A stretch of DNA of 64,000 bases from a bacterium (GTDB lineage: Bacteria; UBA8248). The notes below the pieces were generated by a model. The model had not been told where the DNA came from, did no database searches, and saw nothing but the letters and a program-made list of their open reading frames with translations. A program made the position numbers and the translations under genes. Shown one piece after another: positions 1 to 64,000 of this stretch (position 1 is the first letter of the stretch; every line of letters starts with the position of its first letter). The DNA is taken from contig OZ242260.1 in assembly GCA_965207065.1 (NCBI GenBank), forward strand, positions 4,288,001 to 4,352,000. The letters run 5' to 3'.

Positions 1-2
1 CG

Positions 3-293
3 GAGGAACCGCCCTCCCCTTCAGTAGAAGTAACAGAGGAACCGGAAGAAACGCTCGGAGAGTCAGAGGTATCTCCGGGCGAAGAAGATGAACAACCTTC
101 CTCTTCTCAAGCCACGCTCGCTCTCGATAGCGAAACACTCGCGCCTATCATCCAGAAACAACTGGAAGAGGCCGCAGACAAGATTGCCCCCACGCTGCTC
201 AGCCACATCGAAGACGCCGTGGTGAAACAACTCCCCTATATCGTAGAGAAAATCGTCATTCGAGAAATCGAGAAAATCAAACGCGGAGAATAA
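3..293 (+). CDS. Partial CDS (3' end): acidic/Pro-rich linker plus helical C-terminus, PopZ/RomR-like
   Basis: Open frame from the window edge to TAA at 291-293: EEPPSPSVEVTEEPEE...LSHIEDAVVKQLPYIVEKIVIREIEKIKRGE*; ends 3 nt before valS. Not in the ORF track because its start is outside the window. Confidence 0.6.
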   Translation, partial: EEPPSPSVEVTEEPEETLGESEVSPGEEDEQPSSSQATLALDSETLAPIIQKQLEEAADKIAPTLLSHIEDAVVKQLPYIVEKIVIREIEKIKRGE

Positions 294-296
294 CTT

Positions 297-2918
297 TTGC
301 TGGAACCACGCTACGACCCGAAAGGGGCCGAAGATCGCTGGTATGCCGAATGGCTGAAGCGCGGATATTTTCACGGCGCGCCCAGCGAGAACCACGAACC
401 TTATTCCATCGTCATCCCGCCCCCGAACGTGACGGGTTCGCTCCACATGGGCCATGCCCTGAACAATGCCCTTCAGGACATCCTCATCCGCTGGAAGCGC
501 ATGAGCGGCCTGCGCGTCTGCTGGATGCCCGGCACCGACCATGCGGGCATCGCCACCCAGAACGTGGTGGAACGCCAACTCGCCGAGGAGAACCTCTCGC
601 GCGAATCCCTGGGACGGGAGAAATTCATCGAGCGCGTCTGGAAGTGGAAAGCCGAGAGCGGCGGAACCATCATCCGCCAGCTTCACCACCTGGGCGCTTC
701 GTGCGACTGGGAACGCGAGCGGTTCACGATGGACGAGGGGCTCTCCCGCGCCGTGCGCGAAGCCTTCGTGAGGCTCTACGAAGAGGGATTGATTTACCGC
801 GATAATTACCTGGTGAACTGGTGTCCGAGGTGCGAGACGGCCGTATCGGACCTGGAAGTCGAACACGAAGACCACGACGGCCACCTGTGGAATTTCCACT
901 ACCCGCTCTGGAACGGCGGGGACGGCGTCACCATCGCGACGACGCGCCCCGAGACCATGCTCGGCGACACGGCCGTGGCCATCCACCCCGACGATGAGAG
1001 ATACAAGGACCTCGTGGGCGAGTATCTGCGCCTGCCGCTTCTGGACAGGAAAATCCCCGTCATCGCGGATTCTTTCGTGGACGCCGATTTCGGCTCCGGC
1101 GCGGTGAAGGTCACACCCGCGCACGACCCGAACGATTTCGAGGCGGGCCTCAGAAACGACCTGCCGCAAGTCAACATCCTCACGCCGGACGCGAAGATCA
1201 ACGAAAACGGAGGTCCTTACGAGGGTCTGGACAGGTTCGAGGCGCGAAAGCGCATCGTCGCCGACATGGAAGCGCAGGGGCTGGCGAGAGGAGTGGAAGC
1301 TCATCGTCACGCCATCGGTGGATGCTACCGCTGCGGCACCGTGGTGGAGCCTTATCTCTCGAAGCAATGGTTCGTGCGCGCGAAACCGCTGGCGGAGGAA
1401 TCGATACGCGCCGTCGAGGACGGGCGCATCAGGATCATCCCCAAACAGTGGGAATCCACATATTTCGAGTGGATGCACAACATCAGGGACTGGTGCATCA
1501 GCCGTCAGATCTGGTGGGGCCACCAGATTCCCGCCTGGTACAACGACGAGACCGGAGAAGTCATCGTTTCGCGCGAAGACCCAGGCGACCCGAACCTGAG
1601 ACGCGAGACCGACGTGCTCGACACCTGGTTCAGCTCCGCTCTCTGGCCCTTCTCGACGTTCGGGTGGCCGGACGACAACCCTGATCTTAAATTTTTCTAC
1701 CCCACGTCCGTCCTCGTCACCGGCTTCGACATCATATTCTTCTGGGTGGCGAGAATGATCATGACGGGGCTCAAGTTCATGGACGACGTCCCCTTCCGCG
1801 ACGTCTACATCCACGCCCTCGTGCGGGATGAACAGGGCCAGAAGATGAGCAAGACGCGCGGGAACATTATCGATCCCCTGGAGATCATCGAGGAATTCGG
1901 CACGGATTCACTGCGGTTCACCCTTACCGCCATGGCCGCCCAGGGTCGCGACATACGCCTCTCCACCGAGCGAATCGCCGGATACCGGAATTTCTGCAAC
2001 AAAATCTGGAACGCGGCCCGCTTCACCCTGATGAATCTGGGCGACAGCGTTCCGCCCATGCCGCCGAGAGAATCGCTCTCGCTCGGCGACAGGTGGATAT
2101 TGAGCCGCTTGAACGGCGTGACGCGCCAGGTGGACGAAGCGCTCGAGGAATACCGCTTCAACGACGCCGCCCTGGCGCTCTACCACTTCACCTGGCATGA
2201 GTTGTGCGACTGGTATCTGGAAGTCATCAAGCCCGCCCTGACCTCGGGCGAGGGCGGCGATGCGAGCCGCGCCGTGCTCGCCGAAGCGCTCGAGCGCACG
2301 CTTCGCCTCCTGCATCCCATCATCCCCTTCATCACCGAGGAGATATGGCAGAAACTTCCGAACCGCAGCGGCGAGAGCATCATGGTGGCCGATTGGCCGG
2401 AGCCGCAGGATGGGTGGGACGACGCGCAAGCGGAAGAGGATTTCGAAGCCCTGACGGAGATGATAGGCGGCATCCGGAACATACGGGGCGAGTTGAACAT
2501 TTCTCCCAACAAGGAGATGCCAGCGCACATTCAGGTGCAAGACCCCGGCAAGCTCGACGTCATCATGCGCGAGTCCGAGTGGATACGCAGACTGGCGAGG
2601 ATTGCGCCCGACTGGAATGTCGGCCCCGACGTGGAGCGGCCCAAGGCGTCGGCCCACACCGTTTTCGGCTACGGGCAGGCGTTCGTACCCATCGGCGGAC
2701 TCATCGACGTCGAAGAGGAACTCAAGCGCCTCCACAAACAGATCGCCGACGCGAGCGATGTGATAGCGGGCCTCGAGAAAAAACTCGCCAACCCCTCGTT
2801 CATCGAACGCGCGCCCGCCGAAATCGTGGAAAAAGATAAAAACCGCCTGCGTGAGGCCCTGGAGCGCGCGGAAAAACTCCGCGAGAGCGCAGAGCGCATC
2901 GGAGAATATCAAAACTAG
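297..2918 (+). CDS. valS: Valine--tRNA ligase
   Basis: PPPNVTGSLHMGH (HIGH motif), DWCISRQIWWGH, KMSKT, C-terminal coiled coil; 873 aa. Confidence 0.98.
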   Translation: MLEPRYDPKGAEDRWYAEWLKRGYFHGAPSENHEPYSIVIPPPNVTGSLHMGHALNNALQDILIRWKRMSGLRVCWMPGTDHAGIATQNVVERQLAEENLSRESLGREKFIERVWKWKAESGGTIIRQLHHLGASCDWERERFTMDEGLSRAVREAFVRLYEEGLIYRDNYLVNWCPRCETAVSDLEVEHEDHDGHLWNFHYPLWNGGDGVTIATTRPETMLGDTAVAIHPDDERYKDLVGEYLRLPLLDRKIPVIADSFVDADFGSGAVKVTPAHDPNDFEAGLRNDLPQVNILTPDAKINENGGPYEGLDRFEARKRIVADMEAQGLARGVEAHRHAIGGCYRCGTVVEPYLSKQWFVRAKPLAEESIRAVEDGRIRIIPKQWESTYFEWMHNIRDWCISRQIWWGHQIPAWYNDETGEVIVSREDPGDPNLRRETDVLDTWFSSALWPFSTFGWPDDNPDLKFFYPTSVLVTGFDIIFFWVARMIMTGLKFMDDVPFRDVYIHALVRDEQGQKMSKTRGNIIDPLEIIEEFGTDSLRFTLTAMAAQGRDIRLSTERIAGYRNFCNKIWNAARFTLMNLGDSVPPMPPRESLSLGDRWILSRLNGVTRQVDEALEEYRFNDAALALYHFTWHELCDWYLEVIKPALTSGEGGDASRAVLAEALERTLRLLHPIIPFITEEIWQKLPNRSGESIMVADWPEPQDGWDDAQAEEDFEALTEMIGGIRNIRGELNISPNKEMPAHIQVQDPGKLDVIMRESEWIRRLARIAPDWNVGPDVERPKASAHTVFGYGQAFVPIGGLIDVEEELKRLHKQIADASDVIAGLEKKLANPSFIERAPAEIVEKDKNRLREALERAEKLRESAERIGEYQN

Positions 2919-3686
2919 ATGGATTCTATCGGCGCCGACGAGAAAACTCTCGATTGGCGGATTGAAACGCTTGACGAGACAAGCTCCACCAACGATCTGG
3001 TTTCGGCCCGCGCGCGGGATGGCGAAGCGGGCGGCCTCGTGATACGCGCAATATCCCAGACAAGAGGCAAGGGAAGAAGGGGACGCTCCTGGTTTTCACC
3101 GCCCGGGAGCGGACTCTACTTCTCGGCCCTGCTTCGCCCGAGCGGCGAAACCGGAATTTCATCCTTCCTGACGCTCCTGCTCGGCGTCGCCGCCGCGGAA
3201 GGACTCGCGGAAGCGACGGGTCTTCGAGTCGGAATCAAATGGCCGAATGACTTGAGGGTGGACGGAAAAAAAATCGGCGGAATCCTGTGCGAATACCTGG
3301 AACCACCGAACCAGCCTCCCGCCGTCGTCGCAGGCCTGGGCATCAACCTCACGACGCGGGAAGCCGACTTTCCCCCCGAACTGCGCGAGTCAGCATCCTC
3401 GGTTCTTCTCTCGGGAGGGCGGGTGCCCGACGCGGAACATCTGCTCATTCTCCTTCTTGCGCGCATCGCTTTCTGGTACAAGGAATATGAATCGCGCGGC
3501 TTCGGCGCCGTTCGTGATGAGTGGCTCAGGTTGTGCGACAATCTGGGCGAGCAGATCTCCGTTCATGTCGGGGATGAGACGTTTTCTGGAAAAAACAACG
3601 GGATTGACGAGGCGGGCCGCCTGCTGCTCGAAAAACCCGATGGGTCAATCGAGAGCATAACCTCCGGCGAGGTGGAACTCCCATGA
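2919..3686 (+). CDS. birA: Biotin--[acetyl-CoA-carboxylase] ligase (no N-terminal HTH)
   Basis: SSTND, QTRGKGRRGRSW, KWPND, KIGGIL motifs. Confidence 0.95.
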   Translation: MDSIGADEKTLDWRIETLDETSSTNDLVSARARDGEAGGLVIRAISQTRGKGRRGRSWFSPPGSGLYFSALLRPSGETGISSFLTLLLGVAAAEGLAEATGLRVGIKWPNDLRVDGKKIGGILCEYLEPPNQPPAVVAGLGINLTTREADFPPELRESASSVLLSGGRVPDAEHLLILLLARIAFWYKEYESRGFGAVRDEWLRLCDNLGEQISVHVGDETFSGKNNGIDEAGRLLLEKPDGSIESITSGEVELP

Positions 3687-4462
3687 ACCAGGGCTCCTAT
3701 TTGCTGGCCATCGACGTGGGCAACACGCAGACCGTCGTGGGGCTTTTCGACGGAGAAGAACTCGCCTCGAGCTGGCGGCTCGGCTCCGTGGCCCGCCGCA
3801 CGACGGATGAGCTGGCCATACTCATGGAAGGCTTGTTCCGGCTCGGGAAGCACCAGATGTCGGACGTGGGCCGCGTGGTAATCGCGAGCGTCGTCCCTCC
3901 ACTGGGGCCGAACCTCGAGGAGATGGCCATACGCTATTTCGGCGTGAAACCGCTGGTCGTCGGCCCGGGGATACGAACAGGCATCTCCATAAAATACGAG
4001 AACCCCCGCGAAGTGGGAGCGGACAGGATCGTCAACGCCGTCGCGGGCCACCACCTCTACGGCGGGCCCTTGGTGATCGTCGATTTCGGAACGGCCATCA
4101 CCTTCGACGCGATATCCACTGCGGGAGAATACCTGGGCGGCGCCATTTCGCCCGGCCTCGGCATCGCCCTGGAAGCGCTCATCGACAAAACGGCCAGGCT
4201 CCCCCGGGTCGAAACCGCCGTGCCGCCCTCCGTGATCGGAAAAAACACGGTCCACAGCATTCAATCCGGCATCGCGTACGGGTACCGGGGTCTGGTCAGG
4301 GAAATCGTCGAGCGCATGAAAACAGAACTCGGAAACGATACGAAGGTCGTCGCTACGGGCGGCCAGAGTCTGGCGTTGGGTGGAGAAGAAGGGGTTTTCG
4401 ACCTGATCAACCCCGAGTTGACCCTCCTGGGTCTGCGCCTAATCGCCGAGAGAAATCCTTGA
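3683..4462 (+). CDS. coaX: Type III pantothenate kinase
   Basis: LAIDVGNT, GADR, VDFGTAITFD, GGAISPG, ATGG motifs; ATGA overlap with birA. Confidence 0.96.
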   Translation: MNQGSYLLAIDVGNTQTVVGLFDGEELASSWRLGSVARRTTDELAILMEGLFRLGKHQMSDVGRVVIASVVPPLGPNLEEMAIRYFGVKPLVVGPGIRTGISIKYENPREVGADRIVNAVAGHHLYGGPLVIVDFGTAITFDAISTAGEYLGGAISPGLGIALEALIDKTARLPRVETAVPPSVIGKNTVHSIQSGIAYGYRGLVREIVERMKTELGNDTKVVATGGQSLALGGEEGVFDLINPELTLLGLRLIAERNP

Positions 4463-4514
4463 CGGGCATCAGGCGGCGGCTATCTCACCGACCAGATACA
4501 GCCGCAAAAATTCG

Positions 4515-4874
4515 CTACTGAAACGCGTTCTTGAGCAACTCCTTCGCTTTCGGCTTTTTCCCCGCTTCGGCTTCTAAGAGCACCACGTCGAAACGACAGA
4601 CGGACGATTGCTCCCGGGGATGCGTCAGCAAATAGTGCTGCGCGGCCTGCGCGATTCTTCGCTGTTTCTCGCGACCCACGGCCTCGGCGCCGCTGAGAGA
4701 CTTGCCCGGCGCGCGGGTCTTCACCTCGATGAACGAGAGCACCGCGCCTTCTCGCGCGATGATGTCCACCTCGTAGCGCGCGCCCCGGTAGTTTCGCTCG
4801 ATGATTTCATAGCCGCGTCTGCGCAGGAATTTCTCGGCGGCGTCTTCCCCGATTTTTCCGCTCTCGCGGCTCAC
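4515..4874 (-). CDS. yraN: YraN family (UPF0102) predicted endonuclease
   Basis: GEDAA...RNYR...EVDIIA...FIEVKTR...CRFDVV; downstream of rnhB as usual. Confidence 0.93.
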   Translation of the reverse strand: MSRESGKIGEDAAEKFLRRRGYEIIERNYRGARYEVDIIAREGAVLSFIEVKTRAPGKSLSGAEAVGREKQRRIAQAAQHYLLTHPREQSSVCRFDVVLLEAEAGKKPKAKELLKNAFQ

Positions 4875-4881
4875 GGCTTCC

Positions 4882-5484
4882 TCACGCTCCCGCTACGGCC
4901 GGCACGCCCCGGAACGTACGCCGGTGAATGCGGCAGGGACCATGACGCTCCAGAGCGGCCAGATGATCCCGCGTGGGATACCCCTTGTGCCTGCCGAACC
5001 CGTAGCCCGGGAAGCGCCCGTCCATCCGGGCCATTACGCGGTCCCGGTACACCTTGGCGACAACGCTCGCCGCGGCGATGCAGGCGCAGCGCGAATCCCC
5101 TTTCACGAGCGGGGTTTGCGGCAAGGGAGTGGGGATTCTCCTGTTTCCGTCGACGAGTACGTGGGCGGGCGCGGACCCAAGCCCTTCCACGGCGGCCGCC
5201 ATGGCGCGCAGGGAGGCCTGCAGGATGTTGATTCTCTCGATCTCGCGCGGCCCTGCCGCTGCCAGGGCGACGGCGAGCGCTTTCGCGAGAATCTCGGGCA
5301 AGAGCGCTTCTCGCTGGCGCGGGGACAGCTTCTTGCTGTCGGCAAGGCCGGCGATGGGATTCCCGGGGTCGAGCACCACAGCGGCGGCCACGACCGGGCC
5401 CGCCAGGGGGCCGCGCCCGGCCTCGTCCACGCCTGCGACGGGCGAGGCGCCTTCCCGCGCGATTTCGCGTTCGATGGAATACAT
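4882..5484 (-). CDS. rnhB: Ribonuclease HII
   Basis: GVDEAGRGPLAGPVV, DSKKL, LVDG, KGD...IAAASVVAKV, HKGY, HRRTF. Start placed at ATG 5484 (MYSIERE). Confidence 0.96.
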   Translation of the reverse strand: MYSIEREIAREGASPVAGVDEAGRGPLAGPVVAAAVVLDPGNPIAGLADSKKLSPRQREALLPEILAKALAVALAAAGPREIERINILQASLRAMAAAVEGLGSAPAHVLVDGNRRIPTPLPQTPLVKGDSRCACIAAASVVAKVYRDRVMARMDGRFPGYGFGRHKGYPTRDHLAALERHGPCRIHRRTFRGVPAVAGA

Positions 5485-5638
5485 GAAAAACCATTCCAGG
5501 CGGTGGATATCCGCAATATATCGATGATTCGGGGCTTCCTCAAGGCGTCGCTCCCCTGACAGGCTTGGGGACGGCTTGGAAATCTGAGAAGATGGGGTAT
5601 CCCTTGAACCGAAGATATTACCGACTGGAGAAGATACG

Positions 5639-6628
5639 TTGGCCAAATCCAAGCTGTTCCGAAAAGACCACCTCATCGACTCGCACGACGAAGGCATCAA
5701 GCTGCACCTGAGAGAGAAAAAACCGCGCGGCATGAAGAAGTCGGAAGCGGCCAATACCATGCTCATGGTCCACGGGCAGAGCACGCCCGCGCCCGTCGCC
5801 TTCGACTTGCCCCTGCCCGGCTACTCGTGGATGGACTTCGCCGCCGCACGCGGCTTTCACGTCTACGCCCTCTGCATCCGGGGCTACGGCCCCTCCACGC
5901 GGCCCCCTGAGATGCTGAGAAGCCCCGCCGGCCAGCCTCCGGCCGTGCGGGGAATCACCGCGGTGCGCGACATCGACGCCGCCGTCAGGTTCATCTGCGA
6001 GCAAAACGCCATAAACAAGCTGAACCTGCTCGGCTGGTCGTGGGGCACGACGACCACGGCCGCCTTCACCGCCGGAAAGCAGGCGCGCATCCGCCGCCTC
6101 GCTCTCTACGCGCCTTTTTACGCCTACGACAACCCCCAGGCGGCGGCGCTGTGGGAAGACCCCGCGCGCCCCGGACGCTGGGACCCCCGCAAGGGGGCAT
6201 GGCGCTGGGTGACTGAAAGCTACCAGCGCGAGCGCTGGGACGGGAGCATCCCCAAAGGACAGCACACGAAGTGGCGGACAGAGGCGGCTATCAAGCGCTT
6301 CTGGATCGAGCAGCAGAAATTCGACCCCGAGGGCGCCAAGCGAAGAACCCCCGCCGTCCGCGTGCCCAACGGCGCGATGGCGGACAGCTACGACCGCGCC
6401 CGCAACAAGCCGCTCTACGACGCGAGCAGAATCACCTGCCCGGTCCTGACCATCCGGGGAGACCATGACAGAAGCTCGACTGACGCCGTTTTCGCCGCCG
6501 TGTACCGCGCGCTCATAAACAGCCGGGGGAAGCGCTCGGTCACGCTGGGAGACGCCACGCACTTCGCCCAGTACGAATGGTGCCGCGAGGCCCTCTACAA
6601 CGAGGTGCAGAATTTCATCGAGGGTTGA
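5639..6628 (+). CDS. Alpha/beta fold hydrolase
   Basis: VHG oxyanion motif, RGYG, nucleophile elbow GWSWG, RGDHD acid and ATHF His. Confidence 0.85.
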   Translation: MAKSKLFRKDHLIDSHDEGIKLHLREKKPRGMKKSEAANTMLMVHGQSTPAPVAFDLPLPGYSWMDFAAARGFHVYALCIRGYGPSTRPPEMLRSPAGQPPAVRGITAVRDIDAAVRFICEQNAINKLNLLGWSWGTTTTAAFTAGKQARIRRLALYAPFYAYDNPQAAALWEDPARPGRWDPRKGAWRWVTESYQRERWDGSIPKGQHTKWRTEAAIKRFWIEQQKFDPEGAKRRTPAVRVPNGAMADSYDRARNKPLYDASRITCPVLTIRGDHDRSSTDAVFAAVYRALINSRGKRSVTLGDATHFAQYEWCREALYNEVQNFIEG

Positions 6629-6816
6629 ATCGAGGGAAACCGGCGACAAGATGCGGTTTCGTTCATCATTCCGGCGTCGGACCCGATCTGGGAGGGAGGA
6701 TTTATCACTCCCCCTTGATGGGGGAAGTATTTCATTTCTCCTTGGGGTTATTTTTGGGAATTATAAACTTAACTATGCAAATTGCTTTTAAAAAATAAAA
6801 GGATTTGCTTTCATGA

Positions 6817-7719
6817 CTAGGCTATCACCTTCGCATCACTTATGTGCAATCGTTTCACGATGCCTTTTTGTATTTCGACCTTTGCTACGACAATAAATTC
6901 AGAATGATCGTTCAGTGCTTGTGAATATATATTTTGGCGTATACCTATCGCCGGGTCTGTTATTCGACCAGTTATATGTTCACCAAAAAATTCAACATCA
7001 ACAACACAATGCCCTGTGTCGAGATTGAGTTCCCTGATCCTTACGACCCGGTATTCAGTCGCGTCTCCTACTTCTATTTCCCCTTCATCGCGTATAGCTT
7101 TTGCGTCTGATTCTGTGATTTCCGATTTTGATTCAGACTCAGAAAATTGTTCGATGGCGGAACAAGATGAACCGATGGGTTTCACAAACTCACGGGCATA
7201 AGGTCTTGTGCTTTCAGCGAGCAGTGGTATCTGTTCAGTTAATTTTTCCATTAGTGCCGCTAGATTGTCATTCGCTTTTTGGTTCGCGGCCACAAGAACT
7301 TCCATGACTTTCGCATCTTGCTCCGCTTTTTCACGAATCACATCTACAAGTTCTTTCACTATGGCCTCCTGTTCACTTGGATGAGTCCATAATTTCAATA
7401 ATGCCTCAACTATTTTACGAAATATCCAACTTAATGGTTCCTTGAACATATAAAATACAACGCCAAATTCTCCGGCCTGAGCAGGTTCAATCCCAAATTC
7501 TTGTCCGAAAGACCCCTTTTTAGGAACTTTTGACACGCAGATAAATTTGTTTTTTGCATTTGGTTTAGGAATTTCGCCGTAGTAAATATATTCGGCGATG
7601 GTGATATATAATTTCGAAGCACCGATGAGAGATTCACCATATTCTTTCGAGTCAAGAAAATGGTGATCCGCGCTCTTGCCGATATAACGAACCATGAATG
7701 GAGAAACAACTTCCACCAT
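6817..7719 (-). CDS. Hypothetical passenger protein (300 aa)
   Basis: Long ORF in AT-rich DNA; candidate promoter TTGCAT-N18-TACAAT upstream on the minus strand; central helical segment. Confidence 0.8.
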   Translation of the reverse strand: MVEVVSPFMVRYIGKSADHHFLDSKEYGESLIGASKLYITIAEYIYYGEIPKPNAKNKFICVSKVPKKGSFGQEFGIEPAQAGEFGVVFYMFKEPLSWIFRKIVEALLKLWTHPSEQEAIVKELVDVIREKAEQDAKVMEVLVAANQKANDNLAALMEKLTEQIPLLAESTRPYAREFVKPIGSSCSAIEQFSESESKSEITESDAKAIRDEGEIEVGDATEYRVVRIRELNLDTGHCVVDVEFFGEHITGRITDPAIGIRQNIYSQALNDHSEFIVVAKVEIQKGIVKRLHISDAKVIA

Positions 7720-7852
7720 CGATAAATTTTCCAGAAATGATTGCGGTATACGTTACGGACGGAGCTTTGCTTGCCGGTACGGACTGCATTGTATCTTATA
7801 CGTTGTAAGGTATGCAACACAGTAAGGAAACGATACCTTATCCCCTGCCTAA

Positions 7853-8131
7853 TCATCTACACAGTTCTCTCATTTCTTTCCTTGAAGAAAATGGTTCAAA
7901 TTCTTTATCAAAGTGCTTCGTAATGGCTCCATGTATTTTCTTTAATGAATGTTCCATATGAACATCGATGAGACTAATTTCATCTTTGATCTCAATTTCC
8001 ACTTTATCGATTTTGGATTCAAGTCTATCAAATCTTTTATCCATTTCATCCAGTTTTCGTAGAATCGCGTTCATATCTCTTTTAAGTTTCCTTATTTGTT
8101 CTTCCAGAGTCTTATTTCTATTTATACTCAT
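7853..8131 (-). CDS. Small coiled-coil passenger protein (92 aa)
   Basis: AGGAG Shine-Dalgarno before ATG; heptad pattern LRKLDEMDKRFDRLESKIDKVE. Confidence 0.7.
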   Translation of the reverse strand: MSINRNKTLEEQIRKLKRDMNAILRKLDEMDKRFDRLESKIDKVEIEIKDEISLIDVHMEHSLKKIHGAITKHFDKEFEPFSSRKEMRELCR

Positions 8132-8219
8132 TTCAAATCTCCTAAAAAGAAATTAACTTCAATCACTCCATTAATATCAATAGTTCTTCAAATAAAATAA
8201 GAATACCTTATAAAATAAC

Positions 8220-8248
8220 TTGACATTATTTATATTATTTGATATAAT
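8220..8248 (+). promoter_or_regulatory. Consensus sigma70 promoter of the transposase
   Basis: TTGACA (8220-8225), 17 bp, TATAAT (8243-8248), with extended -10 TGn. Confidence 0.8.
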
Positions 8249-8275
8249 TGTGTTATTGAATGGGAGAGGCAATCA

Positions 8276-9220
8276 ATGGCACACAAAGCACCCGGCAAAG
8301 CATTTAGAGAAGGCATTTCACTAATCGACCTTTTCAAGATGTTCCCCGATGAGGAAACTGCCACCACATGGTTTGAAGGCTTGAAGTGGGGTAAAGACCT
8401 GGAATATCTTTGTTGCCCTAGATGTGGTTGCATGGATAAGGTTAGGCCTGTTCCTTCCAAAAAACCCATGCCTTACTGGTGCGGCGATTGCCGACGCAAT
8501 TTCAGCGTAAGAACTGGAACAGTCATGGAGAAGTCAAGGATTCCCCTTCAAAAATGGGCAATCGCCATGTACTTGAATGTAACCAGTCTCAAGGGCGTTT
8601 CTTCAATGAAACTTCATCGAGACCTTGATATTTCCCAAAGGTCTGCTTGGTTCATGGGGCATAGAATCAGGGAAGCCATGAATAATGAAGGTGGAATGTT
8701 TGATGGCCCCGTAGAAATCGATGAAACTTATGTAGGTGGCTTGGAGAGAAATAAACACGGAAAGAAGAAACTCAAGGCAGGACGCGGCGCAGTAGGCAAA
8801 GCCGCCGTAGTGGGTATCAAGGAACGGAAATCAAACAAGGTTAAAGCTAAGGTAGTGGAAGATACCAAGAAAGAAACCCTGCAAGATTTCGTTAATGAGA
8901 ATGTGGTTGCAGAAGCCAAGAAATATACTGATGAAAATCGTTCATACAGGGGATTGAGCAATCACAAATCCGTCAATCACAGCATGGGCAAGTGGGTAGA
9001 CGAGATGGCCCATACAAACGGCATCGAATCCTTCTGGTCTATGTTCAAGCGGGGGTTTCATGGAACCTATCACAAGATGAGTCATAAGCATCTTCACCGC
9101 TATATCATTGAATTTAGTGAGAGACATAATCTCCGGCCAATGGATACTATTTCCCAAATGAAAACTCTTGCAGGTAACATGGACGGCAAGAGACTAACCT
9201 ACGAAGATTTGATTGCTTAG
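8276..9220 (+). CDS. IS1595-family DDE transposase
   Basis: Zn ribbon CPRCG...WCGDC, HTH (GVSSMKLHRDL), catalytic VEIDETYVGG, YTDE, HTNGIESFWS; 314 aa, intact. Confidence 0.96.
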   Translation: MAHKAPGKAFREGISLIDLFKMFPDEETATTWFEGLKWGKDLEYLCCPRCGCMDKVRPVPSKKPMPYWCGDCRRNFSVRTGTVMEKSRIPLQKWAIAMYLNVTSLKGVSSMKLHRDLDISQRSAWFMGHRIREAMNNEGGMFDGPVEIDETYVGGLERNKHGKKKLKAGRGAVGKAAVVGIKERKSNKVKAKVVEDTKKETLQDFVNENVVAEAKKYTDENRSYRGLSNHKSVNHSMGKWVDEMAHTNGIESFWSMFKRGFHGTYHKMSHKHLHRYIIEFSERHNLRPMDTISQMKTLAGNMDGKRLTYEDLIA

Positions 9221-9222
9221 AT

Positions 9223-9357
9223 ATGTCGAAAACAGAAAACGATAAGAAGAAAGAAGAACAGAAGAAGGCACGGGATTCTATCCCGTCGCATATCCATGAA
9301 GATGTGGAAGAAATAGCAAAAAAGATTCTTGGTGTTCCTGAAAGGAAGAAAAAGTAG
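9223..9357 (+). CDS. Small charged protein (44 aa) directly after the transposase
   Basis: ATG 2 nt after the transposase stop: MSKTENDKKKEEQKKARDSIPSHIHEDVEEIAKKILGVPERKKK*; below the ORF-track cutoff. Confidence 0.55.
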   Translation: MSKTENDKKKEEQKKARDSIPSHIHEDVEEIAKKILGVPERKKK

Positions 9358-9418
9358 GAATCTCCCCGTTTAATTTCATCTTGACTTTAGCATTCGACCT
9401 CACATAGCATTGATTCCA

Positions 9419-9554
9419 GCCATTACCATAGAGTTTCCCGTCTACCAAGTCGGGTCACTCGCTAAATACAACAGCCTTGTAACCCGGCGCGGGGTAGCTC
9501 CCCATGCTAAAGGTGAATAGGCGAGATTACCCCAAGCATCTCTATGGTAATGGC
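9419..9554 (+). ncRNA. Candidate structured RNA (rod-like) inside the IS
   Basis: Perfect 15-bp closing stem GCCATTACCATAGAG (9419-9433)/CTCTATGGTAATGGC (9540-9554) with nested inner helices; TTGACT-N18-TAGCAT promoter at 9381-9410. Confidence 0.5.
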
Positions 9555-9614
9555 ATGACCCGGCCTTATGGGAAGGTCGGAATTATGTTCATTCGCTGTA
9601 GAGAAACCAAAACA

Positions 9615-9848
9615 ATGAATTTAGATTCCATAATTTATTGGTTGGCCGCCAAAGATTGTCAAATTTTAGAATTTGTTGGCTTAAACAAAATTGCAACAGA
9701 TTTAGGTTGTTATCCTCTTTTCCAGTCTCGATTAGCGGCAGAATTGGACTTGTATTACTGGATGGGCGCATTGACTGGATTTGGATTAATCAGTGTTGTC
9801 TTGAGTATTTTAAGTTCCATACTCGGATTTTCAAAGAAAAAGGAATGA
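9615..9848 (+). CDS. Small membrane protein (77 aa)
   Basis: MNLDSIIYW... start chosen at ATG 9615; C-terminal hydrophobic helix followed by KKKE. Confidence 0.55.
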   Translation: MNLDSIIYWLAAKDCQILEFVGLNKIATDLGCYPLFQSRLAAELDLYYWMGALTGFGLISVVLSILSSILGFSKKKE

Positions 9849-9852
9849 ATAA

Positions 9853-10398
9853 ATGAGAAAAACAATTTTGTTCCTGATGTTCGTATCTATTGTGATGTTC
9901 TCAAGTACAAGGGTTTTATCCACCGAAAAATCTGATTCTTTCCGACAGTTCATAAATTATTTCACCACAGGAAATCCATTTAAATCTAGTGGAGGTATTG
10001 CGACAGCAAAAATCTTCAATCGAAAAAATTGTGTGGCTGGCTTTGAAGATAATAAGGGAGGCTATCTGAAAATTTATTGGAATAACATTGATGTAAATTC
10101 TATTAAAATTCAAAATAAATTTCGAAAGCCTAATCGCTTTCTATTCGGAAGTGGTGATTCTGGAGAATGGCAGAAATATATTTCGTTTTCTGGACAACCA
10201 TATGTTGCAGATGTCGATGTTAAGAATTTTCTTTTAGCAATGAATTATGCCGCTAATGGTATTCCTAACGGACAACATTCTGCTGTATCCATACCTCTTG
10301 GCGCGCCGGATGGGATAGACGATGAACGGTTGATCAAGGCACTTAGATTACTTTATTCCAAACATTGTACTGGCTCAAAAAGAAAATCTGAATTTTGA
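9853..10398 (+). CDS. Exported hypothetical protein (181 aa)
   Basis: AAGGA SD; signal peptide MRKTILFLMFVSIVMFSS; two Cys in the mature part. Confidence 0.75.
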   Translation: MRKTILFLMFVSIVMFSSTRVLSTEKSDSFRQFINYFTTGNPFKSSGGIATAKIFNRKNCVAGFEDNKGGYLKIYWNNIDVNSIKIQNKFRKPNRFLFGSGDSGEWQKYISFSGQPYVADVDVKNFLLAMNYAANGIPNGQHSAVSIPLGAPDGIDDERLIKALRLLYSKHCTGSKRKSEF

Positions 10399-10428
10399 TA
10401 TTAGAGAATTAAAATGAGAAAGGACAAA

Positions 10429-10683
10429 TTATGCAGAAGGTGAATTTCCCCTCATTCGACGATCATACAATTGACGCTCAATTTCCCGGCATTCTTCGGG
10501 TGTCAAATCTGGAGGTTCTCCAGACCAAGAACCGAGAAACTCTAGTTCTACAGATGGTCGTGAAACCCGATCCGGAAAATGAACAACATTCGACTCCGTA
10601 TGCTTTTTCTCGTGATGCTGTGGTTTATCTGGCGGAGCAAGTGAATTCTTTTTTAGCCTCTCAGTGATATCTATTATATCCAT
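10429..10683 (-). CDS. Hypothetical protein (84 aa)
   Basis: Strong SD AAAGGAGG 5 nt upstream on the minus strand; overlaps a plus-strand ORF. Confidence 0.55.
   Translation of the reverse strand: MDIIDITERLKKNSLAPPDKPQHHEKKHTESNVVHFPDRVSRPSVELEFLGSWSGEPPDLTPEECREIERQLYDRRMRGNSPSA
10431..10667 (+). CDS. Hypothetical protein (78 aa), antiparallel to 10429-10683
   Basis: GAAAGGA SD upstream; co-oriented with 9853-10398; protein-like composition. Confidence 0.5.
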   Translation: MQKVNFPSFDDHTIDAQFPGILRVSNLEVLQTKNRETLVLQMVVKPDPENEQHSTPYAFSRDAVVYLAEQVNSFLASQ

Positions 10684-10811
10684 TTAAGCCTCCTTTCTAG
10701 TATTTATACAAGGAAGGAGTGCGTTAGATTTCTGCATAGTTAAGTTTATAATTCCCTTATTTTTTAACCCAAAGTAGCAGAGCTACGCACGACAGATCGC
10801 TATAGAATGCC

Positions 10812-11687
10812 TTACCTGCTCGCCCCGAAAGCGCCGGCGACGCCATCGCGATTGAAGGTCCCGCCCACCTCCTCGTGAGCCGGCCCATAGAAGATTCCGT
10901 GGATGCCGCCCGTATCGAAAGTTCCGTCTGACTGAACCTGAATGGGGTTCCATGTCATGTCGGAAAGCGCATCGCCCGTTTCCCGATTCGTGATGTTCGT
11001 GAAGGAAACATCCATCTGAGCGCCTGAGGGATTCGCCATGCTGAACTCAAGCGTTGCGTCTCCTTCCACGCCGTTCCCCTGCGCGCCTCCTTCGGTCGTG
11101 ATCACGCCGAGCATGACGCCGGCATAAGTGGCGTCCGCGTCGGGGTGCGAGCCAGTGGCGTTGCCGATGGAAAGCCCCGTTCCGAAATCGGCCGACGAGA
11201 TAATTCGATCGGAATATTTCCCCCAGGCCGCAAGGAAAAAGTTGTGGACCATCCAGCCGCCATATGCCGTGGCGCTGACGGTGCTGTCCTCCCCCAATGC
11301 GAAGCTGACTGAACCGCCATACACGGGGACGCCTCTCCTCGTCAGGATTGAATGCACTTCCTGTCTTAGATTTTCTATGCTGTCCGCGTCGGTAGTCTGG
11401 AGGTCATGCACGGATACGGATTCACTGATACCCGTCCTCGATTCAGTGAGCATACAGGTTGGCCCTGTGCAGTCCGATTCGAGGGTCAATTCCACAGGCG
11501 GCAGCCCCGGGACGGCCTGAATGCGAAGGTAACTGTTGCTGATGGAGAGCGCCGCATTCTCGTTCAGTACGACGCCTTCGGTGGAGCCGGTTTCCGGCAT
11601 GGTGGCGGGGGACTCTGAACTTTTATCATCGCCGCCACAACCGAAAAGAAGAATTGCCGTTAAGAGAATCGCCGGAATCCGTCCCAT
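10812..11687 (-). CDS. Surface lipoprotein with TbpB/HphA-like C-terminal beta-barrel
   Basis: Lipobox LLFGC; C-terminal GIFYGPAHEEVGGTF...GAFGA signature. Confidence 0.75.
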   Translation of the reverse strand: MGRIPAILLTAILLFGCGGDDKSSESPATMPETGSTEGVVLNENAALSISNSYLRIQAVPGLPPVELTLESDCTGPTCMLTESRTGISESVSVHDLQTTDADSIENLRQEVHSILTRRGVPVYGGSVSFALGEDSTVSATAYGGWMVHNFFLAAWGKYSDRIISSADFGTGLSIGNATGSHPDADATYAGVMLGVITTEGGAQGNGVEGDATLEFSMANPSGAQMDVSFTNITNRETGDALSDMTWNPIQVQSDGTFDTGGIHGIFYGPAHEEVGGTFNRDGVAGAFGASR

Positions 11688-11846
11688 GCCACATCCCCCT
11701 TACCGTAAGGATTCAGGCCGATGCATCGTTCGCACCGTCCGGGCTCCTTACACATCGGTATGTGATGGGCGGAAGTTTTGTTGATTCAACAGTGAATAGC
11801 AAAAAAGAAAACATCATGGCCACAAGCGGAGAAATTGCGCTATTTC

Positions 11847-12194
11847 CTACCTCCAGCGGCGCTCCTTCACCTGGGCCGCCTTGCCCTTGCGGTCTCTCAG
11901 ATAGTAGAGCTTCGCGCGGCGCACGCGGCCTTTCCGGGTAACTTCTATCTTGTCGACCCTCGGGGAATGCACCGGGAAGATGCGCTCCACACCGACGCCG
12001 TAAGAAAGCTTTCGTACGCGGAACCTCTCGCGAAGTCCGCCGCCCTGCCTGCCGATGACGACACCCTCGAATACCTGGATGCGCTCCTTGTCGCCCTCGA
12101 CGATTTTCACGTGAACGCGCACCGTATCGCCCGGCTCGAAATCGGGAACATCCTTGCGCATGCCCTCACGCTCGATTTTATCGATTATGTTCAC
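11847..12194 (-). CDS. rplS: 50S ribosomal protein L19
   Basis: [40 protein letters not shown]. Confidence 0.98.
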
Positions 12195-12224
12195 CTGCCT
12201 GCTCCTTGTCCTGAAAAACCGGCA

Positions 12225-12797
12225 CTATACCTCTCTTTGGCCGAGAATGCGATCTACGATAATCGCCGCAGCACCACGAACCGAGAGGTGGTTGAAGCCC
12301 GTATCGGCATTCGCCTCCACCGGACACAATACCATCTCGGACATCTCCAAAACCTCATCCGCAAGACCCCAGCTCGTGCCGAACAAAATGACGAGCGGGG
12401 CGTCTGTCTCCTTCAACTCGCCGCGCAACTCCTCATACCCCACGGCGCCGGGCACCCGCCTGGCCGTCGTGGCGGCGAGTCGGGGCCTTCTCGATTCGGT
12501 GCACTCCACCTCCTCGATGAGCGCATCCAGAGACGGCAGAACTTCGAGGAATTCGAGCGTCTCTCCCCGTTGCGGGTGCAACGCCCGGCCCGGGCCCTCC
12601 GTGAAATGCCCTATCACCCGCTCGACGAACGCCCGCTGCGGAGCAGATGGATGTACCACAAATACGCCCGTGACGCCATAGGTGCGGCCCACGCGTGCGA
12701 GATCGTGCAAATCGAGGCCCGTGACGGAAGAAGTCACCACGTTGCCCTGGCGATTCAGCACCGGGTAGTGGATGAGCGCGAGATAGACGTTGCCCAC
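12225..12797 (-). CDS. SPOUT-class RNA methyltransferase (TrmD C-terminal-like, DUF2168)
   Basis: YLALIHYPVLN, DLHDLAR, LFGTSWGL, FNHLSVR; lies between trmD and rplS. Confidence 0.88.
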   Translation of the reverse strand: MGNVYLALIHYPVLNRQGNVVTSSVTGLDLHDLARVGRTYGVTGVFVVHPSAPQRAFVERVIGHFTEGPGRALHPQRGETLEFLEVLPSLDALIEEVECTESRRPRLAATTARRVPGAVGYEELRGELKETDAPLVILFGTSWGLADEVLEMSEMVLCPVEANADTGFNHLSVRGAAAIIVDRILGQREV

Positions 12798-12812
12798 TAC
12801 GCCGCCATCCTT

Positions 12813-13541
12813 CTAAGTCTGCGAAGATTCAAGCAGGCGCAAATCCTCATCGCTCAATTCAGCCCGTTCGAACAGGTCCCGGCGCCTCTCCCGCGTTCTC
12901 TCGAGCGCCTGGCGTCTCCTCCAGAGACGAACCGCCTCGTGGTCGCCGGATAAGAGTACGTCAGGCGCGCGGACCCCCTCGAACTCCGCCGGCCGCGTGT
13001 AGTGGGGATGATCGAGAAGGCCGTCAGTGAAGCTGTCCTGGGCGGCGGAAGCATCGTTACCCAGGACGCCGGGGATGAGCCTGCCGACCGCGTCAATGAC
13101 GGCCATGGCCGGTATCTCTCCTCCCGAAAGCACGTAATCGCCGACCGAGACCTCCTCATCCACGCACAACCCGCACACCCGCTCGTCCACGCCCTCGTAG
13201 CGGCCGCAGATGAGGAGCAGCCGGGGCGCCTCTGAATACCTGCGAGCGGTCGCCTGATCGAACAGCCGCCCCTGCGGCGTGAGCAGCACCTTGAGCGGTT
13301 CGGCACCGCCCTCTTCACGAATCGCCCGGACGCCCCTCAGGATGGGTTCGGGCTTCATGACCATGCCCGCTCCGCCGCCGAAGGGAGCGTCGTCGACCTG
13401 TTGATACTTCCCCTCGGCGAAATCGCGCATGTTCCAGACCTTGAGCTCGAGAAGGCCGCCCTCGACCGCGCGCCCCACGACGCCCTCTCGAAACGCCTCC
13501 TCCACCATCCGGGGCAATACGGAAAGAACGTCGATGCGCAT
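12813..13541 (-). CDS. trmD: tRNA (guanine-N1)-methyltransferase
   Basis: VDDAPFGGGAGMV, CGRYEGVDER, SVGDYVLSGGE, HYTRP. Confidence 0.98.
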   Translation of the reverse strand: MRIDVLSVLPRMVEEAFREGVVGRAVEGGLLELKVWNMRDFAEGKYQQVDDAPFGGGAGMVMKPEPILRGVRAIREEGGAEPLKVLLTPQGRLFDQATARRYSEAPRLLLICGRYEGVDERVCGLCVDEEVSVGDYVLSGGEIPAMAVIDAVGRLIPGVLGNDASAAQDSFTDGLLDHPHYTRPAEFEGVRAPDVLLSGDHEAVRLWRRRQALERTRERRRDLFERAELSDEDLRLLESSQT

Positions 13542-13550
13542 GACGTCTCC

Positions 13551-14057
13551 TCAATTCTCGTCGGCGAACTTTGGCGGACGGAAAATCCAGCGATCCCCAT
13601 CACGCCTCAATACGACCTCGCGCGTGGCGGGCGCGAGCAGTTCCTCTCCACCGGGGGTGCGGATGACGATGACGTCGTTTCCACCGGCCCCGAACATGTC
13701 CACCACGCGCCCGAGGGGATTTCCTCCCTCGTCGATGACTTCACAGCCTTCGAAATCCTCGAAGTAGAGAACCCCCTCATCGGGGCCATCCAGGAATTTC
13801 CTGTCCGCCAGAAAAACAACCCCCCGCAGCGCCTCGGCGTCTTCGGGGGTGTCGATTCTCTTGAACTTCCAGACGACGGCTCCCTTGCCGCCCCGGTGAC
13901 AGGCCGCTATCTCGAACCTTCTCGCAGGCTCATCTCGCGAGAACACTTCCTCTATTCGCTCATAGGCGGCCAGGTCGTCGAGCCAGGGCTCCACCCGAAC
14001 GGCTCCCTTGATGCCGTGGGGCCTGAGTGCGACGCCCACGGCCACCCTGCCGCTCAT
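13551..14057 (-). CDS. rimM: 16S rRNA processing protein RimM
   Basis: PHGIKG, AEALRG, GNDV motifs; position between rpsP and trmD. Confidence 0.92.
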   Translation of the reverse strand: MSGRVAVGVALRPHGIKGAVRVEPWLDDLAAYERIEEVFSRDEPARRFEIAACHRGGKGAVVWKFKRIDTPEDAEALRGVVFLADRKFLDGPDEGVLYFEDFEGCEVIDEGGNPLGRVVDMFGAGGNDVIVIRTPGGEELLAPATREVVLRRDGDRWIFRPPKFADEN

Positions 14058-14066
14058 GTGGCTTCC

Positions 14067-14312
14067 CTAATCGTTGATGCCTGCCCTGTCGAGAAGGTTC
14101 CTGACCGTCCGGGTCGGGATGGCGCCCTTGTCAATCCAGGCCTTCGCCTTCTCGAGATCGATGTGAACGAATGCGGGGTCTTCCGACGGATCGTAGCGGC
14201 CGATGCTTTCGATGAAACGACCATCGCGCGGCATGCGCTCATCCTGCACGACGACGCGGTAGCGCGGCGCTTTTTTCATACCCCCACGGGCAAGTCTGAT
14301 TTTTACGGCCAA
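14067..14312 (-). CDS. rpsP: 30S ribosomal protein S16
   Basis: [11 protein letters not shown]...[15 protein letters not shown]. Confidence 0.98.
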
Positions 14313-14323
14313 AGTATATCTCC

Positions 14324-15658
14324 CTAGAAATTAAGCATTTGACGCATTCTCTGCATCTGTTTTTTCTTGCCGCCTTTTGAAAACTGCTTCATCAGTTTCT
14401 GCGTTTGCGTGAATTGCTTGAGCAGCCGGTTCACGTCCTGCACACGTGTGCCGCTCCCGGCGGCGATGCGTTTTCTGCGGCTGCCCTTGATGATTTCGGG
14501 CTTCGTGCGTTCGGCCGGCGTCATCGAATCGATGATGGCCACCGTGCGCGTGAGTTCGGTCTCGTCGATATCCACGTCGGGCATCTTGTTGCCCAGCCCC
14601 GGTATCATGGACAGGACATCACCCATCGAACCCATCTTCCGCATCTGAAGAATCTGCTCTTTCATCGTCACGAGGGTGAACGTCCCCTTGCCGAGGGACT
14701 CCACCATGGATTGCGCGTCATCGGGGGAGATGGCGGTTTCGGCCTTCTCGATGAGGGACATGACGTCCCCCATGCCCAGAACCCGGGAGGCCATTCTCTC
14801 GGGATGAAACTCCTCGAGCGCGTCGAGCTTCTCGCCCGCACCTACCATCTTGACGGGCACGCCCGTCACCGAGCGCAGCGAAAGGGCGCCCCCGCCTCTG
14901 GCATCGCCGTCGAGCTTCGTCAGTACGACGCCCGTGATGCCGATGCGGTCTGAAAACGCGGAGCCCAAGTTCACCGCTTCCTGGCCCGTCATGGCGTCCG
15001 CGACCAGGAGCACCTCATCGGGCCGCGCCGCTTCTTTCATCTCCTTCAACTCGTCCATCAGTGCGTCATCGATGTGCAGCCTGCCCGCGCTGTCCACGAT
15101 GCAGTAATCGAAATGCTCGAGCCGGGCGCGTTCCGCTGCCCGCCGGACGATTTCCACAGGACTCGTCATGCCTTCCGAATCGAACGCGTCTGCGCCCGTC
15201 TGCTCGGCCAGCCTCTTGAGCTGGGTGATGGCCGCCGGCCGCGCGACGTCCGCAGGCACGAGAAGAACGCGCAATCCCTTGCTTTTGAGCTTCAAGGCGA
15301 TCTTGCCGGCCGTCGTCGTTTTCCCCGATCCCTGTAGACCGACGAGCATCACGGTCGTGACGCCGCTCGAAGCGCGCTCGAGAGGTGCGCTCTTTGCGCC
15401 CATGAGTTCGGTGAGACGCCCCTGGACCGCCTTGATGACCTGCTGGGAGGGGTCCAAGTGCGCGACGCGCTCGACCCCGAGAAGATCCTCGCGGATTTTC
15501 GCCACCAAATCCCTGGCGACCCGGAAGTTCACGTCGGCTTCGAGCAGCGCCAGTCGAATCTCGCGAAGCGCGGAATCGACTTCTTTTTCTCCCAAAACGC
15601 CCCGGCTTCTCAAATCCTTGAAGATTCCGCCCAGACGCTCTTTCAAGCCGTCAAACAT
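14324..15658 (-). CDS. ffh: Signal recognition particle protein
   Basis: [32 protein letters not shown], Met-rich M domain; start at MFDGL. Confidence 0.98.
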
Positions 15659-15786
15659 CGAACACCCCAACTGATTGATATTCAATATGTTTTCGATTTT
15701 TCACCCGCAAGGCCGGGTGAGGAACCCCAACTTATAAGGATTTTATGCCGCGAGTGTCAACCGGGTGCGGAACGGGCCGCCCTCTC

Positions 15787-16043
15787 GGGGCTGTTGAATA
15801 ACCCCTCGTTGGGGGGAGTACTTCCTCCCGAAGATTCGTAGCGGCAGCCCTGAGGAGGGGCTGTCCCACAGGTCACGGACCTGTCCCTACGGCGGCGTCC
15901 CTCGATACGGCGCGCAAGCGCGCCTACTCGGGATGATGGAGGGGGTTTTACGGATACCGTTCGGGACAAGGGGGGTATTGCGCACAAGGGCGGCGAATGC
16001 GCCGCAGGCGCTTTCCCTCTCAAGGGGGTTTTTCAACAATCCC
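15787..16043. mobile_element. MITE-like element with GTTGA-type inverted ends
   Basis: GGGGCTGTTGAATAACCCC (15787-15805) and inverted GGGGGTTTTTCAACAATCCC (16024-16043), 16/19 match; palindrome-rich non-coding interior. Confidence 0.55.
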
Positions 16044-16060
16044 AAGGCGGGAGGGTTCGA

Positions 16061-16381
16061 TTACCTGGTTCGTTCGATGAGCGCGCGCAGGGCCATGCGG
16101 CTTTCCGCCTGCCCGTCGATAAGTTCGCGCAGGGTCATGCGGCTTTCCGCCTGCCCGTCGATGAGTTCGCGCAGGGCCGCCATCGACTCCTCGTGCCTGA
16201 GCCGGGATTCGGCCATCGACTCCTCGTGTCTGCGCTCGGATTCGGTCATCGTCTCATTGTGCTTGCGTTCGGAGTCGGCGGCGCGCATTTCGGCGCCCTT
16301 CGCCATGACGCGGATTCCGTAGAAGATCAGCGCGAGGCCGCCGTAGGAGGCGATGAGGTTGAGGTATTCATACGTCGTCAT
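16061..16381 (-). CDS. Small membrane-anchored coiled-coil repeat protein (106 aa), paralogue of the 58.5-59.7 kb proteins
   Basis: MTT start, hydrophobic N-terminus, RRHEESM repeats, ALIERT end; SD AGGGAG; promoter TTGACG-N18-TATACT (16463-16434). Confidence 0.75.
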   Translation of the reverse strand: MTTYEYLNLIASYGGLALIFYGIRVMAKGAEMRAADSERKHNETMTESERRHEESMAESRLRHEESMAALRELIDGQAESRMTLRELIDGQAESRMALRALIERTR

Positions 16382-16476
16382 TCGTTTACTCCCTGGAGGA
16401 GGGTCCCTCATACGCCTCTCGTGTACGCTCTTGAGTATAAAAAAAGCGAGTGCGTCTCGTCAATTCTTCCCGCATC

Positions 16477-17124
16477 GGGCCTGTTGAACTCCCTTCCAGG
16501 GGTTGTTGAAAAACCCTCGCCGGGGGGTAGCGAACGCTCCCTCCCCGGTCGGGTCAAGCCCTTATTCATCAATCGCGTTTTACCCCCAACCCCCCTGTGA
16601 AGGGGTCGTTGATAAAGTCCCGATTTTGTGATTCGGCGCATGTAATCAACAGACGAGAGAGAAGAATCACTCCCCCCTTGAGGGTCGGTCTATCCTCCTC
16701 GGGTAGACCGACGAAGAGCTGAGGGCGTAAGCCCGAAAGCGATTCGGTGGGGGGTATAACTCGGAGTGGCGATAAAACGCAATTCACCCCCCACCGATTC
16801 AGCCTTCGCACAAAACGCTCGGCTTCATCGTCGGGCATTCCCCTCGGGATGCCCGACCCTCAAGGGGGGAGTGATATCTCTTTTCTCGTCGGTTGCGTCG
16901 AATCCTCATTGATTGGGACTTTTTCAACAGACCCTTGTCAGAGGGGCTTTTCTTTCACCCCCTCGTCGGGGGGTATCCGCTTTGCCCCCCTGACAAGGGG
17001 GGACAGGGGGGTTTCTTTTCCAGTCAAGAAAGGCGGACACGCAGGTCCGCCCCTACAAAGCCATCACACACCCCGGTCAACTTCATACACCGAATCACGA
17101 AACCAGGGCTTCTTCAACCGCCCC
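16477..17124. repeat. Nested MITE/REP-like inverted-repeat cluster
   Basis: GTTGA-type ends at 16477, 16499 and 16602, with inverted partners at 16915-16934 and 17105-17124. Inner perfect 23-bp inverted repeat at 16666-16688/16853-16875. Confidence 0.65.
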
Positions 17125-17791
17125 TGATGCCGCGTATGGCCTCGGCGTAGTCTTCCGCTCCGAATACGGCGGAGCCGGCCACCAGCGCTTCTGCGCCCGC
17201 CTCGCGTATCTCCGCCGCATTGCGCGGCGTGACCCCGCCGTCGACCTCTACCAGAACCGAAAGCCCGGCCGCCTCGATCTTCTCTCTCAGGCGGCGGATC
17301 CGATCCAGGGAGGCCGGGATGAATTTCTGGCCGCCGAAACCCGGATTCACGCTCATGACGAGGACCATATCCACCTCCGGGAGCAGAGCCTCTATTGCTG
17401 AGAGCGGCGTTCCGGGGTTGAGCGTCAGCCCGACGCCCAGACCGCGCCCGCGAATGCTCTGCAAGGTGCGGTGGATGTGCCTCGGCGCCTCCACGTGAAC
17501 CGTCAGGATGTCCGCGCCCGCGTCCGCAAACGCATCGACATAGCTATCCGGATCCGCGATCATCAGGTGCACGTCGAGCACCATACCGGGGGCGGCTCTC
17601 CTGGCCGCCTCGACGCCCAAAGGCCCCACGGAAATATTGGGGACGAAACGCCCGTCCATCACGTCGAAATGCAGCCAGTCCGCCCCGGCTTCGCGCACCG
17701 CCGCTATCTCCTCGCCCATCCTCTCGAAAGAGCAAGACAGCAGAGAGGGCGCGACCCGGATTTTCCCGGGCGCCATATCGGGCTTCGCCAT
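17114..17791 (-). CDS. rpe: Ribulose-phosphate 3-epimerase
   Basis: APSLLS, HFDVMDGRFVPN, DVHLMI, MSVNPGFGGQ, VDGG. Confidence 0.97.
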   Translation of the reverse strand: MAKPDMAPGKIRVAPSLLSCSFERMGEEIAAVREAGADWLHFDVMDGRFVPNISVGPLGVEAARRAAPGMVLDVHLMIADPDSYVDAFADAGADILTVHVEAPRHIHRTLQSIRGRGLGVGLTLNPGTPLSAIEALLPEVDMVLVMSVNPGFGGQKFIPASLDRIRRLREKIEAAGLSVLVEVDGGVTPRNAAEIREAGAEALVAGSAVFGAEDYAEAIRGIRGG

Positions 17792-17804
17792 GTCGATTCC
17801 TTCC

Positions 17805-18764
17805 CTAATGCGTTTGTTCTTCGACCAGACGGCCATCCAGGAATATACGCGCTCTGGCTTCGCCCTTCACCCGCACCAGAAGATGAATTTCCTCGCCCGC
17901 GCTCACTTCGCGGGAGAGCTCCTCGCGCGTCTGGCCGTTCGATTCGAGTTCCACGCGAAGCGCGCGCCTGGGTTTGCCGTGCGGCACGCGGTAGCGCAAG
18001 ACGATGAAATTCCCCGCCATCTGGTCCGCTCCGCGCGCCACGTCCACATGCACCCGGTGGCCCGCCAGAACGCGCCGCCCGCGCGGCGGTATCTGCGAAA
18101 CGATGGAGCCCCTGAGGGAGCCGGGGCGGTCCACGTAGCGAACACGCCCAACAGCGAGACCAAGCGTGCGAACCTTGTCGAGGGCGTTGTTGACGGGCTC
18201 CCCGATCAGGGAGGGCATGACGTAGGCGCGCTCACGGGGACCCTGGCTGACGACGAGCACCACGCCTTCGCCGCGCCTGATGCTTTCACCCTCACCCGGC
18301 CAGATGCCCAGAATTTGGTCGATGGGCCGTTCGGGATCATACAACCGCTCCACCAGCCGGACGCGAAGACCATCCTGGCGGATGAGACTCTCCGCGCGGT
18401 TCAGGTTCTTGCCCACCACCGCAGGCACCGCCACGTCGCGCGGGCCCTTGCTGAGAACGAGCGATACGGTTCTTCCCTTGCGTATGCGGCGTCCGCCGGG
18501 AGGATTCTGGCGTACGACGTGGTTCATGGACACCGCATCGCTGAACACGCGCCCGGTGACCTGCATGGGTATTCCCTTCTCCCCCAGCAGTTCCAGCGCG
18601 CGAATCACGTCGAGACCCGCAACCCGGGGCAGGAAGACGCCCTCCCCTCCCCGGAAGAGGTAGAGGCCCGCAGCGCCCCCGGCGCCGCCCAGCGCGACCA
18701 GGAGCGCAATCCAGAAAACGCCCTTCAGTATCCCTTTCAGCAATTTCCGCCCTCTTTGCGCCAA
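17805..18764 (-). CDS. PASTA domain-containing membrane protein
   Basis: N-terminal TM helix; three PASTA-like repeats (VPAVVGK...QNPPGG...LVLSKG). Confidence 0.88.
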   Translation of the reverse strand: MAQRGRKLLKGILKGVFWIALLVALGGAGGAAGLYLFRGGEGVFLPRVAGLDVIRALELLGEKGIPMQVTGRVFSDAVSMNHVVRQNPPGGRRIRKGRTVSLVLSKGPRDVAVPAVVGKNLNRAESLIRQDGLRVRLVERLYDPERPIDQILGIWPGEGESIRRGEGVVLVVSQGPRERAYVMPSLIGEPVNNALDKVRTLGLAVGRVRYVDRPGSLRGSIVSQIPPRGRRVLAGHRVHVDVARGADQMAGNFIVLRYRVPHGKPRRALRVELESNGQTREELSREVSAGEEIHLLVRVKGEARARIFLDGRLVEEQTH

Positions 18765-20107
18765 CTCATGGCGAAAAAGCCGTCCAGCCCATCTCCCGGC
18801 GTTATACGAAGCGCCCCGTCCGGCTCAAGATACCTTTTCGCGCCTTCGGGAAGGGCGCCTCCACCGCGTATGGGGACGAAGCCGGGCTCTCGAAATGAAG
18901 CCGCCACCTCCCCTGTTTCCTCGGGCTCGTTCGTACAAACCGAATACACCAGTCTGCCGCCCCGGCGCACCGCGCGAGCCGCGCCTTGTAGAATCGCCGT
19001 CTGCCGACGCGCCTGCACGCCCAAGTCTTCCTCTCTCAATCGCCACCTCGCATCGGGATGCCGCCTGAAAACCCCCAGTCCGCTGCACGGCGCGTCCACG
19101 AGAACGAGGTCGAATTTTTCATGAAAGGGCGGCCTCATCGCATCCATTCTTAACAGCCGCGCATCCGCCCGAATCCTAACACAATTACGCTCGAGAAGAG
19201 CGAGCCGGCGAGGCGACCTCTCCCCCGCAACGACGTTGCCGCCCTCTCCCGCCGCCCAGGCGAGACAAGCCGTTTTCCCGCCGGGGGCCGCGCAGGCATC
19301 GAGAACTCTCTCACCGGGGGCTGCGCCTGCGAAACGCGAAACCAGGCTCGAACTCTCATCCATGACGATGAACCTGCCCTCGCGCCAGGCCGCCGTATCG
19401 CTGAAGCGCGCACCCGGCGCGCTCTCATCCGGCAGAAATACCAGACAATCCGGGTCTACGCATCCGGAACGCGTGGAAACTCCTTCGCTTTTTAATTCGG
19501 CCATCAGACTCCGGGCGTTCGACGCCCGGGGATTCACGCGAAAGACGACCGGAGCCTCCTCGTTGTTCGCACGGCATCTTCTCAGCGCCTCCTCTTCCCC
19601 AAGGTCACTTATCCAGCGTCTCACCAGCCATCTCGGATGGGATTCCCATATGGTGAGATAATCTTCGCGGCCTTCGGGCGGAGATACTACGACCCCGGCC
19701 ACCTTGCGCAACACCGCGTTCACCAGTCCCCTCGCCCAGCCCAGATTCGGGCGATCCAGCAAGGAAACCGCGCCGTCCACCGCGCTGTGCGCGGGCACGC
19801 GATCCATGAACAGCAGCTGATACGTCCCCAAACGCAACGCTTCGCGCACGGGAGGGGCCACGTTCGGCTTGTTCAGAAAGCGGCCGAAAACGAAATCCAG
19901 GCGACTCCGCCACCGCAGGACGCCATAGACCAACTCGCGCAGAAACGCGCGGTCGCGCGCGTCGAAATCCTTTGAGGAGAAGCGCTCGACCAGCAGGTCC
20001 GCCGCGAGGGGGGTTTTCCCGAAAGAAAGAAGAGCGGCGTGCGCCGCCCGGCGGACGAGGTCGGCGGAGCGCGCGCTTTTCCCGCCCACCGCGAGGTTCC
20101 GGCTCAC
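18737..20107 (-). CDS. rsmB: 16S rRNA m5C967 methyltransferase
   Basis: NusB-like N-terminus, LDACAAPGGKT, DAPCSGLG, YSVC. Confidence 0.95.
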   Translation of the reverse strand: MSRNLAVGGKSARSADLVRRAAHAALLSFGKTPLAADLLVERFSSKDFDARDRAFLRELVYGVLRWRSRLDFVFGRFLNKPNVAPPVREALRLGTYQLLFMDRVPAHSAVDGAVSLLDRPNLGWARGLVNAVLRKVAGVVVSPPEGREDYLTIWESHPRWLVRRWISDLGEEEALRRCRANNEEAPVVFRVNPRASNARSLMAELKSEGVSTRSGCVDPDCLVFLPDESAPGARFSDTAAWREGRFIVMDESSSLVSRFAGAAPGERVLDACAAPGGKTACLAWAAGEGGNVVAGERSPRRLALLERNCVRIRADARLLRMDAMRPPFHEKFDLVLVDAPCSGLGVFRRHPDARWRLREEDLGVQARRQTAILQGAARAVRRGGRLVYSVCTNEPEETGEVAASFREPGFVPIRGGGALPEGAKRYLEPDGALRITPGDGLDGFFAMSWRKEGGNC

Positions 20108-21051
20108 GCGCCCTCTCCGAGCATGAGGCCGGGCTTGCAGGGATATCCCCTCGCGAATGCGCCCGCGTCCATCTTCTTCCTGCCCGGCGGCTGAATTTCG
20201 AGAATCACCAAATTCCCCTCTCCCGTAGCCACGCGGATTCCCTCGCCCTCGGGCGATTCGGCCAGCCCCATGACCTCACCGGCGGCTCCGCCCGACCCTT
20301 CCGGAACCGGCCAGGCCCGCCATATCCGCACCGGGCCGCTCGGTATGTCCGGCCATGCAGTAACCGCCACAGGCCAGGGGTTGAGCCCCCGGATCTGCCT
20401 GTCGAGGCGGCTCGCGGGCAAGCGCCAGTCGAGTTTCGCTTCTTCTTTCTGGAGTTTTTCCGCATAGGTAACTTTGGCTTCATCCTGCGGCTCCTCTGCG
20501 ACCTCGCCGTTTTCGAGTGCGAGCAGCGTCGCCACCATCTGCCCGGCGCCCAAGGCGGCCAGCTTGTCGTGCAGCGCACCGGAGGTATCCCTCGCCTCGA
20601 TGGGCAGCGAGCGGCGCGCGAGCACGGCGCCGGCGTCGAGTTCGGGCGCGACCCGCATCACACAGACCCCGGTTTCGGCATCACCTTCCAGAAGAGCGCG
20701 CTGAATGGGCGCGGCTCCCCGCCAGCGCGGAAGAAGCGAAGGGTGTAAGTTCAACAGCCCCAGCCTGGGAACGCCGAGCAGTTTCCTGCTCAGAATCTGC
20801 CCGTAGGCCGCCACGACGCCCACATCGGGCCGGAATTCCGCTATGTCGGTCGAGCGGATTCGCTCGGGCTGCAGGACGGGCAGCCCCGCCTCGAGCGCAC
20901 ACGCCTTGACGGGCGGCGGCGTGAGCCTGCGGCCCCTGCCCGCGGGCCTGTCCGGCTGGGTGAAGACGGCCGCCACCTCGACCGACGAATCTACCAACGC
21001 CTGAAGCGTAGGCACGGCGAATTCGGATGTGCCGAAAAAGACCGTCCGCAT
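20104..21051 (-). CDS. fmt: Methionyl-tRNA formyltransferase
   Basis: FFGTSEFA, TQPDRPAGRG, NLHPSLLPRWRGAAPIQ, LDAG. Confidence 0.97.
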   Translation of the reverse strand: MRTVFFGTSEFAVPTLQALVDSSVEVAAVFTQPDRPAGRGRRLTPPPVKACALEAGLPVLQPERIRSTDIAEFRPDVGVVAAYGQILSRKLLGVPRLGLLNLHPSLLPRWRGAAPIQRALLEGDAETGVCVMRVAPELDAGAVLARRSLPIEARDTSGALHDKLAALGAGQMVATLLALENGEVAEEPQDEAKVTYAEKLQKEEAKLDWRLPASRLDRQIRGLNPWPVAVTAWPDIPSGPVRIWRAWPVPEGSGGAAGEVMGLAESPEGEGIRVATGEGNLVILEIQPPGRKKMDAGAFARGYPCKPGLMLGEGA

Positions 21052-21137
21052 GGATTCCTCCCGGGAAAAGCCGCGGCATCCGCCGAACCACGCGCGGATA
21101 AATTTTCGGAAATATAGCACGAGCGAAGCGGGGTTTT

Positions 21138-21647
21138 CTAAGAGGCGGCCCTGGCCTGTTTCTTGAGGCGGCGCTTCACAAGGTCGCGCTTCGTCTTGTT
21201 GAGGCGATCCAGGATGAGTTTTCCGTCCAGATGATCGATTTCATGCTGCAAGACGAAGGCGAGCACCTCGCGCGCGTCGAGAATTACTTCCTCACCCTCC
21301 AGGTTCAGCGCACGCACGCGCACCGTCTCGCGGCGGCGGATGTTCTCGGTGACCCCCGGAAGCGAGAGGCAGCCCTCCTCCACGATTCGCTCGCCTTCGG
21401 CGCTTTCGATTTCCGGATTGACGAGAAAATGGACCTGTTTGGGGTCTTTCCCGACCGAGACGTCCACCACGATGAGGCGGATGTTCTCGCCCACCTGGGG
21501 GGCGGCGAGGCCGACGCCGGGCGCATCGTGCATGGTGTCGAGCATCGCGCGCGCGAGTTCCCGGGTCCGCTCCGTGACGCGCTCGACGGGCAGGCATTTC
21601 CGGCGCAGGGCCGGGGCCGGATACGTGAGAATTTCCAGAACGGCCAT
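21138..21647 (-). CDS. def: Peptide deformylase
   Basis: GVGLAAPQ, EGCLS, QHEIDHLDG. Confidence 0.97.
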   Translation of the reverse strand: MAVLEILTYPAPALRRKCLPVERVTERTRELARAMLDTMHDAPGVGLAAPQVGENIRLIVVDVSVGKDPKQVHFLVNPEIESAEGERIVEEGCLSLPGVTENIRRRETVRVRALNLEGEEVILDAREVLAFVLQHEIDHLDGKLILDRLNKTKRDLVKRRLKKQARAAS

Positions 21648-22339
21648 GAGAGATTCCCCGGTGAAATGGAGGCGCAATCGGCTCACCCGCCGAGCGGGTT
21701 TTCCATCATGTAACCCATCCGAAGCGGGGAATCAAATTCGCGGGTCCATCTCGAACAGGGAGAGAGACCCCCTGGTTGAACGGGAAGGGATTCCCCCTGG
21801 CGGTGGAAGAGCATAACGAGAGAAAAATGAGGGATTACGCATACGCGGAAGCCCCAAAAAGCCGTGGGGATTTGTTACCGGGCGCGCGGCCTCCCACTTC
21901 TAAAGGCTCACTCTTTCTTCCCTTTCCGGAGCGGCGCGCATTTTCGCGCATTTGCCGTCATCGCGTTTTCCCCGATATGCGGCAGAATCCCCCTGCGAGG
22001 AGGGCGATCTCGTGCGTTCAAACCGTGGGGTGAAAAGACTATGTGGACAGAGGCGTCGAAACGATGGAACATCCCGGGCGCGTTCCGGTCTCGGGGTGTT
22101 GAGAATCAGGAATGCGCTGCCCCGAACCGAAAACGCCGCGCCATACCCAATACCGCCGCAGGCGCCTGCGCCATCATCATCCCACGAGCGAACGATTACG
22201 AACGTCTTGGGTGCGGAGCGAAAATGCCCGCCTCTAATTTCCGAAAAATTCGATAAATTCAGATAAATTCACGAAGTTTTCCGGTAAATAACTGAAAATT
22301 TATCTTGTTGTATTATCTATGGTTACGGCGTTACCGCCC

Positions 22340-23434
22340 CTATTTCGGCGTCGCCGCCTGGGGCGCTTCTTTTTCCTTCGCAACCGCTTTCGGCGCACCG
22401 ATTCCGACGGCGGCACGCACCTGACCGTCGATTTCCGCAAAAATATCCGCGTTCTCGCTCAAGAATCGCTTCACGTTCTCACGCCCCTGGCCGATGCGCT
22501 CCTCGCCGTATGAGTACCACGCCCCCGTCTTGGCGACGATGCCTTGTTCGACGGCCAGATCGAGCACGTCGCCTTCTCGCGAAACGCCGCGACCGAACAT
22601 GATGTCGAACTCAGCCGTACGGAACGGCGCTGCGAGCTTGTTCTTCACCACGCGCACCCGCGTCCTGTTCCCCACGTTATTCTCGCCCTCCTTGATCGCG
22701 GCGATGCGCCGGATGTCCAGGCGCACGGAGGAGTAGAATTTGAGCGCGTTCCCGCCCGAAGTGGTTTCCGGGTTGCCGAACATCACGCCGATCTTCATGC
22801 GGATCTGATTGATGAAGATGAAGCACGTGTTGCTGCGGTGCACCACACCCGTGAGCTTGCGGAGCGCCTGGCTCATGAGCCGCGCCTGGAGGCCGACGTG
22901 GTGATCCCCCATGTCGCCTTCGAGTTCCGCCTTGGGCACCAGGGCGGCCACGGAGTCAATGACGACCACGTCGAGCGAGCCGCTGCTCGTCAGAATCTCG
23001 GCTATCTCCAGAGCCTGCTCGCCCGTATCGGGCTGGGAGACGATGAGGTTGTCCGTCTGCACCCCGAGCGCCTTGGCGTAGGTCGGGTCCAGAGCGTGCT
23101 CCGCATCCACGAAGGCAGCCATGCCGCCACCCCGCTGCACCTCCGCGATGATTTGCAGCGCAATGGTCGTCTTGCCCGAGGATTCGGGGCCGAATATCTC
23201 CACGATGCGTCCGCGCGGCACACCGCCGCAGCCCAGGGCGGCGTCGAGCGATACCGAACCCGTAGAAATGGCCGGAATCGCCTCCATGCCGGGCCCTTCG
23301 CCCAGGCGCATGATGGAGCCTTTACCGAATTGGCGGTTGATCTGATTGAAAGCCATGTCCAGCGCCTTCTCGCGGCGCTCATGCCCTTTCGGGTTCTCGG
23401 ATTTCTCGGAGGGGGACCCGTTCTTGAGGTTCAT
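22340..23434 (-). CDS. recA: Recombinase A
   Basis: [40 protein letters not shown]. Confidence 0.99.
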
Positions 23435-23877
23435 CGGAAAACTCCCTTGGATGGAGGAATGCGCACCGGTTCGGGCGATGGCGGACATAGAATGAATGTA
23501 GGGGATCGATCCATTTTCTGCAATACAGCAGACACCACTGCTTCCAGACGTGCTTTTGTGGAGAAAACCCCATTCCCTTGTCTATCCATGGTTCCCAACT
23601 ACGGCGGCGGTTTACTTTCGCTAAACATACGTAAAATGGTTCCGCAAATCAAGTATAAAAAGCGAAAATATTGACAAAACAAGCTGTTTCTTCCCATATG
23701 GGTGGGCGATAGTGGGTAGTTTATGAGTGAATGGCGCTTCTTCAGGAGATTTCACACATCGCCGGTGTCACCTCCCCTCCCATGAAAATAGAGGGTTTCC
23801 ACACTAGCTGACGAAATTTCAGAGTCCTGATCTCAGGGTGAATGTCAGACGTAGCGAAGCGGATGTCTGCCCGTCGC

Positions 23878-24453
23878 CTAGTGAAAAGTCACTTTTTCAA
23901 GGGCTGTGTGAATGGCGCCGGAGGGATTGAGTTCGCTTCTGAACAAGACCGCCTCGTGCGCTCGGCAGATGAGAGGAGGCGTCAACCATCGCTGTTCAGC
24001 AATTTCAAGCTCTCCCTCGAGTCCTGCAGGTGGTCGGTCGCGGGACCGGCGACGCGCAATCGTTACATGCGGGTGAAAAATTCCTTGGCCAGGGGGAAAC
24101 CCCCCTTCAGCCAGATAGCGGGAAAGATTCGCTTCCAGTTCCACCAGAGGTTCAGGCGTTTCCGAGGGCCCTGCCCAGAGCACGCCCGGACGCTTGAGTT
24201 GCGGAAAAACGCCAAAGCGATCGATCGAAATTTCGAAAGCAGGCGCGCCTTCGCCCGCAGTGCGCAACGCCTTTGCGGCGGCCTCGGCCTGCGTATCCTC
24301 GATGTCACCCAAAAAGCGCAGGGTGAGGTGAATGTTCCGGGGCCTCATCCAGCGGAAATCATCAAGAGCCGGCAAGGTGGCAAGTGATTCCTGCAGCAAC
24401 TCCAGCTTTTTTTGCTCATCCGCGCTGAATGGAATCGCTACAAACGCGCGCAT
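23878..24453 (-). CDS. thpR: RNA 2',3'-cyclic phosphodiesterase (2H family)
   Basis: MRAFVAI, HLTLRFLG and HVTIAR (two HxT motifs). Confidence 0.93.
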   Translation of the reverse strand: MRAFVAIPFSADEQKKLELLQESLATLPALDDFRWMRPRNIHLTLRFLGDIEDTQAEAAAKALRTAGEGAPAFEISIDRFGVFPQLKRPGVLWAGPSETPEPLVELEANLSRYLAEGGFPPGQGIFHPHVTIARRRSRDRPPAGLEGELEIAEQRWLTPPLICRAHEAVLFRSELNPSGAIHTALEKVTFH

Positions 24454-24546
24454 GGAGAACCTCCTTCCACAGGATCACTCACATCTACAGGGGCACGAGA
24501 ACACCCGCTTTACACAAGTAATGAGCCCTATCGCGCATCGTTTTCT

Positions 24547-25038
24547 TCAGTCCGATGCTTCCAGGGTATCGCGCGCCATCTCGAGCGCGGTTTGCGCCGT
24601 CTTGGCCTTCACCTCCAGACGGGAGCCATCGAACAGATGATGACGACAATTGGTGCCGGAAGGCGTCGCGACGGCCATATACACCGTGCCCACAGGCTTC
24701 TCGGCGCTTCCGCCCGTGGGACCGGCAATCCCCGTGACAGAGAGGCCTACATCGCTCCCCGTAGCCGCGCGCACGCCTTCCGCCATCGCGCGCGCGCAGG
24801 CTTCGCTCACCGCTCCCGGCCCGCCCTCGGTCGCCACGATGTCTTTCGATACGCCCAGAAGCGACATTTTCGCTTCGTTGCTGTAGGTGACAAATCCCTG
24901 CTCGAAATAAGCGGAACTGCCGGAAACATCCGTAATGCGGCTGGCGATAAGGCCGCCGGTGCAGCTCTCCGCAGTGGCGATGCGCCAACTCCTGTCACTT
25001 AGGTACGCCCCAAGCCATTCCTCCACAGATCCCGCCAT
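24547..25038 (-). CDS. pncC: CinA C-terminal domain / NMN deamidase
   Basis: AESCTGG, GSSAYF, TYSNEAK, TGIAGPTGG. Confidence 0.9.
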   Translation of the reverse strand: MAGSVEEWLGAYLSDRSWRIATAESCTGGLIASRITDVSGSSAYFEQGFVTYSNEAKMSLLGVSKDIVATEGGPGAVSEACARAMAEGVRAATGSDVGLSVTGIAGPTGGSAEKPVGTVYMAVATPSGTNCRHHLFDGSRLEVKAKTAQTALEMARDTLEASD

Positions 25039-25058
25039 TTCCCTCCGCTCCCTAAAAA

Positions 25059-25529
25059 TCAGACCACCCCGATGTATGACAAACCATACAAGACTGCCCA
25101 GCCGAAAATTCCCGCGGCGACGTCGTCCGCCACGATGCCCACGCCGCCCGGAAAGTCTTCAAGACGTCGAACCGGCGGCAGCTTGATAATGTCAAAAATA
25201 CGAAAAAGGAAAAAGCCCGCTACCAGAGCGCTCGGGCTCGGCTCGACACCGATGAAGCAAATGAATTGACCCACCCATTCATCCACAACGATCTCCGGGG
25301 GATCTTGCCGGTTCATGCTTGCTTCAAATTTACCGGACCCCCAAACGGCGATGGGTGTCAGGAAGAACAAAAACAAGAGAGGAACATAGGGACTGATCTG
25401 ATAGAGCAGAAAATACGCCAGAACGGCGACGAGAGAAGCGACCGTGCCCGGGGCCACAGGAACCAGCCCGAGGCCGCCCAACGTGGCGACAAGCCGGGGC
25501 AAGGCCTTGCTCTCGTCTTGACGGCTCAT
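25059..25529 (-). CDS. pgpA: Phosphatidylglycerophosphatase A
   Basis: APGT, DPPEIVVDE, FRIFDI, GIVADD. Confidence 0.94.
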   Translation of the reverse strand: MSRQDESKALPRLVATLGGLGLVPVAPGTVASLVAVLAYFLLYQISPYVPLLFLFFLTPIAVWGSGKFEASMNRQDPPEIVVDEWVGQFICFIGVEPSPSALVAGFFLFRIFDIIKLPPVRRLEDFPGGVGIVADDVAAGIFGWAVLYGLSYIGVV

Positions 25530-25534
25530 TGGTT

Positions 25535-26704
25535 TTATTGGCTTGTGACGGTTCCGTTCAGCCGGGAGGAGGCGTACTCCCTCGCCCAGCGGTCCGCCTC
25601 CAGAATCGTCTCCAGATCATTCGCACTCATCTTCTCGTGAGCCTGCAATGCGGCTCCTACCACATCCGGTATATCCATGAATTTCGATGCGCCCGACAGG
25701 AACGAAGCGACGGCAATCTCGTTCGCAGCATTGAGGACGGCGGGGGCCGTCCCACCTTCGCTCATCGCGTCTTTCGCATGAGTGAGGCAGGGAAATCGCT
25801 CAGGATCCGGTGCTTCAAATGTCAGGGAACCAATCTGCCCCAAATCGAGTCTCGGTGCCTCGATGGGCAACCTCTCCGGAGAAAAAATAGCCTGCGCGAT
25901 GGGAATCCGCATGTCGGGCATACTCATTTGCGCCACATAGCTCCCGTCGACGAATTCCACCATGGCGTGCACGATGCTTTGCGGGTGAACCAGCACGTCC
26001 ACCTGTTCTGGCTTCAGACCGAAAAGCCAGCGCGCCTCGATGATTTCAAGACCCTTGTTCATCATGGACGCGGAATCGATCGTAATCTTGGGCCCCATCT
26101 TCCAGTTCGGATGATTCAACGCTTCTTCCAGGCACACTTTCTTCATCGCCTCGACCGAATGGTTCCGAAAAGGTCCGCCCGACGCCGTAAGCACGATACG
26201 CTCCACCTGGGACTTCGGCCTATCCGCCAGCGCCTGCGCCACGCCCGCATGCTCGCTATCGACCGGGAGCAACTCGACTTCTCCAGCCGAAACGCGCGAC
26301 GTCACAAGCTCGCCGGCCATGACAAGCACTTCTTTGTTCGCAAGCGCAATCGAGGCCCCAACGTCAATGGCGGCCAGCGTCGGCGGGAGTCCCGCCGCAC
26401 CCACCAAGGCGGAGACCACAAGGCCCGCTCCCGCGCCAGCAGCTACCTCCCTCAAACCCTCCTCCCCCGAAAGCACCTTGACTTCGGTAGAGAGCGCATC
26501 CTCAACACGCGCCGCGTCCGCATCATCGGCTACGGATACAATTTCAGGTCGAAACCGCCTCGCCTGCTCAACGAGCCGCTCCCAGTTTCTACCCGCAGCA
26601 AGCGCCACCACATCGATTTTCTCGGGAAATTGCGCCACAACATCAAGAGTGTTTTCCCCGATGCTGCCGGTAGAGCCCAATATGGCAACTTTTTGCGGCT
26701 TCAT
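25535..26704 (-). CDS. dxr: 1-deoxy-D-xylulose-5-phosphate reductoisomerase
   Basis: LGSTGSIG, LANKE, PVDSEH, TASGGPF, HPNWKMG; start at MKPQKV. Confidence 0.98.
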   Translation of the reverse strand: MKPQKVAILGSTGSIGENTLDVVAQFPEKIDVVALAAGRNWERLVEQARRFRPEIVSVADDADAARVEDALSTEVKVLSGEEGLREVAAGAGAGLVVSALVGAAGLPPTLAAIDVGASIALANKEVLVMAGELVTSRVSAGEVELLPVDSEHAGVAQALADRPKSQVERIVLTASGGPFRNHSVEAMKKVCLEEALNHPNWKMGPKITIDSASMMNKGLEIIEARWLFGLKPEQVDVLVHPQSIVHAMVEFVDGSYVAQMSMPDMRIPIAQAIFSPERLPIEAPRLDLGQIGSLTFEAPDPERFPCLTHAKDAMSEGGTAPAVLNAANEIAVASFLSGASKFMDIPDVVGAALQAHEKMSANDLETILEADRWAREYASSRLNGTVTSQ

Positions 26705-26732
26705 TGACGGCTCTCTCCCGATGCGCGGTGAC

Positions 26733-27524
26733 TTAATACCGTATCCAGTACAAGTAACAGTAAAACGCAGGACCCGCCATGAGCAAACCATCAATTCTAT
26801 CGAGCAGACCCCCATGACCCGGGATGATGTCGGACGCGTCCTTTTCCCCGGCCGCGCGCTTTAAGATCGATTCACCCAAGTCCCCTATAAGCGCGAACAG
26901 CCCGATACCACCCGAAACAGGAATCGCGAGCCAGGGGTCGACACCGGGCACATCCATATAGTACGTCGTGAGGATGCCCACGAGGACCCCGGCGAGGATT
27001 CCCCCGATCGCGCCTTCCAAGGTTTTACCGGGGCTGATTCTCGGCGCGATTTTTCTTTTCCCCAACGTCTTGCCTGTGAACATAGCCGCGATATCGTTCG
27101 CCCAGACGATGACGAACAAAAAGAAGATGGCCTCCATACCTCCTGGAATGGTCCTGATAAGTGCAATCAAACCACCTGCTCCGCCCACCCAAATCACGCC
27201 CAGAAATGACATGCCCGTCAAGGAAAGGCTTTCTCGAAAGGCCTGGTACGAAAACGCTTTCAGGAAGACACGAAGCAGAATGACCGCCAGGACCAACGGC
27301 GGCAATACGCCACCCACCCACACGGCGAGCACGAATGCACAGGCATCCAGGGCTCCTTCCCATGCTCTCACGCGCCACCCGCAATGGTTGACAAGGGTCT
27401 GGAATTCCCAGCCTGCGCGATAAACGAGCAGAAGCACCACACAGAGAAAAATAGTCGAGGAGGAAAAAAACAAGACGGCGAGAATGGGCGCCGCTAGCAC
27501 CAAGGCGCTTATGAGGCGGGTCAA
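26733..27524 (-). CDS. cdsA: Phosphatidate cytidylyltransferase
   Basis: ISPGKTLEG, GDLGESILKR, IPGHGGLLDRID. Confidence 0.96.
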   Translation of the reverse strand: MTRLISALVLAAPILAVLFFSSSTIFLCVVLLLVYRAGWEFQTLVNHCGWRVRAWEGALDACAFVLAVWVGGVLPPLVLAVILLRVFLKAFSYQAFRESLSLTGMSFLGVIWVGGAGGLIALIRTIPGGMEAIFFLFVIVWANDIAAMFTGKTLGKRKIAPRISPGKTLEGAIGGILAGVLVGILTTYYMDVPGVDPWLAIPVSGGIGLFALIGDLGESILKRAAGEKDASDIIPGHGGLLDRIDGLLMAGPAFYCYLYWIRY

Positions 27525-27527
27525 AAC

Positions 27528-28286
27528 CTAGTTTCTCCGAGTCGTGAACTGCTCCTCGGTGAGACCAAATTTCCGCACCCGGGATTGATAAGCGAGTATG
27601 GCGTCTTCGAGCTCGCGTTCTGCGAATTCCGGCCACTTGATATCTGTAAAATACAATTCAGCATACGCCGCCTGCCAGAGAAGATAGTTGGAAAGCCTCA
27701 GTTCGCCGCTGGTTCGAATCAAAAGGTCGAGTTTGGGCAAATCCGCCGTATACAGATGGCGCTCGATGTCACTCTCATCGATTTCCTCGGGCTGAAGAAT
27801 TCCCTTTTGCACTTCTTTGGAGATGGCCCTCGCCGCGTCTGTAATTTCCCGCCTCGCGCCGTAGCTGAGCGCCAGAGTAAGAACCATCCCGTCCCGGTCT
27901 GCAGTCTGCTCCTTCACACGCTGCACAATTTCCTGCGCAAACAAGGGCAAATCCTCTTCGTGCCCGATCGTGTTGAAACGGATACCCTCCCTGAGCATCC
28001 TTTGAAGCTCGCGTTCGAGGTAATCCGCCAGAATATCCATGAGCGCGTCGACTTCGTCTTTGGGTCTGTTCCAGTTCTCCAGAGAGAAGCTGTACAGAGT
28101 AAGGGCCTTGATGCCGATTCGGCGCGCATGCGCCACCACTTTGTCGACCGACTTCACGCCCTCACGGTGGCCAGCGACCCGAGGAAGAAACCGTTTCTGG
28201 GCCCAACGGCCGTTGCCATCCATGATAATGCCGATATGGTGGGGGAGCCGCTCAAGATCGATGCGTGGGTCGATGCGAGATTCCAT
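27528..28286 (-). CDS. uppS: Undecaprenyl diphosphate synthase
   Basis: IIMDGNGRWA, FSLENWNRP, RTSGELRLSNYLLWQ. Confidence 0.97.
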   Translation of the reverse strand: MESRIDPRIDLERLPHHIGIIMDGNGRWAQKRFLPRVAGHREGVKSVDKVVAHARRIGIKALTLYSFSLENWNRPKDEVDALMDILADYLERELQRMLREGIRFNTIGHEEDLPLFAQEIVQRVKEQTADRDGMVLTLALSYGARREITDAARAISKEVQKGILQPEEIDESDIERHLYTADLPKLDLLIRTSGELRLSNYLLWQAAYAELYFTDIKWPEFAERELEDAILAYQSRVRKFGLTEEQFTTRRN

Positions 28287-28304
28287 ACGCGCTCCGTTGA
28301 AAAA

Positions 28305-28859
28305 CTAGACCTCCAGAATCTCTTTCTCTTTGGCTGAAAGCAAATCATCCAAATCTGAGACGAACTGATCCGTCAGCTTCTGGACATCTCCCTGTCCTTT
28401 CCTGAGGTCATCCTCGGTGATCTCTTTGCTTTTCTCGAGGTTTTTCATTTCATCGTTGCCATCGCGTCGAATGTTGCGAAGCGCGACCTTGTGTTCTTCG
28501 GTCATCTTCTTGAGCAGTTTCACCATCTCGTTGCGGCGTTCCTCTGTGAGCGCCGGCACCGGCACGCGGATGATCTTGCCGTCGTTCGACGGATTCAGGC
28601 CCAACTCCGCCGATTGAATCGCCTTTTCGATTTCGCCCAACGAGTTGATGTCGAAAGGCTGAACGATGATGAGTTGAGGTTCGGGAACGTTCAGGGTGGC
28701 GAGCTGATTCAGCGGCGTGGGTGCTCCATAGTAGTCGACCATCACGCCACTGATAAGATTCGTGGAAGCGCGCCCGGTTCGCACGCGGGCGATTTCGGAC
28801 TTGTATGATTCCACTGTGGCCAGCATTCTTTTCCTTAACGCAGCAAGAACCTCATCCAT
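28305..28859 (-). CDS. frr: Ribosome recycling factor
   Basis: RTGRA, DYYG, LTEERR, RNIRRD. Confidence 0.97.
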   Translation of the reverse strand: MDEVLAALRKRMLATVESYKSEIARVRTGRASTNLISGVMVDYYGAPTPLNQLATLNVPEPQLIIVQPFDINSLGEIEKAIQSAELGLNPSNDGKIIRVPVPALTEERRNEMVKLLKKMTEEHKVALRNIRRDGNDEMKNLEKSKEITEDDLRKGQGDVQKLTDQFVSDLDDLLSAKEKEILEV

Positions 28860-28941
28860 CGATCGTTTCCCCCTGTCGGATCATCTGCTCCCCCCGCCCA
28901 TGCCCTCACGCCGAATCCGGGCAAGCGCGACAAGCGCTGCA

Positions 28942-29670
28942 TCAGCCCTCGGCCGCTTTCACCAAAGTCCCTACCTTCTCACCTTCCACCACGCGGCGGA
29001 TGTTGCCGGGCTTGAGCAGGTTAAAGACAATAATGGGTAAATTATTATCCATGCACAAGCTGACAGCGGTGGTATCCATGACTGCGAGTTGACGATTGAG
29101 TACCTCGATATACGTCAACTGATCGATGAACTCGGCTGTAACGTCCTGATTTGGATCGGCGGAGAAAACGCCATCCACGTTCGTGGCTTTGAGTATGCAC
29201 TCGGCGCCTACCTCTATGGCCCTGAGGCTCGCAGTGGTATCCGTTGTGAAGTAGGGATTTCCTGTGCCGCCTGCGAAGATGACGACCCGGCTTTTTTCCA
29301 TGTGGCGTATTGCGCGCCTTCTGATATAGGGCTCGCATAATTCGGCCATGTGGATAGCGCTCTGGACGCGTGTGGCGAGGCCCGCCTTTTCGAGGGCATG
29401 CTGAAGCGCCAAAGCGTTGATGACCGTGCCGAGCATGCCCATGTAGTCGGCGTTGGTGCGCTCCATTCCGGCCTTGGCGGCGGCGGCACCCCGGAAAATG
29501 TTCCCGCCACCCACGACGATGGTGACTTCGACTCCCAACTGGTGGATTTCTTTGATTTCCTGCGCTATGTCGTCAACGACGTTATGGTCGATCCCGTACT
29601 TGAGATCTCCTCCCAAGGCTTCTCCCGAGAGTTTGAGCAGGATCCTCTTGAATCGCAAATCGCCGCGCAT
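28942..29670 (-). CDS. pyrH: UMP kinase
   Basis: [28 protein letters not shown]. Confidence 0.98.
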
Positions 29671-29731
29671 GGACATCCCCAAATTTTCAAGCCAATGACA
29701 ACGGGCGGTGCGAATGATGCGTCAGCAGGGC

Positions 29732-30601
29732 TTACCCTTCTTCCGACGCGGAAAGCTCGCCGAGTTGGAAGCGAGTCCAGGAAGAAACCCGGATTTCCTC
29801 GCCCAAGTCCGCGCTTCTGTCTTTGAGATACGCCTGAACCGTCTTGTCGGTGTCCTTGACGAATAACTGATCAAGCAGGCAAATCTCTTTTTTGTATTTC
29901 TTGATGCGTCCTTCGACAATTTTCTCCAGAATGTTCTCGGGCTTTCCGGAATCTTTCTGCTGGGCAAGAAGAATCTCTCGCTCACTCTGCAGGACCACTT
30001 CCGGCACCTGATCTTCCGAGAGAAATTGTGGACTGCTCGCCGCGATGTGCATCGCCAGATCGTGCGCAACCCCCGCGAATCCGGCGTCATCCGCCTTCCC
30101 GGACGTTTCACATCTCAGGTCAAGCAAAACGCCAATCCGGCCGCCCGGATGAATATAGGAAGCCACCTTGCCCGAGTCGCCATCTCCCAACGAGAGGCGC
30201 TCTCCACGGTTGACGACGATGTTCTCGCCCAGTTTGGCGATAGACTCCGTGGTCACCTCTTTCAGCGCTTCGGCGAGATTTTCCCCTCCATTGTCTTTCA
30301 CATGGCTCGCTACAGTTTCGAGAAGCGCCTGAAAATCCTCGGTCCGGGCCACGAAATCGGTCTCGCAATTTACCTCGACGAGGACGCCCATGCGTCCGTC
30401 TTCTCCAAGAGAAGCATATACCTGGCCCTCGCTTGCCGCGCGCCCCGCCTTCTTGGCTGCGCTGGAAAGCCCTTTTTCCCGCAAATAACGCACTGCCTCA
30501 TCAAAATCCCCCTCGTTTTCCTTGAGGGCTTCCTTGCAATCCATGATGCCCGCACCAGTACGGGTTCTTAACTCCTTGACCATCTGAGCAGTTACTTCCA
30601 T
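29732..30601 (-). CDS. tsf: Elongation factor Ts
   Basis: VKELRTRTGAGIMDCK, NCETDFVA, MHIAA. Confidence 0.98.
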   Translation of the reverse strand: MEVTAQMVKELRTRTGAGIMDCKEALKENEGDFDEAVRYLREKGLSSAAKKAGRAASEGQVYASLGEDGRMGVLVEVNCETDFVARTEDFQALLETVASHVKDNGGENLAEALKEVTTESIAKLGENIVVNRGERLSLGDGDSGKVASYIHPGGRIGVLLDLRCETSGKADDAGFAGVAHDLAMHIAASSPQFLSEDQVPEVVLQSEREILLAQQKDSGKPENILEKIVEGRIKKYKKEICLLDQLFVKDTDKTVQAYLKDRSADLGEEIRVSSWTRFQLGELSASEEG

Positions 30602-30649
30602 GCCCTGCACCTCTCCTCATGTAATCCGGCTATCGCTAAAATACTATGG

Positions 30650-31447
30650 TTATTTCTCCGCTTTTGTTTCCCCACTGCCCGCTGCGGCGGCCGCCATCAT
30701 CTCCGCCGCCACCGAGTCGCCCGATGCGACGACGGCTTCGACGTCCTCGGCCCCAGTCTCCTTGCGCACGGTGACTCCCTCGGCAATGGCCTCCGCCACC
30801 TGCGACACGAAGAAGCGAATCGAGCGTAAGGCGTCGTCATTTCCCGGCAATATGTAATCCACACCATCAGGGTCGGAATTCGTGTCCACTACTGCGATGA
30901 CGGGAATACCAAGCTTCTTGGCCTCTCGGATTGCGTTGTATTCATGGCTCGTATCGATGACGAACATGGCCTGCGGCAGCTTGTCCATATGCTTAATTCC
31001 GCCCAGAAACTTCTCAAGCCGAGCCATGTCCTTCTCGCGCCTGACGGCCTCTTTTTTCGCCAGAAGCTCGAAGGTGCCGTCGTTCTTCATCGTCTCCAGA
31101 TCCAGAAGACGCGCGATGGAGTTTTTAATTGTCTGGAAATTCGTGAGCGTCCCGCCGAGCCAGCGTTGGGTGACGTAAGGCATCCCAACGTTCCGAGCCT
31201 CTTCCATTACGATTTCCTGGGCCTGTTGTTTCGTTCCCACAAAAAGCACTTTGCCACCCTTCGCCGCAATATCGCGAATCACCTCCCGGACGGCGTTGAA
31301 CAACTTGAGGGTTTTTTGTAGGTCGATGATGTAAATCCCGTTTCGCGCACCGAAAATATAAGGGCGCATCTTGGGGTTCCATCGGGTGGTCTGGTGCCCG
31401 AAGTGGGCGCCGGCTTCCAGCAACTCGCGCAATGTAATCGGGGTCAA
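30650..31447 (-). CDS. rpsB: 30S ribosomal protein S2
   Basis: [26 protein letters not shown] start. Confidence 0.98.
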
Positions 31448-31643
31448 GGGAACACTCCTTTTGCCCCGCCTTTCATCGAGGGGGGCCCTGCCAGCCTCTT
31501 GGCGGATGAGACCGAATTTTCAAGCATTTGATTTTGTTTGAGTAATTCGCCGAACAGTTCCGCCACCACGGCGTCCGCCACCGTTCGGCGCATGGAATGT
31601 CTCATAAGAACACCGACGATTCAAGTCTGCGAATCAAAAGCGT

Positions 31644-32864
31644 TCACGTCTTGTAGTCCGCGTTGAACCGCACATATTCCGCACTCAAATCCGTCGTCCA
31701 GAACACAGCCTCCGCATCACCGATGCCCAAGCCCAGTTCGAGGCCGTATTCGGGCTGCTTGAGCAAGGGAGCCAGGGTTTCCGCCCAACCCGGGACAGGC
31801 GCGCCGTCGCGCATTACTTCTACGTTCTCGATTCTGAGCGACATCTTCTCGGGCGCCACGTCCGCGCCGCTATAGCCGGCCGCCGCGAACATCCGGCCCC
31901 AGTTGGGCATCTCGCCATGAATGGCTGTCTTGACCAGCAGGCTTTCCGAAACCGACTTCGCGGCCAGATGCGCCTGCTCCTCGCTGGCCGCGCCCGTGAT
32001 TTTCACCTCCACTACCTTGTTCACTCCCTCGCCATCCCGAACAATGGCCAGGGCCAACTCCTTGCACACCCGGTAAAGCCCTTCCTCGAACCGCGTCAGC
32101 GCTTCCGCCGTCTCAAGCGCCACGCCGGATGCGCCCGTGGTTGCCAGGATCACCGTGTCGTTCGTCGACGTGTCGCCGTCAATCGTCACGCAGTTGAACG
32201 TCTTGCGCACAACAGCCCGCAGGATGGCCTGAAGGTCGGCTTGCGCAACCACGGCGTCGGTGCCGACGTAGGCGAGCATGGTCGCCATATTGGGGGCGAT
32301 CATGCCGGCCCCCTTGGTGATGCCGCCAATCCGGTAAACACCCTCCGGGGTGCTGACCTCAACGGCGTACTCCTTGGGCCGCGTGTCGGTCGTCATGATG
32401 CCCACCGCCGCCTCGTGGCCGCCTTCCGAGGAAAGGCCGGACACCAGATTGGCGATTTGGGCCTTCATGAGTTCAACCGGGAGCGGAGCGCCGATGAGTC
32501 CGGTAGAGGACATGGCGACCTGCGCTTCCGGGCAGTCGAGCGCTTCCGCCACTTCGCCGCAAAGGCTCACGGCGTCTCGATAGCCCTGCTCGCCCGTACA
32601 CGCGTTTGCGTTGCCGCTGTTGACGAGGAACGCCCGCAATGGCGATTTCCCGATCCGTTCCCTGCACAGGGTGACGGGAGCGGCGCACACCTTGTTCCGG
32701 GTGTAGACGCCCGCAGCAGTGGCCGGGGGGTCGAAAACGAGCAGCACCATATCCGGATTACCGGAATACTTGATGCCCGCCGTCACCGAGGCGGCGCGGA
32801 CTCCCTCGGCTGCGCAAACACCACCCTCAATCGCCTGAATGGATTCCTTTTCACTCACTTTCAA
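31644..32864 (-). CDS. argJ: Bifunctional ornithine acetyltransferase
   Basis: NSGNANACTG, IMTTDT, KGAGMIAPNMAT, DGDTSTND, RDGEG. Confidence 0.97.
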   Translation of the reverse strand: MKVSEKESIQAIEGGVCAAEGVRAASVTAGIKYSGNPDMVLLVFDPPATAAGVYTRNKVCAAPVTLCRERIGKSPLRAFLVNSGNANACTGEQGYRDAVSLCGEVAEALDCPEAQVAMSSTGLIGAPLPVELMKAQIANLVSGLSSEGGHEAAVGIMTTDTRPKEYAVEVSTPEGVYRIGGITKGAGMIAPNMATMLAYVGTDAVVAQADLQAILRAVVRKTFNCVTIDGDTSTNDTVILATTGASGVALETAEALTRFEEGLYRVCKELALAIVRDGEGVNKVVEVKITGAASEEQAHLAAKSVSESLLVKTAIHGEMPNWGRMFAAAGYSGADVAPEKMSLRIENVEVMRDGAPVPGWAETLAPLLKQPEYGLELGLGIGDAEAVFWTTDLSAEYVRFNADYKT

Positions 32865-32881
32865 GACCCCTTCTTATACGC

Positions 32882-33919
32882 TTACATCCAGAACCCCGGG
32901 TGCAGGAGACCTTGCGTCTCGGGAAGCCCCAGCATCAGGTTCATGTTCTGCACCGCCGCTCCCGAAGCGCCTTTCACCAGATTGTCAATCGCCGCGACAA
33001 TGATGAAGCGCGAGGTGCGCTCATCGTGCGTCAGACCGATGTCCACGTAGTTCGAGCCGGCCACCTGCGTCACGTTGGGAAACGCGCCCTCGGGCATCAG
33101 GCGGATGAACGGCTCGTCCGCATAGACGTCGCGCAGCGCCGCCCGGACCGACGAGGCGTCGGCGCCTCCCTCCCCCTCGGCGTAGATGGTCGAGAGAATA
33201 CCCCGGGTCATGGGCGCCAGATGCGGAGTGAAAGAAACCTGCACCGCCTCCCCGAGAGCGGCGGACAACTCCTGCTCAATTTCGGGCGTATGACGATGGG
33301 TCCCCACGCCATAGGCCTTGAAGCCCTCGTTCACTTCGCTGAACTGGAGGCTCAAGTCCGCTTTTCTTCCCGCGCCTGATACGCCAGATTTCGCATCCAC
33401 GATGATGGAGTCCGGCTTGATGAGTCCCGCCCTCAAAAGCGGGGTCAGGGCCAGAATCGCACCCGTGGGGTAGCAACCCGGGTTCGCAACGAGGCGCGCT
33501 TTTATTATCTCTTCGCGATACAGCTCGGGCACCCCGTAGACGGCGTCCGCTATCCTCTCCGGCGAAGTGTGTTTCGTCTTGTACCAGGCTTCATAAACGC
33601 CGAAATCCCGCAAGCGGTAATCAGCGGAAAAATCCACCACACGATGCCCGGCCTCCAGCAAGGAGGGCACGGTGTTCATCGCCACCCGGTGGGGCAGGCA
33701 GCAGAATACGATGTCGACTCCCTCGCAGACGGCGAGTTCGAACTTCACGAGTGTGCCGCCATGGACAGAAGAAAGAGCGGGAAACACCTCATCCACTCTC
33801 TTGCCGGCATAGGTTTCGGACGTGAGGGCCACCACTTCCACACCCCCGTGCGACCCGAGGAGCCTTAATAACTCAAAACCCGTATATCCCGTAGCTCCGA
33901 CCACGGCGATTTTAGGCAT
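32882..33919 (-). CDS. argC: N-acetyl-gamma-glutamyl-phosphate reductase
   Basis: GATGYTG, ANPGCYPT, SGVSGAGR, IDNLVKGASG. Confidence 0.97.
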   Translation of the reverse strand: MPKIAVVGATGYTGFELLRLLGSHGGVEVVALTSETYAGKRVDEVFPALSSVHGGTLVKFELAVCEGVDIVFCCLPHRVAMNTVPSLLEAGHRVVDFSADYRLRDFGVYEAWYKTKHTSPERIADAVYGVPELYREEIIKARLVANPGCYPTGAILALTPLLRAGLIKPDSIIVDAKSGVSGAGRKADLSLQFSEVNEGFKAYGVGTHRHTPEIEQELSAALGEAVQVSFTPHLAPMTRGILSTIYAEGEGGADASSVRAALRDVYADEPFIRLMPEGAFPNVTQVAGSNYVDIGLTHDERTSRFIIVAAIDNLVKGASGAAVQNMNLMLGLPETQGLLHPGFWM

Positions 33920-34000
33920 CTCCTTATCCCCCAGAATCCTCAGCGATTCGCATCAAACCCTCATCAGAGCGAGTATCCACCACAATTCATTTTTTCGCAC

Positions 34001-34028
34001 AAAAAAAGGGGCCGGCAAAGCCAGCCCC
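34001..34028 (-). terminator. Intrinsic terminator after rpsI
   Basis: GC-rich hairpin (GGGGC...GCCCC) followed by T7 on the minus strand. Confidence 0.7.
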
Positions 34029-34048
34029 CGAATCGACCACCACTGTGG

Positions 34049-34444
34049 TTAGCGCTTGGAGAACTGGAAGCTCTTGCGCGCGCCTTTCAAGCCATATTTT
34101 TTACGCTCTTTGACACGGGAATCACGCGTGATGAGACCCGCTTTTTTGAGAATCGTCCGAAATGCGGGATCCACACTCAGCAGGGCTTTCGAAATGCCGT
34201 GGCGAACAGCGCCCGCCTGACCGGTGAGACCCCCGCCCTTCACGGTAGCCCGCACGTCGTAGCTACCCCACGTCTCGGTAAGCTCGAAGGGCTGCTTGAT
34301 CACCATGAGTGAGGTGTCGCGGAGGAAATACTCGTCCGCCGGCGTATTGTTGACCAGAATTCTGCCGTCGCCCGGTTCTAGCCAGACGCGCGCAACGGCC
34401 GTTTTGCGTTTTCCTGTGGCGTAGTGCTTCGGTATCGTAGCCAT
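34049..34444 (-). CDS. rpsI: 30S ribosomal protein S9
   Basis: [28 protein letters not shown]...QFSKR. Confidence 0.98.
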
Positions 34445-34469
34445 ATCGAATTCAAAAACCTCTTGGAGT

Positions 34470-34919
34470 TCAGTCCAACTGAATCGCTTCGGGTTGTTGC
34501 GCCTCATGCGGGTGCTTGTCGCCTGCGTACACTTTGAGTTTTTGCAGCAAAGCGCGCCCCAACTTGTTTTTTGGCAACATACCCCGCACAGCGTGTTCTA
34601 TCACGCGCTCGGGATGTGTTTCCAGCATGCGTCCCGCATTCACTTCTTTGAGATGACCAGGGTAGCCGGAGTGGCGGTAATACTTTTTGTCCGAAAGTTT
34701 GCGGCCAGTGAGAACGATGCGCTCCGCATTGATGACGACAACATAATCGCCATTGTCGACATGGGGCGTCCAGTCCGGCTTGTGTTTTCCGCGCAGCAGC
34801 GTCGCCACACGCGTACTAAGACGCCCCAAGGTCTGATCCTTCGCATCCACCAGCACCCAGCCGCGCTGGGCGCTGGCTTGCTCTTTCGTGAGGCTGACTG
34901 TCTTTCGATACATTCTCAT
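34470..34919 (-). CDS. rplM: 50S ribosomal protein L13
   Basis: LGRL, RGKHKP, HSGYPG, GMLPKN. Confidence 0.98.
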
Positions 34920-35120
34920 TGGTTCTCTTCTCTTCTTCGACTCATAAATTATCTTCTCGGGAGAAGACGAAGGTGTATATAAACCCCAGATGGCCGGGCG
35001 ATGTCAACCGCCTCGGGCGGAATTTTCAGAGAAGGTGTCACACCACACATCTTATTGTTGTTTAACGGGCTAAACACCTCCAGCGCTAACATGCGAGGTC
35101 CTCGCTTGAAGAAAAGCGCA

Positions 35121-36419
35121 TCATAGTTTGAACAATCGGGTGTTTTGCCCGAATTCTGCAAAGGCGTTGCGCGTATCCACGATGCAGTTCGCATGGGCGT
35201 GGATGCACCCTCTATCCAGTGACTTGTGGTTCGCGAGCACGATAACGCAATCGTATTCACGCAGCGCTTCAGCGCTGATGGACTGTGAATGCGCCCTTAT
35301 CGGGGGAGCGTCGATTTCCGGCACATGGGGGTCTGAATAAAATACACTCGCCCCGTGGCTCTCCAAAATGGGCCAGACGTCGAGGGCGGGACTCTCTCTG
35401 ATGTCGGACACGTCCGCCTTGTACGCAACCCCCGCCAGCAGAATCCTCGCACCCTCCAGCGTCTTGCCCGTCTCTTTCAGGACTCTGGACGTGAGCTCCA
35501 CGACAAAACGAGGCATCGATTTGTTCACCGCATCGGCCAGTTCGATGAACCTCGCCTCGAATCCCGCCTGCCGCGCCTTCCAGGACAGATAAACAGGGTC
35601 CACAGGAAGGCAATGACCGCCGAGTCCCGGCCCGGGATAGAAGGGCATGAAACCGAAAGGCTTGGTTCTCGCCGCCTCGATCACCTCCCAGACATCCAGG
35701 TCAAGCGTGTGGCACATCTTCGCCACTTCGTTCACCAGGGCGATGTTGACGCTGCGAAATGTGTTTTCGAGAAGTTTCACCATCTCCGCGACCCGAGGCG
35801 AAGCGACCCTTACAATCCGATCGACAGCACCCTCATACAAGGCGCAGGCGCAATCGGCGCACTTCGGTGTCACGCCACCCACGATTTTCGGTATGTTTCT
35901 TGTTGTATAGCGCTCATTTCCGGGATCCACGCGTTCGGGCGAGAACGCGAGGTGAAACTCCACTCCCGCCCGCCAGCCGCCTTCTGACAAAACGGGCAGT
36001 ACGATTTCCTCGGTCGCCCCCGGATATGCGGTGCTCTCGAGCACGCAGAGCTGTCCCCGTCTCCGATGTCGCTTGATGCTCTCGACCGCTGTTTGCACGA
36101 AGGACAGATCCGGGTCTCCGGTCTTGCCCAACGGCGTGGGAACGCAAATGCTGATGGTGTCCACTTCCGCAAGGAGCCGGTGATCGCAGGCGAACTCGAG
36201 CCGATTCGTTCCCAATGCCTCGGCCAGTGATTCAGAAGAAACATCCAGAATATGACTCTTCGCCACTCGCAGATCGCGAACGAGCCGGGGGTCCGTGTCC
36301 AACCCGATAACCCGGTAGCCCGCGCGAACGAATTCCAGCGCGAGCGGGAGCCCGACGTACCCCAAACCCATCACGCATGCGAGAATCCGTTTTTGCCTGA
36401 TTTTCTCGATGAGTAGCAC
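35121..36419 (-). CDS. Nucleotide-sugar dehydrogenase (UDP-GlcNAc/ManNAc dehydrogenase family)
   Basis: GLGYVG, CVPTP, SPERVDPG, KLLENTFR, GGHCLPVDP, DIRESP; start placed at GTG 36419. Confidence 0.92.
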   Translation of the reverse strand: MLLIEKIRQKRILACVMGLGYVGLPLALEFVRAGYRVIGLDTDPRLVRDLRVAKSHILDVSSESLAEALGTNRLEFACDHRLLAEVDTISICVPTPLGKTGDPDLSFVQTAVESIKRHRRRGQLCVLESTAYPGATEEIVLPVLSEGGWRAGVEFHLAFSPERVDPGNERYTTRNIPKIVGGVTPKCADCACALYEGAVDRIVRVASPRVAEMVKLLENTFRSVNIALVNEVAKMCHTLDLDVWEVIEAARTKPFGFMPFYPGPGLGGHCLPVDPVYLSWKARQAGFEARFIELADAVNKSMPRFVVELTSRVLKETGKTLEGARILLAGVAYKADVSDIRESPALDVWPILESHGASVFYSDPHVPEIDAPPIRAHSQSISAEALREYDCVIVLANHKSLDRGCIHAHANCIVDTRNAFAEFGQNTRLFKL

Positions 36420-36540
36420 GGGACCCTCTGAGAGAGAGAAAATGAGGGTCCTCTGAGAATGATTGTAGTATAGAATAACTACTGGTATTTCCAATATCGT
36501 TACTTCAAGTGAAAGCGTATACATCACGGGAGAATCGAGC

Positions 36541-37509
36541 ATGAAACGGTTTACAGTACTGGTCGCGGGCCTGCTTCTTTGGGCGGGCGCGGCCCATGCG
36601 GCGGAAAAATGGAACATGCCGACGGCGTACGGGAACGCCAACTACCACACGCAAAACGCCAGGCTGTTCGCCAAAGCGGTGGGCGTATGCACCGGGGGGA
36701 AACTCGAGATCGTGGTGCATGGAGGCGGTTCTCTCATCAAGGGCGGCGAGATCAAGCGCGCCGTACAAAACGGGAAGGCTCCCATCGGCGAGCGCCTGCT
36801 GAGCGCGCACCAGAACGAAAACGCCGTCTTCGGGTTCGACTCCGTGCCGCTGCTGGCAACGTCTTTCGAGGCATCCGAGAAGCTCTGGCGTGCGACAAAG
36901 GGCCGGCTGACGAAGATTCTCGCCGCGCAGAATCTCGTGCTGCTTTACTCCGTCCCTTGGCCGCCGCAGGGAATGTACTTCAAGCGCGCGATCGGCGGCG
37001 TCTCCGACATGCGGGGCATCAAGTTCCGCGCCTACAACGCCGCGACGGCGCGTTTCGCCGAACTCGCTGGAATGCCCTCGGTGCACATCGAGCTGGCGGA
37101 ACTCGAACCCGCACTGGCAAGCGGTAAGGTGGAAGCCTATATCTCATCAAGCGCAACCGGCTACGAACTCAAGCAGTGGAAACACGTGAGCCATTTTTAT
37201 GACACTCAAGCCTGGCTGCCGCGTAACTACGTGTTCGCAAACAAGCGCGCCTTCGAGGCGCTCGATGCCCATGCCCAAAACTGCCTGCGCTCCTCGGCGT
37301 TGCTGGCTGAAGCGGCAGGAACGGCGCGGGCGCGCGAGTTGACCGGCTTTTATCTCGACCAACTCGCCGCAGGCGGCATGAGCGTGGAGAAGCCGGGGAA
37401 GCAACTCGCCGCCGATCTCGAAAAAATCGGCGAAATCATGTCTGCCGAATGGACCAAGGCCGCAGGCGCGGAGGGCGCCGCGATCATCAATGCCTTCAGG
37501 GGGAAGTAA
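36541..37509 (+). CDS. dctP: TRAP transporter substrate-binding protein (DctP family)
   Basis: Signal peptide; VPWPPQG and GIKFRAY motifs; followed by hairpin AAAGGGT...ACCCTTT (37508-37528). Confidence 0.88.
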   Translation: MKRFTVLVAGLLLWAGAAHAAEKWNMPTAYGNANYHTQNARLFAKAVGVCTGGKLEIVVHGGGSLIKGGEIKRAVQNGKAPIGERLLSAHQNENAVFGFDSVPLLATSFEASEKLWRATKGRLTKILAAQNLVLLYSVPWPPQGMYFKRAIGGVSDMRGIKFRAYNAATARFAELAGMPSVHIELAELEPALASGKVEAYISSSATGYELKQWKHVSHFYDTQAWLPRNYVFANKRAFEALDAHAQNCLRSSALLAEAAGTARARELTGFYLDQLAAGGMSVEKPGKQLAADLEKIGEIMSAEWTKAAGAEGAAIINAFRGK

Positions 37510-37552
37510 AGGGTTATCAACACCCTTTTGTAAATTTACCGAGGATGTAGCA

Positions 37553-37806
37553 ATGCAACTCAATATCAAAGATGCCGACACCCATGCGCTGGCGAAAAGG
37601 CTCGCGAGCCTAACCGGCGAATCCATGGCCAAGGCCGTCAAGCGCGCCATACAGGAGAGGCTGGCGCAGGTGGAATGATGCAGGGCGGGACCCCGCTTGC
37701 CGATGAACTGGACCGCATCGCTCTGTATTGCGCCAGTCTGCCGAGACGTGACGAGCGAAACAACGATGAGATCATCGGGTATGACGAGAGCGGCCTGCCC
37801 GCGTGA
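37553..37806 (+). pseudogene. vapB: VapB antitoxin (Rv0623-like), frameshifted
   Basis: MQLNIKDADTHALAKRLASLTGESM...VE* then, in the -1 frame, MQGG...DEIIGYDESGLPA*. Confidence 0.85.
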
Positions 37807-37862
37807 TGGTCATCGACACATCGGCTCTTTCAAGGGTATTGGAAAATCAGGAGCGTCTTTGA
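37806..37862 (+). pseudogene. vapC: VapC toxin N-terminal remnant
   Basis: TGATG coupling with vapB; MVIDTSAL PIN-domain start, then stop after 18 codons. Confidence 0.8.
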
Positions 37863-37891
37863 GGATTACCTCACCGAAGGCACGCGGTGCG

Positions 37892-38521
37892 CTAAATGTT
37901 CATCGAGCGGACCAGGGGCGCGTTCTCGTGCAGGTCGATCACGTTCAAGGCCGCGAAGTCCTGCTCCAGCCGGAAAAAGCTCTCGATCGGAGCGCCCAGC
38001 GCATCGCACAGGATCACCCGGTTCACTGCCGCATGCGCGCAGACGATGACGTTCTTCTCCTTCTCCCGGGCGCAGATATCGCGAAAAGCGGGCAAGACGC
38101 GCCCGGCGAGTTCGGCCACGGATTCCCCGCCGCCGGGTGGCTTGGAGTTGACGAAATTCCTGTAATGTTCGGCCAAACGCTCTGGTTCCTGGTTGCTGAG
38201 GCTTGCGTGCGTCTCCCCTTCCCAATCGCCCAGGTGAAGCTCTGAAATATCGGGAACGATTACGGGCTTGAGGTCCAACCCCATTGCTTCGGATAGAATT
38301 TCCGCCGTTCTAACCGAGCGGGCGAGCGAACTGGCGTAAAGGGCCGTTTCACTCTCCATGAGCCAGCCCTTGACGCGCTCCGCCGCTTCCCGAACCTGCG
38401 CCTCGCCCTCGGCGAGAAGCGGCGCGTCGGTGCTGCCGTAGAAAAACCCCTCTTTTGAGCCCTCCGCCGCGCCGTGCCTGAGCAAAAGGACGCGCGTGGT
38501 GGATTCGGCCTTACGCGGCAT
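37892..38521 (-). CDS. Histidine phosphatase family protein (CobC/GpmB-like)
   Basis: LLRHG, SSLARS, ELHLGDWEG, GGES, CAH. Confidence 0.9.
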   Translation of the reverse strand: MPRKAESTTRVLLLRHGAAEGSKEGFFYGSTDAPLLAEGEAQVREAAERVKGWLMESETALYASSLARSVRTAEILSEAMGLDLKPVIVPDISELHLGDWEGETHASLSNQEPERLAEHYRNFVNSKPPGGGESVAELAGRVLPAFRDICAREKEKNVIVCAHAAVNRVILCDALGAPIESFFRLEQDFAALNVIDLHENAPLVRSMNI

Positions 38522-38619
38522 GGAAACCGTGGAATCGGCCCGCCTTTGATTCACGCTTTTCTCCAACCTGAAAAGCAGGCGCGGAAGATTTTACACCACG
38601 CCCGAAACCCGTATTCGCG

Positions 38620-39021
38620 CTATTTCGTTGCCAGTGAGATGTCCCGAACGCCCGCTTCCGAGATGAGGCCCATCACCTTGATCACATAACCGTAATCGAG
38701 ACGCTTGTCCGCCTTGATCGTGAGAGATGGCTTGAACTTTCCACTTGCGACGTCAGCTTTCAACCGGCTTTCGAGATCATCGAGCAGCACAGTCTTACCG
38801 TTCAGCGAGATTCGCTTCTCCGCGCCGACTTCGATGAGAAACGATTTTTTCTCCACCACCTCGGCGCTCGATTTGGCTTCCGGAAGTTCGATGTCGAGTC
38901 TGCGGGTGAAATCCACGAAAGAGGTGGAAACCATGAAAAAGATCAGTAGCAAAAAAACGACGTCTATGAGTGATGTGAGCTGGAGGCTGTAGTCTTCCTC
39001 CGAATCGCCCTGAAAGCGCAT
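38620..39021 (-). CDS. exbD: Biopolymer transporter ExbD/TolR
   Basis: LTSLIDVVFLLLIFFMV, IKADK. Confidence 0.92.
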   Translation of the reverse strand: MRFQGDSEEDYSLQLTSLIDVVFLLLIFFMVSTSFVDFTRRLDIELPEAKSSAEVVEKKSFLIEVGAEKRISLNGKTVLLDDLESRLKADVASGKFKPSLTIKADKRLDYGYVIKVMGLISEAGVRDISLATK

Positions 39022-39846
39022 TCACATGTCCTCACGCTGCGGACTCAAGCTCTCCATGCCCTGCGCCTCGTCGTGGAGCGCATCATGCGTGTTCTCGCCG
39101 GGTTCTCCGGATTGCGCCGCCAGGTTCTGTAAAAGCGCCAGTGCGATGGATTCCATCTCGAACAGGAGGCGACCGCTGCGCGAGCGGAAGAAGTGATACG
39201 CCGCAAGGGCGGGAATGCCTATCAAAAGGCCCGCCGCCGTCGTCAAAAGCGCTTCCGAAATCCCCTCCGCTACGAGATTCGGGTTCCCGGTCCCGGCGCG
39301 GCTGATGACGTCGAACGCGCGAATCATACCTACGACGGTGCCGAACAGGCCCAGCATGGGGGCCAGGTTCGCGATGACCCCCAAACCACGGAGGTTGCGT
39401 GACAAGACGGTCGATTCGTGCTGGCCCGCTCCGACCATGGCGCGTTCCATCTCGCCGAGTCCCAACCTCCGCCTCGACAACCCCGCCTGAAGCACGCGCG
39501 CCAGCGGTGAGTCGAACCGCTCGCAAATACTGGAGGCACCCTCGAAATCACCGCTGCGCCAATATCTCTCGGAAGCGTTCACCAGAGAATGGGGCAGGAC
39601 TTTCTTTCGCCTGAGAGTTATGAGCCGCTCGAGCGTCACCATGAGCGCAATGACCGAGCAAAGTCCCAGGGGGATCATCGTGTAGCCCCCCTTTTTCAGA
39701 AGCTCCCAAACCCTGGTCGTAAAACCCCATTCGATAAAGCTCGAAGCCGCGATCGCCTGCTCTGCAGCGAGCAAAACGAAAACGCCCGCCAGACTCGCGG
39801 CGAGGAACCATTTTCCACTTCTGGAATCTCTCGGCTCATGAAACAC
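39022..39846 (-). CDS. exbB: MotA/TolQ/ExbB proton channel
   Basis: APMLGLFGTVVGMIRAF, GISEALLTTAAGL; exact start uncertain. Confidence 0.92.
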   Translation of the reverse strand: MFHEPRDSRSGKWFLAASLAGVFVLLAAEQAIAASSFIEWGFTTRVWELLKKGGYTMIPLGLCSVIALMVTLERLITLRRKKVLPHSLVNASERYWRSGDFEGASSICERFDSPLARVLQAGLSRRRLGLGEMERAMVGAGQHESTVLSRNLRGLGVIANLAPMLGLFGTVVGMIRAFDVISRAGTGNPNLVAEGISEALLTTAAGLLIGIPALAAYHFFRSRSGRLLFEMESIALALLQNLAAQSGEPGENTHDALHDEAQGMESLSPQREDM

Positions 39847-40529
39847 TTGGAAGTACTCCTGCGACCCGCGCCGGGTCGGTTTCCATCACAACGTGCGCAT
39901 CGAACACGTCCGCGCAAATGGGGATTACATCCTGCGCGAGTTCCGGCAGCAGCGGCGAATCCCCCAGGAGTTTTAAGAGGGAAGTCGTGCGTCCGCCCAC
40001 CTCGCCGCAGGGGTGCATCATCTCGAAATATCTCAGATCAGGCGATGCGTTGAACGAAACACCGTGCATCGTCACCCAGCGTCTCGCACCCACGCCCAAG
40101 GCGAGAATTTTCTCACCACCCACCCAAAGACCCGGATTCCCAGGTTTTCTCTCGGCGTGAAACCCTCTCTTCTCGAGGTAGCGCAGAAAGACCTCCTCAA
40201 GCCTTCTACAGTGGAGGTGCACGTCGCGCTCCCTCTCGCGAAGATCGCAAATGGCATAGAGCATCAACTGGCCCGGGCCGTGAAAGGTCACTTCGCCGCC
40301 CCGGTTGATCCGCACGAGAGGAACCTCCGCACCGTCGACGGGCGAACGACTGAGAAGCACGTTCGCCTCGCTCCCCCCCTTGCCCAGCGTCATGACCGGG
40401 TTGTGTTCCAGAAAGAGGAAAACATCCTCCCCGAGGCGGCCCTCGGCGCGCTCGGTCCACAGGCGCTTTTGCAAATCCCAGGCTTCGTTGAAGGCCACCC
40501 TCCCCAGGAAGGCCGCCCTGATGGATGGT

Positions 40530-40555
<26 letters not shown>
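39836..40555 (-). CDS. lipB: Lipoyl(octanoyl) transferase
   Basis: LEHNPVMTLG, RGGEVTFHGPGQ, HGVSFN, PCG. Confidence 0.95.
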
Positions 40556-43961
<3,406 letters not shown>

Positions 43962-44121
43962 TTATATTCCCCGGGGGCGGATTTTGATAGGGGCGTGCTT
44001 TTAATACTGGCCTGCTTATACGGGTGTACCAATTGCAGTGAAGCCCATTCAGTTTACTTCTTTCTGCCTCTCGCCGTCATCTTTTTTCGCTGCAAGGCGA
44101 CGCATTTTCGCTCGCGGCGGA

Positions 44122-44487
44122 TTAGCCGCCGTATCCGAATAGCTGGCTGATGAACCGGCCCGGGATCATGGCGAACCCGCCCGCGATGAAGGCGCCTATC
44201 ATCGTACCCGTCATGAACGCCGCGTGCCTCCGCACGTTTCCCCGCCGTATCGAAACAACCGCTACTATCATGCAGAATATCGTCCAGACCGTCAGCAGGT
44301 GAATCCAGCTGAATTCGCCATGGTTGAGCTCTCGTATCCAGAAGGACGAGACCGTGACGTAGGTCATTGTGGCGAGCCAGCACCAGCCGATGATGCGGTG
44401 CCTGCGCGTTCCCTTCGCGGACGCCAGGTTGACGAGACCGAGCCCAATCGCCAGCACCGCCAGAATGAAATGCGTCCATATCAGCAA
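44122..44487 (-). CDS. DUF2306-like membrane protein
   Basis: KGTRRHRIIG, SWIHLL, RRHAAFM, PGR motifs; four hydrophobic helices. Confidence 0.75.
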   Translation of the reverse strand: MLIWTHFILAVLAIGLGLVNLASAKGTRRHRIIGWCWLATMTYVTVSSFWIRELNHGEFSWIHLLTVWTIFCMIVAVVSIRRGNVRRHAAFMTGTMIGAFIAGGFAMIPGRFISQLFGYGG

Positions 44488-44505
44488 GGATCCGGTCTCC
44501 TGAGC

Positions 44506-45069
44506 CTAGTTGTTGAAATCCTTGAGTACCACCACGTCCTGAACGAGTTTTCCCTTGTAGCTTAATTCCTCGTGCATGTTCGTGTTCAGCGTGACCCTGA
44601 TCTCGAGATTCCCCTTCGGCAGTTGATCCATGAAATAGGAAGCGCCGTACAGTCTCGTCAGCTTCTTGCCGTTCAGGTACAGATGCGCGTGGCCCTCGTT
44701 GATTTTCGAAGTCTTGTTGACCTCATCGGACGCGAAGCGGAAGTTCTCGATGTCCAGAAACAGATTGAGCGCACCCTTGGTGTGGGCGTCTTTCGCCAAG
44801 CGTATCTTAACACTCGGGGGGTTCTTGTAGCCGGCGGGAATGATTTTTACGGAATGCGTCATGCCGCCGCGGCCCTTCTTCATCCCTCTTTCGCCGGCCT
44901 TGTGCATCTGGTGCCCGTGTTCCTTCTGGGCGTGGCCGCTTTGAGCAATGTGCAAGTGAGGATAATTCGCCTCATGGGCATGGGCGCTCGCTCCTGAGAG
45001 AAGCGAAACCAGGAAAAAGATCGGAATTACGTCGAGCGATGTCTTCAATATCCGATACATTTCATTCAA
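44506..45069 (-). CDS. Exported His-rich hypothetical protein
   Basis: Signal-like region, His-rich stretch, EGHAHLYLNG and NTNMH motifs; AGGAG SD. Confidence 0.75.
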   Translation of the reverse strand: MNEMYRILKTSLDVIPIFFLVSLLSGASAHAHEANYPHLHIAQSGHAQKEHGHQMHKAGERGMKKGRGGMTHSVKIIPAGYKNPPSVKIRLAKDAHTKGALNLFLDIENFRFASDEVNKTSKINEGHAHLYLNGKKLTRLYGASYFMDQLPKGNLEIRVTLNTNMHEELSYKGKLVQDVVVLKDFNN

Positions 45070-45257
45070 CTCCTAAAGAGGATTTCAGATGCGGCGGCGG
45101 AATTCACAAAGAAAAACGGGTGAATTTCTTGTAACCCATTGATTCTTAAATCATTAAACCTGAATATACTCTATCTTTTTTTCTTGCTTTTTCATCGAAA
45201 ACATCTAATATTCCGGACATTGTCCCTTTACAGATACTCAATGAAAAGGGAGAAAAA

Positions 45258-46004
45258 ATGTGCAAATTTCTTCTCCTGATTATTATCGTCTTTTTGGCGG
45301 GATGTAAAACATCGTCCGACTTGGTTTCATCCGCCGGGTATTTCGATACGGGCGGCAGAACGACTTATCAAGACAAAGACTGGAACGTCGAATTTTACGA
45401 CAACTGCGACCTGCCGGATTCTTCTTCCGTACGATGGGTGACCGAAGGAAAAGAGACGTTCCTGCGATTTACACTGAAAAACAAACAGGTAGGGGGGTGT
45501 AATACTGACGGTATACACAGGCACGGCGCGCCACACTGGGAGCGGGCGGAGATAAAACAGGCGAGCACTCTGGGGCAGGATGCAGACTATACCTTGACCT
45601 TCAGGGTCCGATTCGTAAAGGGGTTTTCCTACCCAAGAGAAGACTTTTTTCAAATGCACCAATATGTTCAGGGTTGCGATGCCGGCCCTTCCATGATGTT
45701 CAAATTTTCTCATGGTCGTTTGATAACCAACAATTGGGATGAGCGCTTCAAAAGGAATGTCCGCATCAATGAAGTCATCGGGAAATGGATAGACGTAAAG
45801 CTGGAGGTTAAATTCACAGAATCAAAATACAACCTCTATTTCAATGACGAAAAGATATTAGACAAGGCGGTTTTTATTGTGAAGTCATGCGGAGTGCCCC
45901 ATTTCAAATTCGGGATTTACCGGCCCGGCGACGAGAGGGCGACCGGCGAAAGAATTTCCATTGTAGATTTCGATAAAATCAGGCTGACCAAGAAGAAAAA
46001 GTAA
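45258..46004 (+). CDS. Lipoprotein, polysaccharide lyase/heparin lyase I-like beta-sandwich
   Basis: Lipobox LAGC; ERAEIK, FFQMH and HFKFGIYR motifs. Confidence 0.7.
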   Translation: MCKFLLLIIIVFLAGCKTSSDLVSSAGYFDTGGRTTYQDKDWNVEFYDNCDLPDSSSVRWVTEGKETFLRFTLKNKQVGGCNTDGIHRHGAPHWERAEIKQASTLGQDADYTLTFRVRFVKGFSYPREDFFQMHQYVQGCDAGPSMMFKFSHGRLITNNWDERFKRNVRINEVIGKWIDVKLEVKFTESKYNLYFNDEKILDKAVFIVKSCGVPHFKFGIYRPGDERATGERISIVDFDKIRLTKKKK

Positions 46005-46040
46005 TTCCTGCTTAAACCTTTGACTTTCTTGCTTTTCCAC

Positions 46041-47570
46041 TCACTCCCACTCGATCGTGCCCGGCGGCTTGGAGGAGACGTCGTAGACCACGCGGTTCAC
46101 GCCGCGCACCTCGTTGATGATGCGCGATGAGGCCTCTGCCAGCAGATCCCCCGGAAGCCTGGCCCAGTCCGCCGTCATCCCGTCCTGGCTGGTGACGGCC
46201 CTGAGCGCGAGAGCGTTCTCATACGTCCTCGCGTCGCCCATCACGCCCACGGTGTTGACGGGCAGAAGCACGGTGAACGCCTGCCAGACTTTGTAGTAAT
46301 AATCGTGCTTGTGGAGCGTTTCGATGAAAATGGCGTCCGCCTCCTGGAGGGTCTGCACGCGCTTCTCCGTCACCTCGCCCAGGACGCGCACGGCGAGGCC
46401 GGGTCCCGGGAACGGATGCCGCCAGAGCATCTCGCGGGGCAGTCCCAACTCCTCGCCCGCCTCGCGCACCTCGTCCTTGAACAACTCGCGCAAGGGCTCG
46501 ATGAGCGCGAGCCGCATCCACTTGGGCAGCCCGCCCACGTTGTGGTGGCTTTTAATGGTCGCCGAAGGCCCCTTGAAGGAAACGCTCTCGATGACGTCGG
46601 GGTAGAGCGTCCCCTGGGCCAGGAACTTCACGTCGCCCAGCCTATTCGCCTCGCGCTCGAACACGCGGATGAATATCTCGCCGATTCTCTTTCTCTTGGC
46701 TTCGGGGTGCGTGACGCCGCGAAGCGCGCCCAGAAAATCACCGCTCGCGTCCACGTGCACGAGTTTGAGCCTGTCGTCGAATGTCTCCACAACCTGCTCG
46801 GCCTCGTTCATTCTGAGCAGGCCGTTGTCCACGAAGATGCACGTGAGCCTATCGCCTATCGCCTCTTTGACGAGCATCGCCGTGACGGAGGAATCCACGC
46901 CGCCCGAGAGGCCGCACACCACGCGCTTGTCCCCGACTTGCTCCCTGATGCGCTCGACCGCCTCCTCGATGAAGGAGCGCATGGTCCAATCGCCCACACA
47001 ACCGCAAATCCTGTGCACGAAGTTGTGGAGAATCTCCTTGCCGCGCGGTGTGTGCGCCACTTCGGGGTGAAACTGAATGCCGTAGCGACGCCCGTCTTCG
47101 GACATCATCGCCGCCACCGGGGAGCCTTCCGAACGCGCGAGCGGCCGATAGCCGGGCGGCGGCTCTTCTATCGTGTCCCCATGGCTCATCCAGACGGTTT
47201 CGGCGCCCGGGGAGCCGAGAAAGATGCCGACGGGCTCTTCGACCACCACTTCCGCGCGCCCGAATTCTCGTTTGGCGTAAGGGCCGACTTTCCCACCGAG
47301 AAGGTGGGTCATGAGCTGCATGCCGTAACAAATCCCCAGAATGGGGAAGTCGCTCTCGAACAGCGCGGGGTCGACCGAGGGAGAGCCGTTCTCGTACACG
47401 CTGTTCGGCCCGCCCGAGAGGATGACGCCTTTCGTGTGCGGACCCGTAATCTCACGCCAGTCACGGGTGCAAGGCTGAATTTCGCAATAGACGTTCAACT
47501 CCCGCACGCGCCGGGCGATGAGCTGCGTATACTGCGAGCCGAAATCGAGAATGAGTATCTGATCGCGCAT
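46041..47570 (-). CDS. guaA: GMP synthase (glutamine-hydrolysing)
   Basis: [33 protein letters not shown]. Confidence 0.99.
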
Positions 47571-47783
47571 CTACATTTCAGGACAAAGCGATACGAACCG
47601 CCTCTTCCCCTCCACACTCAGGCCAACTTTCAAGCCGGACCATCGGCCGGCATCTCGTGCACCGGTTGAATCGGGACCCCACATCCCTCCATATTCGGCG
47701 CTTTCGTCCTGGCGGGCGAAGCGCTCTTCTGTGCGCACACGCCCATGGCGACGCGAGCGGGCGCCCCATCGGGCTATTTTCTA

Positions 47784-49551
<1,768 letters not shown>

Positions 49552-49584
49552 GAGCTTCACCGCCATCGCGGGCGAAAAATCGGC

Positions 49585-51465
49585 TCAACTCCGCAGAAAG
49601 CGCCTCCTCACCGGGGCCGTGCTCATCACGAGCATGATGGGCCGGCCGTGCGGGCAGGTCCATCGGCCCGGTGTTTTCTCGAGTTCCACGACGAGAGCAG
49701 CCACCTCTTCGGGGCGCATGGCCTGCGCCGCCTTCACCGCGCCCCTGCAACTCATCCTCGTGATGATGCCGTCGATAAGGTCTGCGAAACTCACGGGCTG
49801 CTCGAGATCCGCCAAACCTTCCACGATCTGGCGCACTGCGCCTGCGGGATCACGGTCCGCCAGAAGCGCGGGCACGGCCCGAATCCGGTAATCGCCGGGA
49901 CCCGCGCATTCGAGTTCGAAACCCGAGCGCAGCAGATCGTCGCGATGCGCCTCGATGCTCAGCGCCTCCTCGGGCCTGAGCCGAATCTCCTCGGGCACCA
50001 GGCACGCCTGGCTGTCCACGCGGCCCTCCCTGAACTGGTCGCGGAACCGGTTGTAGAGCACGCGCTCATGCGCTGCGTGCTGATCGACGAGCACAAGCCC
50101 CTGTGGCGAGGCGAACAGCAAGAAGCACTCCTCCCACTGTCCGAGATAGCGGCATTCCGACAGAACGACCGGATCGGACGGATGAGGCGGCTCGAGGGTG
50201 CGTTCGAGCGGCGAGGGAGCCGCCGATTCGGATGGGGAACTCGCCGGCGCAGGCAGGTCGGTATCCGCCGCCTCGGCGTCGGGTGCAAGTGGAGAGGCGG
50301 CGAGGGAGCCTCCTTCCTCAGAGGCGCCGTAATCCCCGGCGGCGTCAGCGTTTCCAAAGTATCCGCCGCCGCCCAACAAGGCGGGCGCGGCTCTCTCCTC
50401 TGCGGCGGCGCCCGGAGCCGCGTGGCTCACTTCCTGATGGGCGAAATCGCGCCGCACTCTCTCGGGCCGCGCGCCCAGCACGGCGGCGACGCTCTCGCGC
50501 ACGAGATCGTAGACGTTCGATGCGAAGCGGAAGCGCACCTCCTGCTTGGCGGGGTGGACGTTCACGTCCACGTCCTCGGGCGGCATGTCCAAAAAGAGGA
50601 TAAAGACGGGGTGGCGCTTTACCGGCATGAAGCTGCGGTAGGCCGCATACGCCGCGTGGACGAAAAGACGATCCCGGATGGGGCGTCCGTTCACGAACAG
50701 ATACTGCGCGTCGCGCGTGGAGCGGTTGAGCCCGGGCGCGCCCGCCCATCCGCTGAACGTCATGTTCTCCGAGGCGGCGCGGGGAATCTTAAGCAGTTGA
50801 GAGGCCGCCGCCTCTCCGACGAGTTGGGCTGCGCGCGCCTGAAGTCCTCCCGAGGCGTCGAGGTCGAGCAGCGTCCTCTTCCCGTGGCGCAGAACGAACG
50901 AGACGTTCGGGTTCGCCATGGCCGCCTGATTCGCCACTTCCAGGCAGCGGGCGAGTTCGGTCTCTCTTCTTTTGAGGAATTTGCGCCTCGCCGGCACGTT
51001 GAAGAACAATGAACGCACCTCGACCCTCGTGCCGGGCGCGGCTCCCATTTCGGTGACGCGCTGGAGCTTGCCGCCCTCTATGCGCACCTCCGTACCCAAG
51101 GCGTCCTCCGACCTTCTGGTGGTGATGGTCATCTTCGACACCGCGGCGACGCTCGGCAGCGCCTCACCCCTGAATCCCAGGGTGGCGACGCGGCCCAAGT
51201 CCCAATCCGAGGCAATCTTGCTCGTCGCGTGGCGCTCGAGACTCAAGAGCGCATCGTCCTCGCTCATGCCGTGGCCGTCGTCGACGACCTGCACGCGCGC
51301 GGCGCCGCCTGATGCCAAGTCGATTTCCACCCGCGAGGCGCCGGCGTCGATGCTGTTCTCCACCAACTCCTTGAGGGCGGAGGCGGGGCGCTGCACAACC
51401 TCGCCCGCGGCAATCTGGTTCGCGAGCGACTCCGGGAGTATGCGGATGCGGGATTGTTTTCTCAT
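49585..51465 (-). CDS. mutL: DNA mismatch repair endonuclease MutL
   Basis: NQIAAGEVV, ENSIDAG, GFRGEAL, DVNVHPAK, DQHAAHER, CPHGRP. Confidence 0.98.
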   Translation of the reverse strand: MRKQSRIRILPESLANQIAAGEVVQRPASALKELVENSIDAGASRVEIDLASGGAARVQVVDDGHGMSEDDALLSLERHATSKIASDWDLGRVATLGFRGEALPSVAAVSKMTITTRRSEDALGTEVRIEGGKLQRVTEMGAAPGTRVEVRSLFFNVPARRKFLKRRETELARCLEVANQAAMANPNVSFVLRHGKRTLLDLDASGGLQARAAQLVGEAAASQLLKIPRAASENMTFSGWAGAPGLNRSTRDAQYLFVNGRPIRDRLFVHAAYAAYRSFMPVKRHPVFILFLDMPPEDVDVNVHPAKQEVRFRFASNVYDLVRESVAAVLGARPERVRRDFAHQEVSHAAPGAAAEERAAPALLGGGGYFGNADAAGDYGASEEGGSLAASPLAPDAEAADTDLPAPASSPSESAAPSPLERTLEPPHPSDPVVLSECRYLGQWEECFLLFASPQGLVLVDQHAAHERVLYNRFRDQFREGRVDSQACLVPEEIRLRPEEALSIEAHRDDLLRSGFELECAGPGDYRIRAVPALLADRDPAGAVRQIVEGLADLEQPVSFADLIDGIITRMSCRGAVKAAQAMRPEEVAALVVELEKTPGRWTCPHGRPIMLVMSTAPVRRRFLRS

Positions 51466-51814
51466 CGGGGTCCTCGTGTACGGGTCTAAAGCATACTTTC
51501 TCCGAAATCGAAAACCATGTCAAGCAATAACCACAACATTTTGTGTCTTTAAGTACATGATTACGCCATATAATGGGATTTTCACTCACTACGATGTTTA
51601 TTAAAATTGTGTGTAATTCGTGTGCATCATGTGGATTGCATGTGATGAACATTTATGTCATATTCGAATTCCCCAAGGTAGTACACTCGCCCTCTTACAA
51701 TACCTGCACTACCAAACACCCGAGTAGTCTCCAGCGCGCTACATCGCCGCCCGGCAACTACGGTTCTGCTCCCCACGAGGGGCGGGTTCTCCGCTGTGAA
51801 TTTGCGACACGGGA

Positions 51815-54784
51815 GTGAACCGGGAAACCGGTCCCAAAGAATTGAGAAAAGCCAAATACCGAACGGTGATGGTGAGAGTGACGAGCGGAGCGGCACCACG
51901 TCTCCGCCTCGTAAGCGTCCGTTCGAATCGGGGAAGACGCATTCGTGCGTGCGTCGCCTTCTTCCTATCATTCCTCCTCGTCGCCTACGGGTTCTATGGC
52001 ACGAACTCCCTGGCGGACCATCATGAAAATCGCGAATTCTGGGACGGAAACCCGGCGAATGGAACAGTGCAGGTGTCGCTCGATGGAGTGAATGCCAGTT
52101 CGTCTATCTCGCTGACTATCGGCCCGGGAGAGACTAAAACCTACTACATCAGGCTATCTAAACAGCCACTTACGACCGACGACTGGTTCGTATTTATCAG
52201 GGTGCGCGCAAACGGCGTATCGCTCAGTAATAATTACTATCCGACGGAAGCCCCAAACAGAAAAGCGGCAAAGATCATCTGGACACCGTCTCTCTACCGG
52301 ACGTTCAACAAGGAGAGCGGCAAGGACCCGGGTAACCCGACTCGATGGAAGGACGTTGTAATTCAGGCGAATGAGAATCTTTCAGAGTCTGTCACCTTAC
52401 ACATCACGCACGAGGTGTGGGAAGATGATAAATTTTGCCCGATACACGAAGTGGGCAGGGTGGCAGTGAACGCCAACCTCAACTCCGGCGGCAACAACAA
52501 TCCCAACAACATCAATCCCGAGACCACAAACACTGACACCACCACAAACACTGACACCACCACAAACACTGACAACAATAATCCCGATAACAATAACCCC
52601 GGCACCAACAACAACCCCATCACCGACAACCCGGGTGTCAACAACCCCGGAACCAATAATGAAGGCAATGGCGGTGGCGGTGGAAGTGGTGGCGGCGGCG
52701 GTGTGGTTCCCAGAAATCCCGCTCAGCAGAACCCGCCGACACCGGTCAGCGCTAAGGTGGACGGGAACAAGCTGGTCCTCACTTTCAACGAGCTTCTTGA
52801 CAGGGGTTCCGTGCCGGCGCCCGGAGATTTCTCGGTGAGCGCGCATGACGTCGAATCTCTCAGCTTGAGCGGCTCGCGCGTGACGTTCAAACTGGAAACC
52901 CCTGCCATGCCAGGCGAGGAAGTGACGCTCTCCTACACGCCCGGGAAAAATCCGATCAAAAGCATAACCGGGCTCGTGGCCCCGTCTTTCACGAATCTGC
53001 CGGTCGAGAACATCGGGAAAGCGCCGGTGCTGGTGGACGCGAGTGTGCGCGGCAATCAGATAACTTTGACTTACGACGAACCACTGGATGAGACTTCCGT
53101 GCCGACGACGGGCTCTTACACGGTGATGGTTGCCGGTGCGAATCGGCCGATTTCCAAAGTGAGGGTCAAAGGCAAGAAGGTATTTCTGACCCTGGAATCG
53201 GCGGTGGAACCCGGCGAGGAAGTAACGCTCAACTACACTCCCGGCAGCCCTCGCATCGTGGACTTGACCGCGATTCCCGCAGGACCCATCAATAATTTAC
53301 AGATAAACAACTCCGCAGAAACGCCTGAGGTTAGTCTCGAGGGGACGAACGACTGGCTTACGCGCTTCGGGCGCACGGTGGCGAGTCAGGCGGTGGAGAT
53401 GATCGAGAACCGGCTGAAAGCCCCCTCCAAGAGGCAGGAGTCAAGTGTAACGCTCGCCGGACAGGACGTGGATTTCTTTGGCGATGATTCTCCGCTTCCG
53501 CTCTCACAGGACGACCCGGAATTCGCTTCCGCTTCCCGCCTCGCAAGCCGCACCCTGGGCTTCGGCGGTCTTTCCGGAAACGACCCCGCGGCGGAGCACC
53601 GCGAGATATCCATGAGCGATCTTCTGCTTGCGAGTTCGTTCCATCTCACCTCGGCGCAGAATACGGAAACCGGCGGGGGAACGTTGTGGACGACCTGGGG
53701 CCGGGGATCGCGGACGAGCTTCTTTGGAGATGAGGACAGTTCCACCTTCAATGGCGATGTGACGACAGGCACGATCGGGGCCGATTTCGAATGGGGCCGC
53801 ACCATGGTGGGCGTCGCGCTCTCTCACACCCTGGGCGAAGGGTACTTCTCGATCGACGGGAGGCGCAACGACGTGGAAGCCCGCCTCACGGGCGTTTATC
53901 CCTACTTGCGCTACACGGTGAGCGAGCGCCTCACAGTCTGGGGCATGTTCGGCTTCGGGAACGGTGAGTACGCGCAGACCGAACAAGGCGTCGGCGAGGA
54001 GATCGAGACCGACATCTCCATGCGGATGGGGGCGTTCGGTTTTCGCAGTTTCCTCTTCCCGCCGGCGCATCCGAGAGGCTACGACCTAGCCGTGAAGGGC
54101 GACGTGATGGTGGTCGAGATAGAGGCGGATGAGGTGCGCGACAAACTGCTCCCGGTGGATACGAACACGAACCGCTTCCGGCTGCTTCTGGAGGGTTCGC
54201 GCCAATACAAACTCGGGCGTGGCGCATCGCTCACGCCCTCGCTGGAGATGGGCGTACGCTACGATAAGGGCGACGCGGAAGAAGGAGGCGGCATCGAGGT
54301 GGGCGGCGGTTTCCGATACTTCGACCCTTCGCTGGACATGGTGATAGACGTAAATGCGCGCGGTCTGCTGCTGCACGAGGAGAGCAGATTCAGCGAAAAA
54401 GGCGTTTCGGGTTCGGTGCAACTTACCTGGGGCACAAAGAAAAAAGGCCTCTCCGTGCGGGTGGGCTCCTCATGGGGAGACGCCGCGAGCGGGGCGGAGC
54501 GTCTCTGGTCGCAGGCCTCCACGGCGAGTCTGTCCTCGAGTGCACACGGTGAAGGCGCACGTATGGAAGCCGAAGTGGGCTACGGGTTGGACGCGCCCGG
54601 CGGCGGCACCTTCAAGCCCTACGCCGGCCTTGCGCTCGCTGCCAGAGGAAGCGAGTCATATCGCCTGGGCGGGCGTCTACAATTCGACGACCGCGTGAGC
54701 CTGAGGCTCGAGGGGGACCGCCGCGAGCGCGTAGGCGGCAAATCCTCTCACGGCCTCGCCCTGCTGGGCTCTATTCGCTGGTAA
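51815..54784 (+). CDS. Autotransporter-like surface protein with two SwmB-like repeats
   Basis: Hydrophobic signal region, N/T/G-rich linker, two repeats (SAKVDGNKLVLTFNELLD / DASVRGNQITLTYDEPLD), WLTRFGRTVA helix, beta-barrel ending in W; start may be ATG 51869. Confidence 0.8.
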   Translation: MNRETGPKELRKAKYRTVMVRVTSGAAPRLRLVSVRSNRGRRIRACVAFFLSFLLVAYGFYGTNSLADHHENREFWDGNPANGTVQVSLDGVNASSSISLTIGPGETKTYYIRLSKQPLTTDDWFVFIRVRANGVSLSNNYYPTEAPNRKAAKIIWTPSLYRTFNKESGKDPGNPTRWKDVVIQANENLSESVTLHITHEVWEDDKFCPIHEVGRVAVNANLNSGGNNNPNNINPETTNTDTTTNTDTTTNTDNNNPDNNNPGTNNNPITDNPGVNNPGTNNEGNGGGGGSGGGGGVVPRNPAQQNPPTPVSAKVDGNKLVLTFNELLDRGSVPAPGDFSVSAHDVESLSLSGSRVTFKLETPAMPGEEVTLSYTPGKNPIKSITGLVAPSFTNLPVENIGKAPVLVDASVRGNQITLTYDEPLDETSVPTTGSYTVMVAGANRPISKVRVKGKKVFLTLESAVEPGEEVTLNYTPGSPRIVDLTAIPAGPINNLQINNSAETPEVSLEGTNDWLTRFGRTVASQAVEMIENRLKAPSKRQESSVTLAGQDVDFFGDDSPLPLSQDDPEFASASRLASRTLGFGGLSGNDPAAEHREISMSDLLLASSFHLTSAQNTETGGGTLWTTWGRGSRTSFFGDEDSSTFNGDVTTGTIGADFEWGRTMVGVALSHTLGEGYFSIDGRRNDVEARLTGVYPYLRYTVSERLTVWGMFGFGNGEYAQTEQGVGEEIETDISMRMGAFGFRSFLFPPAHPRGYDLAVKGDVMVVEIEADEVRDKLLPVDTNTNRFRLLLEGSRQYKLGRGASLTPSLEMGVRYDKGDAEEGGGIEVGGGFRYFDPSLDMVIDVNARGLLLHEESRFSEKGVSGSVQLTWGTKKKGLSVRVGSSWGDAASGAERLWSQASTASLSSSAHGEGARMEAEVGYGLDAPGGGTFKPYAGLALAARGSESYRLGGRLQFDDRVSLRLEGDRRERVGGKSSHGLALLGSIRW
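52523..52574 (+). repeat. 18-bp in-frame tandem repeat (about 3 copies)
   Basis: ACCACAAACACTGACACC repeated, encoding TTNTDT. Confidence 0.9.
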
Positions 54785-55051
54785 AGTATTCCCTATACGA
54801 ACCCCGTCATTCCGGCGCATGTCCCTATTTCCCTATTGACGAGCGAGGACGAGCATCATGTTTTATCCCGTAGGGGCGGACCTGCGGATCTAATTTCTTC
54901 CGCTCCTCGCCTTCCATCACGACAAATTGCGCTAGCGAGGTTGTGTCGCTCTCCCCTCATGCGATATCCCGGATCGGAGCATAATTGCTTGTTTTCGGCG
55001 GTTGCGCGTATACTGCGGGCGTCGGAATTCCACATTCGTGAGGTCAAGATC

Positions 55052-55855
55052 TTGAGCAAAAATAAAAGCGGTTTCGAGCGCGCTGTGGAGGTCATGGCCC
55101 ATCTCAGAGCGCCGGACGGCTGCCCCTGGGACAAGGAGCAGGATCATCAGAGCCTCAAGCCCTACCTCATCGAGGAAGCCTACGAAGTGATGGAGGCCAT
55201 CGAGGCGGACGACCCGGCGATGCTCAAAGAAGAATTGGGCGACCTCCTGCTTCAGGTGCTCTTCCACTGCCGGCTCGCCGAGGAGAAGGGTCTCTTCGAC
55301 GCCCAGGAGACCGCCCGCGCCCTCGCGCAAAAGATGATAGACCGCCACCCCCACGTGTTCGAGGACACGCTTGCCGAGACCAGCGGCGAGGTGCTCAGGA
55401 ACTGGGAGATCAGCAAGAGAAAGGCCCGCGCGGGGGAGGAGAACGGCGCGGCCTCCATTCTCGACGGCGTGCCCGCCGCCATGCCCGCGCTCCAGCGCGC
55501 CCAGAGGCTTCAGGGAAAGGCCTCGCGCGTGGGCTTCGACTGGCCGGACCCGGCCGGAGCGGCGGAGAAGCTGGAAGAAGAATGGACGGAACTCAAAGAG
55601 GCGATGCGAGAAGGTGACCGCGAGGCGCTTGAGGAGGAGATGGGCGATTTTCTCTTCGCCGCCGTGAACCTCTCCCGAAAGCTCGGCGTGAACGCCGAGG
55701 GGGCGGCCCGCACCTGCATCGGGCGCTTCACGGCGCGTTTTCACTACATGGAAAAGACGCTGCGCGCCCGGGGACTCTCGCCCGAGGACGTATCGCTCGA
55801 AGAACTCGAAGCGCTCTGGAGTGAAGCGAAAAAAGCCGGGAAGAGCGAGGGATGA
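55052..55855 (+). CDS. mazG: Nucleoside triphosphate pyrophosphohydrolase
   Basis: GCPWD, EEAYE, EELGDLL, RHPHVF, GFDW; start placed at TTG 55052. Confidence 0.96.
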   Translation: MSKNKSGFERAVEVMAHLRAPDGCPWDKEQDHQSLKPYLIEEAYEVMEAIEADDPAMLKEELGDLLLQVLFHCRLAEEKGLFDAQETARALAQKMIDRHPHVFEDTLAETSGEVLRNWEISKRKARAGEENGAASILDGVPAAMPALQRAQRLQGKASRVGFDWPDPAGAAEKLEEEWTELKEAMREGDREALEEEMGDFLFAAVNLSRKLGVNAEGAARTCIGRFTARFHYMEKTLRARGLSPEDVSLEELEALWSEAKKAGKSEG

Positions 55856-55936
55856 CCTGACTCTCGCCCCGTACCCAGGACACGCGCACCCGATGACGCA
55901 CCGCACCGCCCGCCCGGAAGCCGCCAGGAACTACCG

Positions 55937-58423
55937 ATGACGCGAAAACCCCGAACAACCCGCCCCAGAAGAGGGACCCCACCTCCACAAGCGGGCCTTT
56001 TTCCGCAAGACGGCACCGAACTGACAGGCGCGGTGGAGCGAATTCGCTTCCGCGCGGATGACACCGGCTACACCGTCCTGCTCGTCCAGCCGGACAACGA
56101 GGATTTCCCGCGCGTGGCCGTTGTGGGCTATCTCTCCTCCATCCGCGAGGGCGAGCGCGTGCGCTTCGAGGGCGGCTGGAAGGACCACCCCAGGTTCGGC
56201 CGCCAGTTCCACGCCGATCTCGCGCGTCCTTTGGAGCCTACGACGATCGAGGGAATCGAAAAGTACCTGGCTTCGGGCATCGTGAAGAACATCGGCCCCG
56301 CGCTGGCCAGGAGAATCGTGGCGCGTTTCGGGGAGAAATCTCTCGATATTCTGGACAGCCACCCGGAGCGCCTCATGGAAGTCGCCGGTCTGGGCGCGAA
56401 GAAGCTCGAAGCCATCGTCGAGAGCTGGAAGAGCCAGAGCGAGGTCAAGGAAATCATGCTCTTCCTGCGGCAATACGACGTCCCCCTCCATCTGTCGGAA
56501 AAAATCTTGAGAACCTACGGCGAGGCGTCCATACGGGTACTGCGCGAAGACCCCTTCCGGCTGGCGTCGGAGATTCACGGCGTCGGCTTCAAGAGCGCGG
56601 ACCGCATTGCGCAGAAACTGGGCATCCCGGCGGACTCTCCCAAACGCCTGGCTGCAGGGGCCGTCTACGTGCTCAACCAACTCGCCGAGCGCGAGGGTCA
56701 CTGCTTTCTTCCCTATGGTGATCTGATCGAGACAGCAGCCGAAATGCTCGAGACGGAAGCCGATGCCTTGACACCCGTCCTCGAGAGCCTGGGCCAGGGC
56801 AGCTCGGTGGTGATCGAATCAGCGAACATGGCCGAGAATCTCGCTTCGCCCGAGGGCAAGCGCGTCTACGCACGCCCGCTCTACGCCGCGGAATGCGAGG
56901 TCGCCCGCCGGCTCGCCGCGCTCATCCGCACACCGCGCGACGAGGCGCGCCTCGAGGCCGCCATGCGGGGACAGGGGGCGCCCGGCGCCACGACGAAGGA
57001 GCGCCTGGGCCACCTCGCCCGGCGCGCGCTCGAGGGCGGCATGGCGACCAAAGATCAGGGGGCGGCCATCGAGGGCGCGCTCACGCAGAAGGTGCTCATC
57101 GTCACGGGCGGCCCCGGCACCGGCAAGACGACCATCGTAAGCGCCGTCACGAACCTCTATACGAAACTGGGCCTCCAGGTCATCCTGGGCGCACCCACGG
57201 GACGTGCGGCCAAGCGCCTCTCGGAAGTCACCGGCCACGAGGCGGCCACCATCCACAGATTGCTCGAATACAGCTGGCACTCGGGCGGTTTCACCCGCGA
57301 TGCGGAAAACCCGCTCACGGGCGACATCGTGATCATCGACGAAGCCTCGATGCTCGACGTGCACCTCACAGCCCATCTTCTGCGCGCGGTGCCCGACCCG
57401 GCGACGCTCGTCCTGGTGGGGGACGTGGACCAGCTCCCCTCCGTGGGTCCCGGCAACGTCCTGAGCGACGTCATCACCTCCGATACCCTGCCCGTCGCGC
57501 GGCTCACCGAGGTTTTCCGCCAGGCGCAGGAGAGTCTCATCGTCGAGAACGCCCACCGCGTGAACCGCGGCGAAATGCCCCGAAACGGCAAGGGGGAAAA
57601 AGAAGACGCGCCGCTCGATTACTACTTCATAGAGGAAAGCGAGGCGGAGCGGGGCGCTGACCTCATCATCGAACTGTGCCGCGAGCGCATTCCCGAGCGA
57701 TTCGGCGTCGACGCCATCGCCGATCTCCAGGTCATCTCCCCCATGCAGCGCGGCGTGCTCGGCGTGCAGAGCCTGAACGCCCGCCTACAGGAAGCGCTCA
57801 ACCCTGCCGGAAACGCACCCGCACTCCAGAGCGGAGGCCGCATTTTCCGCACCGGGGACAAGCTCATCCAGGTGCGGAACAACTACGACAAGGACGTGTT
57901 CAACGGCGACATCGGCGTCGTCAAAAGCGTCAAGACCGAAGAGGGCAGCATTCGCGTGGGCTTCGATTCGAACGTCGTCGAATACACGCGTAGCGCGCTC
58001 GATGAGGTGATGCACGCCTACGCCATCACCGTTCACAAGAGCCAGGGCAGCGAATACCCCGCCGTCGTCATTCCGCTCCACACCCAGCATTTTCCGATGC
58101 TGCAGAGAAACCTCGTCTACACCGCGCTCACGCGCGCAAAGCGTCTGGCGGTGTTCGTCGGATCGAAAAAGGCGCTCGGGATGGCGATTGGAAACGCGCG
58201 CGTGAGAAGAAGGTGGAGCGGTCTGCCCGAAAGAATCCGCCGCGAGGCGAATCTCGCCCCGCTCCTCAGGGAGCCCTCCTCTGCCCCGCAGGAGGCAGAA
58301 GCCGATGAGGCGCAATTCACCGAAGACGCCCCGCCGGATGCCCTGTATGAAGATGAAGCGACCGAGGGCGGCGGGGACCCCTCATCCGATGACGAACTGA
58401 CCTACCACCCCGTGGATGAGTAG
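55937..58423 (+). CDS. recD2: ATP-dependent RecD-like (RecD2) helicase
   Basis: N-terminal OB and HhH regions, GGPGTGKTT, DEASM, GDVDQLPSVG, HKSQGSE, YTALTRAK; acidic tail. Confidence 0.96.
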   Translation: MTRKPRTTRPRRGTPPPQAGLFPQDGTELTGAVERIRFRADDTGYTVLLVQPDNEDFPRVAVVGYLSSIREGERVRFEGGWKDHPRFGRQFHADLARPLEPTTIEGIEKYLASGIVKNIGPALARRIVARFGEKSLDILDSHPERLMEVAGLGAKKLEAIVESWKSQSEVKEIMLFLRQYDVPLHLSEKILRTYGEASIRVLREDPFRLASEIHGVGFKSADRIAQKLGIPADSPKRLAAGAVYVLNQLAEREGHCFLPYGDLIETAAEMLETEADALTPVLESLGQGSSVVIESANMAENLASPEGKRVYARPLYAAECEVARRLAALIRTPRDEARLEAAMRGQGAPGATTKERLGHLARRALEGGMATKDQGAAIEGALTQKVLIVTGGPGTGKTTIVSAVTNLYTKLGLQVILGAPTGRAAKRLSEVTGHEAATIHRLLEYSWHSGGFTRDAENPLTGDIVIIDEASMLDVHLTAHLLRAVPDPATLVLVGDVDQLPSVGPGNVLSDVITSDTLPVARLTEVFRQAQESLIVENAHRVNRGEMPRNGKGEKEDAPLDYYFIEESEAERGADLIIELCRERIPERFGVDAIADLQVISPMQRGVLGVQSLNARLQEALNPAGNAPALQSGGRIFRTGDKLIQVRNNYDKDVFNGDIGVVKSVKTEEGSIRVGFDSNVVEYTRSALDEVMHAYAITVHKSQGSEYPAVVIPLHTQHFPMLQRNLVYTALTRAKRLAVFVGSKKALGMAIGNARVRRRWSGLPERIRREANLAPLLREPSSAPQEAEADEAQFTEDAPPDALYEDEATEGGGDPSSDDELTYHPVDE

Positions 58424-58440
58424 CGGAGGTTCGCCGCAAC

Positions 58441-58465
58441 AAAAAAACCTGTCCCGGAAGACAGG
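58441..58465 (-). terminator. Intrinsic terminator, cassette 1
   Basis: CCTGTC/GACAGG hairpin plus T7 on the minus strand; equivalents at 58954-58976 and 59381-59400. Confidence 0.7.
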
Positions 58466-58491
58466 GGCGGTATGGCTTGTGGGAAACGCTT

Positions 58492-58770
58492 TTACTTCGC
58501 TGTCCGTTCGATGAGGGTCTTGAGGGCGATCATGGACCCTTCATGGTTTTTCATGTTTTCCTCATGTTTCTTCATGTTTTCTTCGTGCTTCTTCATGTTT
58601 TCGGCATGATTTTTCATGACCTCATCATGGCGTCTCGCGCTTTCCCTTTCCCTCAATTCCGAGGCACGGCTCATCTGCCTGAGGCCCATCAAGATGAGGG
58701 CGCACTGCGCTAGACCGATGAGGGACTGCACGGCGTAGAACCCGAGCGTCGCGATCTGAAATGTCGTCAT
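58492..58770 (-). CDS. Small membrane-anchored coiled-coil protein, copy 1 (92 aa)
   Basis: MTTFQIATLGFY...ALKTLIERTAK; GAGG SD; promoter TTGCGG-N17-TAGTAT; 21-bp internal repeats. Confidence 0.8.
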   Translation of the reverse strand: MTTFQIATLGFYAVQSLIGLAQCALILMGLRQMSRASELRERESARRHDEVMKNHAENMKKHEENMKKHEENMKNHEGSMIALKTLIERTAK

Positions 58771-59000
58771 TGCTTCTTCCTCGCGGGTCCGTTGTTTTCG
58801 CTCTGCGGACACCATGGCCTCGCGTTCCATGGCCCGCAAGCTCAGACAAAATACTAGTCCCTTTTCCGTTCCCCCGCAAGATTCGGACTATTAGTAATAA
58901 CGATTTGACCTACCACCCAGTGGATGAGTAGGGGAGGTTTGACGCAACAAAAAGCCCCGTCCCGGAGGACAGGGGCGAAATGGCTGGTGGTAGGCGAGGG

Positions 59001-59195
59001 TTACTTCGCAGTCCGTTCGATGAGCGCCTTGAGCGCGGTCATCGACTCCTCATGTCGCCTTGCGCTATCTTTTTCTCTCAATTCCGTGGCGCGGCTCATC
59101 TGCTTCAAGCCCATCAAGATGAGCAGGCACTGCGCGAGGCCGATCAAGGACTGGATAGCGTAGAACCCGAGCGACGCGATTTGAAATGTCGTCAT
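59001..59195 (-). CDS. Small membrane-anchored coiled-coil protein, copy 2 (64 aa)
   Basis: Paralogue of copy 1; promoter TTGCGA-N17-TAGTGT. Confidence 0.8.
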   Translation of the reverse strand: MTTFQIASLGFYAIQSLIGLAQCLLILMGLKQMSRATELREKDSARRHEESMTALKALIERTAK

Positions 59196-59425
59196 TTCAT
59201 TTTCCTCACGGGTCTCTTGTTATCACCCGGCGAATTCCATGGCCTCGAATCCCATGGTCCGCAACCCTGGGTAAAACACTATCCCCTATCGCGCTCAATC
59301 GCAAGATTCGGACTTTTAGTGATAACGATTTGACCTACCACCCCGTGGATGAGTAGGGGAGGTTTGACGCAACAAAAAGACCCCGTCCCGGAGGACGGGG
59401 CTGGATAGGTGTTGGGATGCGGAGG

Positions 59426-59653
59426 CTACTTCGCTGTTCTCTCGATGAGCGCCTTGAGCGCCGTCATCGACTCGGCATGTTTTTCGGCATGATTATTCAT
59501 GGCCTCCTCATGCCGCCTCGCGCTCTCTCTTTCCCTCAATTCCGAGGCGCGGCTCATCTGCCTGAGGCCCATCAAGATGAGGGCGCACTGCGCGAGGCCG
59601 ATGAGGGACTGTATGGCGTAGAACCCGAGCGTCGCGATTTGAAACGTCGTCAT
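59426..59653 (-). CDS. Small membrane-anchored coiled-coil protein, copy 3 (75 aa)
   Basis: Paralogue of copy 1; promoter TTGCGG-N17-TAGAGT. Confidence 0.8.
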   Translation of the reverse strand: MTTFQIATLGFYAIQSLIGLAQCALILMGLRQMSRASELRERESARRHEEAMNNHAEKHAESMTALKALIERTAK

Positions 59654-59782
59654 TGCTTCTTCCTCGCGGGTCCATAGTTTTTTCCCTGCGGAACGCCATA
59701 GCCTCGCGCTCCATGGCCCGCAATCCTGGATAAAACTCTATCCCCTTTCGCGCTCAACCGCAAGATTCGGGCCTGCTGCAAC

Positions 59783-60811
59783 TTACGGCTTCAGCACCAC
59801 CTTAAGCGACTCCCCCGCTTCGGCGACGAGGCGGAAGCCCTCCTGCGCCTGCTCGAGCGGGAGCCTGTGGGTGATCATCTCCTCGGCATCGATGCGTCCG
59901 GTGCTGATGAGCGCAAGCGCTTCTTCCAGATCGAGCGGAGCCGCGCCGTATGTGGTGGTGAGGGCGATCTGCTCGCTCCAGATCCGGTTCAAATCCATCG
60001 CGGGGCGGTAGCCCGGCGGCGTGGGAGCGAAAAGTTGCAGGACGCCGCACGTCGCCACGCTTGCCAGAGCCGTCTCCAAGGCCTCTGGCGCGCCGGCGCA
60101 CAGGACGACACGATCCGCCAGACGACCGTCGTTCGCCTCCCGCAAGGCTTCGGCCATATCCTCACACGGAGGCAGTGCGTGCGCGCCGAACCGCTCGACG
60201 GCTTTCAGGCGGTAAGGAGAGATGTCCGTCGCGAAAACAGGGCCCGCGCCCAACAGGCGCGCCGCCTGCACGTGCAGAAGGCCGGACATACCGCTCCCCA
60301 CCACGAGGACGCTCAGGCCCGGCATCATCCGGAAGCGCCGCCAGCCGCGCAGTACGCAACCCATCGGCTCAATGAGCACGCCCGCATCGTCGGACACTCC
60401 ATCGGGCAGGCGGAACGCGCCCCGCTCCACGTTGATGGCCGGCAGACGGATGAACTCGGCGAAACCGCCGGGGTCGAAATTCGTAGATTTCAGCATCTCA
60501 CAAGCCGTGTGGTCGCCGCGTAAACAAAGCGCGCATCGGTTGCACGGCACGTGGTGGGTGACGCAGACGCGGTCGCCGACGCAAAAGCCATCCACCCCCT
60601 CGCCCGCCTCTGCCACGACGCCCGTCACCTCGTGGCCCAGAACCCGCGGCGCGCTCCCCACCCGGTACCACTCCATGACGTCGCTTCCGCAGATGCCGCT
60701 CGCGCGCGTCTCAACCAGAAGCTCACCCGCACCGGCGCGGGGTTTTTCCACTTCCTCGATCCGCACGTCGTCGTTTCGATAATAGACCGCCGCTCGCATG
60801 GTGTCAGGCAT
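59783..60811 (-). CDS. Zinc-dependent (MDR family) dehydrogenase
   Basis: GICGSD, LGHE, CNRCALC...C structural Zn site, VGSGMSG, ITHRLPL. Confidence 0.92.
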   Translation of the reverse strand: MPDTMRAAVYYRNDDVRIEEVEKPRAGAGELLVETRASGICGSDVMEWYRVGSAPRVLGHEVTGVVAEAGEGVDGFCVGDRVCVTHHVPCNRCALCLRGDHTACEMLKSTNFDPGGFAEFIRLPAINVERGAFRLPDGVSDDAGVLIEPMGCVLRGWRRFRMMPGLSVLVVGSGMSGLLHVQAARLLGAGPVFATDISPYRLKAVERFGAHALPPCEDMAEALREANDGRLADRVVLCAGAPEALETALASVATCGVLQLFAPTPPGYRPAMDLNRIWSEQIALTTTYGAAPLDLEEALALISTGRIDAEEMITHRLPLEQAQEGFRLVAEAGESLKVVLKP

Positions 60812-60840
60812 GATAATGCTTCCCGGGTTACGCGCAGACT

Positions 60841-61731
60841 TCAATCCGTGAGGGGCGCAACGCTCAAATCCTCGAACATCTCATAGGCGGCGTCGGGGCT
60901 CAGGTCTTCATGCACGACGGCGCGAACCGCCCGGATCATGGCGACCGGATGCGCGCTCTGGAAGATGTTCCGGCCCATGTCCACGCCCACCGCTCCCTCA
61001 TCGATGGCCCGGCGGCAGAATGCGAGCGCCTCGCGCTCGGGGACCTTCTTGCCCCCCGCGATGACGATGGGCGCGAAACAACCGCGCACCACGCGCTCAA
61101 AACCCTCGCAGTAGTAGGTCTTGACGACGTCCGCCCCGTGCTCGGCCGCGATGCGCGTCGCAAGACCCAGATAGCGGGCGTCGCGCGTCATCTCCTTGCC
61201 CACCGCCGTGATGCCCAAGACGATCAGACCCTCCCGGCGGCCCTCGTCGCTCATGCGGGCGAGGTTCAGGATGGATTCTTTCTGGTAGCGCGCGCCCACG
61301 TAGACCGACACCGAAACGCCCGCCACGCCAAGGCGCGCCGCCTCCGCCGCCGAGACTGTGATGGACTCGTTCGAGAGTTCGCGGTTCACGATTTCATCGG
61401 CGATTTGCCCTCTCAGCGCCTCGCGCGCCGTCTCATCCGCAAGGCCCGCCGACCGGATGCTCAACTCGCGCTCAAGCTCCACGGGGTCTGAATAGACGAT
61501 GGCGTTTCCGCCCGATGCCCGGAGAATTACGGGCGTCTTGCTCTCTGGCGGCATGCAGCGCAGGAAGACGCCCTTCGTGGGACTGACCGCGTCGCACCAG
61601 GCCAACAGGGGTTCGACCGTCTTCCCCGGTTCTTCGAGGCCCGAGGTCGGCCCCTGGAAATAGCCGTGGTCCACCGCCAGCATGACGATGCGCCCCGTCT
61701 TCTCGTTCATGATTTTCATATGGTCAGACAT
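60841..61731 (-). CDS. lsrF: LsrF-like class I aldolase/thiolase
   Basis: MLAVDHGYFQGPT, TAVGKEMTRD, VKTYY, IAGGKK, GVDMGRNIFQS. Confidence 0.85.
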   Translation of the reverse strand: MSDHMKIMNEKTGRIVMLAVDHGYFQGPTSGLEEPGKTVEPLLAWCDAVSPTKGVFLRCMPPESKTPVILRASGGNAIVYSDPVELERELSIRSAGLADETAREALRGQIADEIVNRELSNESITVSAAEAARLGVAGVSVSVYVGARYQKESILNLARMSDEGRREGLIVLGITAVGKEMTRDARYLGLATRIAAEHGADVVKTYYCEGFERVVRGCFAPIVIAGGKKVPEREALAFCRRAIDEGAVGVDMGRNIFQSAHPVAMIRAVRAVVHEDLSPDAAYEMFEDLSVAPLTD

Positions 61732-61796
61732 TTTATGGCTCTCCGGCGGGACGAGCCGCGCTGAAAAAGATGGAACGGGCGAGAGTCACTTGATAC

Positions 61797-62786
61797 TCAT
61801 ACATCCGGTGCATTCTCCGGCGGGAGCGGCGGGCCGCCCTTGTAGAAGACGCGCGCCATCACGTAGTTTTTCGCCGTGAAATCCTCATCCCCCTTATCCT
61901 CGGCCACCGCGCGCTTCAGGATGTTGAACTTCGCATCCATGTCGTCCGCGTAGTGGAGCAGGAGCGCCTCCGCCGACATGGGAACCTTCACCGTGCCCCA
62001 GTCGGGCTGGCCCTGATGCGAGAGGATGAGGTGTTCGAGATGCAGCAGGAAATCCTCGGGCAGCGCCTCGCCTTCTGGGAATACACCCTCGCGCCCCGCC
62101 CACTCGCGGACGATGTCGCGCCCCAGCACGATATGGCCGAGGAGACGGCCGGCGGCGGTGTAGTGCGTGGCGCCCTCGGTGGAGAGTTCCTCCAGTTTAC
62201 CGATGTCGTGCAGGAGCGCGCCCGCGACGAGTAAATCCTTCGAGACGTCGTATTTATCCGCCAGATACAGGCACGTCTTCGTGACTGAGAGGGTGTGCTC
62301 CAGCAGGCCGCCCAGGTAGGGATGGTGAATGCGCTGGGCGGCGGGCCACTCGCGGAATTTCTCCTCATAGGCATCCAGGATGGCGGTGAGATAGGCGGCC
62401 ACGAGCGGGTGGCAGCCGCCCGCGATGCGCTTCGCCTCCTCCCACATGACGTCGATGTCATACGGCGTGCGCTGCACGCAGTCCTCGGGCTTGAAGCCGC
62501 TCTCATAATCCTGCTCGTTCACCCGGCGGACGCGATCCACACGAAGCTGCAGACGGCCCTGGTAGTTCTCGCCCGCGGCGCGCACCTTGACGAAATCGCC
62601 CGCCCCAATCGCGCCCTGCACCTGAGTGGCCGGCTCCCAGACCTTGGCGGGAACCTCGCCCGTGGCGTCTTCGAGCGTCAGATCGAGATACTCCCGGCCC
62701 GCGCGGCTCTGGCGCGCCTCGTATTCCCGGATTTTGAAAAAAGCATCGAACCGCTCGCCTTCTTTCAGCGTCGCAATGTTGGCCAC
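61797..62786 (-). CDS. yhaM: YhaM/Cbf1-family 3'-5' exonuclease (OB + HD)
   Basis: LEDATG...AKVW OB fold, PAAQRIHH..GGLLEH, LHDIGK, GHI, SHQG; start placed at GTG 62786. Confidence 0.88.
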   Translation of the reverse strand: MANIATLKEGERFDAFFKIREYEARQSRAGREYLDLTLEDATGEVPAKVWEPATQVQGAIGAGDFVKVRAAGENYQGRLQLRVDRVRRVNEQDYESGFKPEDCVQRTPYDIDVMWEEAKRIAGGCHPLVAAYLTAILDAYEEKFREWPAAQRIHHPYLGGLLEHTLSVTKTCLYLADKYDVSKDLLVAGALLHDIGKLEELSTEGATHYTAAGRLLGHIVLGRDIVREWAGREGVFPEGEALPEDFLLHLEHLILSHQGQPDWGTVKVPMSAEALLLHYADDMDAKFNILKRAVAEDKGDEDFTAKNYVMARVFYKGGPPLPPENAPDV

Positions 62787-63172
62787 GAATACGCTCCCGA
62801 ACCAAGAAAGGAATATGAACACGCGCGAAATAAACGCGAGGCTTTATTGTAGGGGCAAGGAGGCTTAAGCCGCAATGAAAGGCGCTTTTATACGAGCGAA
62901 ACGCGTAAACCGTCCCGTAGGGTAATCCCGAAAATGGGTATTGGCGTGCTCCTGCGCCCGCCCAGTCGATGCGATTTTTGAAATCACTCCCGCTTGAGGG
63001 TCAGGCCAGGCCCGGCGGCAAGACGAGAACGCCAGTCCGAAGTCACTGCCCTTACGAAACTCACCAAAAGCGCCTTGTGTGGATCAAGAACGGCGGCCGG
63101 CCCGCTCATTCACCCACTCGCGTCACCCGGGGAGCGAAACGGAGCCGGAATCCCCGTAAAGCGCCCCGCCCT

Positions 63173-63424
63173 TCAGATCATCCCGCCGACGAAACCCTGC
63201 TTGCGGGTTCTGGCGACCGGCTCGATAAGCGCTCTTTTGGAGCGGCATTCCCGGCAGCGCAGGAGGGGTTCCAAGTCTTCGACGCGCATTCCCCGGTGCA
63301 CCTTTCCCGTTTCCGGCTTGGCGAGGAGTTCGGCGGGCTCCAGTATCTTCTCCCGGCCGCAGGCCTCGCACACCACGATGAAATACCAGTCTCCCTCGGC
63401 GTAATCGCCCAAAAGAAGCGCCAT
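63173..63424 (-). CDS. Small Zn-ribbon-like protein (83 aa)
   Basis: CEAC and CREC pairs; ATG overlaps the upstream stop (TAATG). Confidence 0.7.
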   Translation of the reverse strand: MALLLGDYAEGDWYFIVVCEACGREKILEPAELLAKPETGKVHRGMRVEDLEPLLRCRECRSKRALIEPVARTRKQGFVGGMI

Positions 63425-64000
63425 TACTGGAAATCCTCCAGCCGGGGAATGCGGCCGTAGGCGATCTTGGCCCCCGCGTAGCCGCCCGGAGGGGCACACC
63501 CGCCGTAGCCGACGAGGGTGCGCGCGTAGCGGCTATTGATCGAGTCGACGGCGGCGTTCAGCCTCATCAGCCTGGGCCTTTCGTCCGGCTCGCCGAGAGG
63601 CAGTTCGAGCTGCATCTCGTCCGAGGGAATGAACCTGTCGAACGAGACGGCGATCCGGAACAGGGCGGCCCGGCCCCGCGCCCTGGCGAGCGCGGCCCAC
63701 AGCTCCGAGAGGGCGCCCAGGCAGGTGAGATCGTCGTTCGCTCTCGCGACGATCGTCGAGGCCGTCCAGGCGGGCGCATCGAGACACTCGGCCGAGAGGC
63801 CGAGCCTGCGGGCGAGGAACCCCTCCCGGCGCAGGCGACGGGCCGCCTTCACCACCAGTTGCCTGGCCATCGGCCGGGCGGCCTTCACGCTGCGCTCCCC
63901 CGGAGGCAGGACCCGGCCATGGCCTATCGAGCCGCGCTTCGTCATCGGCGGCTCCACGGCGTAGCCGTGGAGGGCGTACCAAAAACGCGCGCCGGTCACG
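63424..64000 (-). CDS. Y-family DNA polymerase (DinB/UmuC-like), 3' part
   Basis: SIGHGRVL, KAARRLRR little-finger region, QLELPL clamp-binding-like motif, AVDSINSRY, KIAYGRIP; runs off the window. Confidence 0.82.
   Translation of the reverse strand, partial: VTGARFWYALHGYAVEPPMTKRGSIGHGRVLPPGERSVKAARPMARQLVVKAARRLRREGFLARRLGLSAECLDAPAWTASTIVARANDDLTCLGALSELWAALARARGRAALFRIAVSFDRFIPSDEMQLELPLGEPDERPRLMRLNAAVDSINSRYARTLVGYGGCAPPGGYAGAKIAYGRIPRLEDFQ

Follow-up and report, generated by a model that had tools for sequence, protein, structure and literature searches.

The window, by which we mean the whole 64,000-nucleotide stretch of DNA that was analysed, contains a complete 4,001-bp cargo transposon of the IS1595 family at positions 6756-10756, and a structured RNA is encoded inside it, on the forward strand, at about 9417-9580. 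The ends of the transposon also bound a low-GC island (about 33-46% GC, compared with about 60-70% outside), and the following features were found within and immediately around it.

6748-6755, no strand: left copy of the 8-bp target-site duplication (TTATTTTT), identical to 10757-10764
6756-6779, no strand: left terminal inverted repeat of the 4,001-bp transposon, 24 nt, 100% complementary to 10733-10756
6817-7719, reverse strand: passenger gene with DUF7946 and DUF7947 domains, 300 aa (PF25678, E 1.2e-18; PF25679, E 7.8e-14)
7853-8131, reverse strand: passenger gene for a 92-aa coiled-coil protein (in Pfam, weak matches to coiled-coil families only)
8276-9220, forward strand: IS1595-family DDE transposase, 314 aa (PF12762, E 2.7e-38, 131.8 bits against a cut-off of 27)
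9223-9357, forward strand: 44-aa ORF immediately 3' of the transposase stop codon; no Pfam family
9381-9410, forward strand: sigma-70-type promoter of the putative leader, TTGACT (9381-9386), 18 nt, TAGCAT (9405-9410)
9417-9580, forward strand: structured, putative leader RNA, comprising a covariance-model match at 9417-9567 (135.9 bits) and a 3' hairpin
9585-9848, forward strand: first cargo ORF after the RNA, 87 aa (ATG at 9585) or 77 aa (ATG at 9615), with a hydrophobic C-terminus; no Pfam family
9853-10398, forward strand: second cargo ORF, 181 aa, with a signal-peptide-like N-terminal stretch; no Pfam family
10431-10667, forward strand: predicted 78-aa ORF at the right end of the element, overlapped by an 84-aa ORF on the opposite strand
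10733-10756, no strand: right terminal inverted repeat, a perfect 24-bp repeat with 6756-6779
10757-10764, no strand: right copy of the 8-bp target-site duplication (TTATTTTT), matching 6748-6755

Membership in the IS1595 family follows from the DDE transposase of the IS1595/ISXO2 type, the terminal inverted repeats and the 8-bp target-site duplication, all of which are present; the match to the N-terminal zinc ribbon of the transposase (PF12760, 18.6 bits) lies below the cut-off of 25.4. A consensus promoter precedes the transposase gene at 8220-8248, and a scan of positions 6000-12000 for tRNA and tmRNA genes found none. Five cargo transposons with the RNA inside could be delimited in all, namely the window element and those at loci L171, L172, L173 and L174; exact 8-bp duplications flank L171, L172 and L173, and none could be matched for L174. 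The closest known elements are those of the 'transporter IS' group, ISNwi1-like IS1595 elements with passenger genes. Our literature searches found no paper on a conserved structured leader RNA ahead of IS1595 cargo.

The original prediction, made from the letters of this DNA, proposed a rod-like structured RNA on the forward strand, with its own promoter, inside an IS1595 element, and much of it agrees with what we find. The promoter TTGACT-N18-TAGCAT, the perfect 15-bp closing stem, the inner helices CTCGC/GCGAG and CCTT/AAGG, the apical GGGG-TAGCT-CCCC hairpin within 9487-9507 and a separate 3' hairpin after the stem are all present, and the ends and duplication of the host element are now defined. 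The GGGT/ACCC helix that had been drawn among them is not conserved; its GGGT lies in 9449-9457, a segment that pairs with 9556-9564 or with 9437-9440. A folded RNA is upheld, but the rod shape is too simple: the fold has branches, and it forms a pseudoknot or else is bistable. The parts of the RNA are given below.

9419-9433, forward strand: 5' arm of P1, pairing with 9540-9554 in a perfect 15-bp inverted repeat
9437-9440, forward strand: b0 (CCCG), predicted to fold as the 5' arm of a small hairpin, Pb, with CGGG at 9451-9454
9449-9457, forward strand: segment b (GTCGGGTCA), which can pair long-range with b' (9556-9564) or locally with b0
9458-9462, forward strand: 5' arm of P2, pairing with 9521-9525 (CTCGC/GCGAG); 99.6% paired in 98 copies
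9463-9473, forward strand: near-invariant 5' side of the internal loop (TAAATACAACA); family consensus UGAAUACAAnA
9474-9514, forward strand: P3 (9474-9478 with 9510-9514, GCCTT/AAGGT), enclosing the apical hairpin P4 (9487-9507)
9515-9520, forward strand: near-invariant 3' side of the internal loop (GAATAG)
9521-9525, forward strand: 3' arm of P2, seen from covariation
9526-9539, forward strand: junction J, which can pair with the start of the 3' arm of P1 (a modest signal)
9540-9554, forward strand: 3' arm of P1, seen from the inverted repeat and covariation
9556-9564, forward strand: segment b' (TGACCCGGC), seen from covariation and aligned to the closing stem of sRNA-Xcc1
9560-9580, forward strand: hairpin Pc, formed by b' with a downstream segment c and ending 4 nt 5' of the first in-frame ATG

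Folding of a 180-nt stretch of the forward strand gave -71.0 kcal/mol (z -5.25), a value equalled by none of 200 shuffles; the reverse strand gave a z of -5.80, so that the strand is not given by folding alone. Judged by eye, hairpins equivalent to Pb occur in most copies of the RNA. In copies that we call 'type-2', a short hairpin stands in place of P4.

Searches with the covariance model, whose seed omitted one copy with an incomplete 3' half (L006/L045), indicate that the window RNA is one member of a large, strongly covarying, multi-phylum RNA family that is absent from Rfam 15. Full-length relatives occur in 24 of 51 genomes of the window's phylum, and 20 of the 22 other genomes of the genus carry the RNA, in up to 13 copies each. 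The window's own genome has four copies, of which BLAST detects one; the other three have different stem sequences and were recovered only with the covariance model. Outside the phylum, 76 of 80 pattern-selected loci match the model at full length, the remaining four (L056, L108, L125 and L127) being chance pattern hits without a model match; the 80 loci come from Alpha- and Gammaproteobacteria, Acidobacteriota, Nitrospinota, Longimicrobiales, Latescibacterota and Dehalococcoidia. Copy numbers in five genomes from other phyla are 12, 13, 7, 3 and 1, and 38 of 50 metagenome pattern hits match at full length, the other 12 again being chance hits without a model match. Comparison with plasmids and phages by blastn gave no match, and a pattern scan of viral contigs gave no hits. 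The supposition that the RNA is specific to IS1595 elements is not supported: a transposase lies within 1.2-1.5 kb at 15 of 76 loci in one set and at 7 of 35 in a second, leaving about four copies in five without one. No Rfam 15 family reaches its gathering threshold on the window RNA or its relatives, and the only matches in the loci were tRNAs elsewhere in them and hits at chance level. Our literature searches returned no description of this RNA, and the available part of PMC11109978 does not mention it.

Among relatives, where the original prediction had called for a test of covariation, the helices covary strongly. When 15 copies were aligned with MAFFT, 82.7% of cells were paired, compared with 71.2% after shuffling, and both sides had changed in 27 of 43 pairs; none of 500 shuffles and no slid control comes near, although these shuffle counts overstate independence because many of the copies are related. 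For the long stem P1 in this alignment, 16 of 17 pairs change on both sides and still pair. Across 98 model-aligned copies, an alignment fitted to the covariance model and so favouring nested pairs, pairing reaches 92.3% against 65.6%: all 17 model pairs of P1 change on both sides with 95.1% paired, P2 pair 51-150 occurs as CG in 65 copies, UG in 18 and UA in 15, and P3 and P4 are 83.9% and 87.3% paired, with all 13 of their pairs changing on both sides. The crossing helix b:b' (nine pairs) is 90.5% paired in the same copies, with five pairs changing on both sides. G-U pairs far outnumber A-C (292 against 62 in the nested helices and 156 against 37 in b:b'), which points to one transcribed strand. 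Besides the crossing helices, the family keeps about 30 near-invariant nucleotides in loops and junctions.

The window promoter scores 9 of 12, which alone would be expected by chance in so AT-rich a stretch (nine such sites against 7.1 ± 3.1 in shuffles). Its position is, however, conserved among homologues: a score of 8 of 12 or better is reached by 73 of 105 upstream regions, compared with 64 of 560 shuffles, and in 66 of those 73 the -10 box ends 3-7 nt 5' of the model start. On the other side of the RNA, a rule requiring an ATG start, a length of 30 aa or more and a Shine-Dalgarno-like motif calls an ORF at 53 of 76 loci, in every case on the strand of the RNA; the ORF start usually lies about 35-50 nt 3' of the RNA and is no more than 62 nt from the model end in 49 of the 53. 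By the same rule no downstream ORF is called in the other 23 loci. In one orthologous group, inspected by eye, the nearby ORF has only six codons. A cluster of four loci, grouped by BLAST, carries the type-2 variant beside the same upstream gene, with no long ORF behind the RNA.

The genes downstream look to be mostly for exported proteins, as judged from their sequences. A crude test scored the N-terminus as hydrophobic in 45 of the 55 distinct ORFs of 60 aa or more that lie downstream, and a lipobox occurs in 16 or more of them; the products are diverse, from 60 to more than 380 aa, and include TbpB-like lipoproteins, RTX repeats, an M48 peptidase and an outer-membrane barrel. Between RNA and gene, b' is predicted to pair downstream, as Pc, in 86 of 96 copies. 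We rejected Pc as a terminator for the family as a whole, since at least four U occur in the 9 nt after it in only 7 of the 86, although in the window copy Pc and its T-rich tail pass a simple terminator-like scan.

The known RNA that comes closest is sRNA-Xcc1 (RF02221), reportedly called trans-acting in the title of a 2011 paper by Chen et al. The 9-bp closing helix of sRNA-Xcc1 and its hairpin with AAUACAA and GAAU loops have counterparts in the window at 9449-9457/9556-9564, in P2 and in the loops at 9463-9473 and 9515-9520. RF02221 gives sub-threshold matches, in register, to 12 of 29 distinct relatives (23.2-31.8 bits against a cut-off of 53); it gives no hit to window positions 9381-9620 at E up to 10, none in the window's own genome, including the other three copies, at E up to 1, and none over the cut-off in five further genomes. 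Taken together, these comparisons suggest that the two families are distantly related. In the relative that could be aligned to RF02221, the Xcc1 closing helix corresponds to b:b' and the first Xcc1 hairpin to P2/P3, with the AAUACAA and GAAU loop motifs and an ACC after the 3' strand in common; the pairing of junction J is a possible counterpart of Xcc1 hairpin 2. The available text of PMC2996969 describes sRNA-Xcc1 as a discrete 88-nt sRNA, established by Northern blot and end mapping; that of PMC12189769 gives seven Xylella copies, of which five form a cluster in an island, and that of a preprint (bioRxiv 10.1101/2025.06.18.660453) places the RNA upstream of symE in Xanthomonas integron cassettes.

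P1 and b:b' both covary, yet they cross. A simple translational switch was rejected, as blocking b and b' leaves the predicted accessibility of the Shine-Dalgarno sequence unchanged (0.48 blocked and 0.46 free in 45 leaders; 15 up, 12 down). The idea that the 5' strand of P1 acts as an anti-RBS was likewise set aside as a general explanation (own against cross pairs, p 0.15); it holds in one orthologous group only. Pairing of J with its own P1 3' arm gives a weak signal against shuffled J (mean z -0.89, with 18% of sequences ranking at or below 0.05), and contiguous runs of at least five are barely more frequent in own pairs (46 of 93) than in cross pairs (730 of 1840).

On balance we think it probable that the RNA at 9417-9580 is a cis-acting 5' leader of the transposon's cargo transcript, belonging to an Xcc1-related family and able to adopt two forms. 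This was one of three roles suggested in the original prediction, and it fits the family context best because the promoter is flush with the stem, there is no U-tailed terminator and the ORF starts about 35-50 nt downstream. From the sequence we infer where the transcript starts and ends and that it includes the ORF: transcription from the promoter at 9381-9410 would begin at the foot of P1 and run through the conserved core into the gene for the small membrane protein and then into that for the secreted protein. The family appears to add a 5' strand and the short segments b0 and c to an Xcc1-like core, and as these additions can pair with strands of the Xcc1-type helix, two forms are possible: State I would have the Xcc1-type closing helix b:b', and State II would have P1 with hairpins Pb and Pc. 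Alternatively, P1 and b:b' may coexist as a pseudoknot. The 17-bp P1 state should dominate by energy, so that a real switch would need a helper, and the trigger is perhaps a factor that binds the invariant internal loop. As for the output, the leader would act in cis on the cargo mRNA, most likely by altering protection of the 5' end and thereby stability or translation.

The RNA might instead be a free-standing sRNA like sRNA-Xcc1, acting in trans on other mRNAs or sequestering a protein, its place beside the cargo being incidental; we consider this unlikely. Its kinship with an RNA detected as an 88-nt species (available text of PMC2996969) would suit such a role, as would the 23 of 76 loci without a called ORF, the type-2 variant that keeps its upstream gene constant and the terminator-like Pc of the window. 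Indeed, those loci, together with the group with the six-codon ORF, suggest that some copies may be free-standing sRNAs. However, few copies (7 of 86) have a U-tract after Pc, wherever an ORF is called it is on the same strand, and at 49 of these 53 loci its start lies no more than 62 nt away, and export is a common property of the downstream genes, which fits a linkage in cis; sRNA-Xcc1 itself likewise lies upstream of symE, according to the available part of the preprint (bioRxiv 10.1101/2025.06.18.660453). That preprint also bears on a type I-like RNA antitoxin, or toxin-control element, for the small membrane protein just downstream, as symE is a toxin gene and the first cargo ORF encodes a small protein with a hydrophobic C-terminus. 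We nevertheless find this second of the original suggestions very improbable: the RNA is sense to the gene rather than antisense, and across the family the downstream genes encode diverse exported proteins and no toxin family.

The near-invariant nucleotides and crossing helices, the multi-copy, patchy distribution and the linkage to mobile DNA could also be those of a self-cleaving ribozyme or of a nuclease-processing site, trimming the cargo mRNA to a standard 5' end and insulating it from upstream transcripts, and a perfect duplex of at least 17 bp might be a target for a double-strand-specific RNase; but no Rfam ribozyme family matched, and a promoter flush with P1 makes such insulation less necessary, so that we hold this to be improbable. 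A long inverted repeat, present in many copies and linked to transposases, might equally function as DNA, whether as a MITE (whose ends the 15-bp repeats might have been), a transposase-binding site or a recombination site such as an integron attC. Against this, G-U pairs far exceed A-C, the promoter keeps a fixed distance and the arms covary, whereas MITE copies are near-identical; BLAST finds one copy in the genome, no target-site duplication flanks 9419 or 9554, no GTTRRRY or RYYYAAC core site occurs at 9410-9435 or 9540-9570, and the true transposon ends lie 2.6 kb and 1.2 kb away. We give very little credence to a role as DNA. The retron and 6S RNA analogies that had been drawn, which share with the window only the long closing inverted repeat and internal loops, can in practice be dismissed: Pfam finds no reverse-transcriptase domain in the eight scanned ORFs of the element, neither family is hit in Rfam at E up to 10, and, unlike 6S RNA, a single-copy housekeeping RNA, this one has four copies here and up to 13 per genome in relatives, each beside a different gene.

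A 5' leader of the cargo transcript remains the reading that we prefer. The family numbers well over 100 copies, spread over seven or more phylum-level groups, and links the mobile and little-understood sRNA-Xcc1, cargo-carrying IS1595 transposons and genes for exported proteins, which had not previously been connected. It suggests that IS1595 transposons may move self-contained expression modules, each made up of a promoter, a folded leader and an exported-protein gene, between distant bacteria, and that RNAs of the Xcc1 type, instead of being classical trans-acting sRNAs, may be leaders of mobile cargo. The pair of incompatible helices, both of which covary, provides a concrete model of a switch that could be tested at the bench. 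It is conceivable, though we would call it doubtful, that a switch responsive to a factor or ligand travels with the transposon cargo and flips between the Xcc1-type and a 5'-sequestered fold, co-ordinating how bacterial phyla of a common habitat express the surface and secreted proteins that they have acquired horizontally, with the sRNA-Xcc1 of plant pathogens as its minimal form. If the invariant loop does bind a ligand or a conserved protein, the family would form a new regulatory class, with a bearing on how host-associated bacteria deploy acquired surface proteins.

Among known systems, leaders with the c-di-GMP-I (GEMM) riboswitch are multi-copy and precede varied genes for surface and secreted proteins. 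The present family resembles them in having many copies per genome, each a putative 5' leader of a different gene and many with exported products, in the invariant loop nucleotides between covarying stems and in the alternative pairings next to the ORF; it differs in showing no sequence or model similarity (Rfam), in a P1 far longer than a typical switching helix and in that neither Shine-Dalgarno sequestration nor a terminator was detected. The ompA leader has a 5'-terminal stem-loop that stabilizes the mRNA, and a transcript whose predicted start is at the base of a long stem would similarly have its 5' end base-paired; stabilizers of the ompA type are, however, simple hairpins without a conserved core, a crossing helix or a multi-phylum family. 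With IS1595 elements that carry passenger genes, the window element shares a DDE_Tnp_IS1595 transposase, terminal inverted repeats starting GGGAATTAT, the 8-bp target-site duplication and passengers, whereas the RNA family is also found without any transposase nearby. The integron-, transposon- and plasmid-borne sRNA-Xcc1 of Xanthomonas is likewise multi-copy and carried on mobile DNA. In contrast to it, the present family has about 30-45 additional nucleotides on the 5' side, giving a 17-bp P1 that crosses the Xcc1-type closing helix, often has an added apical P4 and 3' hairpin Pc, lies on IS1595 transposons rather than on integron cassettes and begins the predicted mRNA for an exported protein.

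The promoter of the original prediction (TTGACT at 9381-9386, 18 nt, TAGCAT at 9405-9410) was found in the sequence as described, as were the perfect 15-bp inverted repeat 9419-9433/9540-9554 forming the closing stem (P1), the inner helices CTCGC/GCGAG and GCCTT/AAGGT, and the apical GGGG-TAGCT-CCCC hairpin; the separate 3' hairpin was located at 9560-9580. Folding of the 180-nt stretch gave -71.0 kcal/mol (z -5.25), which none of 200 shuffles equalled. Because the opposite strand folds equally well (z -5.80) and the promoter match, taken alone, is at chance level in AT-rich DNA, the case for an RNA rests on its homologues.

The RNA sits in a low-GC island (~33-46% GC, compared with ~60-70% around it), the edges of which are perfect 24-bp inverted repeats (6756-6779 and 10733-10756) and which is flanked on both sides by TTATTTTT. 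The island is a 4,001-bp IS1595-family element with passenger genes, and the RNA was correctly said to be carried inside it. Its features are as follows.

6817-8131, - strand, divergent from the transposase: DUF7946 + DUF7947 protein (300 aa) and 92-aa coiled-coil protein
8276-9220: DDE_Tnp_IS1595 transposase (PF12762, E 2.7e-38)
9223-9357: 44-aa lysine-rich ORF, beginning 2 nt past the transposase stop
behind the RNA: 87-aa protein with a hydrophobic C-terminus
behind the RNA: 181-aa protein with a signal-peptide-like N-terminus
behind the RNA: 78-aa ORF

Small ORFs sharing a similar C-terminal motif with the 44-aa ORF occur at two related loci (L003 and L173). The transposase promoter (8220-8248), 28 nt before the transposase start, is a perfect sigma-70 consensus (TTGACA, 17 nt, TATAAT, with an extended -10 TG) and is unusually strong for a transposase gene. 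The chromosome immediately to the right of the transposon has a lipoprotein gene (10812-11687, - strand), whose N-terminus, a lipobox followed by glycines, is in the same style as those of many cargo proteins behind leaders at other loci.

By BLAST, the RNA matched only itself in its own genome; in a set of 51 genomes from the phylum, eight others gave 15 partial matches. A covariance model (R1), built from 14 of the 15 copies in the MAFFT alignment described below (the truncated L006 was left out), found four copies in the window's genome. Matches were present in 24 of the 51 phylum genomes and in 20 of 22 others from the genus, and a single genome held as many as 13. A second match in the window (16929-17011) was weak (16.6 bits, E 0.061) and is probably due to chance. 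Two subtypes were distinguished: the apical P3/P4 is long in type-1, to which the window copy belongs, and a short hairpin takes its place in type-2. An IUPAC pattern made from two invariant loop blocks matched at least 120 stretches of genome_contigs; of 80 loci fetched, 76 carried a full-length R1 match, with scores of up to 138 bits, and their record titles named Alpha- and Gammaproteobacteria, Acidobacteriota, Nitrospinota, Longimicrobiales, Latescibacterota and Dehalococcoidia. Five genomes of such groups held 12, 13, 7, 3 and 1 copies by R1, and an even sample of one class yielded the RNA in 7 of 150 further species; the distribution is patchy. The pattern also matched 50 stretches of metagenome_contigs (38 full length by R1), and searches of viral_contigs, PLSDB plasmids and phage records gave no matches. 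Our literature search did not find a description of the family.

Three individual loci deserve mention. At L045/L006 (G025:C1:1972641-1975783), the copy has no P1 3' arm and is directly adjoined, on the other strand, by a fragment of an IS1595 transposase gene; it resembles a leader cut short by an insertion. At L049 in the window's genome (G000:C1:4430300-4433400), a type-2 RNA at 1484-1617 precedes a phage-type integrase gene (ORF from 2131) by ~500 nt, and may border an integrated element or serve as the target of one. At L109, an alphaproteobacterial locus where a transposase is also present, a tRNA gene (1338-1422, - strand) lies ~40 nt upstream of the leader start.

A MAFFT alignment of 15 copies, independent of R1, showed stems that vary and loops that are near-invariant. 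The proposed structure paired 82.7% of its cells, compared with 71.2% in shuffles, and pairing fell to 39-49% in slid controls; both-sided changes occurred in 27 of 43 pairs, and in 16 of 17 for P1 alone. With 98 model-aligned copies the figure was 92.3% against 65.6% shuffled, in an alignment whose fit to R1 biases it in favour of the nested helices. The feature singled out by the original prediction is real and was correctly spotted.

Two further segments are complementary to each other: b (9449-9457), which adjoins P2 on its 5' side, and b' (9556-9564), which adjoins P1 on its 3' side. This helix lies outside the structure of R1, and in the 98 copies it was 90.5% paired, with both-sided changes in five of nine pairs (one pair being CG in 47, UG in 28 and UA in 19 copies, another GC in 52, AU in 15 and UA in 6); in the MAFFT alignment it was 90.4% paired, chiefly with invariant or one-sided changes. 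P1 and b:b' cross, and must therefore form a pseudoknot or exclude one another. Each strand also has a local partner: b pairs with b0 (9437-9440) in hairpin Pb, and b' with the downstream segment c in hairpin Pc, predicted in 86 of 96 distinct copies. G-U pairs outnumbered A-C pairs by 292 to 62 in the nested helices and by 156 to 37 in b:b', an excess that marks the + strand as the folded molecule.

A sigma-70-like site (at least 8 of 12 positions) was present in 73 of 105 distinct upstream regions, compared with 64 of 560 shuffles, and exact TTGAC lay 32-37 nt upstream in 49 of the 105. In 66 of the 73 promoter-bearing regions the -10 box ended 3-7 nt before the R1 start, and from this fixed spacing the transcript is predicted to begin at the foot of P1. 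Pc was rejected family-wide as a terminator, since 79 of 86 copies have at most three U in the next 9 nt. Under a strict rule (ATG, Shine-Dalgarno-like motif, at least 30 aa), a same-strand downstream ORF was found in 53 of 76 loci, starting within 62 nt of the R1 end in 49 of them. A hydrophobic N-terminal stretch, as called by a crude hydrophobicity heuristic of our own rather than SignalP, is present in 45 of the 55 distinct downstream ORFs that reach 60 aa in the two locus sets, and a lipobox in at least 16. Pfam named 11 of 40 products (two TbpB-type barrels, RTX repeats, an M48 peptidase with PDZ, PEGA, an outer-membrane barrel, rhodanese, YccF, DMP19 and DUF7537); what the products have in common is location, not function. 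In one type-2 orthologous group (L050, L038-L040, L064, L082, L098 and L121), 10 nt of the P1 3' arm recur ~65-75 nt downstream, overlapping the Shine-Dalgarno sequence and AUG of a 6-codon ORF; as an alternative pairing, the P1 5' arm could mask the start of this ORF.

Transposase genes related to that of the window occur in the flanks of 15 of the 76 wide loci and of 7 of the 35 phylum loci; most are either upstream and co-directional or downstream and convergent. Since there are just four such genes in the 4.48 Mb of the window's genome, we infer that chance adjacency would be well under 1%. Four further elements of 3.0-3.3 kb were delimited, all with terminal inverted repeats and the gene order transposase, RNA, exported-protein gene(s); three start GGGAATTATATAC and have exact 8-bp duplications, and for the fourth (L174) no duplication matched. 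Elsewhere, a motif resembling a transposon end precedes the RNA by ~55 nt, and the leader sits right at the end of its element. One Acidobacteriota genome gave eight R1 matches with near-identical scores; six loci fetched from it (L062, L066, L101, L105, L126 and L051, the last broken inside the P1 3' arm) share a near-identical leader and lipoprotein gene, with a transposase in view in two, and this element is apparently an active cargo transposon. Most copies have no transposase in their flanks, and one type-2 variant lies downstream of the same gene in a four-locus BLAST cluster; the RNA is a frequent passenger of IS1595, not a component of it.

The family consists of 5' regions that are conserved, structured and promoter-driven, contain two long-range helices that covary yet are incompatible with each other, and precede exported-protein genes, often on transposons. 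The RNA is probably a cis-acting leader of the cargo mRNA, and any particular output is proposed with much less confidence. In 45 leaders, predicted Shine-Dalgarno accessibility did not differ between the two states (0.48 and 0.46), and the P1 5' strand showed no general match to the ribosome-binding region (p 0.15). The difference left would be the 5' end, inside a 17-bp helix in one state and within ~30 nt of single strand in the other. As the Shine-Dalgarno, anti-RBS and terminator tests were negative and the 5' end differs, our best guess is 5'-end control, by which the leader would govern 5'-end-dependent decay or ribosome loading; this control might be set by something binding the invariant internal loop.

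A free small RNA resembling sRNA-Xcc1, a mobile RNA of Xanthomonas (Rfam RF02221), is a doubtful alternative to this cis-acting leader. That the structure is a ribozyme or processing site seems unlikely, and that it is an RNA controlling a toxin slightly more so; an element acting as DNA, set beside the G-U excess of the + strand, is very improbable. To a retron or 6S type we give scarcely any credence. Rfam 15, at threshold, assigned no family to the window, to the other copies of its genome or to 12 + 10 + 20 relatives.

Below threshold, sRNA-Xcc1 recurred in 12 of 29 distinct loci at 23-32 bits (cut-off 53), each time over its full length and with strand and register unchanged, and a relative aligned to it with E 0.00055 in a 261-nt search. 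The Rfam search of the window and its genome gave no RF02221 match, either for the window copy or elsewhere in the genome, and five carrier genomes had none above threshold. The closing stem of sRNA-Xcc1 corresponds to b:b', and its first hairpin, whose loops carry AAUACAA and GAAU, is the counterpart of P2/P3; where its second hairpin would be, there are here the junction J (9526-9539) and the P1 3' arm. The complementarity of J to the P1 3' arm of its own copy is modest (mean z -0.89 relative to shuffled J), and in a stricter run-length test own pairs barely exceeded cross pairs, so that a J:P1 hairpin matching the second one of sRNA-Xcc1 is possible. As described in the reports cited, sRNA-Xcc1 was discovered as an RNA of 88 nt, seen at ~100 nt by Northern blot (PMC2996969), shares the most widespread Xanthomonas integron cassette with symE, upstream of which it lies outside the control of the cassette promoter (bioRxiv 10.1101/2025.06.18.660453), and has seven copies in Xylella fastidiosa, five within one island (PMC12189769). 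The window's family looks like an Xcc1-type core with three additions, the P1 5' arm, b0 and c, each of which can capture one strand of an Xcc1-type helix. It is a distant relative of RF02221 rather than a member: a 5'-extended variant of a known, poorly understood mobile RNA, in a new context.

Follow-up and report, generated by a model that had tools for sequence, protein, structure and literature searches.

Three tandem small genes lying between recD2 and a zinc-dehydrogenase gene (ADH) are members of an unnamed small membrane-protein family with about 25 copies per genome in sponge-associated Nitrospinota. The genes lie in a window of 64,000 nucleotides, i.e., the whole stretch of DNA that was analysed, to which positions refer unless a genome position is given. 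The encoded proteins are best explained as helical stalks anchored in the inner membrane, where they would dock or organise partners; their ends are conserved, and a spacer of variable length would lie between. This is a tentative reading whose chance of being correct is put somewhat short of even.

The array of three cassette units occupies 58424–59782 on the minus strand, from the recD2 stop (58423, plus strand) to the zinc-dehydrogenase stop (59783, minus strand), in the order ADH, three diverged minus-strand units, recD2. The recD2 neighbour is identified by TIGR01448 (RecD2), with 843.7 bits against a cut-off of 500. Each unit carries, on the minus strand, promoter-like boxes, a leader of about 85 nt, a Shine–Dalgarno (SD) sequence, an ORF (75, 64 and 92 aa) and an intrinsic terminator, and repeat analysis, alignment and direct reading all bear out the earlier note, which had proposed three tandem units of this composition. 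The direct-repeat families D1, D2 and D4 are present in three copies each, spaced by 508/425 or 425/458 bp with 69–85% identity, and the mean column identity of the aligned units is 81% (n = 3). The repeat unit also includes a 35-nt copy of the recD2 3′ end, which had previously been missed. The true 3′ end at 58389–58423 (plus strand) is the template of both internal copies of family D2, found on the plus strand at 59322–59356 (…LTYHPVDE stop) and 58897–58931. An assembly artefact is ruled out by the DNA contigs of run X1, which may be the source sample and which tile the whole stretch with 0 differences; the presence of this kind of array in 16 related genomes also counts against it.

Read directly, the minus-strand boxes follow the pattern TTGCG(G/A)-N17-TAG(A/T)(G/A)T. 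Those of unit 1 (59735–59763) are TTGCGG (59763–59758) and TAGAGT (59740–59735), those of unit 2 (59276–59304) are TTGCGA and TAGTGT, and those of unit 3 (58851–58879) are TTGCGG and TAGTAT, each pair separated by 17 nt. The boxes that had been called promoters are thus present, and they are kept across 45 units; however, a sigma-70 consensus scan with E. coli-type thresholds returned 0 sites and left the unit boxes unscored. Because the boxes match the E. coli hexamers at only 3/6 + 3/6 positions, the support for them comes from their conservation in 45 units, not from the consensus. Seven terminator-like sites were found versus 1.6 expected, three of them at the unit ends as a hairpin plus T-run. 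These minus-strand sites lie at 59370–59401 in unit 1 (a 9-bp stem plus T-run) and, from the terminator scan, at 58945–58974 in unit 2 and 58438–58465 in unit 3.

The SD of each unit is GAGGAA, positioned 7–8 nt upstream of the ATG, and the leader sequence ahead of it is conserved. The leader hairpin of unit 1 (59687–59723, minus strand) is composed of UUGCGGGCCAUGG, a loop containing GCGAGG, and CUAUGGCGUUCCGCA. Over 34 leaders, 93.9% of cells are compatible with this pairing, all changes being one-sided and wobble-compatible with 0 compensatory, and 265 of 500 shuffles pair as well. Diverged paralogues have in common an RRCCC leader box located 8–10 nt before GGAG. Sequestration of the SD by a CCC/GGG helix was considered and dropped because this pairing is no better than in shuffles (73.2% versus 72.7% paired). 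In single-sequence folds, UUGCGGG pairs with CCCGCGAG in units 1 and 3 only, with no covariation in alignment tests. The loose pattern CCATGG..CGAGG..TGG is found at six places in the genome, comprising the three units and three that share just the short pattern. Rfam 15 at gathering score gave 0 matches in the whole window, so that the leader is left without a known RNA family, and the boxes that the leaders have in common suggest a regulatory element absent from RNA family libraries. A bolder proposal, which we regard as unlikely, is that the approximately 25 paralogues of each genome are regulated together after transcription. A single regulator, either RNA or protein, would recognise their shared leader code (a GAGG / ACGCGAGG box plus an invariant CCC box 8–10 nt before the SD), and the products would be either membrane stalks with a length code or gated helices that permeabilise the membrane, specific to the sponge-symbiont genus. 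If this were true, it would amount to a new kind of small-protein system together with a new cis-regulatory RNA element.

The array ORFs are real genes under purifying selection. Unit 1 encodes 75 aa (59426–59653, minus strand), starting with MTTFQI and continuing through a transmembrane (TM) helix at about residues 9–30 and a charged helix to the C-terminal SMTALKALIERTAK. The 64-aa protein of unit 2 (59001–59195, minus strand) also starts with MTTFQI and is the shortest form, without an extra module. Unit 3 encodes 92 aa (58492–58770, minus strand) from the conserved ATG at 58770. Orthologues begin at the same MTTFQI/VTTFQI position with either ATG or GTG; a 115-aa TTG-started version of the unit 3 ORF was rejected as an over-extension. 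The dN/dS check proposed in the earlier note gave 0.14–0.17 among the three copies at dS 0.42–0.57, which is not near 1 and marks well-constrained ORFs; the median over 913 of 946 pairs among 44 units is 0.19. Contigs of RNA-seq run X20, and of runs X18 and X19 that are guessed to be RNA, cover the unit 3 ORF, with DNA carry-over possible. The contigs of these runs cover 0.05–0.08 of the stretch and report presence in RNA libraries only, not strand, ends or level.

The family has 25 members in this genome. Within the genus it was found in 22 of 22 genomes, with 1–35 matches each, and in the rest of the phylum sample in 1 of 28, while 578 clusters match at E ≤ 0.001 among 1.84 billion representatives. 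Neither Pfam, NCBIfam, PHROG nor PADLOC gave a family match, and the family is undescribed in the consulted portions of the literature on Nitrospinota sponge symbionts, small membrane proteins, Bdr and BhlA. Synteny of the array locus extends to 16 relatives, which carry 1 to 5 units each, with ADH as a flank in 16/16 and recD2 in 15/16. The arrays have expanded independently in these relatives, with different breakpoints, and the family is still expanding by tandem duplication. The other paralogues neighbour unrelated metabolic, transport, restriction and antitoxin genes. A fourth paralogue had been proposed at 16061–16381 (minus strand), and it is a real but distant member, a 106-aa protein of the YGGLALI subfamily in which the (R/K)HxE(S/T)M modules are 11 residues long; the gene has promoter-like boxes of its own (TTGACG-N17-TATACT). 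A tandem pair elsewhere in the genome (L004 and L005, genome positions 2823074 and 2823560) aligns over the full length with the array proteins (E 6.0e-13 and 3.6e-12, 53–58% identity) and has in common with them the MT(x)(F/Y)(E/Q) start, a TM helix with QC, HxExM modules and the LIERT end. This pair, however, belongs to another subfamily and locus, whereas the array is syntenic across the genus with its 1–5 units and has a leader of its own. The picture of an expanding, unnamed cassette family therefore holds, with autonomous units that keep their boxes, leader and terminator around constrained ORFs. Small membrane proteins are under-annotated, and here one unnamed family contributes some 25 genes, all under purifying selection, to each genome of a symbiont genus that is uncultured.

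In architecture, the proteins combine a single TM helix with one long helix in which modules of 7 or 11 residues recur in varying number. Among 19-residue windows, hydropathy is highest at residues 9–27 (1.74–1.86), and this window is followed by tails of 37, 48 and 65 residues in the 64-, 75- and 92-aa proteins, respectively. The 15 residues after this window contain 4 K+R versus 2 D+E, and the N-terminal tip is uncharged, a charge distribution suggesting a tip outside the membrane and a cytoplasmic tail. The AF2 model is one helix spanning residues 3–91 with pLDDT 92. Over 63 array-type sequences, T2, F4, L20, Q22, C23, L30, Q32, M33, R40, E41 and R46 are invariant on the N-terminal side and S62, M63, A65, L66, L69, I70 and T73 on the C-terminal side; the gaps lie between these two blocks, and the pattern repeats over 22 paralogues. 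The length differences among the units (11, 17 and 28 residues) are indels of 7- or 11-residue modules. In the unit 3 ORF, 21-nt tandem repeats (family D3, 58530–58634, minus strand) encode (K/N)HEENMK heptads, and the protein has H at 48, 55, 62, 69 and 76 and M at 52, 59, 66, 73 and 80. As read from the sequence, Met/Ile occupy heptad position a and His/Leu position d in a register that runs unbroken into the C-terminal motif, with E at e and f and K at b and c giving salt bridges from i to i+4 of the kind known from single-alpha-helix spacers. A 2-copy complex prediction for the unit 1 protein scored 0.02 against a mark of 0.42, which is uninformative either way. A Foldseek search of the AF2 model against the PDB gave 0 matches at E ≤ 10, and the family profile retrieved from PDB sequences only two chance-level rows (E 0.54 and 0.87).

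A stalk or tether is proposed because the sequence is kept at both ends and only the length of the middle changes; as the family has no homologue of known function, the mechanism is drawn from this architecture. Each unit is an autonomous gene whose product is a single-pass inner-membrane protein, essentially one long alpha-helix. An 8-residue N-terminal tip would lie outside the membrane, the TM helix carries the invariant Gln-Cys, and the highly charged, probably cytoplasmic helix, in which 7- or 11-residue (R/K)HxE(S/T)M modules recur in varying number, leads to the conserved C-terminal motif SMxALxxLIERT. The TM end and this motif may be the working ends, for self-association or partner docking, and the modular middle may be a spacer, fixing the distance to the membrane. 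The genes multiply via tandem duplication and diverge mainly by module gain or loss. The proteins form a natural series whose members differ only in how many 7- or 11-residue modules they have, a ready experiment on helix length at the membrane. If they are tethers, they would provide a bacterial example of length-coded spacers. Two observations speak against the stalk. The a/d stripe of Met and His also fits a coiled coil or a metal site, and the conservation of leader elements suggests that translation is tightly controlled, a feature commoner for harmful proteins.

Such a metal site would make the protein a metal-binding or pH-sensing helix, whose heptad-core His/Met stripe binds Cu, Zn or Ni between the helices of an oligomer and buffers or senses metal at the cytoplasmic membrane face. 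The exact period of 7 in unit 3 (H 48–76, M 52–80) and of 11 in the 16061–16381 paralogue, the standing of (R/K)HxE(S/T)M as the most conserved module across subfamilies, and the invariant Cys in the TM helix are consistent with this function. However, only one His is present in the shortest members (unit 2), some have no His and Met modules at all (ORFs at genome 493959 and 2024406), no metal-handling genes lie near the array locus in 16 relatives or in the contexts of the other paralogues, and the required oligomer is hypothetical here, all of which makes metal binding highly improbable. In an alternative role, the TM helix of each paralogue would bind and modulate a larger membrane complex (a transporter, kinase or respiratory enzyme), with the tail adding regulation. 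According to the consulted portion of a review, bacterial small membrane proteins are known mainly as accessory or modulating subunits of larger complexes (PMC12648545), which matches this role, and conservation within subfamilies is strongest in the TM helix and the juxtamembrane residues. Nevertheless, the contexts are heterogeneous with no conserved neighbour gene, 25 paralogues with standalone promoters are unlike subunits of particular operons, and the C-terminal motif is kept across subfamilies with differing TM helices, so accessory subunits appear decidedly unlikely.

Holin-like or type-I-toxin-like cassettes would act through TM oligomers that permeabilise the inner membrane, with a structured leader holding translation low until a stress or phage trigger and with the copies as selfish or defensive amplifications. 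The ldr/rdl and ibs/sib loci encode small single-TM toxins in tandemly repeated autonomous cassettes with long leaders, and the array resembles them in each of these respects. Its standalone genes in tandem, the invariant polar Gln in the TM helix, the SD-like GCGAGG in the leader hairpin loop and a CCC box that could pair with the SD 8–10 nt downstream all suit a toxin or holin. Type I toxins, however, generally fall short of 60 aa and extend by just a few residues, as given in the consulted part of the same review (PMC12648545), whereas the array proteins are longer (64–92 aa), with hydrophilic, charged tails of 37–65 residues conserved under purifying selection. Furthermore, there is no evident antisense gene, antisense promoter-like sites show no enrichment (4 of 45 units versus 3.0 expected, in a scan that also misses the sense boxes), and SD sequestration is unsupported. 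Type I membership, which the comparison in the earlier note had raised, is therefore not supported. The likeness to BhlA/UviB that the earlier note also raised is real in layout, and TpeE belongs to the same holin-like proteins (PF10960, TCDB 1.E.27). Both they and the array proteins are about 8–10 kDa, with a single TM helix at the N-terminus that leads into an amphipathic or charged helix, as BhlA/TpeE holins are described in the consulted part of PMC9527704. Membership does not follow, as PF10960 matched 0 of 4 proteins at E ≤ 10 and 0 of 22 members at E ≤ 1. The nearest ESM-Atlas look-alikes are phage hypothetical clusters with 15–28% PF10960 members, which are leads only because all scores are below 0.9. 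Unlike these holins, the array is not accompanied by endolysin, bacteriocin or sigma-factor genes; neither at the locus in 16 relatives nor around the other paralogues were genes for lysis, bacteriocins or phage found, and two family profiles found no relatives in viral contigs. The TM helix is also of ordinary length (about 22 residues) compared with BhlA, and the tail is modular and variable in length. With 20–35 copies per genome representing a heavy toxin load as well, a toxin or holin role is considered rather unlikely; gated membrane-permeabilising helices would, if real, widen the range of toxin-like or holin-like systems.

Comparison can be made with two further systems. The Bdr proteins of Borrelia have a variable number of short internal repeats and a C-terminal membrane anchor. 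They are described, in the consulted part of the source, as multi-copy paralogous small inner-membrane-associated proteins of unknown function (PMC10016077), and the array family is alike by this description. The array-protein anchor, in contrast, is N-terminal, and the genes are chromosomal, between housekeeping genes, whereas Bdr genes are on plasmids or prophages; no sign of sequence kinship emerged, the Pfam-type matches of 22 members containing no Borrelia family. In ER/K single-alpha-helix spacers, and in hendecad stalks of which subunit b of ATP synthase is one, a long charged helix stands alone behind an N-terminal TM anchor and shows either Glu-Lys/Arg pairs at i to i+4 or a period of 11 residues. 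The array proteins are likened to both in pattern alone, and they are distinguished from both by the Met/His stripe of their family.

Three direct repeat units lie between two genes: recD2 on the + strand (55937-58423; 843.7 bits with TIGR01448, cut-off 500) and, on the − strand, a gene for a zinc-type dehydrogenase (59783-60844). The units are spaced 508/425 or 425/458 bp apart and show 69-85% identity, the mean column identity of the three aligned units being 81%. Each unit reads on the minus strand and carries promoter-like boxes (TTGCG(G/A), 17 nt, TAG(A/T)(G/A)T, read directly), an ~85-nt leader, GAGGAA 7-8 nt upstream of the ATG, and an ORF opening with MTTFQI, which encodes 75 aa in unit 1 (59426-59653), 64 aa in unit 2 (59001-59195) and 92 aa in unit 3 (58492-58770), and then closes with a G+C-rich hairpin and, after it, a T-run. 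The terminator scan returned 7 terminator-like sites against 1.6 expected, 3 of which lie at unit ends. The earlier note had described three diverged minus-strand units, each with promoter, leader, Shine–Dalgarno (SD) sequence, ORF and terminator, and this layout was confirmed by repeat analysis, direct reading and the terminator scan. The ORF tool placed the start of unit 3 at a TTG at 58839 (115 aa); since the corresponding MTTFQI or VTTFQI, with ATG or GTG, opens the orthologues of 16 relatives, the start is assigned to 58770. At the end of every unit stand 35 nt copied from the final codons of recD2 (direct-repeat family D2), and therefore the original duplication reached into recD2. Two 56-aa + strand ORFs (58761-58931 and 59186-59356), which end in NDLTYHPVDE and run antisense to the leaders, are by-products of these recD2 3′-end copies and probably not genes. 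An assembly artefact had been named in the earlier note as something that would refute its reading; DNA contigs of sequencing run X1, which may be the source sample, tile the whole array with zero differences, and independent support comes from 16 relatives whose genomes carry this array too.

The array ORFs are genes. The earlier note had pointed out that they stay open despite divergence; the dN/dS values among the three copies proved to be 0.17, 0.14 and 0.15 (dS 0.57, 0.44 and 0.42). Over a wider set of 44 array units from 17 genomes, the median dN/dS was 0.19, with all values below 0.5 across the 913 of 946 (non-independent) pairs with dS between 0.05 and 2. The unit 3 gene, or that of a close relative, is also present in RNA libraries: a contig of metatranscriptome run X20 spans 58517-58680, showing 7 differences, and contigs of X18 and X19, two runs guessed to be RNA, cover 58670-58820 and 58576-58829, all of them being unstranded, carrying neither ends nor level, and possibly reflecting DNA carry-over.

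The array proteins are small single-pass helical membrane proteins encoded in paralogous arrays. Their top 19-residue hydropathy window spans residues 9-27 (score 1.74-1.86), with no charge in the eight residues before it and 4 K+R versus 2 D+E in the fifteen after it, which by the positive-inside rule suggests an N-out, C-in topology. AlphaFold2, run with no alignment, predicts unit 3 as one helix over residues 3-91 (mean pLDDT 92). Across 63 array-type sequences, the invariant positions lie at an N-terminal end (T2, F4, L20, Q22, C23, L30, Q32, M33, R40, E41, R46) and a C-terminal end (S62, M63, A65, L66, L69, I70, T73), and alignment gaps are confined between the two. This region is modular and accounts for all the length differences among the three array proteins (11, 17 and 28 residues); 21-nt tandem repeats lie at 58530-58634 (direct-repeat family D3). 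In unit 3, His 48, 55, 62, 69 and 76 and Met 52, 59, 66, 73 and 80 fall in a register that runs on into L83, I87 and T90, so that the heptad pattern continues without a break, position a being Met/Ile and d His/Leu; with Glu at e and f and Lys at b and c, two i to i+4 salt bridges are possible per heptad. The paralogue at 16061-16381 (−) has a period of 11 instead (H 41, 52, 63; M 45, 56, 67).

The profile search that the earlier note had proposed, using the four window proteins, recovered 25 stop-to-stop ORFs at E < 0.002 in the 4.48-Mb genome, and the 16061-16381 protein, which it had named as a fourth paralogue, is real, though distant. All members in the 22-member alignment A4 share an MT(T/E)(F/Y)(E/Q) start, a single hydrophobic helix, a variable count of (R/K/Q)HxE(S/T)M modules and an AL(R/K)ELI(E/R)RT end. 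The ORF at genome 129085-129309 is N-terminally truncated, lacking the N-terminus and the start of the TM helix, and the member at 3986288-3986536 (L043:972-1220) lacks the C-terminal LIERT motif; both are likely decaying copies. No Pfam, NCBIfam or PHROG family matched the four window proteins, and no Pfam or PADLOC family recurred among the 22 members. Unit 1, searched against 5.8 billion proteins, had 76 matches, whose sole name was 'hypothetical protein [Nitrospinae bacterium]', and the A4 profile against 1.84 billion representatives hit 578 clusters at E ≤ 0.001, of which 197 reached E ≤ 1e-10; of ten cluster representatives looked up, one was named (Nitrospinota). Across 51 sampled genomes of the phylum, the family profile matched 22/22 same-genus genomes (1-35 matches each; 27 in this genome), 0/19 in other genera of the family, 0/2 from two additional families of the order, and 1/7 in a further family. 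The 54 loci of the YGGLALI (YGG) subfamily, to which the 16061-16381 paralogue belongs, in the species-representative collection are titled Nitrospinota, Nitrospinaceae or 'MAG: bacterium' throughout. As a lead only, DNA runs labelled as sponge metagenome contain parts of the stretch.

Elsewhere in this genome (contig G000:C1), paralogues of mixed subfamilies are loosely clustered, over 2-20 kb, amid unrelated genes (3985617-4005292, 4115552-4118168, 2823331-2832958, 523945-535035 and 2025029-2030261); a tandem pair near 2,823,000 (L004, L005) shows 53-58% identity to the array proteins. One relative (G008) carries six family matches inside 6 kb (3125213-3131100). At the array itself, the dehydrogenase gene adjoins in 16/16 related genomes fetched and recD2 in 15/16; the exception, the five-unit array L020 (G013:C2:1312500-1321500), has no recD2 in the fetched 9 kb after the array and may reflect a local rearrangement. 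Among the 16 relatives, arrays hold one unit in three genomes, two in six, three in three (four once this genome is counted), four in three and five in one. The unit tree contains two old types differing in the TM helix: GFYAxQS, usually adjoining recD2 and the type of all three units here, and VALGIQS/WAAGIQS on the dehydrogenase side. Within each TM type, units from one genome or close genomes cluster together, and therefore duplications of either type happened repeatedly. Breakpoints vary, with recD2-tail copies between units in this genome, L022, L025 and L033, and spacers that, by reading, look like a degraded dehydrogenase 3′ end in L020, L023, L024 and L027. Leader types A (34 units) and B (10 units) each combine with either TM type, which suggests exchange between units. 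In L030 (G004:C3:879500-888000), about 1.3 kb separates the units at 3729 and 5014 against the usual ~450 bp, so there is something in between. The uncharacterised, expanding family put forward in the earlier note is real, unnamed and still expanding.

The promoter-like boxes and leader are kept across 45 units, with TTGCG, CCATG, CGAGG and ACCCG invariant in the 34 type-A leaders. These may form a hairpin (UGCGGG-CCAUGG, a 9-nt loop with GCGAGG, CCGUGG-..UUCGCA) with 93.9% of cells paired, the variation being all one-sided and wobble-compatible, as fits RNA pairing on the sense strand. However, compensatory changes are absent and shuffled controls pair equally well, so the data allow the fold but do not prove it; the leader matches no Rfam family. 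Diverged paralogues share RRCCC 8-10 nt upstream of the GGAG SD, its CCC being invariant in 44/44 rows of alignment A7, often with GAGG or ACGCGAGG 0-35 nt further upstream. RRCCC stands 12-34 nt before the start in 15/25 family genes here, 39/49 YGG-subfamily loci and 38/45 array units, compared with 565/5407 crude control starts (10.4%), and both boxes occur jointly in 9/25, 19/49 and 37/45, compared with 2.3% of controls; these counts show conservation among non-independent kin and are not a statistical test. A pairing test on the leader alignment gave no support for a CCC–SD helix. The shared boxes are the strongest hint that the family may be regulated as a set. Outside the window, GAGGACCC lies about 25-35 nt before the starts of tandem pairs at 1630140/1630957 (−) and 2870680/2871833 (−) of G000:C1, one pair encoding secreted and one unknown proteins, and this box may not be limited to the family. 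A 90-aa ORF near 4231349 (−), in which ARVSSLE heptads follow a TM helix, carries a GAGGACCC leader closely resembling that of the member at 2025029, and may be a further, more distant branch. Short repeats GGGGGTTTTTCAACAA / GGGGTTGTTGAAAAACCC flank the 16061-16381 paralogue at about 16020-16050 and 16490-16530 and recur near other members, downstream of several paralogues; they look like a dispersed REP-like element.

A membrane-anchored helical stalk is tentatively the best fit to these proteins, in which the polar Gln-Cys pair of the conserved TM end could drive helix-helix contacts, the amphipathic motif conserved at the C-terminus would act as the second working part, and a charged helix of modular length would hold the two apart. 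The regularly placed His and Met residues might instead form a metal or pH site, which appears improbable. It is also rather doubtful that the proteins are accessory subunits of larger membrane complexes: other paralogues neighbour genes for an amino-acid kinase, an AtzD-type amidohydrolase, ABC transporter parts, a CoA-transferase, a transketolase, an adenine deaminase, an Mrr nuclease and a Phd antitoxin, and no partner gene common to the paralogue neighbourhoods was found. A helix that permeabilises the membrane in a gated manner, like a holin or toxin, is unlikely, if a little less so; part of the probability falls on none of the four readings. The significance of the family would rise if the shared leader boxes were a regulatory element or the proteins gated toxins.

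Type I toxins are usually below 60 aa, and their extensions run to a few residues (PMC12648545), whereas the array proteins have 64-92 aa and conserved tails of 37-65 residues, and both size and tails speak against membership. Antisense promoter-like sites are unenriched (4/45 units against 3.0 expected, in a scan blind to the weaker boxes of this organism). Evidence against membership in BhlA/UviB comes from PF10960, which matches 0/22 members, from the neighbourhood, where no lysis or bacteriocin genes were found near the array in this genome and 16 relatives, and from 2.9 million viral contigs, in which scans with two profiles found no relative. The description in the earlier note was right, but the type I toxin and BhlA/UviB systems that it named are analogies and not memberships; BhlA/UviB and the array proteins are alike in layout (PMC9527704).
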